Part shown: positions 1 through 64,000 of the stretch, piece by piece
How the letters are laid out: each line of letters opens with the position of its first letter
How positions within the stretch are numbered: the stretch's first letter is position 1
Source: Eledone cirrhosa
Lineage: Eukaryota
DNA length: 64,000 bases
Direction of reading: 5' to 3'
Assembly: GCA_964016885.1 (NCBI GenBank)
Contig: OZ024742.1
Location: 103,974,001-104,038,000, forward strand
Position numbers and translations under genes: made by a program
The notes under the pieces: generated by a model
Seen by the model: only the letters and a program-made list of their open reading frames with translations
Database searches by the model: none
Told to the model about the DNA's origin: nothing

Positions 1-589
1 TTTACTGATGGTAATTTTGTCCTAGCACCCAATGAAAAGCCAGCTTTGAAGTGGCTCCTTTACTATACAGTGATAGTCATAACTAGACCCTAAAACCTAG
101 GGTTGTGCATACATGTTAAGTGTATAAAATTTTAAATATACTCTATATAAGTTGTAAATAAGAACAGTCATTGACTGACTTCTCCATCATTTCACAACCA
201 TTCATATTTACAAGCTTCCAAATTTTTTCGCCATGTTACATGGCCTATTCAGACATTTTGTTTACCCTATTTCATATCTCCTATTATAAGTTCAGTTAAG
301 GATCTAATACAATTACCTCACTCTATCTCCCTCCCTCCAATCCCCTCATAAACCAATCAAACCATAGCAATACATATACCTTGACTCAGTTTGTAAAAAT
401 AACTACTACTACTACTATCATTCCTATTCTTCTTGGAGATTTTTGTGTTTATTACGGATGGACTACAATGATAGAACAACCCAAAATATGAATATGAATC
501 CAGGTGTTCCCAGGTCACTGTCTTTATAGATACAGAAATCAAGCACCCACTGCCGCAAGCATCCAACCTCATCTTCCTTCTCTGCCTCT

Positions 590-1400
590 TATAGCAAACT
601 TCTAAACTTCAGGAGTGGTACCATCAATGTGAGCACAATTAAAGGAAGATCAGGAGAGATTCTAGAGATGCTAGAGCGAAAGAAAATTGATGTATGTTGT
701 GTGAAAGATGGAGAGGAGATGAGAGTCAGCTAGTCTCCTTGTTGGTAAAAAACAGTGCTACACATTTTTCTGGGTGGGCAATGACAACGGGCTGGAGGAA
801 GTAGGTATTTTATTAGCTGAAAAATTGATAGATAAAGTAATCTCAGTAATTCGAGTGAACAAGAGAATCATTAAACTTAAACTACTCCTAAATAGAACAA
901 TGGCTACCATTATATCTGCATATGCACCTCAATCTGGGTTGTCAGACAAACTAAAAGAAAGATAGGTTTTATGAATCCCTAATGCACACTACTACCTTAA
1001 AGAATGACAGTGATTTCCTAATAATTGCAGGGGGCTTTATGGACATGTTGAACAACACAGTCATGGTTTCTACAGAGTTCATGGAGGTTACAGGTTTGCT
1101 GTGAGAAACGAAGAAGGTTTCAGGCTTCTAGAATTCTGTGATGTCAATGATCTATCTCTATGCAACACAAACTTCAAAAAGTCTAACAACCACCTGATCA
1201 TCTATAGATTTGGTGAGCATTCTAGTCAGATAGACTTTATCCTTACCAGAGGATGAAATAGAGTGACGGTTGTTAACACAAAATCTTTTGCTGGTGAGGA
1301 GTGTACCTACCAAACATATACTAGTAGTTAGCAACTTCGCTGTTTGGGCTAGACAAACATGCAGACGGAAGGCAACCTGGAGAACTTGCTGCATAACTAT
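590..1400 (+). mobile_element. Degenerate RTE-clade LINE, 5' part (APE endonuclease)
   Basis: Frameshifted translation gives GTIN, FWVGND, IISAYAPQSG, LLEFCD; homologous to the copies at 12108 and 61009. Confidence 0.9.
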
Positions 1401-1654
1401 GGAAGCATCTTCATCTTGTTGAGTCAAACAAAGCCGTACGTTAAAATTATCCACAACGCAGAGTACTCTCAACATCTAACTGGATTACCTATAACGATAA
1501 CTTATCCCATATATATTCTTTTGTAACTGTTTACCTTCGTCCTATTTCTCTTCTTTGATATATATATGTTCAGCGATTCTTTCCTGAGACATTCTAACCT
1601 CATGTCCATAGCATCGGAACTGTGATCTCTCAATTCGGAGAATAAACTTATACT

Positions 1655-1742
<88 letters not shown>

Positions 1743-2399
1743 TATATATAATAGAAAACAACGAGGAAATTTCGTTTACATATGAAAAATGATTCATCAC
1801 ATAATTATCTCCCTTCATACCGTCGAGTTTATTGTTTACAACACAAGGGAGGTAATTCGCAAAAAACATCGTTACTAGATTTTTTTTTTTGAGATTATTT
1901 TTAATTTCTAAATATGTCTTCTATTCAAAACAATAAGGTCTGATGCGTAATTACTGGCGTAAAAAATTTAATTATATTTTCATGTGTATTCTCTAACCGT
2001 GTCATTTGAAAAAATCAACAATAAACAAACAAAAATGTATGTAGATGAGCCACCGAGTGAGCTTCTATGCCGATGGATGTTCGACCGGCCATAAATAGTA
2101 ATAAAAACATTTTCCAAAGCACACCGCACTGTTGTTTTAAATGTAAAAGTACAGGAATGATCGATAAACTCTTTTTTTCAGCTTCTGGCTTTCGAGACGT
2201 TTGCGGAGGCTGGGCCGTTGACAATGAGGTTTTTGGCGTCTTGCCTCACCGGCGAATCAGATGATGCTCTGCTCGCGAGGGTACTTGATTATTCATGTAT
2301 CTTAGCCTCAGAAGGTATTACAGGGAAACTCTTTCGTTTCTTGTTGAGACATGCAATTGAGTGTACATTGTTTCTTCCATTCTTCCCCCTCTTTTATAT

Positions 2400-3300
2400 T
2401 CTTCTTCTTCTTTCTGAGAGGGTCGCGGAGGCAGCAGTGTCCTCAAACACATCTTCCAGCGATTCTGTCAAAAGCAACTGTCTCCAACTGATCCAGCTGG
2501 ATCCCCAAGGGAGCCCAGCTTATGTATGTTATCCAACCATCTTGCTCGCGGTAATGGCCAGCGACACACGTTTCAACAGCCACCCCACCTCGCAATGCTC
2601 CTCCTCAGACAGGCTGATATCGAGCCGATTTTACGGAGCTGCTCAGCTGTCTGGGGTCCGAGGATTCCCGAGGTCTCCACGGCGACCGGTGCAAGGAAGA
2701 AGCGATCGGACAAGCTCCGGTACTTGCTTGTCTTCTTGTCCTTTGCATTGCGAGCCACGGTACCAGGTTTAATGGCCGAGGTGATTAAGAACGTGTAACG
2801 GCATGTCGTGTCCCAGATGAGGGATTTACCTCCTTCGAAAGGAAAGAGGGTAATTCCGTCGGGGTGCTTGCCGTCACCATGGTCGAAGTCTAATGGTTCC
2901 AGTTGTGACGAGAAGTCGGTTGCGTCAAGGCTCTTTCTCATTATGACGTTGAGAGTGGAATGTCTGGGGAACTGGCATGCACTCTGGCGTCATGATAAAG
3001 GGTACAGGTCGAACTCATCGACGACAACTCTTCAGCGGTATTTATGTGGCTCACACACGCGGAGGCTGAGGCGTTAAGACAACTACAATGCGAGTACACT
3101 CGTCGTCAAGAAGGGTACTGGTTGATGAACAACATGCCACTGTTTGACTGCGAGGTGGAACGGAAGCAGGTGAAGCAGTGTTGGTTCAAGCCAGATTTCA
3201 TCCGCCTGAAGGTAGACTTGCATTTGATTTCGTCCCAGTTTGACATTTGTATACAGAGGGACGGAAAGGCCGTCGCTCGTCCAGTCGGCCAGAACCTACT
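2400..3300 (-). mobile_element. Non-LTR retrotransposon relic, restriction-like endonuclease C-terminus (CRE-like)
   Basis: Minus ORF 2573-2941 has DGKHPDGITLFPFEGGKSLIWDTTC and PVAVETSG (PD..D RLE motif), followed by a (GAA)n-like tail near 2400. Confidence 0.75.
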
Positions 3301-3388
3301 TAGGTCACGTCAGATCCTGCCATCTTACTGAGTACTTCGCCGAAGAGTGTGACTGGATGTTATGTTTACAATTAAACGTTATTTCGTA

Positions 3389-3391
<3 letters not shown>

Positions 3392-3442
<51 letters not shown>

Positions 3443-3449
3443 TGTGTGT
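3392..3449. repeat. (GA)n/(GT)n microsatellite
   Basis: Read directly from the sequence. Confidence 0.95.
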
Positions 3450-3526
3450 AGGTGTATATATACAAGATAATTGCGTCAGTAGGCAGTATGCCGGGTGAGT
3501 AGTCGATGCTGTCGCAGAGAAGGTTA

Positions 3527-4255
3527 TGTAGCAAGAGTTGCCTCCCTTGTTGTGACGATCACATCACCAGTAGAGTAACGCTCTCTAGACAAGAAGTAAC
3601 TGGAGTTACTTCCCGTTGTGGTTGTCCTTCCGTCCAGGGGCCCCTATAAAGGAGAGAACTTTCAGCTCTCTCACTCTCTTCTAACTAGCCTGGCCCTTCG
3701 GCCAGGCCCGTTCGCCGAGTCTTTACTTTCTGGCAACCCTAACATGGTCTCTTGCGAGCTCACTTCAAAACGGTAACAAATAACTTTACTTCATTCTTTC
3801 ATCTACTCTTGACATGGCAGCAATTCTGCACTACATAACTTCAACTTGTTAATTAAACTTTATACACACAACCTAGTGTCTTGTTATATTCATACACACC
3901 AGTACACTGTTATAAGTGGACACTAGGTTGTGTGTATAAAGTTTAATTAACAAGTTGAAGTTATGTAGTGCAGAATTGTTGACATGTCAAGAGTAGATGA
4001 AAGAATGAAATAAAGTTATTTGTTACCGTTTTGAAGTGAGCTCGCAAGAGACCATGTTAGGGTTGCCAGAGAGTAGAGACTCGGCGAACGGGCCAGGCTA
4101 GTTAGAAGAGAGTGAGAGAGCTGAAAGTTCTCTCCTTTATAGGGGTCCCTGGACGGAAGGGCAACCACAACGGCAAGTAACTCCAGCTACTTCCTGTCTA
4201 GAGAGCGTTACTCTACTAGTGATGTGATCGTCACAACAAGGGAGGCAACTCTTGC
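3527..4255. mobile_element. LTR (3527-3914) followed by an inverted copy of itself (fold-back)
   Basis: Starts TGTAGCA, has internal TATAAA, ends CTGTTATA followed by AGTGG (PBS-like start). Arm 3531-3880 is the reverse complement of 3919-4255. Related to the LTR at 12200. Confidence 0.8.
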
Positions 4256-4356
4256 AAGGCACACAGAATCATTGTTGCATCATAATATTAAATATGTTAT
4301 GATGCAATACTAATTCTTTGTTCCTTTATTCTTATACTATATATATATATATATAT

Positions 4357-4639
4357 CAAGGGCGAAGGGTCCGTGCATGCAACGCATCCACTGCATGCGT
4401 TATAGAATCTTGAGTTGATCAATTGCGTCGGTTGAAGCAAGCAGAATTTTGGCTGCTTGCTAAATCGTAGACACATAAAAAGTTAACACACACACACACA
4501 CTAGATAACACTAAATGCGGCTTTGACCGGGAGGGTCATTTAGAGGGAATGGGGGGGGGGGGGGGGTAAGGCTGCACAGCCCGACTTTCCGCCATGGCGA
4601 TTAGACTGCATGCCCTGCTTTCCAGGTTACTCTTCGCCA

Positions 4640-4642
<3 letters not shown>
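4357..4642. mobile_element. MITE with hAT-like TIRs inside a (TA)n tract
   Basis: Left end CAAGGGCGAAGGGT versus reverse complement of right end CAGTGGCGAAGAGT. Confidence 0.6.
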
Positions 4643-4697
<55 letters not shown>

Positions 4698-4731
4698 ATT
4701 TGCAACAACACAGTACGCCATTATTCATTCC

Positions 4732-4770
<39 letters not shown>

Positions 4771-5239
4771 AACAGTTTCTTTAATAACAGGTATAAATCG
4801 ACGTTGTAGCAGATACTAATCGAAGTGTTCGAGGCAGTCACAATGACGCGAAGCGTTAATACATTTTCGTCCAGAGTAAACACAAAGTTAAGAATGTTTT
4901 CCTCCATAAAATTAGAAGGAGTATATCCCGTTTAAGGAAGGTACCCTTTGAGGTTGAGCGGTTAATGCAGCGGGTGTCGATGATATACTCGCTCAATGCC
5001 TTCGCCAGTGTGTCCGCGGAGCGCATTTTAGATATACTACCTATACAGGGTTGTAGAATCTACCACACTTCCCCCACTTCTCTTACTTTTGCATTTTAAT
5101 TGTTCTCTTTTTTATTGCAAACATTATACAGAACCTCGCAGTGCGAGTGCCCTATTGTACAAATAATTTGCTGTATGAATCGAGGTTCGTGCGAAGTTTT
5201 GTCTTGTAGTATGAGTGGAATACCGCAGTACAGTGGAAA

Positions 5240-6000
5240 TCCGAAGTCTTCTTGTGAACGTGATCTAGGCATTACTGTCAGCAACGATTTGCATTGGACA
5301 AAGCACATCTCTAAAATTGTCAAGAAGGCAATTGTCATCAATCAGAAAGACCTTTGTCAATCGATCTCCAGCTATCTGTTTAAAGCTGTATATGGCTATG
5401 GTGCGACCACACTTAGAATTTGCATCACCAGTCTGGAACCGTTATCTTGCTCAGAACATTAACCTCCTGCAAACTGTTCAGAGACGTGCAACCAAGCGAA
5501 TACCCTCCATCAGGCATCTACCATACTCTGAACGCCTTGCTTCCCTGAGCATAGATATAGGATATAGTGAAGCTCCAACGTCTGGCATCTGACTTGGTAA
5601 ACACCCACAAAATTATTAATCATCTTGCCAACAACCCTGAGCACCTTTTTGAATTCCATGTGTCTAATACACGTGGCCATGCCTACAAAGTCAGAAAACA
5701 GCACAGCTCCCGTAATTTTCGGAAACATTTTTTCACGCTCAGAGTTGCTGAAGCATGGAACAAACTACCTGCATTAGCTATTAGCTGCTGAGACACTGCA
5801 TCCTTTAAAACCTTCATGCTTCCTGAAATTCGCCAACACTACACCTGATATTCTCCATCCATACACGTGCACACATGTATATCATGACTCATACACTGTT
5901 CAATTTCCTGACATTTGTACATTATTCTGTGTACTATACATGCACATTTTATGAGTTGTAGTGCACCTGAGCACTGTACACAATAATTTCATTATGATTA
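5240..6000 (+). mobile_element. CR1-group LINE 3' fragment
   Basis: ERDLGITVSNDLHW, LYMAMVRPHLEFASPVW, QRRATK, FFTLRVAEAWNKLP. The 3' UTR recurs inverted at ~40110-40400. Confidence 0.85.
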
Positions 6001-7029
6001 CAGGCGAGTTTCATACAATTAATAAAACCAGTTTACATGTTTCTTTTGCATTCTCTTTTATTATGTTTTTATATTGTTATTTCCCTTGTAACTGCATCTT
6101 TTCTGTTTTAATATCCATAAAAAATGATTTTTGGGTGGTTTGGGGAGACTGGTACGGATTATTTATATTTTAATTTATTTCAATGGGGAACATTGATTTG
6201 TAAAACAAGTAAATCGTAAAACGAGCCTGGTCATGGAACGAATTAAACCTCGTACTACGAGGTATCACCGTATAATCTACTTGAAATTTGTTGAATAAGA
6301 AAATGTCTTTCCTTTCGGTGACAGTTACTTGAGGCAAGGTTTCTTCTGCTATCCAACACTCCTGAGAGTTTCTTACCACAGTTATAATTTAAACATTTCA
6401 ATTTAAGAATTACCCCCCTTGACTTTTTATCTTGAATTATCTCCCTTATATTTTCTGATATTTAAAGCAACAATATGTACTAATAATGATAAAAAAGGAA
6501 GGTTAAGAGACAACACGTCTGTAGGCCAAAGGCTGGAGTGTGTCGGTGAACAACTTAATGCTAATTATTCAAATGTCCTTTTGGTTGGTGTATAGGATGT
6601 CTGAGGCGGCGAATTGGCAGAGTTGATAATATGTTAGATAGAATGTTTTGCAGTATTCATTCCGACTCTCTGTGCTCAAATCTCGACGAGGACAACTTTA
6701 CCTTTAATCCTTTCGAGGTCGATAAAAAAACGTTTCTCTCCTATACTACTATTGATTCTCTCTCTCTGTCTCTCTCTCTCTCTCTGGAAGAAGTCGGATG
6801 TGTTCAAACCTGTATAGAAAATGAATTTTGCTAGGTTTAAAATGCCCCAAACATCCCAACGTCTCCATCAGGAATTACGGTCTATACAAACATAGATTAT
6901 TCTGTCATTAAACCTTGTGCTGGATTTAGGACAAATGAGGCCCTGAAGGAGGTAATTTTTTTTTGGTAGGAAGATGCTCCCCATCTCTGGCCAACGGAAC
7001 GCTGTGTTTAAGCACACCTAAGCACAATG

Positions 7030-8440
7030 GTAAATCTGGCTTTGTTTTTTCTACTCAAGGAATATGAAGAATACATAATTGGCTCACAGGAGGACAAGAA
7101 TACAAATCTAATCCATAACTTCTTTGTGGATCACTCTATGCCAAGAACATAAATGGGATGAAGAAAAACCTTGACCTGGTTACGACATTCTCGAAAGATA
7201 TAGGAATGGAGTTTGGCCAGGATAAAGGTTCATATATATGGCTGTAAAGCGAGGAAAAAATACAAGCCAATCTAGCAACATTTGTATCAATGGCCTAACT
7301 GTTTCACCGATATCTGATGAAGAGTGCTACAGATACCTGGGGATAGATGAGAATATATCCTATGATGGTATTTGTAACAAGGAACACGTAACCAGAGAAT
7401 ATTACACCCAATTAAGAAAAATATGGTCATCTGAAATCTCTGCACACAATAAAACACTGGCTCATGATGTGTTTCTGTGCCTGTCCTAACACCAACATTC
7501 AGAGTACTCGATTGGATGATAGATGAAATCCAAGCTATCAATGTTAAAACCTGAAAAATCTTAAACAACACCGGAAATGTTCACATCAGTAGACTGCCTC
7601 TACCTGAAATGTAAACAGGAAGGCAGAGGCTTAACATCAATCTAGACAGCATTTGAGTGTTGCATCATATCGCTCCTACAACATCTACAAAATACCAAGT
7701 GTAGGAGCCCATCTACAGAGCAAGTTTGTCTGCATGAGACAGATAAGATCATGAGAGTTGGGAAGGAGCTCCTTGAAGAATACTCCCTGCATGATAATTA
7801 AAAACTCACAACCAGGGAAATTGCCCAGCAAAACTGCAGTGAATCCATGGATGAAAAACTGCATGCTTATCAGCAAAAAGTCATGCATGGATATGTTGCC
7901 AGGAAGCTCCAAAGTGAGAGTAATATAGATAAGTAAACTAGTCTATCTTGGACCAACAATCACTGTAGGATATGCTTTTGCAATCCGAGAACAGGAAATC
8001 AATACAAAATACCTGATTCTCAAAAGAGATAGGGATACAGGCAAAATACCTAGGTGTGACAACAAATGCAGACTGTCCAAAGATGTCATCATGGTACTAT
8101 CTACCCATGAGGCATGATGTAGTGGCCAAAACACTATACAATGCAATCTGTAGAAAAGATAACCCCGACAATAAACATATTAAAAGTAACAGCGATGTGG
8201 AAGACATATAATATGAAAGAGTACTGATGGAATGTTACAGTTAAAACCCCAGTAAAATGCAAGCATAACAGACCAGATATCGTAATATGGGACAGTAGTG
8301 GAAGTCAGCTACCCAGCAGATGCAAATATGATGTTAAAGATTAGGAAAAAGAGAACATCTATGCAGAACTAATGAGGAATCTGCAGATACTCCACACTGA
8401 CTATACCTTCAGATTTATACCTGTGATCATTGGAACAAGA
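7030..8440 (+). mobile_element. Decayed non-LTR element with RT and RLE (R4/Dong-like)
   Basis: Fragments YRYLGIDE, GGRGL, AIREQEI, KCRL, HNRPDIVIWD across many stops and frameshifts. Confidence 0.7.
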
Positions 8441-8866
8441 AATAGAATTAGCTGTATACATATTTCTTGTTCAGGCCAAGTCAGCTTACAGTTCCACAGG
8501 CAAATAAGGCTAATCAGCACATGTATGCAGTCAATAGGCGTCAAAACTAAATGTTTCTGCCTATATTGAGTTGCAGCAGAAAACGAGGTACAGGGGAACA
8601 TTACTTTGATAACGATGATCAGTCAGAAATGGCCGTTGGTAATTTCCCCCTTGCATCTGCTGGAACTCCACCAGCTTCCAAAATTCATAGTTATAGGCTT
8701 TGAAATGTTTATTCATAAACATACTGTATATCATTCGATATACAAAATACACACACATATATACATATATACATACATACATCCTTGGTAGCGTGGAAAA
8801 TAGACATTAAATAACTCATATACATATACATACTCATATACATATACATATACATACACACACACA

Positions 8867-8925
<59 letters not shown>

Positions 8926-9172
8926 GGAAAAAATGAAACGAAATTTCATTTCTCACTCTTAATACGGCTGTTACTTAAATATAAGTATGTATACGTACAT
9001 ACATATATGTATACAGACGTACAGTAGTATGTATATATATATACATACATGCACACATATGGATTCACTGCACATTTATTATAATGCTCGGTGTGTTTGT
9101 AAACAAACATCCCGTATTAAGCCGTAGTGTCTAGCAACCATCGTTGCTCATTTGTTCAACACTGACAAAGGA

Positions 9173-9215
9173 ACGCTGTACTAGTTTCAAGCTTATTAGC
9201 TATCGTCAGCAACGT
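9173..9215 (-). ncRNA. Minimal type I hammerhead ribozyme
   Basis: Reverse complement reads ACGUUG-CUGACGA-U AGCU AAUA AGCU U-GAAAC UA GUA-CAGCGU. Confidence 0.75.
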
Positions 9216-9472
9216 ATACCTTCCTGCCAGATGATTGAACGTCTGAAAGTATATACTTTCCTTATGCATATTAACGGCTGAGCAGCCTAATTTGCATATC
9301 GAGTGAGTTAATCGGCCGGGGTACCGAACACGATAAACGGAAAAAATGAAACGAAATTTCATTTCTCACTCTTAGTACGGCTGTTACTTAAATATAAGTA
9401 TGTATACGTACATACATATATGTATACAGACGTATATACTTCCAGACGTTCAATCATCTGGCAGGAAGGTAT

Positions 9473-9515
9473 ACGTTGCTGACGATAGCTAATAAGCTTG
9501 AAACTAGTACAGCGT
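9473..9515 (+). ncRNA. Minimal type I hammerhead ribozyme
   Basis: Stem I ACGUUG/CAGCGU, core CUGACGA...GAAA, stem II AGCU/AGCU, palindromic stem III ACUAGU, predicted cleavage after GUA (9509). Confidence 0.78.
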
Positions 9516-9901
9516 TCCTTTGTCAGTGTTGAACAAATGAGCAACGATGGTTGCTAGACACTGTACGGCTTAATTCGGGATGTTTGTTTACAAACACACC
9601 GAGCATTATAATAAATGTTCGATGAATCCATACGTACATATATATATATGTGCATGTATGTATATATATATACATACTACTGTACGTCTGTATACATATA
9701 TGTATGTACGTATACATACTTATATTTAAGTAACAGCCGTACTAAGAGTGAGAAATGAAATTTCGTTTCATTTTTTCCGTTTATCGTTTTCGGTACCCTG
9801 GCCGATTAACTCACTCGATATGCAAATTAGGCTGCCCAGCCGTTAATATGCATAAGGAAAGTATATACTTTCAGACGTTCAATCATCTGGCAGGAAGGTA
9901 T

Positions 9902-9944
9902 ACGTTGCTGACGATAGCTAATAAGCTTGAAACTAGTACAGCGT
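9902..9944 (+). ncRNA. Minimal type I hammerhead ribozyme
   Basis: Identical motif 429 bp downstream of the 9473 copy. Confidence 0.78.
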
Positions 9945-10145
9945 TCCTTTGTCAGTGTTGAACAAATGAGCAACGATGGTTGCTAGACACTGTACGGCTT
10001 AATTCGGGATGTTTGTTTACAAACACACCGGGCATTATAATAAATGTTCGGCGAATCCATACGCACATATATATATGTGTGCATGTATGTATATATATAT
10101 ACATACTACTGTACGTCTGTATACATATATGTATGAACGTATACA

Positions 10146-10192
<47 letters not shown>

Positions 10193-10233
10193 AAATAAAT
10201 AATTCAAATGTTTAAAATTTGGCTTCGTTTATT

Positions 10234-10288
10234 ATTGCTATATATATTTCGGTGACAGCCATCTTTGGCTGTGACCTCTTCAGGCAGT
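10234..10288 (-). ncRNA. Type I hammerhead ribozyme (different family)
   Basis: Reverse complement ACUGC-CUGAAGA-GGUCACAGCCA AAGA UGGCUGUCACC-GAAAU AUAU AUA-GCAAU, then AAUAAA. Confidence 0.65.
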
Positions 10289-10426
10289 CCGAATTAGTGT
10301 GGTAGAGACGAGTACACATGTTGTTGAGGTGTTTAACTTTGTCAATACTCTGATATGCCCAGTTCCTGGTTGGGTTGTTATTTCACTGAGGAACTGGAAT
10401 CATATAAAAAAATATATATATATATA

Positions 10427-10660
10427 TCATCATCGTCCTTTTTTAACGTCCATTTTCCACGCTAGCATGGGTTAGATGGGTTGTCCCATTTGAGGCAAGT
10501 TGGGTAAGGTGATCGTGTCTTACTCATATAGAACTCTTTCTGGGTAGGTTTGTTTCTACAGCTGGATGCCCTTCCTAACACCAACCACATTTACAGTGTG
10601 TGCTGAGTGCTTTTTGTTATGACTCCTACACAACCACTTTACATTGAGGGCTAGATATAT
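10427..10660 (-). mobile_element. RTE LINE 3' UTR fragment
   Basis: (CAT)n tail and CAGCTGGATGCCCTTCCTAACACCAACC, the reverse complement of the 3' UTR at ~15730-15890. Confidence 0.8.
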
Positions 10661-10735
10661 TTTGTTCATAGTTTAAGGGTGATGTGCAAGGGTGGGTTAT
10701 AGTGGTTAAGAGCTATTTACTAGACGTATATTTCA

Positions 10736-10779
<44 letters not shown>

Positions 10780-10783
<4 letters not shown>

Positions 10784-11196
10784 AAAAGAAGTCGAAAAAT
10801 GCAACTGGAGTCTTTTTAAGAATATTTAGTTGTTTCCTTTACCAGTTTCACAGTTGTTATGCTTTTCAAAAGTAAAATTGAGATGGAGGGTTTGTGGTTG
10901 CAAGACAAACAAAAAACCCTCCATCTCAATTTTACTTTTGAAAAGCATAAGAATTGTGAAACCGGTAAAGGAAATAAATAAATATTCTTAAAAAGACTCC
11001 AGTTGCATTTTCGACTTCTTTTCCTTATACTTTCACCCGTGTAGGACATCTTGTTTTTTTCTTTTTCTTTTGATTTTTTTTATAAAAAAAATCTCATTTT
11101 CTTATCTATATATATAAGGAAAAGGAGTCGAAAATGCAACTGGAGTCTTTATAAGAATATTTATTTATTTCCTTTACCAGTTTCACAGTTCTTATG

Positions 11197-11200
<4 letters not shown>
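10780..11200. repeat. Inverted plus direct repeat element with degenerate hammerhead core (pLTR-like)
   Basis: ~10780-10894 is inverted at ~10914-11028, with a third partial copy at ~11116-11200; flanked by (TA)n. Confidence 0.7.
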
Positions 11201-11247
<47 letters not shown>

Positions 11248-12122
11248 AATTCCTTAATTCTATCGTATTTTCAAAACAAAACAAAATCCTTCTTCTTCTT
11301 ATAAATTCTTTTAAATATATTTGTTACTTCGAGGACCGTACCTAAACTCTAAATTCCCGCTCCTACTATCTTCTCCCCTCCCCTACTTCATGAGGGTTCG
11401 CGGTCAGACACCCCATTCTACATCATGCGGCCAAACCTACCCCCCCCCCATCTCTCTCTCTCTATCTATATATATAAGATAAACCCTTCAAGTAAATCAC
11501 ATTCGCCAAATTCATCGCTGCTTTCTTCACGGTATATCATGTAACGTAATGTACACATTTTGCTACCATTTCCACACTCCACTCGTATCCATAGTCCAAC
11601 CCTCCGACAATTCTATAGCATTTTCTCTTCCCCGAATCCAATCTTGCCTAATCCTCCTGTAGTTTTGTCGTATTTTCCAAAACAAATCTGTATTTTTTGT
11701 TATTGCTTGTTAAATACGAGGTTTTTGTCGTGTTATACAAAACAAATCTTGTATTTTTGTTATCGCTTGTTAAATACGAGGACCTTATTCAAACCCTACC
11801 TTCTCGCTAACAACTAAACACCCCTCCCTCTCGCCCCCACGCACCACCATTATTATTACGTGGACCAATCATAAGCCAGAGGCCTATACCATCGCTTACC
11901 TGGTTGCCTTTCGATATGATGGATGGATGGACTACGGAATTCTGGAGAGTGGAAGAGAGAAAAATCTGGACGCTCAGCGACAATGCCAAAGATAAAGACA
12001 AATTCACCTCGTGGACGAGAATGCGAGCACTCCTCTTTGTTTCGGCCGCGGATGGCTAACATAACCCCATCTCCCCCCGCTCCCACCCTCCAAACGCAAT
12101 CCCAAACTTCAGAGTTGGTACC

Positions 12123-15100
12123 ATGAATGTAGGCACCTTAAAGGGTCGCTCTAACGAGGTTGTAGAAATGCTCGAACGTAAGGAGGTCGATGTTTGTTGT
12201 ATAGCGAAATACTAGTGTGTATGAATGTAACAATGCGTATAATATTTAATTAACAATCATGGATATATATAGAACAGTATAGTTGCCATGTCAAAGAAAT
12301 AGATGATAGAATGAAGCAAAGTTAGTAGTTACCGTTTTGATTGCCAGGCAAACGCGGCTGGCAGAAGACGCCTGGCGAAGGCCAGGCGCCGGAAGGGCAA
12401 ATGAGAGAGTGAGAACTTAAAGTTGTTAGTTTTATAGGGTTCTGACCGGAAGTTACAGAAAGGGTTCTACTTCCTGTCTAGATGGTGTTAATCTATTGGG
12501 GTTGTGAGTGTTCAAACCAGGGAGACAACTCCTGCTACAGTTGTATTAAAGAGACCAGGTGGAGGGGTGGGTCTGCTAGATTCATTGAGGGTAAAAAACG
12601 ATGCTATAAGCTTTTCTGGGTGGGAAATGACGATGGGCTGGGTGGAGTAGGAATCATGGTAGCAGAAAAGTGGGCAGATAAGATAATAGACGTAAATAGA
12701 GTGAACGACAGAATAATTAAAATACGACTTGTCCTCAATAGAACTACGGTGACAGTAATATCTGCGTACGCACCCCAATCCGGACTGCCCGGCACTATAA
12801 AAGACAGATTCTATGAGACACTGATGCTCACTACCTCCCAAATAACCGACAGTAACTATATAATTATTGCAGGCGACCTAAATGGTCACGTTGGACAACA
12901 TTGTGACGGCTACGACGAAATCCATGGAGGCTATGGGTTTGGTACTAGAAATGAGGAAGGCTCCAGAATCCTGGAATTCTGTGACGCAAATAACCTAACT
13001 ATCTGTAACACTAACTTCAAAAAACGTGACAATCACCTGATCACCTATAGACCGGGGGAACACACAAGCCAGGTAGATTATATCCTTACCAGAAGACGTG
13101 ACAGAGTGTCTGTTGTAAACACTAAATCCCTCCCCCATGAAGAATGCACCTCCCAACATAGACTGATAATTAGCGACCTAATAGTCAGGACGAGACGTAC
13201 TAGACAACAGAAGAGGACTATCCTCAGGAGAAAAATATGGAAGCTAAAGGACCCCACAGCCAGAAATAAATTTAAAAGCATACTACCTGATGCTTTCGAC
13301 AGTAAGGAAGAGCAATTAGAGTCGTACAATATAAAGAAGCAGTGGGAATTCCTGAAAGCAAACCTGCTGATGGCGGCAGACGAAGTCTGTGGCTGGAGCA
13401 GGCCTGTAGGCAGGAGGAGAGTAACATGGTGGTGGAACAGTAAGGTGGAGGGGTCAATTAAGGCCAAAAAGCAGGCTTGGAAAGTATGGCGGGATGGGGG
13501 AAGTAGAGAAGACTATCAAGTGGCCAGGAGGGAAGCTAGGAGACAAGTGTACTTCGCAAGAAGGGAAGCAGAGGAAAGAAAGTTCAAGCATGTTCTACAA
13601 CGCGAGGACCAAAAACGTGAGGTGTTCAGGATTGCTAGGCAATGTGTCAAGGAAAACCGTGATATTGTCGGGGAGAAGTGTGTACTTAATGATGACGGCG
13701 TACTTGCCATCACCGACGCTGATAAGAAGGTAGCTTGGCAGTGTCACTATGAAAGGCTACTAAATGAGGAGAATAAATGGGAGAAAGACAGTCTCCCCCA
13801 CATCGACCCAATAGAGGGACCAGCAGTGTTAGTCGAGAGTAGTATAATAAGTAAGGCAATCAAGGATATGAAGACGGGTAAGGCAGCTGGGCCTTCGGAA
13901 ATAGTTGCTGAGATGCTGAAGGCATCTGGCACGGTGGGACACACCATGGTCACCCGGATAGTTAACCAAGTCGTACAGAATGGGGTTGTTCCGAAGGACT
14001 GGCGTCGCAGCATCATCGTTAACTGTTATAAGGGTAAAGGAGATGCCCTAGATAGGAGGGAGTAACTATAGAGGCATTAAATTAATCGACCAGGTCATGA
14101 AGGTCACGGAAAAAGTAATAGTGCAACTAATCAGAGAGAGAATTGACCTCGATGAAATGCAGTTCGGGTTTGTGTCAGGCAAAAGTACCACAGATGCTCT
14201 TTTCATTGTACGACAACTACAGGAGCAGTACCTAGCTAAAAGTAAACCCCTATACTTAGCTTTTGTCGACTTGGAGAAAGCCTTCGACAGAGTCCCCCGT
14301 TCCATTATCTGGTGGGCTCTTAGAAAACTAGGTGTCGACGAATGGCTTGTGAGAGCTATACAAGCCATGTATAAAGAAACAGTCAGCAAGGTTAGAATTA
14401 ACAACGAATATAGTGAAGAGTTTAACGTAAAAGTTAGCGTCCATCAGGGCTCTGTTCTCAGCCTCCTACTATTTATTATTGCCCTTCAGGCTATAACAGA
14501 GGAGTTCAAGACCGGCTGCCCATGGGAACTCCTATACGCAGATGACCTAACACTCATAGCTGAATCAATGGCCGAGCTAGAGAAGAAATTCCAAACATGG
14601 AAGCACGGCCTAGAATCAAAAGGCCTTAAAATTAACCTGGCTAAGACCAAAGTTCTAGTTTGTAGGAAAGAAAATAAGGTGGCGGTCCCTTCCGGGAAGT
14701 GGCCATGCTCAGTGTGTAGGAAAGGCGTAGGTAGAAACTCCATTTTGTGTCCCAAATGCAAAGTATGGGTGCATAAAAGATGTAGTGGGATCACAGGTAA
14801 GCTAACTAAGAACATAGATTTCACATGTGGCCGGTGCTCTGGTGCAATAAGTAGCAGCAAGTGCCCACAAAATACTAGCTCTTTCAACTGCGCAGAGGGC
14901 TCTATAGAAATAGTGGACAGCTTCCGTTACCTGGGTGACAAAATCAGCAGTGGGGGAGGGTGCTCTGAAAGTACAGTAGCTAGAGTCAGAACTGGATGGA
15001 AAAAGTTCAGAGAGCTTATACCACTATTAGCCGCTAAAGGGTTCTCCCTAAAAATGAAAGGCAGGTTGTATGATGCCTGCATACGAACAGCAATGTTGCA

Positions 15101-15491
15101 TGGCAGTGAGACCTGGGCATTGTGTGCAGAGGATATACGCAGACTAGAGAGGAACGAAGCTTGCATGCTCCGCTGGATGTGTAATAGTAATATACGTGAA
15201 CGGCAAAGCATAAACGAACTAAGGAAAAAATTAGAAATAAGAGGGATCAGATGTTGTTTACTCGAGAGAAGGCTACGTTGGTATGGACACGTGATGCGCA
15301 TGAAAGACGATAGCTGTATAACAAAGTGCAGGGCAATAAAGATAGACGGTAGCCACGGAATAGGCAGACCCAGAAAAACCTGGGACGAGCTGATAAATTC
15401 CGACCTCACACACTTACACCTCTCCAAGACAATGTCACTGGACCGAGACCTTTGGCGGTACTCAGTAATAGAGAAGACCCACCTTACCTAA
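12123..15491 (+). pseudogene. RTE polyprotein pseudogene (LTR insertion at 12200-12539, frameshift near 14060)
   Basis: Removing the LTR restores DVCCIKET. A ~4-bp insertion before NYRGI splits ORFs 12482-14065 and 14097-15491. Confidence 0.9.
12200..12539 (-). mobile_element. Solo LTR (Gypsy-like) with 4-bp TSD GTTG
   Basis: GTTG at 12196-12199 and 12540-12543; minus strand reads TGTAGCAGG...CGCTATA; similar to 3527-3914. Confidence 0.88.
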
Positions 15492-15863
15492 ATACATAGT
15501 AAAACCTACTACAGTCAGTAGGCATCTCTAACAAAATACACCCCCGTCCCACCACCCCCACCCCATCCACACCGCCCCCTTCTATGTAAAGTTATGTTGG
15601 TGCCACACTATCCAGACCGAAACAAATGAGATCGTGTAGGTGTCACGAGAAAAAAACACACAGTCCACGCTGAAATGTGGCCGTGTAGGCAACACGGTAA
15701 AAACCTCCCAGACCCACACTGTAAATGTGGTTGGTGTTAGGAAGGGCATCCAGCTGTAGAAAACCTGCGAGACAGTCCTATGCGAGCAAGACAATCACTC
15801 TTGCCTCAAGTGGGAAAACCCCCGTCCAAACCCATGCAAGCGTGGAACACGGACGTTAAACGT

Positions 15864-15970
<107 letters not shown>

Positions 15971-16323
15971 GTCTGCGACTTCACAGAACTTATGTTTACC
16001 GAATTCGCAGACCAGACCCCTTCTTCTTCCCCCCGTTAGACCTGTGCGAAATTCCTTCCTTGCTCACAATTCAACCAGGTTTGATGGTCTTTTGTCTCTT
16101 GTTCACGATTACACCGAGTTTATATTCATAGAAATCTGGGACTTGTCTCTTTCTTCTCACTTTCTGTTGCTTAAACCATTTTGTTTGTTCACCCTAACGT
16201 CCCCTTTATTTACGTGTCCCAACGACTTTTTTTAGCCGTTGTTCGCACCAACCTGAGGCATATGGCCCTTAAAGCGATGAAATGCCTGGGACGGTTGGAG
16301 GGTCACTGATTAAGGACTTACTT

Positions 16324-16408
<85 letters not shown>

Positions 16409-16508
16409 CAAATTATAAATGTAAACATGTAAGTATGTTTTTAAAACGGTGCGCGAGTTTGAAAATTAGAAATTAGTCTAAAATACGGTGAAAGCTTATA
16501 ATTTCTAA

Positions 16509-16682
<174 letters not shown>

Positions 16683-16717
16683 TGGCCTCAGCCGGATGGC
16701 TGAAACAGGTAAAAGAG

Positions 16718-16756
<39 letters not shown>

Positions 16757-16759
<3 letters not shown>

Positions 16760-17442
16760 AGAAATATGTATGCAGTAGATGTACAGGAAAATTAGACAGT
16801 AGAAGTCACATTGATAGACACATTTTTCAAATGCAGGTGGGCGCTATAGAAATGGTGGATAGCTTCCGGTACCTAGGAGATCAGATTAGCATGGGACGAG
16901 GGTGTTCCGAGGCCATAGTATCTAGAATAAGGACGGGTTGGAAGAAGTTTAGGGAGCTGCTTCCTCTGTTGACGAAGAAGGGTTTCTCCCTGCGTACGAA
17001 AGGCTGGTTGTATGATGCCTGTGTGAGGAGCGCGATGCTGCATGGTAGTGAGACATGGGCAGCAACTGCAGAAGATATGCGACGGCTGGAGAGAAATGAG
17101 GCAAGCATGCTCCGTTGGATGTGCAGTGTAAATGTGCGTGAACGACCCAGCATAAATGTGTTGAGAGAGAAACTGTGTCTGAGAGGGATAGAATGTAGTG
17201 TACGGGAGAGGAGACTGAGGTGGTATGGACATGTGATGCGCATGGGGGATGACCAATGGGTGAAGAAGTGCCAGGAAATGCTAGTTGAAGGAGGTGGTGA
17301 GAACAGACCTCAGATCATTGAAGCTCACGGTGGAGATGACGAAGGACCGTGACGAGTGGAGAGATGCTGTGCTGAATAAGACCCGTCCCACTCTTGCAAG
17401 CAGGGAAAAGCGGACGTAAAATGATGATGATGATGATGATGA

Positions 17443-17446
<4 letters not shown>
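16757..17446 (+). mobile_element. 5'-truncated RTE LINE (second subfamily) within (TA)n
   Basis: [26 protein letters not shown]; (GAT)n tail. Confidence 0.9.
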
Positions 17447-17482
<36 letters not shown>

Positions 17483-17772
17483 TTCAAGAGTAACCAATCT
17501 TAAAGAGAGAGATGGAGATAGGAGAGGAGAGATTGGTGAATAAGTTAGAAGCCAAAGCGTAAAGGCATGTGCTCAATGTGCAATATGCAGTAGAAAGCAG
17601 CTAGGTGGCTGGGTTCATGCAGAAGTTAGGCGCGCAGAGCTGGAAATATTCATTAGTTAAGCAAAACAAGACCACAAATTTCACAAGGAAGACATTATTA
17701 AAATATTGTCAACATATTTTAGTTTGATGTAAGGAATGTAGAGAATAATAATAATAATATTAATAATAATTG

Positions 17773-17953
17773 TTTCTAATTTAGGCACAAGGCCAGCAAT
17801 AACCCAGTGCATTACTGGTACTTTATTTTATCGACCCCGTAAGGATGAAAGGCAAAGTTAACCTCGGCGGGATTTGAACTCAGATCATAAAGGGAGGTAA
17901 CTCTATGCTTCAAAGCATGGCGTCCGACCCTCTACCGATACTGCCAATCCACC
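17773..17953 (-). mobile_element. tRNA-derived SINE (family A)
   Basis: Reverse complement has A-box TGGCAGTATCGG, B-box GAGTTCAAATCC and central CCTTTCATCCTTACGGGGTCGATAAAATAAAGTACCAG; more than a dozen related copies in the window. Confidence 0.85.
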
Positions 17954-18104
17954 AATAATATTAATAATAATAATGTCCGTTTACAATTATTATTAATATT
18001 ATTATTATTATTCTCTACATTCCTTACATCAAACTATGTTGACAATCTTTTAATAATGTCTTCCTTGTGAAATTTGTGGTCTTGTTTTGCTTAACTAATG
18101 AATA

Positions 18105-18147
<43 letters not shown>

Positions 18148-18228
18148 TATAAAGAAAGTGCTGAAGCGTAGACATGCTCTAAAGATAGTTTATAAAATAG
18201 AGTAAAAACCCTTAAAAGATGTTGCCAT

Positions 18229-18300
18229 CGGCTGCAATGAGGAATTGAAACCCCATATTTTTAAGATACCAGCTAGATGCTTTCACCATTAAGCTAAGGA
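18229..18300 (-). other. tRNA-like sequence inside a dispersed repeat
   Basis: Reverse complement has TAGCTTAATGG and GGTTTCAATTCC (A/B boxes); the acceptor stem does not pair. Confidence 0.5.
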
Positions 18301-18699
18301 CAATTCCCTTCCTGTCATTTTAAACTAGATAACTGGTCAACAGCTTTCAGATGTCAGCAGGCAGGCAGACAGACAGAATTACAGACAGACATCCATATGT
18401 AAACATATAGAACTTCTTATACAAAATCTCTGAGGTGTAGATTACTGTAAAAGCATCTTTACCCAGCGCTAAAAAATTATCCTTACTACAGTTTCAAAAT
18501 CCAAAGAAAAACTGATACCCCGTCAATAGAATGATAGAGCCATCGTTAACAGAATGGATATTCTTCAGAGGATATATTCTGTAAAGTATAAGAAAATAAA
18601 AATATATATACCTGCTAATAGAATTGTGTTCATTCTTCATTGAATCTGCGTGGTGTAAGAAATTAATCCTGTCTGTTTATACAAATATTTACCTTATTG

Positions 18700-19720
18700 A
18701 TAGCTCTACGCACTAAGGTGCTGAAAACAAGCCCCATCACATTGGTTGTAAATCTTCAAGTTTGGAATTTGACAAACATCAAGCATATACAAGTAACTCT
18801 TTAAACATAGCTTTATCAATGATTAGAAAAATGTGGACAAAATAAAAGCTTCTGAAATGATGACCCTACTGTTATCATCAAAAAGGTGATGCATTCAAGG
18901 AGTAATTATTTTTGGAAAAAAATTGAAGGTATGCTCACTATATTGGTGGATGATGAAATATAAAACATCTCACTAAATCAACTTATAACTTATAACGAAC
19001 GACCAAGGAGATACTTACAAAGAAATAATTCAGAAGTATTCACATTCAAGCAGAGATTTATTCTAAAGATTCAAACACTGACATAACACTATGTCTAGTG
19101 AAATTACAAGTAAAGACACACAAAGAAATTAAGTGTATCATCAAGCATGGAAACTAGCTTTACTAACATCTATTCAAGGTAGATGAAACAGGTCTTTTCT
19201 GGCAATTTCATCTCCAGAGTGGAAAAAATGTAAGGTTTCTTGTTTCAAGGTTGAAGCAGCCCATTTATACTAATATTTGGCAATAATGTTTCAAGTGCCT
19301 TCAAGCTGAAGCTAGTGTTTGTTTATCATTCAGAAACACCATGACTAATGAGGGATATATCATAAATGCATTGGCCTATGATCTAAAAACAGCTGGGTGA
19401 CAATAAAAATGTTCATATTGTGTTCATACTCTTGTCTAACTGAAAACATTTTGCAAAGAACACAACCTTAGGCATTGTTGACTATTGATAATACTCCAGT
19501 CCAGGCATGTCAAACATGCGGCCCTTTACAAGCTCACCTGTGGCCTGCACAAAGGTTTTTACAGTGCGAGCATGTTTTATCTTCGTAATATAAAATTAAA
19601 ACAATTAGTTGTAATGTGCACAATTAGTTGTCGTGTGTGGCCTGAGACCTCACATATGTGACCCATGTGGCCCTCAGGGGACCCTCAGTTTGACATGCCT
19701 GCTCTAGACCACACCTAGAG
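18700..19720 (+). mobile_element. Tigger/pogo transposase relic
   Basis: IFKVDETGLFW, FKLKLVFVYHSETP, LTIDNTP fragments; boundaries approximate. Confidence 0.8.
19502..19701. mobile_element. hAT MITE inserted in the Tigger relic
   Basis: TIR CAGGCATGTCAAAC / GTTTGACATGCCTG; 8-bp TSD CTCCAGTC / CTCTAGAC. Confidence 0.85.
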
Positions 19721-19974
19721 TATCAACATCCTTCAGACATTGTGAGGTTGTGATTTCAATTAGCAGACTGAGCTATGCATTATGTTCTTGAGCAAGACAC
19801 TTTATTTCACATTGCTCCTTCTGCCTGGATTTGTGATCAACAGATAGTATTAGCAATTGTAAAGACCAATGGAAACATTGCTTCCTCGGTCCGATTTGAT
19901 GAGCTCCACTCCACTCGTTAAGTGAATGGGGTCTGGGATCTTGTCAATCGACTGTCTCTCTCTATATATATATA

Positions 19975-22900
19975 CTAGCAGAAGTACCCGGCGTTGCCCG
20001 GGTGTAAGTCGATCTTTGCTCTGTTGTTAAAATGTGTGAAAGTTACTTCCCGCACATCACAGGTGCAAAAACCTTCGAACCTCAAGGAAAAAAACAGAGC
20101 TTAGTAGACGCAGGTATGTAATTGAGCATAAATAATGGATCAATTGTATATTCACAGTGTATCGTTGAAATTGTTCTTTGCACGACTGACGGAAGTCAAA
20201 TTCACTTGAAATTGAATTTTCAGTTGATTTTTAAAGCAGGGTGAAAACGTCGATTTTTTCAGTTTTTTTTTTTTTACAATTTTCGCGCTCACATCTGCAG
20301 AAGAAGAAATAAAAGGGACTTTATCTGAACCGCGGCATAATAGCGAGTCTTTTGCGACAGTTTTCAAGAAAATCGGACGTTTCTGTAAAAAGTTTTCCCA
20401 TGTGCAACTTTGCCTTGTTTTTTGCGCAAAGTCGAACCCCCGCTTCAGTTTTATTGATTTTTTACATGAATGCGTGACCTCTGAAGTAGATTAGAGTAGC
20501 TAAAAACCTGTCCCGGTAAATTTGCTATAGGTGAAAAAAAGTTGATCAAAATTGTGTCTAGGGTTATTGGCTTTTGCAACAGCCTCAACGTGTCTTCAAG
20601 TATGGTTTGTTAATTTGTTGTGGAACTACATCGACTTTCGTCAAATCGGACCGAGGAAACAATGTTTCCATTTGTCTTTCTAGCTGGTGTACCCGGTTAC
20701 ACTCGGGGTTATAAGGCGCTGGATTTAAACGGGTCTGCGCTAAATTCCAGCAGGATTCTTTAACCGAAATAAATGAAGAACAAACGTTTCTTTTTGTGCT
20801 CCAATCTGTGATATTGGTATTTTGAAAAAATAGTCCACAAACATCCATGGAGCATGTGTAACGCATGTATGAGAAAAAGGGTTTTCGATTCTCCATTCAT
20901 AAGATTCCAAAAAATTGCACGCAAATAAACCGGGATTTTAAGGCACTGCCCAATTCATAGCTGAAAGGTAAGAATCAAGTGGAATAATGTTTTGCGACAT
21001 TGTCAAATGTACAACCGTACAAAAGCAAAGGATATAGCCATTGAAATCTAGGTAGACCAAAGAATTTGGTGGGGTTGTATATCAGAGGATTGTTTTCCTT
21101 GTGATTAGCGTTTAGCCTACAAAGTGAAGTTAGATTATTGTAGTCGGTGTTGTATCAATAAAAAATAAAAGCATACGGAAGACTGAACACTTACGAATTA
21201 AGTGAAAATCACGTTGATATTCCTATCGGAGCAACATGTGCCGAAAAACCTGACGGACTGTTGTGTCAATATTGAAATCGTAGAAATTGCGAATCCCGAC
21301 TTCTAAGATGCCTTGGAGGTCAAGAGGAAGAATTGGTACAATTGTTTTGCTGAACATGTTGACCATTAATTTAAATAGACTTACGCAGCATCATCGTGCG
21401 GTTTTGTTGTTTATCGCCTAGAATGAGGGCCGGTTAAACGCGGCGGAAAAATAAGCCATGCTAATGATGTTTAGGGGCGTCGCAGGGAATAGATGCGGCG
21501 TTGTGAGTCAATTGTGAGGACAGTGGAAGGCACGCTGATCGCTTGAGAAGACGCGATGCTACACAGGATGGTTCTCGGCCATAATTGACAGAAAGGCATT
21601 TCAGGAGAAATGAAAGAGTTGCTATTCATCCTTTGCTTAGCATGATGAACATGTAATTAAAAAGATTTACCATGGACTATCGTGCACGTTGGTATTGTGT
21701 TTAGCCTGCGAAAATCGGTGGTCAAATGGGACAACAATAAGCCATGCTGATGACGTTTAAGCGGGTGGCAAGGAATTGATGCGGCATAGATAGCCATGGG
21801 AGTCTTGAAGGAACACGGCGGTCAGGCAAGAGAAAGGGCAGAGGAGGGGATGGTGGCTGACAGAGCATGGATGCGGCATCCTGAGGCATAACGATGCAGT
21901 GGGACGACGGCCAGCAGGCAAGGAAGAGGGCAAGAGTGGACGGTGGCAAGGATGCCGCATGGTGAGCCATGGCAGTCTTGAAGGAGCACTGCGGGCATGG
22001 AAAAGAAAGGGCCGAGGAGGGGATGGCGGCTGACAGAGCATTGATGCAGCATGGTAATGCATGACGATGCAGTGGGACGACGGCGTGCAGGGAACGGAGA
22101 GGGCAGGGGTTGACGGTGGCAGGGATCCGACTTGGTCCCTCAAGACTGCCATGCCTAGGCAGTGGAAAGTGTCGGGGAGTGAATGGCGGCTGACAGGGCA
22201 GGGATGCAACATGATGAGGCATGACTAAAGGGCAGGGTGCATGGCGGCTGACAGGGCGTAGATGCGGCATGCCAATTGAGTTGCACCTCGGGAATGTAGA
22301 GAGCACCGGGGGGGGGGGGGGGGGTACGATGATTGTTTGAGAAAACCGGGTGCAAGGCAGGATGTCTATCGGCCATACATGATCGGTAAGCTTTGGAGGA
22401 GAAAGGGATGAATTTTTGTTTAATTTTGTTAAATATGGTCAAAATGAATGTAAAAAGACTTACACAGGATCGTCTTCATGTTCGGTGCTCTCTTTGTCTG
22501 AGATAATGGGCGGTTATGTGCGGCGCAGGAATAAACCATGCTGATGACATTTGAAGGGAAGGGAGATGGCCGGGATTGACGGTTGCAGGGATTCCGCATG
22601 GTGAGCCATGGCACTCGTGAAGGACTAAGGCGTGCGGGTAAGGGAGAGGGCAGTGGAGGGTGGCGGCTGACAGAGCACGGATGCGGCATGGTGAGGCATG
22701 ACGATGCAGTGGGACGACGGCGTGCAGGGAAGGGAGAGGGCAGGACTTGATGGTGGCAGGGATGCGGCTTGGTTAGGCATGGAAGTCTTGAAGGAGCACG
22801 GCAGGCAGGCAAAAGAAAGGGCTGAGGAGGGGATGGTGGCCGATAGGGCAGTAATGCGGCATGGTGAGGCATGACGATGCAGTAGGATGACGGCGTGCAG

Positions 22901-23840
22901 GGAAGGGAGAGGGCAAGGGTTGACGGTGGCAGGGATGCGGCTTGGTCAGGTATGGAAGTCTTGAGCTCTCCCGGAGTGTAGGCAATGGAAATGGGCAGGG
23001 GTGGACGGTGGCAGGGATTCGGCATGTTGAGCCGTGGCAGTCCTTAGGGACCACGGAGGGCAGGCAATGGAAAGGGCCGGGGAATGAATTGCAGCTGACA
23101 AGGCAGAGATGCGCATGGTGATGCACAATGATGCAGTGGGTCGGCGGCGTGCAGGGAAGGGAGAGGGCAGGGATTGACGGATGCCTCATTATGCTACGGT
23201 AGTGGGACCACGGGAATGAAGAGAGCGCATGGAGGCTCGATGATCGCTTGAGAAGACTGGGCGCAATACAGGATGATGCGCGGCGGTATTGTCTTGATAG
23301 TCCTTATATAAAAAATGGAAGAATCGGCATAAAAGGTTTGCTGAATATGGTGAGCGTTAATTTAAAGAGACTTACGGTGGATAATCCTGATAGATTGAAC
23401 GTTTTTTGCATGGCGGGAGTCGCGACAAATGGAAGCAAGAAGAATGGCGTTTTTCGGTTGCCGGATTTTTCCCACGTTGATCCCCGCATCAAAATACATA
23501 CCTACGTCAAATTTCATTGGAATCGGACAAATTTCGTAAATATCGAATTTTGCCTCTGGTGTTCCAATTATAGATATCTGTACATTTCGAAACTTTAATG
23601 TAGCCCACGTTCATCCCCGGATCAAAATACACACTTGCGCCGAGTTTCATCGAAATCGGACGATTTTTTAAAATATCGATTTTTGGCTTCTGGGGGCCCG
23701 ATTATCAAGTAGCCTATTCCAATCTACGGGTCGAGTTTTATATATGTGTCAAGTTTCAGGAAAATCGGATGAACGGTGTAGCCTGCAAGTTCGGGACACC
23801 AAACAAACAAACAACGCCCAACTTCACTTTATATATAAGA
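19975..23840 (-). mobile_element. Non-autonomous Helitron (~3.9 kb) with internal GC-rich minisatellite
   Basis: Minus strand starts A|TCTTATATATAAAG and ends with hairpin CCCGGGCAACGCCGGG then CTAG|T. Confidence 0.8.
21730..23200. repeat. GC-rich ~170-bp (about 85-bp subunit) degenerate tandem repeat
   Basis: GCATGACGATGCAGTGGGACGACGG recurs at ~21887, 22059, 22697, 22869, 23125. Confidence 0.85.
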
Positions 23841-24049
23841 TATATATATATATACATACATAACTTTCTTTAGATCAACACCAGCTAATAAATCATGGAA
23901 ACATATTGCTGTTCCATGACATAACTTATGATAGACATTGTATTTTGTAAAGGATGATGTTCTCATGTGCAGAAATGCTATAAAATAGTTTATAAAATAG
24001 AGTGAACCCTTAAAAGACGGAAGAAGATGGCAACTTTTTTTCCGTCTTT

Positions 24050-24257
24050 TAACACTTTAGCATTGAAACCAGCCATATCTGGCCAGAATTTTCTCACCTT
24101 TTTCTGTTAAAACCAACCGTAACTGGCCACTGATACTGATGTTAAGGTATTATTCTCAAAATAAATAATATAAAAATCTCATAGTATCTATATTATGTGA
24201 GGGAAAGCCTTTACCGTGAAAATATGATAGCAAATATAGAGTAATGTAAAGGGTTAA
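24050..24257. mobile_element. TTAA-flanked MITE (piggyBac-like)
   Basis: Same family as 44553-44759, ~52455-52680 and ~59214-59404. Confidence 0.65.
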
Positions 24258-24752
24258 GGGTATTCACCCTATTCTGCAAGCTATTTTATAGCATTTCTGC
24301 ACATGAGCACATTATCCTTTACATTAGTTCTATATTCTCAGTGCTTCAAAGTCCAATCTTTCGGCTACATACATTGATTGTATTTGGTATTTTCTTTTTA
24401 TGTATCAGTAGAATTGTCGGTTATGAAGCAGGAGGGAGGATTGAAGCTGGATTGAGTCAGAAGTTGGGCAGTGATTTGGTCACCATTACCAACCCACTAG
24501 TGTTACAGCTCATGGCTGAAACACCCTATGAATGTTAGACCCTATCTGATGACATCAACTCCTCTTGACTGAGGTTATATTCATCGAAACTGAATGAGTG
24601 TGAGGTATCTTCTTTAAGATATAATTATCTTTATTTCAGGTGTTTAGACAAAAGAAGACCTGGAACAAGACACTCCATATAGCAACTGAAGCAAACCACC
24701 TGTTTTGATGCTCTAGCAATTCTGTTAATTCACCGCCTGAGAACGGTACATT

Positions 24753-24912
24753 CAGTGCTGGATTTAGGACAAATGAGGCGCTGTGCTAGTTATGAGGCCT
24801 CTTACTTGGGCCCTGGAGAAGGTAAACATTTTTTTGGCAGGATGATGGGCCCTCTTGGTCAACAGGGCCCTGTTCTTATGCACACCTAAGCACAATGGTA
24901 AATCCAGCACTG
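24753..24912. mobile_element. hAT MITE
   Basis: TIR CAGTGCTGGATTTA; perfect 8-bp TSD GGTACATT; degenerate relative at ~6915-7040. Confidence 0.9.
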
Positions 24913-25097
24913 GGTACATTATTTCATTGACCCTGAAAGTATGAAAGGCAAAAGGATTTGAACTCAAAGCACATACAGCAGGAACAAATACCACAAAGTA
25001 TTTTCTAGAACACTCTAACAGCTTGGCCAATTGCTTGTGTTGAGGTCTATTCTTCTTAGATTTAATAGTACAAAGTACAACTTACCTGCTGTTATAT

Positions 25098-25103
25098 ATA
25101 CAC

Positions 25104-25183
<80 letters not shown>

Positions 25184-25289
25184 CACATACATACATACAA
25201 ACATACATACATACAAACATACATACATACATACATACATACATACATACATACATACATACATACATACATACATACACACACATTTA

Positions 25290-25323
<34 letters not shown>

Positions 25324-25410
25324 CATACGTACATACGTATATACATACATACATACATACATACATACATACATACATACATACATACATACATACATAC
25401 ATACATGCAT
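25098..25410. repeat. (CA)n/(CATA)n microsatellite
   Basis: Read directly from the sequence. Confidence 0.95.
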
Positions 25411-26573
25411 ATATAAATAAACATACATACGTATCTGTATTTAAACATACATATTCACCTACATATACACACATAACATTGTGAATACACCTGCATATAC
25501 ACACACTTACACACCTACATATACACACATAACATTGTGAAATTAATTTGAGGAATGGTAAAAACTGGAAAAGAAATACCAAGAAAGTCAATGTAAAGTT
25601 GCTATAAAGCAAATTTATAAGAAGCAAGTTAATGTGTGTGTGAGGTTTTTGGATGGTCCAACATCAATGTATCACCAGGTGACACTTTCTCACAACAAGG
25701 GTAGAAAATCCACACTGTGTGTTTGTTGTGTGATTTACATCCCTCCATCACTTGTTAAGAGGGACACACCTCGTGTAAACAGGGCTGCGTTGGCCTGCTG
25801 ATGATGTGTGGTTGGCTGGTTGAGAACAGACACATAGCTTACAACTCTTTCTTGTGTGTCTGTGTGTGGGAAAGACAGAGAGGGTGGGAGAGAGACAGAG
25901 GGATATAAAGAGAGGGGGAGAGTGAGAAAGAGCATGAGAGAGAGAGAGGGGGAGAGTGAGAAAGAGCACGAGAGAGAGAGAGGGGGAGTATGTACGTGTG
26001 TATAACGAATTATGCCTGTTCCTTGTATGTATGAATGTATATATATATATATGTGTGTGTGTTTGCATACCTGTGTGAGTGTGTATGTGTGTGTAGTTGA
26101 GAACAGGTGTAAATTGTTTTATAGTTACTTATGTGTGTGTGCACATGCGCGCGCGCGTGTGTGTGTGTGTTTGTGTTGTTTAACCCTAGGCCATCCCTGA
26201 TCTAGCAAACCTAGGATTAAAGACATTCCAGTTGTGACCATCATGTCATTTTAAAGACTTTATTATCCAATATTCTTTATTGGTGGTGGAATGGCAGAAT
26301 TTCTAGACTGTTGGATAAAATGCCATTAAAAGTATCTGTTTGGCTCTTTGCATTCGGAGTTCAAATCCTGCTGAGGTCAACTTTGCCCTTCCCCCAAGTT
26401 TTCTGGCATTGTGTCTAAATTAGAAATCAATATCTGTTAGACACGCAGTGACTAACAACAGAATGTTTTAAGTCTGCATGTCTGACATATATGCGTAGCT
26501 TGTGAATAAAAATTCAAGGGGTTTCGCTGGCCGTGGTAATCCCTGCCAAACATCTTTTGTAATGTATCGTCTT

Positions 26574-26736
26574 ATTGGCTAATTTCATTGTCTTATTGGC
26601 TAATCAACCAATGAGAGTAATTTTTGCTCAAAAGCATCCGCCACTTTGTTTTCACTTTTATTTATCGTTTCGCTTTCGAATCTTCCTCCTGTGTTTCATC
26701 GTTTATAATCAAAATATTTTTCTTGTTTTGGTAAGT
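26574..26736 (+). promoter_or_regulatory. Putative CCAAT-box promoter and non-coding first exon
   Basis: ATTGG at 26574 and 26595, CCAAT at 26608, then a splice donor G|GTAAGT at 26731. Confidence 0.4.
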
Positions 26737-27176
26737 TATATTGTTAATTTAATATACGATTTTTTAAATTTATATTAACTATTTTTTTCCAGTTCGTTAT
26801 AACATGCTTATAATATTGGTTGTATCATATTTACTTGTATATTTGTCCATATTATTGTTTGTTTTATGTTAGATTATTTTATTATTATTATGTTAGATTA
26901 TTTTTTTATTATTATATTAGACTATTTGTATGTAATATTTAATTTTTATTAATTCAACTATAACAATTATTATGTAAAATATAATATTGATTGTTTTTTG
27001 TAGTTGTTTATATTAAAAGTCTGAAAATATTTTTATACATCTTACAATAATATTTATAAAATAACAATTTATAAAATAACAATTATATAATCTAATTACA
27101 TTACAACGATAATTTATTATTAATATATATCATGTTTAACTAGAGTTATTACAAGCATTGCCTTAAAAAAATATTA

Positions 27177-27615
27177 AACTAGACCTGAAAAATGCGCAAG
27201 CTCAAAAGAGCCACAGAATGTTATAATAAACCTTCAAAAGTGTGGGACTAGAGTTGTTGCTAAAAAATATTATCTATCGTACACTCTGTGGTATCCTTTT
27301 ATAAAAAAGAGACTCATAACGAACTCAAGAAGACACGATAATTATTTAAGTGAATTTATAATATAGAATTCGGTTTAAGTGCATTTCGTATTAATCATTA
27401 CTAAACATCTAATATGAGATATTGAACATTAGCTTAAATAATTATCGTGTCGTCTTGAGTTCGTTATGAGTCTCTTTTTTATAAAAGGATGCCACAGAGT
27501 GTACGATAGATAATGATTACAATATTTTTGAGAAACAACTCTAGTCCCACACTTTTGAAGGTTTATTATAACATTCTGTGGCTCTTTTGAGCTTGCGCAT
27601 TTTTCAGGTCTAGTT
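27177..27615. repeat. Long inverted repeat (~175-bp arms, ~82-bp spacer)
   Basis: 27177-27350 is the reverse complement of 27433-27615 with few differences. Confidence 0.9.
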
Positions 27616-27736
27616 ATCTAATGTTTTCTTCAATTTTTAAGACAGTAGGACAGGGATTACTAACTTGAAGCGATTGTACCTTTATGGGTAAATTGGAACG
27701 ATTGTTCCTTTATGGGGTAAATTTCACTAACTAATT

Positions 27737-27937
27737 ATAAGGGTCGGTTGAAAAGTTTATAGGCTGGCCAAGATACTCTCATGGAATGACCAAATGAGGT
27801 TTATTTTTTAACATAGTCCTTGGAAAGAAACAATGGAGTTATTAATAAGAAGAGTTGAAATTAATGTATGCAAGATTTCACAGCTTTAGCATCACTCCTT
27901 CATAGTGAGCCTATGACATTTTCAGCCTACCCTCGTA
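27737..27937. mobile_element. Tc1/mariner-type MITE
   Basis: TIRs of form TA(C)GAGGGT..GCTGAAAA; second copy in the opposite orientation at ~58265-58465. Confidence 0.7.
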
Positions 27938-28097
27938 AGTAGATGTACTGATTTTCTGTATTGGTCCCCCTTTTTTTCCAATTATAAGTAAAAACAAACC
28001 GAAGTTGAGAAGAAAATTTATAGTAGGCCTATTTTGTTTATTAAAATACTAATTTGTTTTCTTTGTACCATTTTGGACTTAAGAATATATATTGATT

Positions 28098-29745
28098 CAT
28101 GTGTTTACATTAACCAACTGTATTTGGTCCTAGTACATATGTCTATTTACATTGACTAACTGTATTTGGTCTTAGTACATATGTCTGTTTACATTGACTA
28201 ACTGTATTTGGTCCTAGTACATATGTCTGTTTACATTGACTAACTGTATTTGGTCTTAGTACATATGTCTATTTACATTGACTAACTGTATTTGGTCTTA
28301 GTACATATGTCTGTTTACATTGACTAACTGTATTTGGTCTTAGTACATATGTCTATTTACATTGACTAACTGTATTTGGTCTTAGTACATATGTCTGTTT
28401 ACATTGACTAACTGTATTTGGTCCTAGTACATATGTCTGTTTACATTGACTAACTGTATTTGGTCTTAGTACATATGTCTATTTACATTGACTAACTGTA
28501 TTTGGTCTTAGTACATATGTCTGTTTACATTGACTAACTGTATTTGGTCTTAGTACATATGTCTATTTACATTGACTAACTGTATTTGGTCTTAGTACAT
28601 ATGTCTATTTACATTGACTAACTGTATTTGGTCTTAGTACATATGTCTGTTTACATTGACTAACTGTATTTGGTCTTAGTACATATGTCTATTTACATTG
28701 ACTAACTGTATTTGGTCTTAGTACATATGTCTGTTTACATTGACTAACTGTATTTGGTCTTAGTACATATGTCTATTTACATTGACTAACTGTATTTGGT
28801 CTTAGTACATATGTCTATTTACATTGACTAACTGTATTTGGTCTTAGTACATATGTCTGTTTACATTGACTAACTGTATTTGGTCCTAGTACATACGTCT
28901 GTTTACATTGACTAACTGTATTTGGTCTTAGTACATATATCTGTTTACATTGACTAACTGTATTTGGTCTTAGTACATATGTCTATTTACATTGACTAAC
29001 TGTATTTGGTCTTAGTACATATGTCTGTTTACATTGACTAACTGTATTTGGTCTTAGTACATATGTCTGTTTACATTGACTAACTGTATTTGGTCTTAGT
29101 ACATATGTCTGTTTACATTGACTAACTGTATTTGGTCTTAGTACATATGTCTATTTACATTGACTAACTGTATTTGGTCTTAGTACATATGTCTGTTTAC
29201 ATTGACTAACTGTATTTGGTCTTAGTACATATGTCTGTTTACATTGACTAACTGTATTTGGTCCTAGTACATACGTCTGTTTACATTGACTAACTGTATT
29301 TGGTCTTAGTACATATGTCTATTTACATTGACTAACTGTATTTGGTCTTAGTACATATGTCTGTTTACATTGACTAACTGTATTTGGTCCTAGTACATAC
29401 GTCTGTTTACATTGACTAACTGTATTTGGTCTTAGTACATATATCTGTTTACATTGACTAACTGTATTTGGTCCTAGTACATACGTCTATTTACATTGAC
29501 TAACTGTATTTGGTCTTAGTACATATATCTGTTTACAATGACTAACTGCATTTGGTCCAAGTACATATATCTGTTTACAATGACTGACTGTATTTGGTCT
29601 TAGTACATATGTCTATTTACATTGACTAACTGTATTTGGTCTTAGTACATATGTCTGTTTACATTGACTAACTGTATTTGGTCTTAGTACATATGTCTGT
29701 TTACATTGACTAACTGTATTTGGTCTTAGTACATACCTCTATATA
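28098..29745. repeat. 42-bp minisatellite, ~39 copies
   Basis: Unit CATATGTCT(A/G)TTTACATTGACTAACTGTATTTGGTC(T/C)TAGTA. Confidence 0.97.
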
Positions 29746-31149
29746 CATTAACTTTTAGCAGGATTGTAAATAATGATAATCATATTTGTATCAACAGGGG
29801 TCACCAATATAGCAGTTTAATTAATTGTTACCAGTTTAGCAGAAAATATTTTGCCATGTAATAATAATATCAATATTTTGTGGTAGCAGGAAAGGGTATG
29901 GTTTTGTTATATCAATAAATGTAACGGTTTTGTTAAGTGTGAGAGAAGTGAATGTTTGTGGAATTAGCTGTAAAGTCTTCATAAACATTTTTACATGTTT
30001 TATTCACAACTAATTACAAAGAGTTAAGTTGAGTTGACATGTCAAACAAAGGAATAAACAGATTAAGAGTTAAGAAGTGAATGTGGCATTGTGCCAGGCC
30101 CAAGGAGACCGACAGGCCAAAGTGAAAATCTCACCGTTACATAATGTCCCTTCCCTTCAAGGTCCAAGCAGCATGAGAGAAAGTATATCGAAATAAGCGG
30201 GAAAAATCTTTGTTTTGGCAGAAGTTGATAAAATATATTCGTGCATGGCTCACGATTGGCCTGACTTAGCCAAATCATGCACGAATAGTTTACAAATGCG
30301 CCAAAGGCTTGCTACAGACTAACTGTATTTAAGAATATATGGATGGGTCCTTTTCAGCACAGCATCTCTCCATTCACTGCGTTCTTTCGTCATCTCCTCT
30401 GTGAGTCTCAATGATTTGAAATCAGTCCTCACCACCTCTACCCAGGTCTTCTTTGGTCTACCTCTACTGTGGCTTCATTCTACTGGGATCACCTGGCATC
30501 TCTTCATACATCAGAATTCACTTCTGTATACTCTAGTGTACATATGTAACTTTGTTTGTAAGTTTTTACCAAAGGCGGGTTAAATGGTTTTCATTTAAAT
30601 TAAAACTTTCCAACATAATTTTAAATAAGAACATTTTATTACATATACCATCTTACTGAAATTATAATCTTAGTGAATCCTTCCCAAATTCTTAATTAAT
30701 CAATTAATTAAATCACAAAGTTTTTTCAAAGTGTCTTTTATTCACAGTTGTATACAAAATGTAATAATATAATTGTAACAGAATGAAAACACAAACATAT
30801 ATAATATATATGAATATAAATGCATAAAAGAGTGATAAAAAAACATAAAAAAAGAAGAAAAAAAAGGGGGATGGCAATTGACCACCAAGTGCAACAATTG
30901 GCTGCACATCACATCTTAGGGGTTAACTAAACAATTTCAGGCAAGCCAATACGCTCGCAGCATTACCATGAGTGATGCCAAGGCTAAGGCACTGAAGCAA
31001 CCAGGCACCATCACAGGTATCACCTGACACCTCAGTAAGGCAAGCTGTCAGCAATGACAAGAACATCACTGTCAGCGGCCCAACTCCACCAAACTCCACC
31101 AGCGGCCCAACTCCACTACAGGCTGGAAAAAATAATTATTAGATAAATC

Positions 31150-31320
31150 CAGGAATTTTATTCTGTTCGGCAACGGAAGCAGTGACCTCCACATTTACCG
31201 CAGCATCCATGGTGTGGGAGGGAGCAAAAGAGTCACTGACTGTGGCATCACAGATGAGACACCTACCTCTTACCCAGGGACAAAAGGTAAGGCCATCTGG
31301 TCTCTTCCCAGCAATATTAA
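31150..31320 (-). mobile_element. CRE-like RLE relic
   Basis: Reverse complement encodes GKRPDGLTFCPWVRGRCLI.DAT. Confidence 0.6.
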
Positions 31321-31585
31321 ATCACAAAGTAGTTTATTAGAAATATGGTGATGAAAGGGTTTAAGAATCATTGTTGGAAACACAATTCTTTTAATAGCTC
31401 GTAAAGGTCTTCCTTGGACATGAGGGGGCAGACATTATATATTGAAATAGATAGTTCCATCCATGGTGGTGGTAGTGGTGGTAATGGTGGTGGTAGTGGT
31501 GATGGTGGTTGTGGTTGTGGTTGTGGTGGTAGTGGTTGTGGTTGTGGTGGCAGCATTGTCTACATTTGTGTTTGTGGTGGTAAAA

Positions 31586-32200
31586 TTGTTGTAGTTCAAC
31601 CCTAGGTCAACTCTAATTGAGCAGACCTATGATCAAAGTTGTTCCAGCCATGACTATCCCAATGATAGTGGTGGTGGTGGTGGTGGTAATATTGTTGTAG
31701 TTCAACCCTAGGTCAACTCTAATTGAGCAGACCTATGATCAAAGTTGTTCCAGCCATGACTATCCCAATGATAGTGGTGGTGGTGGTGGTGGTAATATTG
31801 TTGTAGTTCAACCCTAGGTCAACTCTAATTGAGCAGACCTATGATCAAAGTTGTTCCAGCCATGACTATCCCAATGATAGTGGTGGTGGTGGTGGTGGTA
31901 ATATTGTTGTAGTTCAACCCTAGGTCAACTCTAATTGAGCAGACCTATGATCAAAGTTGTTCCAGCCATGACTAACCCAATGATAGGTGGTGGTGTTGGT
32001 AGTGGTAATATTGTTGTAGTTTAACCCTAGGTCAACTCTAATTGAGCAGACCTATGATCAAAGTTGTTCCAGCCATGACTAACCCAATGATAGTGGTGGT
32101 GGTGGTGGTGGTAATATTGTTGTTGTTGTTTAACTCTAGGTCAACACTGATTGAGTAGATCTCTGATCAAAGTTGCTCCAGCCATGACTATCCCAATGGT
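31586..32200. repeat. ~106-bp tandem repeat, ~6 copies
   Basis: Each unit is CCCTAGGTCAACTCTAATTGAGCAGACCTATGATCAAAG plus (GGT)n. Confidence 0.93.
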
Positions 32201-32855
32201 AGAGGTAGTGGTGGTAGTGGTAGTGTTTACAATGATCCTTATGATAGGAATGTGAATAGCTATAACTGTGATGATGGTGATGATGATATTGAAGATAGAG
32301 ATAATTGTAATGGAGAGGAGGGGGTGTTTGCGTGCTTCTAGTTAAAAAAAGGTGTTTGAATGGTGTTAAATAAACCATTAAAGACAGTTGGAGCCGTAAA
32401 CATTATATAAATGTATGTGTTTCTGTATGTGTGTGTGTAACTAGGTGTTTATATTTGTCTATGGGTGTATGCGTGTGTATAAATGTAGGTGTATGTGTGT
32501 GTGTGTGTATATATATATATGTACACACACACATATGGTCACAGACAAATACATGCACCTAGTTAAACACACACATAGACATATTCTGGTGTGCAAGTAT
32601 TAAAAAGGGAGAGAGAAAAAAAAAGAAAGAAGGATACATAGATAAAGAGACAGGTAGAGAGAGTGTTGCCAAATATTATTCCCCTCTCTTTCTCTCCCAG
32701 TCACCCAGAAACTCGAATGTCGCCCTTAGCTCACCGGACAGGTTACACAGAGAGAAGATAGCAGTAAAGAAAGATATTCTCTAGCAGCAAGTTTTGGAAT
32801 AAACACAGCTGTCTTTGGAGAACAGCTTTACACAAGATCTAGTCAACTGGAGAAC

Positions 32856-34474
32856 ATGAATCAACTGAACAGTTACTCTTCGGGTAGAACATTCCCTGTT
32901 GAAACAGAATGTACTGAACAAGGCAACATATCTCATACCATCAACATAAACTTACCCACTGAAATAACTTCCAAGAACTTGCAGGTCGAGGGAATGGATA
33001 ATGTAGAGAACTCTTTGGTGGATCTCAACTCTGTGAAGGATAAACAGCAAAAAGAAGAAAATGAGTTAGAATTAGGTGATGAGGAATCATTTAAAATGTC
33101 TCCCACTTGCTCAGTAGAAGAGGATAAAGACTTAGTACAGTCTTTTGAATCAGACAATGATACAAAAAGACAAGAAATACAAGCCAATATATGTTATTCT
33201 GAATTTAGTGAAACAGGAAAGAAAATGGAAGAATGTTCATCTATTTGTAGTGGTTCTAACCATCTTCCTGTGTCTGACTCCATGAGCATTTTGGATGAAG
33301 AAGATAACCTGACACAGGTTTCTGATAACAGACCATCATCTAGTGAAGGAGAGTCTTCCAGTTTAAAGGACGGTGATATGCCATTGACTGATATTTCTAA
33401 AACTGATTCAATAGATAACTCTGAAGACATGAATTCTGCTTCCAATAACCAGGATAGCCAACCTGAAGATGTATTATATAATAAAATGGAACAAGAAACT
33501 GCTTTTATAAGTGCTGATTATGAATCTTCTGAGAACTGCTGTGTTGGAGACTCTAGCTCTGAAAACAATATTAAACCATGTTCTTCTGGTTGTCAATATG
33601 ATGAAATATCAATGCAGAATGGCTCAAACTGTAACAAATCTCCTTCTAATACAACTAAACACTCTGTTAGTTCACCAGTTCATTTTGAGAAAAAAACAAA
33701 AAAAAGGGTAATAACACACATTCTTACAAAAACTCCCCAAAAATGTAAAAAGAAAACACTGGACACGGTAAAAAAAGATACTTTAACAACTGATGGAGAC
33801 ATGTCTATTGTTGTAGAGGAAGATAATTCTTCACCTATTATTGCAAATGGATTGTATTTAAATGGAGACACAAGAAAACGTTCTAGTGAATCATTATTCA
33901 CTCGTCATCAACAAAATTCTTTGAAAGATGCCAAGAAATCTAAATATGTTTCAAAGACATCTAATACTGGCAATAGAGAGCAAAACTTCCTTGTTTCATT
34001 AGAAAGTACTTCCAGTGACTCAGAACTTTCCAATTCATCTGATGAGGATTACTATAGTCCACAAAAATACCAACAATGTAAAAAACATACCCTAAACATT
34101 TTTGTTTTGTTAGCGACTGTCTTTGCACTTGTTACAGGAGCATGTCTTCGGTCTGTGATTTCAGCAAAAGATTACCGTACTATTCTCTACATACGATTTC
34201 CAGGCCAGTTATTTTCTAATGTATTACAGATGTTAGCCATACCATTGCTTGTCTCTAGCCTCATATCGAACCTTTCATCACTCAGTATAACAGTATCACG
34301 TCATATCTGCCTACGTACACTGTTGTATTATCTTGCCACTTCATTAATAGCATTAATGACAGGAATCATTCTAGCAGTTACTATCCAACCAGGGACATTC
34401 AGCCTCAATTTGCCCATTGTGAAGCAAAGTATTCCAAAGGTCAACACTCTGGATATAATATTAGACATACTCAG
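32856..34474 (+). CDS. SLC1A: SLC1/EAAT-family amino acid transporter, first coding exon (long N-terminus, TM1-TM4a); symbol is family-level only
   Basis: C-terminal part matches SLC1 motifs (FPGQLF..VLQML.IPLLVSSLI, YYLATS.IA..GIIL...IQPG, LDILR). Donor AG|GTAAGT at 34475, acceptor at 32700, in-frame stop at 32727. Confidence 0.9.
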
Positions 34475-34698
34475 GTAAGTAAAACATTTCGTTCATTTAA
34501 AAAAAAAATCCTTCCATTACCATATTTCTCACAAAAATCGTTATCTATAGACTTCTAAGTCATTTAAAATTTTAATATTGTTACAATGATTTCAAATCTG
34601 CCTTGCAACTCAATTCACATATCAAAACAAAATCTGAACCAGATGAACAGAGGGTATAATATAACTTACTTTTCCTACCCTTAACTCGGAATGAGTGA

Positions 34699-34810
34699 TA
34701 TATGGTACCTGCAGTGGTATATGGTACCTGCAGTGGTATATGGTACCTGCAGTGGTATATGGTACCTGCAGTGGTATATGGTACCTGCAGTGGTATATGG
34801 TAACTGCAGT
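34699..34810. repeat. 19-bp minisatellite (TATATGGTACCTGCAGTGG), degenerating to ~34940
   Basis: Five near-perfect copies read directly. Confidence 0.9.
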
Positions 34811-34985
34811 ATTATATTGTCACTGCAGCAGCAGTATATGGTTTCTGTAGCAGTATGTCCACTGTAGTGGTATATGGTCATTGCAGCAGTATAGATTCAT
34901 TGCAGCTGTATATGGTCATTGCAGCAGTATATAGTCACAGCATCAAATTACGACAGTGACTTGTAGTCAGTGCATGTAGTCACTG

Positions 34986-35110
34986 GAGGTGTGTAGCTTA
35001 GTGGTTAGGGTGTTTGACTCGCGTTCATAAGGTTGTGAGTTTCATTCTCAGTGGTGAGTGTGTCCTTGAGCATGATACTTTATTTCCTGTTGCTCCAGTG
35101 TACTCAGCTT
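34986..35110 (+). mobile_element. tRNA-derived SINE (family B, CORE-like centre)
   Basis: TAGCTTAGTGGTTAGG A-box; GTGTCCTTGAGCA..ACTTTATTTC; copies at 42310-42648 and 51150-51290. Confidence 0.75.
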
Positions 35111-35237
35111 GTATCTGTGGAATGCTCAGCCACTTGCATTTCATGATCAGGCTGTTTTGTTTGAACAAAAGGAACACTCATTCTTGGAACCAACATAAGT
35201 CCAAAAACATTGCACACATAGCCACTACAATAACAAA

Positions 35238-35300
<63 letters not shown>

Positions 35301-35325
35301 CAGTAGTAATAGTAGTAGTAGTAGT
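35238..35325. repeat. (AGT)n microsatellite
   Basis: Read directly from the sequence. Confidence 0.95.
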
Positions 35326-36350
35326 AATTTAGTCCCAGATCAGCTTTGATCCAGCAGATACTATTATTAATTCAGCTGGTACTACCTTGTTTTATATTTA
35401 GACTAAATAATATCAAGGACTGGATTATTAAAAGTTTCTTTTTTATTCTTTAAATAGTGGACATGATTTAAAAGAGATTTGGTTTCTGTTTCTAACAGAT
35501 TGAACAACCACTTTTTCTTTGACTGGTCAATTGACAGGGTCACTTCAGTGCACTTGGTTAAAACAATGAAATGAACTACACTATATAGCACATGGTCAAG
35601 GCAGTGGTCTGTTGTTATTGTTTTGTCATAAAAGGGTTGTGGATTGGCAGAGTTGTTAGTATGTTAGACTAAGGCCTAGCAGTATCTATTTAAGTTCTGA
35701 GTTCAAATCCTGCTGAAGTCAACTTTGCATTTCATCCTTTTGAGGTAAATAAAATAAAGTATCCATACAGTACTGGGGTCAGTATAATGGACTTTTCTCT
35801 CCCCAGAAATGTCTGACCTTGTGCTTAAATTAGAAACCATTCTTTAGTCCCAAGGCCAGCTCTGAATGAACAGACCTATAATGATTTCTCATTTAGGCAC
35901 AAAGCCAGAAATTTATGGGCAGGCGGTGGTCATTTATATTGACTTCCAGTTCTTTACAGGCATTTTATTGACCCCAGAAGGATGAAAGACAAAGTTAACC
36001 GTAGCAGAAATTGAACTCAGATTGTAAAGAATTGTAAATGCCATAAAGCATTTTGTTTGATACTCTAATAATTTTTCTGCTAATCTGTTGCCCAGAGTAG
36101 TCTTATAATCAAAGGTAATCTAGCTATGACAATATCATCTTTTTTATTAAGCAGTGTCCACTGAGGATCATAGGATCTAACATGTTCCTCACCTTTTTAC
36201 ATGGTGTATGGGCATGTCAGATGTAGTGTGAGGGTTATTTGACTGATTTTTCTAGAAGGCTGAGCGACTGCACTGGGGATCTTTCATATAGTTAATTAAC
36301 AAGGTTACTGCAATTGTGTGAAATACAGGCATGAGATAACCAGTGATATT

Positions 36351-37581
36351 ATCATCATCATCATCACCATTTTATGTCCGTTCTTCCACGCTAGCATGGG
36401 TTAGAGAGGTAGTTCTGTTGTGGGCAGTAGCCAGTCGGCTGACCATGTCTTGCTCATACAGGAACTGATTCTGGCTTGATTCTACAGCTGGATGCCCTTC
36501 CTAACACCAACCTCATTTACTGTGAGTGCTGGGTGCTTTTTTTCCGTGGCGCCTACATGTCCACTTTACAGTGTGGGCTGGGTGCTTTTTTGCCATGGCA
36601 CCTCCATGACCACTTTGCAGTGGGAAGGGGTGGGGCATATTGTCTATATGCTTCAGCTTCAGCTTGTACCCGTGGGGGGTCGGGTCTTTTGTATTACTGT
36701 GTGACGCCAGAGGTCACAGTCATGTATCATCGCCTTTGAGAGGTGTAACTGGGTAAGGTCGGCTTTCATCACCTCATCCCAGGTCTTCTTGGGTCTCCCC
36801 ACTTCGCGGCTTCCATCAACTTCTAGTGCTCTGCACCTTTTTATGCAGCTGTCATCCTTTGTACGCATCACCTGTCCATACTAACACAACCTCCTCTCTT
36901 GCACATAGCATTTGATTCCTCTTATGCTCAGTCTCTCTCTCAATTCATTTATGCATTGCCGTTCGCGTATATTACTATTACACATCCATCGGAGCATGCA
37001 GGCTTCGTTTCTTTCTAATCTATGCAAGTCTTCTACAGACAGTGCCCAGGTCTCACTACCATGTAACATTGCTGTTCGTATGCACGCATCATACAGTCTG
37101 CCCTTCATTTTGAGGGAAAAGCCTTTTGCAGCTAGCAGTGGCAGTAGCTCCCTGAACTTCTTCCATCCCGTTCTTACTCTAGTTATTGTACTTTCCGAAC
37201 ACCCACCTCCGCTGCTAATTCGGTCACCTAGGTAGCAGAAGCTGTCTACTGTTTCTACAGAGCCCTCCCAGAGTTCGGTGGTGCTTGTTTCCTGTGGCTG
37301 TTTGCTGCTTGCTGTCCCAGCACAGCTGCTACATGTGAAGCCTACATTCTTAGTTAAGCTTCTTGAGATCCCACTACATCTCTTGTGTACCCATTGTTTG
37401 CATTTGGGGCAGAGGATGGAGTTCCTACCTACACCTTTCCTACATACTGAGCAAGGCCATTTCCCTGAGGGGATCTGGGTTCTGTTTTCTCGTCTACTGA
37501 CAAGGACCTTGGTCTTTGTCATGTTGACTTTTAGACCCCTTCTTTCTAGTCCCTGCTTCCATGTTTGAAATTTCTTCTCTA
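36351..37581 (-). mobile_element. 5'-truncated RTE LINE (intronic, antisense)
   Basis: ORF 36881-37522 is nearly identical to the 63246-63880 translation, including the PHD-like finger; (CAT)n tail. Confidence 0.92.
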
Positions 37582-38689
37582 CATATAGTCACAAAATCAT
37601 TTGTGATCACTTCTCATGGTAATTACTATAATGATTTCTAATTTAAGGCACAAAGCCAACAATTTTCAGGGAAGGGAACCATCAATTATATTTACCAAGC
37701 CAGTACTTGACTGTTGCTTTATTTATTGAGCTCGTAAGGATGAAAGGCAAAGCTGACTTCAATGGAATTTGATCACAGAACATAAAGGGTCATAACTGCT
37801 GCAGGACATTTTATCCAATGCTCTAATCACTGTCTATTCACTGCCCTAGTCACTACTATAATTGTTTCTGATTTATGTACAAGGCCAGCAATTTTGGGGG
37901 AGGGGAAAGTCAATTAAATCGATCCAGTGCATTACTGGTACCTTATTTTATCGACCCCATAAACGAAAGGCGAAGCTAGCCATGGCGGGATTTGAACTCA
38001 GAACATAAATGGCCATAACTCTATGCCACGAAGCATGTTGTCTGATGCTCTACTGATACTGCCAATCCACTGCCTTTTACTGTAATGAGATATATTCAAT
38101 AGATGAGATATGCTCAATACACATGGACATTGCAGAAAGATGTCATTGCATATGTTCCAATTATGAAGAGTGGTCATTGTACATACTTGATACACTGATA
38201 TTTGGTCAGTGAATGGTACAAAGATGGTTGTTGTTATTTGGTTTAGGTCCGAAACTGCCCCTGGTTCTGTGATACAAAGCTGTTTATTTTAAAGTGTTTA
38301 TATTTATCTTAAAACCATCCATTATAATCTTATGCAAGAATCCAAACCCCAGGTAAATAATGAGAAATTTAGTTACTTTATTAAATTCATCTAAATTCTT
38401 GATTGTCTTCAAAATTATTTGTAAATTGTAGGTAGCATATTTCTCTAGAAATATGGTAATAAAAGGGTTAAAGGATAACATATTCCTGTACAAAATTCTT
38501 GATTATTTTCTCAATTCTGCCAATCAACCACCCTGGATCAGTACACTATTTTATCAACCCTGGGAGGACGAAAGACAAAGTTGACCTCAGCAGGATTTGA
38601 ACCCAGACCATAAAGAACTGGAATAAATACTGCAAAACATTTTGCCAGACCCTTTAAAGATTCTGCCAATTCTCTGCCACAGGAGTTAT

Positions 38690-39500
38690 CATCATCATCA
38701 TCCTTTTTACATACATTTTTCCATGGAGTTTATGTTAATTTTGTATCGGTTAGATGGGTCCATTTCAGCACAGCATCTCTCCCCTCATTGCATTTCTTCA
38801 TCATCTCTGCGAGTTTCAGCGATTTATGATCAGCTCTCACCATCTCTGCCCAAGTCTTCCTTGGTCCACCTCCACCATGGCTTCCTACAATTGGAATTTC
38901 CTGGAACTTCTTCACCCAGCAATCATCATCCATGTGCATCACATGTCTGTACCAGTCTTCTCTCTTGCCCACCACTTTAGATTCCTTTGAAACTCAGTTT
39001 CTCCCTCATTAATCCAGGCTCTGCCTTTCTCTCACATTTACATTGCACATTCAGCGAAGCATGGTACTTTCATTTTTCTCCAGCCTTTTCTAGATCAACA
39101 AAAGTTAGATATAGTGGCTTATTCTTGGCTAGGAACTTCTCTTGTAGCTGTCTCACTAAGAAAAGGGTTTTTGTAGTACTTTTCCCAGACATAAAACTAA
39201 ACTGTATCTCATCTAATTTTACTCTTTTTCAAATTAGCTGTGCTAAAACTCTTTCTGTCCTTTTCATAACTTGGTCCATTAGTTTTATTCCTCTGTGGTT
39301 ATCTCCTTTCTAGAATATCACTTTTACCCATGTAACAATTTATAATTGTACTGCTGCACATTAGGTATGACTCTGTCCTGTATTACCTGGTTGACTATAC
39401 AGGTTACAAGCTTGGCTCCTACTTCTGATGCTTTTAGCATCTTGGCAACTATCTCTGATAGTCCTGCATCTTTACCTGTCTTCATCTTGATTGCTTCATT
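38690..39500 (-). mobile_element. Internally deleted RTE LINE fragments
   Basis: Reverse complement encodes WYRHVMHM, GPRKTW and RT QFSFMSGKSTT / FVDLEK fragments. Confidence 0.75.
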
Positions 39501-40109
39501 AGTTACACAGACAGTATTTACACAATTGTTGTTGTAACCCTTAATTAGAGTTTTTCTTGAGCAAGGTTAGCCTTAGTCAAGACCTATGATCAAAGACATT
39601 TAAACCACCATTCCTGTCTTTTCACATTACAATATCTAATATGCACTTCCTATTTTTAAAGTCAAGAGGGAGGTTCTGACTGCTATTTCTAGGAAGTTCA
39701 GTAATTGCATTGAAGATTCAGTACTGGTTTGAGATTAAAAAAAGCCCATTACTTGGTGAAACCAGCTTATCTTTTGTTATATTAAGTATTCATTCTCCTG
39801 CATATGCTTCCTCTTTTAAGGGTTTGATTTGGAGAAGATTTGACTGTTATCATGGCTGAAATATGCTTGGAGCTGGATTAACCATTAAGCAAATTAAACA
39901 CATGCTTAGGATATCCAGGGAAGAGTGGCACCATTTTATTAAAATTAAATATAAAATTAAATTAAAATAATTGTTTCTACTTTTGGCACAAGGCCAGCAA
40001 TTATCCCAGTATATTACTGGTACTTTATTTTATCGACCCCGTAAGAATGAAAGGTAAAGTTAACCTCAGCGGGATTTGAACTCAGAATGGCAAGGGTCGT
40101 AACTAAATT

Positions 40110-40400
40110 AAAATAATGAAAATTATTGTGTAAAGTGCTCAGGTAAACTACAACTCATCAAAGATGCATGTATAGTTCATAGAATAATGTACAAATGTCA
40201 GGAAAGTGAACAGTGTATGAGTCATGATATACACACAGACACATGTGTGTGTTTGTACGGAGGGGAATATCAGGTGTAGTGTCGGCGAATTTCAGGAAGC
40301 ATGGAAGTTTTGAAAGATGCTGTGACCTGACAGCTAACAACTGATGCACGTAGTTTGTTATATGCTTCAGCAACTCTGAGCATGAAAAAATGTTTCCGAA
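40110..40400 (-). mobile_element. CR1-group LINE 3' end
   Basis: Reverse complement of ~5715-6000. Confidence 0.75.
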
Positions 40401-41016
40401 ATGTATTTGTCATTCCCCCAAATTATTTTTGCAGACATTATATATGGAGGGGGGAGGGGGGGAGGACCTTAATCTTTTAAATGCTTAGGACCTCAAAAAG
40501 ACAATGTAGCCCTGACTTGAGTGGTGCAGGATTCAAGACTTATGGTTATTGCAGTAAAATAAATTCTACATTCGCAGCAAAAACAGAAGCACATCGACTT
40601 TTATAGAACTGATATTGCTTTAAAAAAAATTCCCCAAATAAATATGTTTCGTTGGTAAAGTAGCAAGGGCTCTTGGTAAAATATTAAAGTTATTTGGTGT
40701 TGTCATTAAAAAAAAGGTTCTGCAGACTTTATATATGGTGGCGGCCTGGGGGAGGGGGGTATATTTTCAGTGCTTAGGGTTCGAGAAGGACTTAATATGG
40801 CCCTGTTTGTTATTATAGGTGATCCATTGTTGGCTTGATTAATAACACAGCTCTTGATGGAAGCAGGAACATATTCACACTGATTTTATATGTTCATGTC
40901 AGTTCCTGAGATAGACCTTTACACCTTATCATTAAATGTTGCAGTACTAGACATTCTTCGCATTTTCTCACACTCTTCTATTGAAGTTTACCATTGCAAC
41001 TAACAAAATAAATAAA

Positions 41017-41913
41017 TCTATATATATAAAACTGTGGTTGTCTGTCTGTCTATCGATTTTTGGCACACATCTCCTCTTAGAATCTCTCACGGAATTGCAC
41101 CGAAATTGCTATACTTGTACATTGAGCCCTAGCGAAGACATCGGAAAAAAAAAATTTCAAATTGACCCACCCTATGTGACGAAATCGAATATAATGTATC
41201 GATTTTTGAGCGTAAGTTATCAGTTATTTCCCTTTGTTCTGTTTACATTGAGCGTCTTACGTAAAAAATTACGCTGGCTTTAACAGTTGTCGAGCCAGCA
41301 AAATATTGACCTGCAAAATTCATCAGTTCGAACACTAAGCTTCCGTTTTGCTTCATTTCCATTTAAAAGCATTTTAAAACAATATTTTTACTTGAAAACA
41401 AGTCTATTTAAAGACTACGTAAAACAAGCAAATATTTCGTCGTTAGGCGTGCAGACAGACAGTCGTGCAGACAGACAGACAGTCGTGCAGACAGACAGTC
41501 GTGCAGAGAGGTGATATAGGCGTGCAGACAGATAGTCGTGCAGAGAGGTGATATAGGCGTGCAGACAGACAGTCGTGCAGAGAGGTGATATAGGCGTGCA
41601 GACAGACATAACTGATAATTTGGTTACGCTAATGTTTTTCTCTGCGTTGCAGTGTTTACATTTTCGATCTTTGTTAATAAATAACCAGTGCCGTTTCTAT
41701 CCCCAGCATCCTCTTTTGTTATAACATTCGGGTTATCATTATGTTTTCTTAACTTCATAAGGCATATTGTTGGTTGAGGGAATATTAATCAAAAACACCA
41801 CATGCAAGTCTGCACAGTAGACACTACAGTTTTTAAGCTAAGAAAGAAACTTAACATTGTAACTTTAACACAGCTACTGAGCGACCCCGAGCAACGCCGG
41901 GCTTTACTGCTAG
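41017..41913 (+). mobile_element. Non-autonomous Helitron
   Basis: A|TCTATATATATAAAA start, (TCTG)n, internal GTGCAGACAGAC tandem repeats at 41447-41608, hairpin CCCGAGCAACGCCGGG then CTAG|T. Confidence 0.85.
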
Positions 41914-42309
41914 TTAATTAATAAATGAATAAAAAAAATACAAAGTGGGAGTTTACTAACCAATCTTCAACTCTGTATTCTATGTACATACCAATAAACT
42001 ATTTATTTTTCACACAAGTGAAACAAATAGTTAATCCTTTTGTCACTGTATTTTTAATGAAATACACTGCCTATGTGTATCAATAAATTTTGAAAATTTG
42101 AAGAATTTAATTAAATAACCAACCTTTTTATTAGTAAGCTGATGTTTGGAACATTACTTTAAAAATTTCTTAAATAAAATTATGATGGAAAATTTAAATC
42201 CAAGTAGGAATATTTGATTTACTTAAGAAACATTGAAAAAATTTGAAATTTGAAATGTAGTCAGCCCAACGTAACTCACTACAAGAATAGTTAATCACTG
42301 TAAATAAAA

Positions 42310-42648
42310 GTAAAAGACTCTCCTTGGTCATGAAGGATCATGGGATTTGCACCTAGAAAGTTGCCCTCTGAGGCACAAGTCCAGGTAAGGTTGTTTGTAA
42401 AAGACCAGCAGTTGCCCATGCATACCAATCTCCTCTCTCCACACCATCGATGTTGTCGAAGGGAAAGGCAAATGCTGATACAGCTTGGCACTGGTGATGT
42501 CGCAATTCATTTCTACAGCTGAGTAAACTGGAGAAATGTGAAATAAAGTGTCTTGCTCAAGAACGCAATGCAAACTCCGGTCCGAGAATCAAAATCACAA
42601 CCTCACGATAGTAAGCCTGACACCCTAACCACTAAGCCATGCACCTTC
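42310..42648 (-). mobile_element. Full-length SINE (family B) with TSD
   Basis: tRNA head GAAGGTGCATGGCTTAGTGGTTAGG; TSD CACTGTAAATAA / CACTATAAATAA. Confidence 0.8.
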
Positions 42649-42779
42649 ACTATAAATAATAGTTGAGCAAATTTGTAAAGTACCTCTGGGGATGAAAAAA
42701 GTTAACAGAGGCATCGCTGTTCCCTTTTTTCATCTCCTGGGGCACTTTTCACTATATTCTCAACTATTATTTACAATGA
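42648..42779. repeat. Palindromic hairpin element (MITE-like)
   Basis: TAAATAATAGTTGAG...GATGAAAAAAG pairs with CTTTTTTCATC...CTCAACTATTATTTA. Confidence 0.7.
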
Positions 42780-44552
42780 TCAAATATTATTATAATCATT
42801 TCAAATAAATATGAACATTTTAAAATGAGCAGTTGCATATCATAAAACCAGGGCAGTGTTTGGTGGGTTGGTATCAGAAGAGTTAAAAAACAAATATCTG
42901 TATTTCTTGTTTAACTGTTGATTATCAATGGTATCCATTAATGGGAGATTTAGTTTATGAATTATAATAGAAAATAAATGGAAACTATAGTGTTCCTGAT
43001 TTTTTCAATGACATTAGTGCCAACCACTTGAAACGTGTATTGAAACCTACTTATAGATTTGGTTTGTTAGTAGCTTACCTCTATTTTATAACATTCAAAT
43101 ATTCAAAAAACTATGGACCTACATATTCACCCTTTCATTGCTATATTTCTAATGAAATACACTGTATTTCAATTAATCAATGAAGAATTTGGAAGATTTC
43201 CTAAAGTTATTAAGTATAGCATTATTAAGATGGTATTTGAAAGTTGACTATTTGAAGTTGACTAAAGGATTTTATGAGAAATTATGTGAAAAGGCCTTAA
43301 TTTAAATAGGAACTCTTTAAAATGGGTGGTTTTATTTCATAGAACCAGAGTTGTAGTTGGCCAGGTTTATATGAAAAAGTTTAACCTGTAAATTAATTTC
43401 TATTTAATAATTAGATTTTATGTGTAAAAATAATTTTGGAGGGTACTCTCTCTATTGTAAGCCAGTTTTCAACTGAGACTTTGATGTAAACCAACTCTCT
43501 GCAATATGATAAACTTGGTTAACAAGTCAGACTGCTTGCTGGACACTGATTCTTTTCCAGACACCTCTATATTTATGGAGACATTACTCTTCAGAGTAAT
43601 AGTGTTTGTTTTAGTTGACTGCAAATGTCTGCGTATAGTTTCCTCGTTGTTAATGCTATTTGTTTAAATAAACAAGGAACAATTAAAGAAAAAAAATTTA
43701 AATAAGAAGCGTGTTTTGTAGTAAGGAGGTTAATTAGCAATTTTAATGAGTTTATTGACTGTTAAACTGACTAAAATTGTGTGTTTTAAACACGATCACT
43801 TCATATTATGGGTTATAGTGAATATTCTCTAGAAACTCAAGAAACGAAAAAATAATCAAATAAATAAATAAAGCTACTTAGATATAACTTGATTATATCT
43901 AAGGTATATTATATAGTTCACAGGTGTGCTTGAGCTACATAGAATTTACATTCACTATTGCAACAATATTAGCCAGAACCTGGGAATATCTGAGCTAGGT
44001 CAGAGTTGTAGCAGAAATAAATACATTATATTTAACATTACTTACTGCTACTATCACCACTGTGGTTTGTGCATATCTGATATACATCTGAAGCATATTC
44101 AGGGCTGAATTAAGTCCTTTTGAGGCCCTAAACATGGGTTTATTTTGCTTAATGGTTAATCAGACACAGGGTATCTCGGACTACATTATCTAATGTGTCT
44201 TTCCTTGTTGATGATGTTGATGTTTAACGGATGGCCAGTCATGATCCAGCAGCTAGACCTATGATAAAATCAGGATTGGATTAAGTCCTAAAAGATTATG
44301 GTGCTTTCCCCTCTTCCCTATATATAAAGTCTGCAAAAAAAATTTTTTTGTGAATAACAAATACGTTTAATTTGAATAAACGAGTGTTTCCTTTTACCTT
44401 AATGCCCTAAGCATGTCTTTAGTTTACTCAATGGTTAGTCTAGCCCCAAGCATATATCTGGTATAAGCACGATATATTTCAGGTGCATGGTATTTTGATT
44501 GCTATTGTGTAGATCTGAAATATAGCAGAGATATGTTCAAGATGTATCTTAA

Positions 44553-44759
44553 CCCTTTAGCATTTAAACGAGCCATATCCAACCAGAATTCTCTCACTTC
44601 TTTCTGTTCAAACCAGCTGTAATCGGCCGCTCATACCAATGTTAAGGTATTGTTCTCCAAATAAATACCATCAAAATCTCAGAGCTTCGATATTATGGGA
44701 GATAAAGCCTTTACTGTGAAATACAATAGTAAACATAGAGTAATGTAAATGGTAAAGGG
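44553..44759. mobile_element. piggyBac-like MITE
   Basis: TTAA|CCCTTTA...TAAAGGG|TTAA. Confidence 0.75.
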
Positions 44760-45199
44760 TTAAATTTTCAAATCACAGCAAAGATAGTTTAAGCATCTCT
44801 ACTGTGTACAGCTATTTCTGTGATAGTATGACAGGAAAAATATCGAGGGACACCTGTTGCAGGAAAACATAATAATAATGTTGATACAGTAAGCCAAATT
44901 GTGATTAATTAAAATTATACTCTTAGTGTAAAGAAAGCTGTTGACTGAACATTTGAAACGTGTTTATATCACTACAAATTAGCATAACAATAGTTAATCA
45001 TTATAAATGATTTTCTCAAATATTATCATGGTCTTTTACGTTGGGATGCACACATTTCAAATTTATACTCTTAGTGATGTGAACAATAATTTATATGACT
45101 AATTCTAGTAATAAAAACAAAAGAAAAACAAGTCCGGGAAGACAAACTTGAAATCCGAATTTTGCAGTAGGCATCACAGGATATTTTCTTCAATCATTG

Positions 45200-46290
45200 T
45201 GGTGGATTGGCAGTATCAGTTATGGTCCCTAACCTTCTGAGTTCAAATCCCGCTGAGGTTAACTTTGCCTATCATCCTTATAGGGTTGATAAAATAAAGT
45301 ACCAGTAATACACTGGCATAATTGCTGGCCTTGTGCCAAAGCTAGAAACAATTATTCTAAATTGTTACAAAGGTGGTGGATTGACAGAATTGGTAGACCG
45401 TTGGATAAAATGCCATTGCAATACCTTTTCTGGCTCTTTATGTTCTCAGTTCAAATCTTGCCAAGGTCAACGTTACCTTTTGCCATTTCGGGGGGGGGGG
45501 GGTTTATAAAATAAAGTACTGGGGTAAATTTAATCACCACCCCCCGGCTCAAATTGCTGGCCTTGTGCTTAAATTAGAAACTATTAGGGTAATGGATTAG
45601 CAGAATTATTAGTGTGTCAATGAAATGCATTGTAGTATTTTATTTGGGCCCTCTAATCCTGCAGAGGTCAGCTTTGCTTTCCCTCCTTCAAAATAAAACA
45701 TCAGTTATGAACTGGGGTTGATATAATTGACTTTCCACTTCTCCTAAATTGCTGGCTTTGTGCCAATGTTAGAAAGAATTATAAGTTGCTAAGCCATTCA
45801 GTGTTTATTCACGAAAGACCTATATGTCTCTTGTATATCTATATTATTGCAGTTACAAGTAGACTTTGCTTTACTGATGAGGTCTAAAACTGAAACAATT
45901 CATCTTCCACTGCATTCTATGTTTAATTAAATTGATCAAGCAGGTCTATGATTAATCCTTTTAATACCAAACCACCTGAAACGGCCTGTGGATCTCTGAT
46001 ACAAAGCTGTTTATTTTGAAGTAACTGTATATATATCTAAAGACCTTTGTCAAGTTATCTTCCAAATACCAGCTTATCACAAAAAAGGTTATATTATTAA
46101 GTGAATTGGCAGTATCGGTAGAGGGTCGGACACCATGCTTTGACGCATAGAGTTACGGCCCTTGCCATTCTGAGTTCAAATCCCGCCGAGGTTGACTTTG
46201 CCTTTCATCCTTATGGGGTCGATAAAATAAAGTACCAGTAATACACTGGGTAATTGTTGGCCTTGTGCCTAAAGTAGAAACAATTATTAA
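45200..46290 (+). mobile_element. Cluster of family A SINEs
   Basis: Copies at ~45200, 45372, 45590 and 46100, each with B-box and central-domain sequence. Confidence 0.8.
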
Positions 46291-48319
46291 ATCCCTCAAA
46301 ATTCACTATTATTCAAAATAATTTAAAGGTCATAGGCAGTGTCTTCCATTAGAAATACGGTACCGAAAGGGTTGAAGTTCTTATATCTATCTAAAAACCT
46401 TCCATCATAATTCTGTGTGAGAAACTTTGTTAAGCTATGCTCCAAACACCAGCTTAATAATGAGAAAGTTAGTTATATTACTAAATTCCTCCAAATTCTT
46501 GATTATTTTCAAAACTATTTGAAAATCATAGGCAGTGTCTTTAATTAGAAATTTGGTAATAAAAGAATTAAAGTATTTATATGTATCTAAAAGACTTCCA
46601 TAATAATTTAATGTAAGAACTTTTTTAAGTAATGTTTCAGACACCAACTTAATACTGAGAAATTTAGTTATATTACTAAATCCCTCCAAATTCTTATGTT
46701 CAAAATGGTTTGAAAACCATATGCAGTGTCTTTCATTAGAAATTTGGTAACAAAAGCTTTCCAAAATCATTTTATGTAAGAACCAGCAACCATACTAATC
46801 TTGCTTGGTGAGGAGGAGGATTTTTGGACAGACTGCTGAATGAAAAACAAAACCCATCAAAGTGCAGAGGAATTCGAGAGAGTCAACGACCATCCAATAG
46901 TATGTAAAAAAAAAGATTGGGTAGACAAAGCTTGATAGTATTGGCTGGCAGTCTGTCTAGGAGAAGGACAACTCTGATTTCAAAAGTGGGGTAGATGGGA
47001 TTCCTTAACACCTTGATGAGAACCTTTGAAGTGGCTAATGGCTTGTGATGAAGATGGATGAGCTGTGGCTCAGTAGCCAGTTTCTGAGTAATGGTTGGAT
47101 GAGGATTTGGGATCCACTGACATCACTTTTTTCCTGATGAGAATTATGGATATATAGCATCATATAGGTTAGCATTGTTGTTACTCTCCATGTTCACCAA
47201 TCATTAACAATGAGGGTGGGAAGGGACCAGACAAAACAGTACTATTATGACTATTATGTTACCAACACTACAAAATCCAGTAATACAAATATTACTGCAA
47301 ATATCAAAACACTACAACTATCACTACTCTATGCACAACTACAAGAGAAAACAATGTCCCAATTAGTTTGTTTTGTTGTGTCTTTCCCCATCACTAAATA
47401 CTACTGTATTCTCTACACAGCTTCCTCCCAACACTACCCATCTCTCTCCCATCCATCCTCATATCACCTCACAATTATCCTACAATGACAGAACTCAAAT
47501 GTGGAGGGGGTGGTCAGCTGGGTCAGTTGACGATGGCCTACTCCTTTTGGTAAATAAATACTTACTTGTATAAATCATTCTAGTGTTGTTCTTCTACTTT
47601 TTTTTTCTTACTAAGTCTAAGGTCTGTTTTTTGTATGTTCTGAGTTCAAATCCCACCAATGCCAATGTTGCCTTTCATCCTTTCAAGTATCGATAAACTA
47701 AAGTATGAGTTACATACAGGAGTCGATGTAATTAACTTCCTCTCCCCATAAATTGTTGGCCTTGGACCTAATATAGGAGGGGGTGTAAGGGCAGTGAATT
47801 GGTAGAGTTGTTAGAGAGTTCAACAAATGCTTAGTAGTATTTGTTCTTGCTCTTTATATTCTGAGTTCAAATCCCAGTGGTCAACTTTGCCTTTCATCCT
47901 TTTGAGGTTGATAAAATAAAGTACCAGTAATGTACTTAGGTCGGTATAATCAACTTTCCTTTCCCTACAAACTGTTGGCGTTATGCCTAAATTAGAATTC
48001 ATTATTAAGTCAGGAAGGGAAAGCCAGTTACCTATGAACCTTTTTCAGTGCCTCCATTACGGGTGGGAGAGAAGAAGGTTTTCTCAAACTGGAGACCTGG
48101 CCCTGAATGCTTGCAACATGTTGGACTCTACTTAAAGGCACCCAAAGGTCAGGTGGTGGTTTTAAACCAGGCAAAAGATTAGGTCTATTACAAAAGTATG
48201 TCACAGCAGGATTTGAACTCAGTATGCAGTGAGGTGGAACAAATACTGCAAAGTATTTTGTCTTCAAATAACTTTGCTAATTCCCCACCTTGCATATATA
48301 TCCTATACACTACATTGCC

Positions 48320-48860
48320 ATCACCATCATTTTACATTTGCTCTTCCTTGCTTACATGGGTTGAATGGGTCTTTCCCAGCACAACCTCTCTCCACTCACA
48401 ACATTCCTGTCATCTCCTCTGCAAGAATCAGTATTTTAAGATCAGCTTTAATCATATCTTCCCAGATTTTGCTCAGTTTTTCTCTTGTGTAGCTTCCTTC
48501 CACTGGGATCATCTGGCACTTCTTCATCCATTGATCATCATCCATATGCATCTCATGTCCAAATCAGCATAGTCTTCTCTGTTGCACACCACATCTAATT
48601 CCTCTCATACTCAGCTTTTCTTTCAGTTCAACCATGCCCCGTCATTCATGTACATTAACATTGCACATCCAATGGAGCATGGTCACTTCATTTCTCTCCA
48701 ATCACTGTATATCCTCTGCATTTACCATCCACATCACACTGCCATATAATATCATCCTTATTATGCAGGCATCATATAATCTGCCCTTCACTTGTAGAGA
48801 AAATCTGTTTTTTGTCAACAGAGGTAGTAGCTCCCGAAACTTTTTCCAGCATGTTCTACA
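48320..48860 (-). mobile_element. Decayed RTE LINE 3' fragment
   Basis: Reverse complement matches [16 protein letters not shown] and MLHWMCNVN. Confidence 0.75.
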
Positions 48861-51800
48861 TATATACCAATAATCTATTCATAAAATATATGTATTTAGT
48901 ACTGATTACTAAAATATTTAATAGGGAGTTTGAAATAGGGCCTACATTTCATATATGGTTTGGGTCTGCATACAACCTTATAGTCACTAGGCAAGTTATC
49001 CTCCAACCCACATTCACCATTCCAATTATATAAAGAATTCAACATCTCTTCACTTGCGACCATCGGTTATCAACCATCTTTCTCCTCCCCCACTTCACAT
49101 GAAACCACTTCTCCAACTGTCATCTTCTCAAAATCACCACCCTATTCCTTACATTACACCTCACCACCTCTGGTATATTTCATCATATTACTTGCCCTTG
49201 ATGAGCACTTCACAACTAAGGTTAACAATGTAATCTTTTCTTCGGTTGATTCAATTGTTGCGCTTAATAGATAAAGTGTGAAGAGTGGAAAAGTGATGAG
49301 AGCATATGTGTGTGTATGGGAGTGTGTGTGTATATGTGTGAGGTGTGGTGGATTTTGCGTTTCACTGCTTCAACCCCCACCTAGACCTCTCGAGCGAAAC
49401 CACCACTTGAAGTAAAGTGTTATGTCAAACTGGAATGTAGCTATGATGTTTATTTTATGTCAGCTGAATCAAACAAAAAAATGTGTTGTTTAAACTGGTC
49501 TATTTTACTTGAAGCACCTTTGCAGCTGGCTTAGTTATTAGTGCTGGTCTATTGTTCAATAGGTCTACTGTTCCATCAATAGCACTGCTCAGAGCACTTT
49601 GTAATGGTGTAATCTTCAACAGCTCAAGCTGAGTGCTGGTCCCATGATAAAGTACAGTCTTTTGATCTTTTGAAAATGTTCTCTAAATCAATTCAACATA
49701 AACCAACTCAACAGAGAGATGTGAATGCTATATCTAACAGCCACAGCTCCCCTAAATCATACCCTATTAACCTTAAAAAATGTCTGATTGAAAAATGAAG
49801 CAGCCATGGCTAGAATAACATTGCCTCATCTCATCAGAATAAATTATAAGAAAGCTATGGGTATTGCTCTATATCATCAGCTTATAATACAAACATTACA
49901 GGGTTTCACTGATTGGGAATTGTGGTACACATCTAGTAGTGGTTGTATAAAGTTTGTGGTAGGGATATTCAACCTATTGTGGTGGTATACAGTTTGTGGT
50001 GGTGGTATAGAGTTTGGGGTAGCAGTACATAAACTAGAGTGCTATCAGGGCCAGTGCTTCCATTAGGTCAACTAGGCAGCCATCTAGTGTGTAAACATTA
50101 CAGAGTTGCAATATTTGAACCTTAGTTATAATGATTTAGTAGAAAATATCTAAAATCAGATTTGTTAATTCAAATGTTCATAATATCTTTACAAGTGGAT
50201 AGATCTTTTTGAAAATTTGAAGTAAACTAAGGTAATGTGATGCAGTCTTAGTGCTGTTTTATACATTTTAAGAATGTTTTGCTAATGCACTTTCATGTAG
50301 TTAAGAGTTAAAGGATTACAGTTTTATACAAGTTTGTATAATAAAATATGATAAATATTAATAATTTTCTTTGATCAATAAATAAACATTTGATCAATAA
50401 ATAAACATTTTTGTTATACAGCAAAAATATCTAAAACAGTGGAAAGGGCTGATGGTAGAATGGCCTATCACATGATTTGGTATGATGAGTGTGGACTGTG
50501 TAGTGGAAAATGCAGGATTAATAATGTTTTTGAGTATGGTCAGAGTAAGAAATGTCAAAAACTTAGTTCATCAGCTTGAAAGGAAAATGAAATTTACAGC
50601 TCACATCTACACAGGTTTTAGCTGGCCTCCTTCAAAGTCACATCTCATAGAAGGTTTCCTGAGTGTTTTAATGATAGGGGGCTCCAGTCCTAATATGAAA
50701 GACAATCTGAAATGAAGTCTTAGTCAAGAACACAGTGTGTAGCCCGGCATAGGAACTGAACCTACAACATTACAATTATGAGTCAGCAATTTAACTATAA
50801 GGCCATGCCTTCACAGTTCATCAGCTTGCCAAATTGTAAATCTTATTTATTTTATTTGGGAGAAAAAGTGTGCACATTATAAGACACTGGCTACTCTGGT
50901 AATGGTACATACCATAAGTTGGTATATAGCCTATGATTCTTGTAAATAGTCTTAAAATAAATGTAGTAGAGATATTCTACATAATCTCTATTGTTTTAAT
51001 AAAAAAAATAATGCTTCTTTTTAGAAGGCTACAGCAATGTTGTTGTTACAGCTCACACCTAGCAGGTTTAGATGGCCTCCTCCAAGGTATATCTCATTGG
51101 AGAGGGGTCTTGGGTGATTTAATGATAGGGACCCTAGTCCTATCATCTCATTTCTACAGCTGAGTAAACTGGAGCAACGTGAAATAAAGTGTCTTGTTCA
51201 AGGAAACAACACACCACCTGGTCCGAGAATTGAACTCACAACCTTTCGATTGCAAGCCCAATGCTCTAACCACTAAGCCATGTGCCTTCACAGCAATGCA
51301 AATAGGATATTAAATGTTTAAAATAATCAAAACAAAGTTGCTGGAATGTTACATTGGACATGTTTAATTAGTCTTTAATATTCGGTTTTTCATTTTTTTT
51401 TTTTTACTACAAATTCACTACAAATACACTGGAAAGCTCCCACTCCAAGATATATGAAGTGCAAAGCCTTCAAAGCTACGGTCAAAACCATCTTACTATA
51501 TAGTTCAGAATCCTGGACTCTCAGTGTCACTCACTCAAGGAGACTTGATGGTTCCTATACCAAGATGTTACATGAGGTGTTCAACATTTTGTGGCAAAGT
51601 CACACAACCAACAATGATGATATGTCATGAGCTTCATCGAAAATTTGATCCTGTCACTTATCTTTTGCTGGTTATGTTTCCCACCATTTTGAACTTGCAG
51701 AGAAACTGCTTCTCTGGTCACCAGATGCAGAGCGCCAAGTGGGATGGCAGGACAATGGCCTCACTGGATGGGATCTTGCTGCAATGAGAGATTGGGAAGT

Positions 51801-52929
51801 CTGGAACAAAAACTTTGTGCATACTTCACTTTTGATGGAGAGATGACTCAAGAAGAGAACAAGAAGAATATTCAGGATAAAAAAAGTTAAAAAAGAGGTA
51901 AAATTCAAAAATGGCAGCATAAGAATAACATAAGGTATCCAGTTCCCACTTAACTCTTCTTTTGACAAAGGGATTTTTATTCTGAAATATTATGTACTGA
52001 TTAAACAACTCCATGATAATGAATCTACGAGATTTTGATATTATTTATTTTGAGAACAATAGCTTAACATAAGTATGAGCAGCCGGTTATGGCCGGTTTG
52101 AACAGAAAGAGGTGAGAAAATTCTGGCTGGATACATCATCATCATCATCATCATCATTTTATGTCTGCTTTACAGTTGGTTTAAATGCTAAAGGGTTAAT
52201 GAATAGGTGGTGAATTGGCAGAGTTATACCATCAGATAGAATGCTTTGCAGTATTCATTCTGGCTCTCTGTGCTAAGTTGAAATCCCACCAAGGTCAACT
52301 TTGCCTTTCAACTTTTCAAGGTTAATAAAAAAAGTACAAGCCCAGTATTGAGATTGATTCTTTCTCTATATCTCTTTCTCACACTCTCGCTTTCCTTCTC
52401 TGGATGAAATTGGATGTTTTCAGACTAGGGACAGGGATGGGCTCCACCAGGTTTAACTCTTTAGCATTTACATTACTCTATATTTACTATTATATTTTTA
52501 TGGTAAAGGCTTTACCTCACATAATTATCTCACATAATATTGAAGCTACGAGATTTTGATATTATTTATTTTGAGAACAATACCTTAACATCGGTATGAG
52601 TGGCCAGTTATGACTGGTTTGAACAGAAAGAGGTGAAAGAATTTTGGCCAGATATGGCCGGTTTAAATGTTAAAGGGTTAAAGTCCCCAAAGCACAGTGT
52701 ATGACATGACAGTGCCTTTACAATACCATAAGGAGTTACAGGTCCATACATACAGCATTTAATGTCTTATTTGCATTCCCGTAACCCTCTAAAACAGACA
52801 TACACCCACTATTTTCTATACTTTCCACAATTCTTCAAGCAAACTATAACAGCGACTTATCTCTATTGTTTTTACTTTCAATGTGTGTGGAATGTTTATC
52901 TTATGTTTGTGATGATTGGTTATATTTGA

Positions 52930-53290
52930 TGTTTTACTGGTAAGTAATGAGATGAGGGAATTCAGTAGATGTTATTTTTAGTCTGTTTGTTTGGAGCCAA
53001 CTTTTTGGGTGGTTGATGTTGGGTTGTTCTGTAGCTATGTCAAGTAAATGGTTGGAGAAGGTAACAGAGATGTCATCTATATATATAGTTCTGTGTATGT
53101 TTTCTGGGACTGTTGGGATGTCATATAGGTACAAGTTAATAAAAGTTGATGAGATCACAAATTCTTGTGATGCTCTGTTGAAGAAATTTTAAATTTCAGC
53201 TATGTTGATATTGTACTCTTGCGTAGAGTTGTTGACCTGAGAGATAAGTCATCAGCCAGTGTTTTATTTTGTTTCTAAAGGTGTTTAGTA
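52930..53290 (-). mobile_element. Decayed LINE RT fragment
   Basis: LYLYDIP..IYIDDISV (YADD-like motif)...WLQTNRLKI. Confidence 0.55.
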
Positions 53291-53864
53291 TTTTATTTAC
53301 ATACACTCACACACATGCACACACACACACTGGCACACTCATGAGGTTGTGTAATCAAAAGCTGCAAAAAGGTTCGTGCAGATAAGAAACCTATTGGTAC
53401 ACTGATTTTTAAATTTTTTTTACCACAATCCAACACAACTCTCTCTCTCTCTTTCTCCTCTCTATCACTCCCCTCTCTCTCTCTCTTTCTCCTCTCTCTC
53501 TCTCTTTCTCCTCTCTCTCACTTCCCCCTCTCTCTCCCCCCCCATCACCCCCCCCCCTCTCTCACTCTCAGATGAAGAGCAAGGACCCAAAACATTAATA
53601 TATTCACACTTCATAGAAATTGAACTTTAAGTACTCTTTTATGAATTTTTGCTGACACAAGAAAGAGGAATAGAGAGAGAAAAGGGGCAAGAGGGAAATG
53701 TAGAATAGTCAACGCCACTGGTACATTATTGATCAACTACAAAATGACATAAAGGTATAGTTGACCTCAGTGGGATTTGAAGTCAGAGTGCAGAGAGAGC
53801 TGGAAAGAATATTACAAGATATTCTTTCCAACATTCTAATGACTCAGTAAATTTGTCACCTTTG

Positions 53865-53895
<31 letters not shown>

Positions 53896-56574
53896 CCGTT
53901 TTATGTCTGTTCTTCCATGCTAGCATGGGTTAGACGGGTTGTCCTATTATGGGAAGTGTCCAGTTGGCTGACCTTGTCTTGCTCATACAGGAACTGATTC
54001 TGGCTTGATTTCTACAGCTGGATGTCCTTCCTAACACCAACCTCATTTACAGTGAGTGCTGGGTGCTTTTTTTTTCATGGTGCCTACATGTTCACTTTAC
54101 AGTGTGATCTGGGTACTTTTTTGCTGTGGCACCTTCACAACCACTTTGCAGTGGAATGATAGGGACCCCAGTCCCCATCATCTCATTTCTACAGCTGAGT
54201 AAACTGGAGCGATGTGAAATAAAGTGTCTTGCTTTGTGGAGTTGAAATCCTGCTGACTTATGCTTTGAATTTCATTGTTCCAAAGATACATCATGGAGTC
54301 ATTTGTCTCAGTGATAATCACATAGGTGTAAAGTTTGTTATCTCTCTAACCTTATACACCCACTTCCATCACTGCCCCCACAGCTTGACCAAGGCTACAA
54401 TAAGCACTCCAGTGTCCTAGTGCGGTAGTGCTGGATCCCCAATAAATTACTTCCAGCTCACTCTGTAAGATGTTAGTGGTGATACCATGATTTAAAAAAT
54501 CACCTAGTCCACTCTATAAAGTGGTAGTGTTGGTGCCATGATAAAATGGTTTCAGTACAAGTGGTTGGAAATGTATCCAGCCATAGAAACCTTGCCAAAA
54601 ATGGAACATATGAGCAAGACTTGATCATCTTACCTGACTAGCCTTAGAATGTGACAATTCATCTCACCCATACAAGCACAGAAAATAGACGTTAAATGAG
54701 GATGATGATGATAATGAAGCAATATAAATTGATCTCTTGGTTTCAACAATGAGTAATCTATTTTTTTTTATCAACTGAACATCTTATTCATTTGAAAACT
54801 TTATCAAATATTTTGTCTTTTTAGATTAAACATACAGAAATAAAGAGAACAACTTTTGATGTTGCTTAGTCCTAGATTAGCCATATGATTAAAAACGTTC
54901 CAATTGTTACCATTCCATCTTTTTTTCCAAAATTATCCAATTTGTATTTTTCCCTTTTGTAGAGACAGTAAAGTATAATTTGAGAAAGATTTGACTGTTA
55001 TTTCTAGCATGTTGAACGACTGTGGAGAGGCTTCCTTGTTGGTTTGAGAGAATCATAGTCATGTTGTGGGCTTAAACCAATCTATATAAATCCCTCTCTA
55101 ACAAATCCCCGAATTTGTCTTCACGAAGGGAAGTCTTTTCAGTCATTTATGAAGACATCTTTCTTCACATTTAAGACAGTTATATATATGGTGCTGTAAC
55201 TCCTAAGGGAGTCATAGGGGCATTGTATTGACATGCATCATTTTTAGGGCATTTTAAAACCTGGTGGAACTCATCTCCTCTCCAGGTCTGAATACAGCAA
55301 ATTTCTTCCAAAGAAGGATAGAGAGTGAAAGAATGGAAGTGAAGAAGAGATACAGAGGAAGAATCAACCCCAGTATTAGACTGGTACTTTTTTTTATCAG
55401 CCTTGAATGAATGAAAAGCAAAGTTGACCTCGATAGGATTTAAACTCAGAGAGCAAAGAGCTGAAAGTAATACCACAAAGCATTTTATCTGATGCTCTAA
55501 CGACTCTGCCAATTTGCCACCTATTTAAGACAATTAACATTGTTTACATGCCACTCTGTTGAAGAACCTCTATTCAAAAACGTAAAATAATCCCCCCTCC
55601 TCATAGCAAACTAATTTATTTCATTTTATTGTTGAAAAGTGTATGTGTGGGAGGGAGAGTGAGAGTGAGAGAGAGAGGGAGAGAAGGGAGAGAGAGAAAT
55701 TTGACGGAAATTAGTTTTAGAATATATCAAAAATGTGTGGCTATCTGAGATAAAGAATCCAGAATCCTCATTACTGTACACTGATATATTCATGCAAATG
55801 TCCTCATTATGGTTGTTATAATCACAATGTTTTGGTCACTGTGCTGGAGAAGACCAAAAGACTGTGACCAGTTTCAATGAGTGTTCCAGTTGTTTGATGA
55901 ATGAATCAGCATGCTCATGAAATTAACATGTAAGTGGCTGAGCATTACACAAACCATGTGTACCCTTAATGTAATTTTCCAAGAGATCCAGCACGGCATT
56001 GCGTAATAAGGCTTGCCTTTTGAATTACAATCCATCCAACAGGCTTCCAAACACTTTCCATCTAATCAATTTCACTCACAAAGCATAGCTTGACACAAGA
56101 CTATGGTATATGACACTTGCCCACGATGCCACATAGTGGGATTGAACACAGGACTTAATTATTGCAAAGCAAATCTTTTAACCACTGTAACTATAACAAT
56201 TAAGATATATATACTTCTTCTTGAGTCATCCTTCCATCAAAGGTGAAGCAATTTGCTTTTTCTAATGGCTAGAATATATATGGCTTGCTACATCTACATT
56301 TTCATAGATTTCTCCACTAACTGGAGCAGACATGCCAAACCATTGTTGAATTAATAGTCAATCATCTGTGAAGCTACTGGTGTTTATGACACTAAGGTCA
56401 TCTAATTAAACTGATGATAGTCGTAAAAGCTATTGCTAGATATGCAAGATTGTTATTGAGGCTTACCTTTCTAGATCCAATCTGTTCTACTAGACTATCC
56501 TATGATAGCCATATCAGAGGCACCTTGAGTAGGATGTGGCTTTTCACCAAATGAATCAGTGTATAATCTTCTTT

Positions 56575-56730
56575 TTCTTCACCCACTTATACCAGAGAGG
56601 GTCATGGGGGCAGAGTCCTCAAACACTCCTTCCAGTGGGTCCTGTCAGAAACAACCGTCTCCAACTGATCCAGCTGGATCCCCAAGCGTTATCAGCCAAG
56701 CTCATGGATGTTATCCAACCATCTTGCTAA
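56575..56730 (-). mobile_element. CRE-like element 3' end
   Basis: Shares GAGAGGGTC..GCAG.GTCCTCAAAC and CTGATCCAGCTGGATCCCCAAG with 2415-2550. Confidence 0.7.
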
Positions 56731-56864
56731 AAGTCTACCCCTGGGTCTCCTGTTGGTTGGTTTTGCCTGTAAAATCTGTCCAGCAATTCTTAATGAAACT
56801 AGAAATATTTTCTAATATTTGTAGAATTTGTATTTTTCTAAAATCGGTGTTTACTCTTTTTCAG

Positions 56865-56907
56865 GAATATATTTCCAGATAATTTAATGGTGGCCTTTTT
56901 TAAAAGA
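56865..56907 (+). CDS. SLC1A: SLC1/EAAT transporter, 43-bp micro-exon
   Basis: TTTTTCAG|G acceptor, encodes (R)NIFPDNLMVAFFKR (compare EAAT RNMFPxNLVxACFKQ), GTAAGT donor; phase matches both neighbours. Confidence 0.92.
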
Positions 56908-59700
56908 GTAAGTAGTATCACATATTATAAAATTGGTTCTTGTCATTCAGCCCAAGGTGAACTCTGATAGAGTAGTTACAAGTAAATTCCACCCTAGAAA
57001 ATTCCCCCTCAAAGATTCTACCCCAGAAAACTCCTCTTCGAACATTCCACCCTGAAAATTCCTCTCTCCACAAAAATAGTTTCTATAATTTGAATAAAAT
57101 AAATAACTGCAACCAACATTTTAAAGATTTATTAAAATCAAAGAAAATAATTAATCTATTCAAGTCTATCTCCCTATGATCAAAACATTATCATTGACAT
57201 GAAGTTAACTGACTGCATACTTTAAAATGTTAATTTTGTGCAAACTCATTTAGTTCGTATGCAGTGAACATTTTCAAGGGGAGTAATTTTTATAAGGTAA
57301 AATTTTTTAGGGTGGAATTTTCCGAGTGGAATTCTCTGTGGAAAAATTTTCCAGTCACCAACAGAGCAGACCCATGAGTAAAGTCAGTAGTTGAGCAATG
57401 AAATAAATGTTTTCATGTTTAATGTATTTAGTTAAAGCTACATGGAGGTGGGACGGTGTATTTGCAGATTTGTTAGAGTGTTGGACATGTCTAGCAATAT
57501 TTGTTCTAATTCTATACATTCTGAATTCAAATCCTGCTAAGAATAACACTACCTTATCACTAAAAAACTTTAGCAGTCAAGTACATGGAGTCAATTTTAT
57601 TGACTTCCAATCTGTGCCAACATACAATGTCTTAGGAAGGTACAATAGATTCAAATTCCCACCCACCAGTGGGGTTTGATGACAGGTGAAGTGACATACT
57701 AGCTGAAATATACTGACATTACATTGATATTATCTATCTGTAACAACCTATATTGCCAAAACAACACATACACCCACACACATTCTATCATTCCCTTACA
57801 CACATGCACTCTCTCTAAAAGCAAATTATTAAAATTGACAGCATGTAAGAAAAATATGTATTTAAGCCATATGGGCATAAAATATGTATAGTAATATATT
57901 GTTGTAAATTCAATTGTTTGATATTTTTACCAAGAAAGTTAGTTTTATCATTATGTAAAGAAAAAAAACATCATGCTGGTGTTGTAGTTATTTAACTCCA
58001 TGTCAAACTGGATCCAGTAGCACCTATGATCAAAGGTAAGCCAACCCAACTGTGAACATTTCATTTTGTTTTCAGACATAATATATTTTGGACTACATTG
58101 TTTAGTGTAACTTTTTCTTTAACCCTTTCATTACTGTATATCTAATGAAATACACAGTATTTGAATTAATTAATTAATTAAGAATTTGGATAGATGTACT
58201 ACAATTATTAACTATTTCATTACTAAAATACTACTTGTAATATAACTTAATAAAAGGTTCTTATATGAGAGTGGTCTGAAAAGTTCATAGGCTGACTATG
58301 AAGGAGTGATAATAGAATTGGGAAATCTTGCATGCATACATTTCAACTCTTCTTATTAATAACTGAATTGTTTCTTTCCGGGGACTATATTAAAAAATAA
58401 ACCTTATTTGGTCATTCTATGAGAGTATCTTGGTCAGCCTATGAATCTTTCAGCTGACCCTCATATTAAATTATGTTTGAAGGTTTTTATTTATGTCGGA
58501 ACACTTTGAAATGGGTGGATTTTTTTTCACAGAAACAGGCAGTTTTGGGTGTGTTGGTATCAAAAGGGGGTAAACAAGCCAAGAGATTGTATAGAAGCCC
58601 TCCTATTTTTCTCAAAAGTAGGGGGTCAATTAGGCAGAAACATTAGAGCATTAGATATTTGCTCTGGTTTCTGTGTTCTGAGTTCAAATCCTGCTGAGGT
58701 CCACTTTGTCTTTCATACTTTTGGGGTTGATAAAGAAAGTACCAGCCCAGTGCTGGCATAGCCCTCTTTCCTTACACTTGTGTCACATCCTGGATGTTCC
58801 ACTGGATCATAAGAAGGTTGAGAGGGTGTCTGTGTCTGCTCAAGATCCCATTGGCCCCTAAAACCCTTAGTGAAAACAAGTCATACTCGATTGTGAGTGA
58901 TGGCTGTCGTAGTTTTTTTTTATACAATGCCCTGTGCATAATGAAGTGATTATATTAAGGTGTATATTTTAGGATTGATATAATGTACTGTGCCCTTCTT
59001 CATTATTTGCGACCATGTATCAATGCTGTTTCTGTTGTTCAGCCATAAGTCAGTCCTGATATGGCACACCTATAATCATTGGAATTCTAGTCATGATCAT
59101 GATCATTATTTAACATCCATTTTCCCTGCTGCAGATCTCTTAGGCCGTGGGTTGCATCGTGCTCACATACATTCCTACACTCTACATGATAAAATGCAAC
59201 CAGTACACTCCTTAACCCTGTAGCATTTAAACTCTCACCTCTTTTTGTTCAAACCGGCCATAACTGGCTGCTCATACTTATGTTAAGGTATTGTTCTCAA
59301 AATAAATAATATCAAAATCTCGTAGATTCAATATTATGTGAGATAAAGTGTTTACCATGAAAATACAATAGAAAATATTGAGTAATGTAAATGTTGAAGG
59401 GTTAAAGTGGAAGTGTTGGTGCCATGATAAAATGCACCCAATACACTCTGTAATGTTGCATGCTGGTGCCACAATAAAATACACCCAGTACATTCTGCAA
59501 ACTTGTTAGCACTATGGAGGAGATTCCAGCTGCAGAAACCATGCCAAAATAGAATATATAGGGAAAGGCGTGATTATCTGGCTTGTTTAATCTCTGGATA
59601 TAACAACCCGTTCAACTCATGCCAACATGGAAAATGAACGTAAAATGATGATGAGGTGGATGGTGGTGATGTGCAAATTTATTCTACTTTTTACCAACAG

Positions 59701-59965
59701 TTCAGGACAGAACAACTGGAAGTGACTAATAACAATAGCAGCAACAACAACAACCATACTAAGGCTACTTTTGGTACTACAGGAGCTAGTATAGTATCAG
59801 CACAGTCTTGGAGTCAGTCTCACATGACTATTACCACTACTGTACCTGAAGATGTCTCCAATGGAACTAGCACCAATAACACAAACACCAACATTAACAA
59901 CAAACAAGAGGAACCAAATACAGAGAATATGTATATAACAACCTCAGTTATGGATGCTTTACAAG
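59701..59965 (+). CDS. SLC1A: SLC1/EAAT transporter, exon encoding the large extracellular loop
   Basis: Acceptor TTTTTACCAACAG|, starts FRT (compare FKQ|FKT), N/T/S-rich with N-x-S/T sequons, ends VMDALQG|GTAAAT. Confidence 0.75.
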
Positions 59966-60419
59966 GTAAATCAGAGCTATTATATTTACTCCATTTTCCT
60001 TGCTTTTTTACTCCCTCTCTTCTACTTCCCCTCTTCATCTCCACTTCACTTCTTTCTCTCTCCCATTCTTCATCTGTCGTTCTTTCACACTGATAGACTA
60101 TAAATTGGCAGTTGATAAAACATGAGATAGAATGCTTTGTAGTAGTCATTCCAGCTCTGTGTTCTGAGTTCAAATCCTGCCAATATTCATCTTGTACTAA
60201 GGATTCTGTATGGTCTGGCATGGGAGGAGAGCACAGGAACTTGTGACTGGAAAGCAAACTTCTTATTGTAGCAACACGACTGAGATAAATGTATTGTGTG
60301 TATGTGTGTGTAAATTTTAAAAATTGACAGATGTATACATATCATCATCATCATCGTTTAACGTCCATCTTCGATGCTAATATATATATATATATATATA
60401 ATTATATATAAAAAATGTC

Positions 60420-60890
60420 AGTACACTGACCTCACCATTCTTGCTCTTGTATTGGCATATAAACAGAACGTTCTCAGATTTACATTTCTTGTATTCAGCC
60501 TTGTAGAGCGATAAAACTATTTGCTAGTTATTTGACTATAAGCCAGCCATTAATTGCTCATATACATAAAACTGACTGGCCTGTCTGCTAATATGTAAAT
60601 CTGATTGATCAGACTATCTGCTAATATGCAGATCTGATTGATCAGGCTGTCTGCTAATATGAAAATATGAAACAGTGTACAGTACTGATGAAGGGTAATA
60701 ACCAAGAAACATTAGTGTTTGCTGTTCTGTTTATATGCCAACACAAGAGCAAGAATGACAGAGTCATTCTACTGATATGGTTTCAAGAGGCTGTTTGCAT
60801 AATTGCAAACAAATCGAATATTACTATTAATATTAAAAAAACTCAGATTTACATTTCTTGTATTCAACCATGTAGAGGGATAAAACTATG
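60420..60890 (+). mobile_element. pLTR-like element: terminal direct repeat, short inverted 5' piece and degenerate hammerhead
   Basis: 60473-60520 repeats at 60842-60889; 60436-60469 is inverted at 60724-60757; CTGATGAAGGGTAATAACCAAGAAAC at 60685. Confidence 0.55.
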
Positions 60891-60931
60891 TGTTATATAT
60901 ATATATATATATATATACATACATGTTTGTC

Positions 60932-60989
<58 letters not shown>

Positions 60990-61008
60990 GATATATATAT
61001 ATATATAT

Positions 61009-64000
61009 AACACGTGAAGCGCCAACCCAGAGACCCTCCCCTACGAGTGTCGACAAATGCCCAAAACTCCGAGTTGGTACCATCAATGTAGGCTCAATGA
61101 AAGGAAGAGCAGGAGAAATCGTAGAAATGCTAGAGCGAAAGGAAGTTGATGTATGCTGTGTGCAAGAGACTAGATGGAGAGGAGGGTCTGCTAGAGTCCT
61201 TGTAGGAAAAAGCCAGTGCTACAAATTTTTCTGGGTGGGAAATGACGATGGGATGGGTGGTGTAGGTATACTATTAGCTGACAAGTGGGTAGATAAAGTA
61301 ATCTCAGTGTACAGGGTAAATGCAAGAATCATTAAACTTAGACTAGTCCTGAATAAGACAATTACCACAATAATATCAGCTTACGCACCCCAATCGGGGC
61401 TGCCAGACGAACTTAAGGATAGGTTTTACGAGTCCCTAATACACACTACTGCTCTAACAGACGACAAGGACTTCCTAATCATTGCAGGAGATTTTAACGG
61501 ACACGTAGGTAAACACTGCGACGGCTTCAATAGAGTACATGGAGGCCATGGAGTTGGCACAAGGAATGAGGAAGGATTCAGACTTCTAGAATTCTGTGAC
61601 GCCAATGACATGTCGATATGTAACACAAACTTTAAAAAACCCGACAACCACCTGATCACCTATAGATCAGGGGAGCACTCTAGTCAGTTAGATTTTATCC
61701 TCATCAGAGGACGTGACAGATGGACGGTCGTAAACACAAAAGCCTTCCCTAGTGAGGAATGTACATCCCAACATAGCTTAGTTGTCAGCGACCTCACGGT
61801 CAGAACTAGACGAGCCCTGAAACAGAGGCCAACCTGGAGAAGAAAGATCTGGAAGCTGAAAGTCCCCTCAACCAGTAACAGATTTAAAGATATTTTACTC
61901 AACGCCTACGACAGTAAAGAAGAACAGATAGAGACATTTAACGTAGAAGAGAACTGGGAGTTCCTAAAAAATAACTTACTAGAGGCGACGGATGAGGTTT
62001 GTGGCTGGAGTAAGACCTCAAGCAGGAGGAGAGTGACTTGGTGGTGGAACAATAAGGTAGATGAAGCAGTCAAGGCCAAGAGACAGGCATGGAAAGAATG
62101 GAAGAACGGGGGGAGCAGGGTACATTACATAGAGACCAAGAGGGAAGCTAGGCGACAAGTATACTTAGCTAGGAGGGAAGCAGAGGATAGAAAATTCAAG
62201 CATGTTTTACAACGTGAGGACCAGAAACAGGAGGTATTCAAGATTGCGAGGCAGTGTGTCAGAGATAGTTGTGATGTCATTGGAGAGAAGTGTATCCGGA
62301 ATGATAAAGGTGAGCTTGCCCTCACAAGTGCTGAGAAGAAAGATGCATGGAAGAGTCATTATGATAGATTACTAAATGAGGAGAATGCATGGGAAGAAGA
62401 GACCCTACCCCACGTAGACCCTATAGAGGGACCAGCAGTACAAGTCAGCGGCAGCGTAGTAAGTAAGGCAATCAGAGATATGAAGATAGGGAAGGCAACC
62501 GGTCCATCGGGTATAGCTGCCGAGATGCTGAAGGCATCTGGGTCTGTAGGTCACACTATAACCACACGTATCGTTAACCAGGTAATACTAGAGGGGGCCA
62601 TACCAAAAGATTGGTGCAGTAGCATCATTGTCAACTGCTACAAAGGTAAAGGCGATGCACTAGATAGAGGAAACTATAGAGGTATAAAGTTGATGGACCA
62701 GGTCATGAAAGTAACAGAAAGAGTTATAGCACAGCTGATTAGGGACCGGGTGAATATAGACGAGATGCAATTTGGGTTTGTACCAGGGAAAGGCACCACT
62801 GATGCCCTCTTCCTTGTGAGGCAATTACAGGAAAAGTACCTAGCTAAAAGTAAGCCACTCTACTTGGCATTTGTCGACCTTGAGAAAGCCTTTGACAGAG
62901 TTCCACGTGCAGTAATCTGGTGGGCTCTTAGAAAACTAGGAGTAGATGAATGGCTTGTGAAAGCGGTACAAGCCATGTATAGGGGAGCAGTCAGCAAAGT
63001 TAGGATTGGCAATGAGTATAGCGAGGAATTTAGCGTACAGGTTGGGGTCCACCAGGGCTCTGTTCTTAGCCCTCTCCTGTTCATCATAGTCCTGCAGGCA
63101 ATAACGGAGGAGTTTAAGACCGGATGCCCATGGGAACTCCTGTATGCTGATGACCTCGCACTCATAGCTGAATCTATGGTAGAACTAGAGAATAAATTCC
63201 AAACCTGGAAGCAGGGACTAGAGAGAAAGGGCCTCAAAGTCAACATGACAAAGACTAAGGTCCTTGTAAGTAGACGAGAAAACAGAACCCAGATCCCCTC
63301 AGGGAAATGGCCTTGCTCAGTATGTAGGAAAGGTGTAGGTAGAAACTCCATTCTTTGCCCCAAATGCAAACAATGGGTACACAAGAGATGTAGCGGGATC
63401 TCAGGAAGCTTAATTAAGAATGTAGGATTCACATGCAGCAGCTGTGCTGAAACAGCAAGCAAACAGCCACAGGAAACAAGTACCACCAATCTCTGGGAGG
63501 GCCCTGTAGAAACAGTAGACAGCTTCTGCTACCTAGGTGACCGAATTAGCAACGGAGGTGGGTGCTCAGAAAGTACAATAACTAGGGTAAGAACGGGATG
63601 GAAGAAGTTTAGGGAACTACTACCACTGCTAGCTGCAAAAGGCTTCTCCCTCAGAATGAAAGGCAGACTGTATGATGCGTGTATCCGAACAGCGATGTTG
63701 CATGGTAGTGAGACCTGGGCGCTGAAGGTGGAAGACTTACGTAGATTAGAGAGAAACGAAGCCTGCATGCTCCGATGGATGTGTAACAGTAATATACGTG
63801 AACGACAAAGCATAAAGGAATTGAGAGAGAGACTGAGCATAAGAGGAATCAAATGCTGCGTGCAGGAGAGGCGGTTACGCTGGTATGGACATGTGATGCG
63901 TATGAAGGATGACAGCTGCATAAAAAGGTGCAGAGCACTAGAAGTTGATGGAAACCGCGGAGTGGGGAGACCCAAGATGACTTGGGATGAGGTGATAAAA
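61009..64000 (+). mobile_element. Young RTE LINE inserted in (TA)n, intronic, same sense as the host gene
   Basis: All APE and RT motifs are present; the element extends beyond the window. Confidence 0.95.
61097..64000 (+). CDS. RTE polyprotein (APE-RT-PHD-like finger), open frame, 3' partial
   Basis: Manual translation found no stop in 968 codons from ATG 61097 to the window end; probably absent from the ORF track because it has no stop in the window. Confidence 0.85.
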   Translation, partial: MKGRAGEIVEMLERKEVDVCCVQETRWRGGSARVLVGKSQCYKFFWVGNDDGMGGVGILLADKWVDKVISVYRVNARIIKLRLVLNKTITTIISAYAPQSGLPDELKDRFYESLIHTTALTDDKDFLIIAGDFNGHVGKHCDGFNRVHGGHGVGTRNEEGFRLLEFCDANDMSICNTNFKKPDNHLITYRSGEHSSQLDFILIRGRDRWTVVNTKAFPSEECTSQHSLVVSDLTVRTRRALKQRPTWRRKIWKLKVPSTSNRFKDILLNAYDSKEEQIETFNVEENWEFLKNNLLEATDEVCGWSKTSSRRRVTWWWNNKVDEAVKAKRQAWKEWKNGGSRVHYIETKREARRQVYLARREAEDRKFKHVLQREDQKQEVFKIARQCVRDSCDVIGEKCIRNDKGELALTSAEKKDAWKSHYDRLLNEENAWEEETLPHVDPIEGPAVQVSGSVVSKAIRDMKIGKATGPSGIAAEMLKASGSVGHTITTRIVNQVILEGAIPKDWCSSIIVNCYKGKGDALDRGNYRGIKLMDQVMKVTERVIAQLIRDRVNIDEMQFGFVPGKGTTDALFLVRQLQEKYLAKSKPLYLAFVDLEKAFDRVPRAVIWWALRKLGVDEWLVKAVQAMYRGAVSKVRIGNEYSEEFSVQVGVHQGSVLSPLLFIIVLQAITEEFKTGCPWELLYADDLALIAESMVELENKFQTWKQGLERKGLKVNMTKTKVLVSRRENRTQIPSGKWPCSVCRKGVGRNSILCPKCKQWVHKRCSGISGSLIKNVGFTCSSCAETASKQPQETSTTNLWEGPVETVDSFCYLGDRISNGGGCSESTITRVRTGWKKFRELLPLLAAKGFSLRMKGRLYDACIRTAMLHGSETWALKVEDLRRLERNEACMLRWMCNSNIRERQSIKELRERLSIRGIKCCVQERRLRWYGHVMRMKDDSCIKRCRALEVDGNRGVGRPKMTWDEVIK

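Follow-up and report, generated by a model that had tools for sequence, protein, structure and literature searches.

Architecture of the locus

The locus lies in a 64-kb window, the whole stretch of DNA analysed, and consists of two arms of one repeated unit that meet 5' to 5' and both extend outwards into (TA)n. The right arm (9432-10152, plus strand) contains ~1.7 units and has a short, tail-less end, with TA sequence blurring its boundary to ~10157. The left arm (8920-9434, minus strand) contains ~1.2 units; the junction truncates it at the 5' end, while its 3' end (8920) carries a tail into (TA)n. This tail, of the type seen in Penelope-like elements (PLEs) and about 56-60 nt long, occupies 8920-8978 (minus strand), is found on the left-arm end only and includes the hairpin GAAAUGAAA/UUUCGUUUC. 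The head-to-head junction (9432-9434) is formed by the 3-nt microhomology GTA, in agreement with an inversion point that a preliminary description of this DNA had placed near 9434. The 429-bp period given there also holds: the direct repeat 9432-9728/9861-10157 measures 297 nt, has a spacing of 429 and is 97% identical, and the inverted arms 9126-9434/9683-9991 match at 99%. As also described, the repeat is embedded in (TA)n, at 8870-8922 on the left, where no target-site duplication is readable, and at ~10150-10187 on the right, flanking the right arm. Tandem and inverted arms are both present, as proposed, but they amount to ~1.7 units on the plus and ~1.2 on the minus strand, not to three full units.

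The motif CTGACGA occurs at 9479 and 9908 (plus) and at 9203-9209 (minus), with no others in the window, and each copy is followed by stem II, GAAA, the palindrome ACTAGT (at 9503, 9932 and 9180) and GTA. These are the cores of hammerhead 1 (9457-9526, plus, including an extended stem I; core 9479-9509, predicted cut after 9509), hammerhead 2 (9886-9955, plus; core 9908-9938, predicted cut after 9938) and a minus-strand hammerhead (9173-9215; predicted cut after 9179). All three ribozymes named in the preliminary description are therefore present and identical over core and stems, but only two share a strand, the minus-strand copy having no second ribozyme beside it. The two consecutive complete hammerheads on the plus strand (9479, 9908) are the arrangement expected of a retrozyme. 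From cut to cut, the predicted 429-nt monomer (9510-9938, plus) has 36% GC and a longest ATG-ORF of 68 aa; no ORF of at least 100 aa was found at the locus, and the RT plus GIY-YIG ORF of an autonomous EN+ PLE is absent from it.

Within the unit, a TA-rich segment (9625-9725, plus) varies in length among copies, and its 3' edge is the site of the short end. The octamer ATGCAAAT, reported earlier at 9820, is there (9820-9827, plus) and again at 9290 (minus); it is also present in a 465-bp relative family and is possibly a promoter element. AATAAA lies downstream of the ribozyme, as stated (9610 and 10039, plus; 9075, minus), but is probably not a signal, since the 465-bp family and one subfamily copy are without it. 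The unit is found at very high summed depth in three sequencing runs of one sample, in which the locus is spanned by no piece.

A predicted type I hammerhead whose stem III is weak

The motif contains CUGANGA, GAAA and NUH in the proper order together with stems I and II, as in a type I hammerhead. Stem I had been described as 6 bp long; the first 6 bp are as described, but the stem runs on past a UAU/U internal loop for ~10 or more pairs. Stem III is indeed the palindrome ACUAGU in all three copies, forming a single A-U pair that closes CUAG. At its base, stem II has a U-U mismatch in all three copies, as was also noted before. G10.1-C11.1 is the usual pair at this position of a hammerhead, and it is absent here.

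Covariation was scored over 12 hand-picked related sequences from the subfamilies and the 465-bp family, whose relatedness limits the test. In this set, 91.7% of cells pair, compared with 35-47% for slid partners, and 7 of the 23 stem pairs have changed on both sides. Stems I and II covary across subfamilies and families around an invariant core, which supports the proposed hammerhead fold. The stem II base is U-U in 8 of the 12 rows and G-C in the 465-bp relatives. Conservation of the core itself (2.1% vs 2.7% changes) was set aside as evidence because the loci had been chosen by the core. An Rfam scan, suggested earlier as a check, returned no hammerhead at the locus even at E up to 10, and the sub-threshold matches were only miRNA-like, on hairpins and TA runs.

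In the monomer, stem III costs ~5 kcal/mol, whereas a 6-bp intermolecular duplex gives -4.8. Since stem III is unfavourable in the monomer and favourable between molecules, a double hammerhead is likely the active form, as the energy model predicts. The need for a dimer, as previously proposed, is thus supported by these energies and by published systems (PMC4209133, PMC7229834). According to PMC4209133, the canonical metazoan type I form has a 6-bp helix I, a 4-bp helix II and a short palindromic helix III, while the min-HHR of PLEs has a helix II of 7-8 bp, a short helix I and no helix III. The motif resembles the min-HHR in being type I, in its predicted dimer need and in its palindromic stem III region, but it differs in its 4-bp helix II and long helix I with an internal loop, which are those of the canonical form. 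Measured against these definitions, the sequence motif belongs to the canonical metazoan type I form, its stem III being weak, and the earlier label "minimal" does not apply.

The monomer is predicted to be highly self-paired. A 429-nt circle folds at -135 kcal/mol, compared with -91 +/- 4 for 25 shuffles, with 67% of the positions paired, as is usual for retrozymes, and the fold is more stable for the plus than for the minus strand (-135 vs -115.5 kcal/mol). TA palindromes give part of this fold; the non-TA part alone reaches -100 vs -70 +/- 5 kcal/mol. Positions 242 and 302, which pair in the predicted stem around the tail end, have jointly changed from A-U to G-C in one subfamily.

A very large family

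Copies were counted by pattern searches of the 3.0-Gb genome, each with a control. The exact 32-nt core has 9,768 copies, compared with 0 for the reversed control, and a relaxed core pattern has 28,100 matches, compared with 2, so the repeat is not a chance one and the count called for earlier reveals a very large family. A pattern that also covers the 465-bp family gives 41,642 matches, compared with 50 in the control. Subfamily units measure ~420-430 and 460-540 bp. The separate 465-bp family is collinear with the 429-bp unit; the palindrome of stem III and the octamer are conserved in it, as is the hairpin that precedes the tail end. At high identity, the 429-bp unit also occurs in contigs of three other organisms.

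Insertions have two fixed 3' ends and a one-sided tail

End statistics were taken from 54 insertions, derived from 60 loci after 6 overlapping duplicates were dropped. The 3' ends of the arms fall mostly (67 of 78) into two windows, unit positions 205-223 and 262-276, which together make up 7.9% of the unit and hold only 6 of 75 5' ends. By class, the 78 3' ends comprise 37 short, 30 tail and 11 other. The two fixed 3' sites lie about 56-60 nt apart, the position of the short end being blurred because it sits in TA-rich sequence, and the 5' ends are scattered. Two arms are present in 24 insertions, always head-to-head; 16 of these pair one tail with one short end, 8 have one ragged arm and none has two ends alike. 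At least 8 nt of TA lie beyond 57 of the 78 3' ends; among one-armed copies, by comparison, 5 of 27 5' ends have such a run. In the 465-bp family, the ends fall at the two sites homologous to these.

The insertions therefore combine a head-to-head inverted arm, a one-sided tail, scattered 5' ends and a microsatellite target, as in insertions mobilised by PLEs, for which tandem or inverted layout, a one-sided tail and microsatellite bias have been described (PMC3846280, PMC8557442). According to PMC11167929, a PLE protein cleaves both strands of AT-rich DNA and extends them, starting reverse transcription at two internal sites on the RNA; the distance between these sites gives the tail. The end statistics of the 54 insertions support mobilisation by a Penelope-like enzyme, as suggested before.

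Two insertions have features of their own. At L111, the same 27-nt flank lies beyond both arms, each in its own direction, forming an inverted target duplication. L181-L182 (G000:C1:5738327-5752443) belongs to the 465-bp family and has two arms, one of which holds 31 ribozymes; the variants among its units recur with a period of ~3, which points to later local expansion.

Penelope-like elements in the genome

The genome contains many ORFs with RT, a C-terminal GIY-YIG and a CxxxxCxxC linker, whose sequence we take to be of Neptune type, given how PMC8557442 describes the clade. Two Neptune-type families show tails of roughly 55-60 nt. The search for GIY-YIG returned 10,596 candidates, of which 150 were scored and 70 of these examined. 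No pLTR homologous to the unit was seen among the 70 loci, except separate copies across TA runs; L102, L085, L007 and L202, considered as PLE hybrids, were rejected, as TA runs separate the unit from the PLE and are read as shared targets. When seven PLE 3' regions were compared with the unit using shuffled alignments, z was 2.0 or less. A pattern for the tail plus altered base gave 196 matches, and the 30 inspected contained no homologous pLTR. None of the ORFs found was directly attached to a unit.

One Neptune-type family (L094, L095, L100, L104) has in its terminal repeat a hammerhead with a U-U base and a palindromic stem III like those of the unit; in L094 there is no sequence match to the unit. 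By build only, this family is a candidate helper. L092 and L091 are Neptune-type elements with long ORFs, their frames measuring 938 and 1096 aa, in which the scan found no canonical hammerhead. At 10760-11200 of the window, head-to-head pLTR-like fragments with an extension on one arm and TA flanks were noticed by eye; they resemble, again by eye, the terminal repeat of the Neptune-type PLE in L092.

Mechanism and alternatives

We consider it highly probable that the locus is a two-armed, head-to-head insertion of a retrozyme that a PLE enzyme, probably of Neptune type, copied into (TA)n. In this process, a multi-unit copy would be transcribed, and neighbouring hammerheads would pair through ACUAGU and cut after GUA, releasing 429-nt monomers that a host ligase may circularise, by analogy with axolotl and mussel retrozymes. 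The PLE protein would then nick both (TA)n strands, and reverse transcription would start at two internal sites of the unit, giving one arm with a tail and the other without. Both cDNAs would stop at random and be joined 5' to 5' by microhomology. A more specific version, offered tentatively and with some doubt, is that a dimeric Neptune-type enzyme cuts both (TA)n strands and primes two RTs at conserved structured sites on the ribozyme-made circle, so that copying for more than one round yields head-to-head arrays. If so, these insertions would document in the genome how animal retrozymes pass from circle to DNA, a step long proposed, and a 429-nt RNA would suffice as a minimal substrate for integration by PLEs.

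Whether the template was a circle or an uncut linear multimer is a near even question. With a probability that we place somewhat short of one half, PLEs mobilised the repeat from uncut linear multi-unit transcripts, the hammerhead being a weak or vestigial pLTR feature, no circle being formed and long arrays growing by unequal exchange; this departs from the retrozyme reading above only in the cleavage and circle steps and in the RT template. Alleles were compared at 33 subfamily columns in 66 insertions, with 12 loci of the longer subfamily left out. Units of the same arm agree in 1964 of 2114 comparisons (93%) and units of opposite arms in 1084 of 1115 (97%), whereas units of different insertions agree in 40,934 of 64,566 (63%); median divergence is ~3% within loci and 8.8% between them. 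This agreement within insertions argues against a linear template, as do the nearly uniform young arrays L112 and L113, the stems that covary across families and the retention of the ribozyme in a unit that has lost all coding sequence. On the other side, the left arm ends in a unit with alleles of another subfamily, a 2-nt deletion at unit 54-55 and A at 66, that are found in neither right-arm unit, and L004 shows the same order; in no more than 9 of 27 insertions is the opposite arm the strictly nearest sequence. Such mosaics could be products of gene conversion or template switching. Variants also recur with a period of ~3 in the 31-ribozyme arm of the 465-bp family and alternate A-B-A-B in L183, and because of this periodicity long arrays were rejected as proof of rolling-circle copying. 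In addition, hammerhead mutants had no effect on PLE insertion in vitro, where cleavage is dispensable (PMC11167929).

It is improbable that the units are merely orphan pLTRs of 5'-truncated autonomous PLE copies and not mobile on their own. PLE copies are mostly 5'-truncated and head-to-head (PMC8557442), and Xenopus retrozymes have been derived from pLTRs (bioRxiv 10.64898/2026.07.22.740005), but the arms extend through several complete units uninterrupted by coding DNA, 28 of the 30 copies chosen for an altered base after the tail run on into the next unit, and no ORF was seen directly attached to a unit. For the present copies this origin is already largely refuted. More improbable still is a satellite or fold-back DNA spread at the DNA level, by recombination or in a MITE- or Helitron-like manner, with the hammerhead due to chance or a fossil. 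The inverted arms, the TA flanks, the periodic variants of long arrays and the missing Rfam match fit such a repeat; it is opposed by strand-specific fixed 3' ends with scattered 5' ends, arms that are always head-to-head and never have two equal ends, compensatory changes in stems I and II, and the better fold of the plus strand.

Relation to known elements

The comparison set of metazoan non-LTR retrozymes comprised those of PMC7229834 (axolotl Rtz331 and Rtz353, mussel, coral) and of bioRxiv 10.64898/2026.07.22.740005. Like them, the repeat is a non-coding tandem unit of 150-450 bp with low GC and one type I hammerhead per unit, present in thousands of copies and co-occurring with PLEs, which supports the retrozyme-like family of the preliminary description. 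A weak helix III and a U-U stem II base are described from two axolotl retrozymes, which cleave efficiently only as dimers and accumulate as circles (PMC7229834); the stem III of the unit is like that of HHR_Amex1, with one pair and a palindromic tetraloop, and its U-U base is like the published variant HHR_Amex2. In contrast to the metazoan retrozymes compared, its cleavage triplet is GUA. The unit, known here from its DNA, would be an invertebrate retrozyme with an amphibian-like stem III predicted to require a dimer, against the statement that "most invertebrate HHRs cleave as monomers". In the parts consulted, the retrozyme papers mention neither two-armed insertions joined head-to-head, nor fixed ends with a tail on one side, nor targeting of (TA)n.

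These latter features are shared with EN+ PLEs (Neptune, Penelope/Poseidon, Naiad; PMC3846280, PMC8557442, PMC11167929), whose copies are described as partial tandems with an inverted arm truncated at its 5' end, a head-to-head junction and a tail at one end; these elements likewise have TA-rich targets and carry a hammerhead in their repeated part. Unlike EN+ PLEs, the unit is without an RT or GIY-YIG ORF and has no homology to the PLE families sampled, and its tail is ~56-60 nt long, compared with the 30-40 nt usual for PLEs. The element fits an animal non-LTR retrozyme at the sequence level and appears to work like a non-autonomous PLE, not an autonomous one. The 429-bp family is likely a further animal non-LTR retrozyme mobilised by PLEs.

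A link between retrozymes and PLEs has been proposed before (PMC7229834, PMC7761336), and pLTR homology is the argument for it in bioRxiv 10.64898/2026.07.22.740005, where only one of nine predicted Xenopus retrozyme dimers cleaved in vitro. Because the retrozyme class and its suspected PLE partnership are already published, we regard the locus as ordinary for its genome. Its contribution is evidence at the level of insertions, where the two fixed ends, the tail on one side and the TA targets connect the retrozyme with PLE chemistry. The fixed ends predict the RT start sites on the retrozyme RNA, so the reintegration of animal retrozymes becomes testable with the existing in vitro PLE assay. 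Our search of the literature on cephalopod and octopus retrozymes, hammerheads and Neptune/Penelope elements returned no paper on the 429-bp family; Repbase, Dfam and most subscription papers, which lay outside this search, may catalogue the repeat.

Other features of the window

Three further features, all on the plus strand, were recorded in the window. At 12482-15491, a LINE with endonuclease, RT and PHD domains extends over two long frames. A decayed fragment at ~7500-8450 shows an RPDIV motif by eye and resembles the C-terminus of an R4/Dong-type element. The long open frame at 32730-34478 ends in a sodium:dicarboxylate symporter domain and is probably an exon of a host transporter gene.
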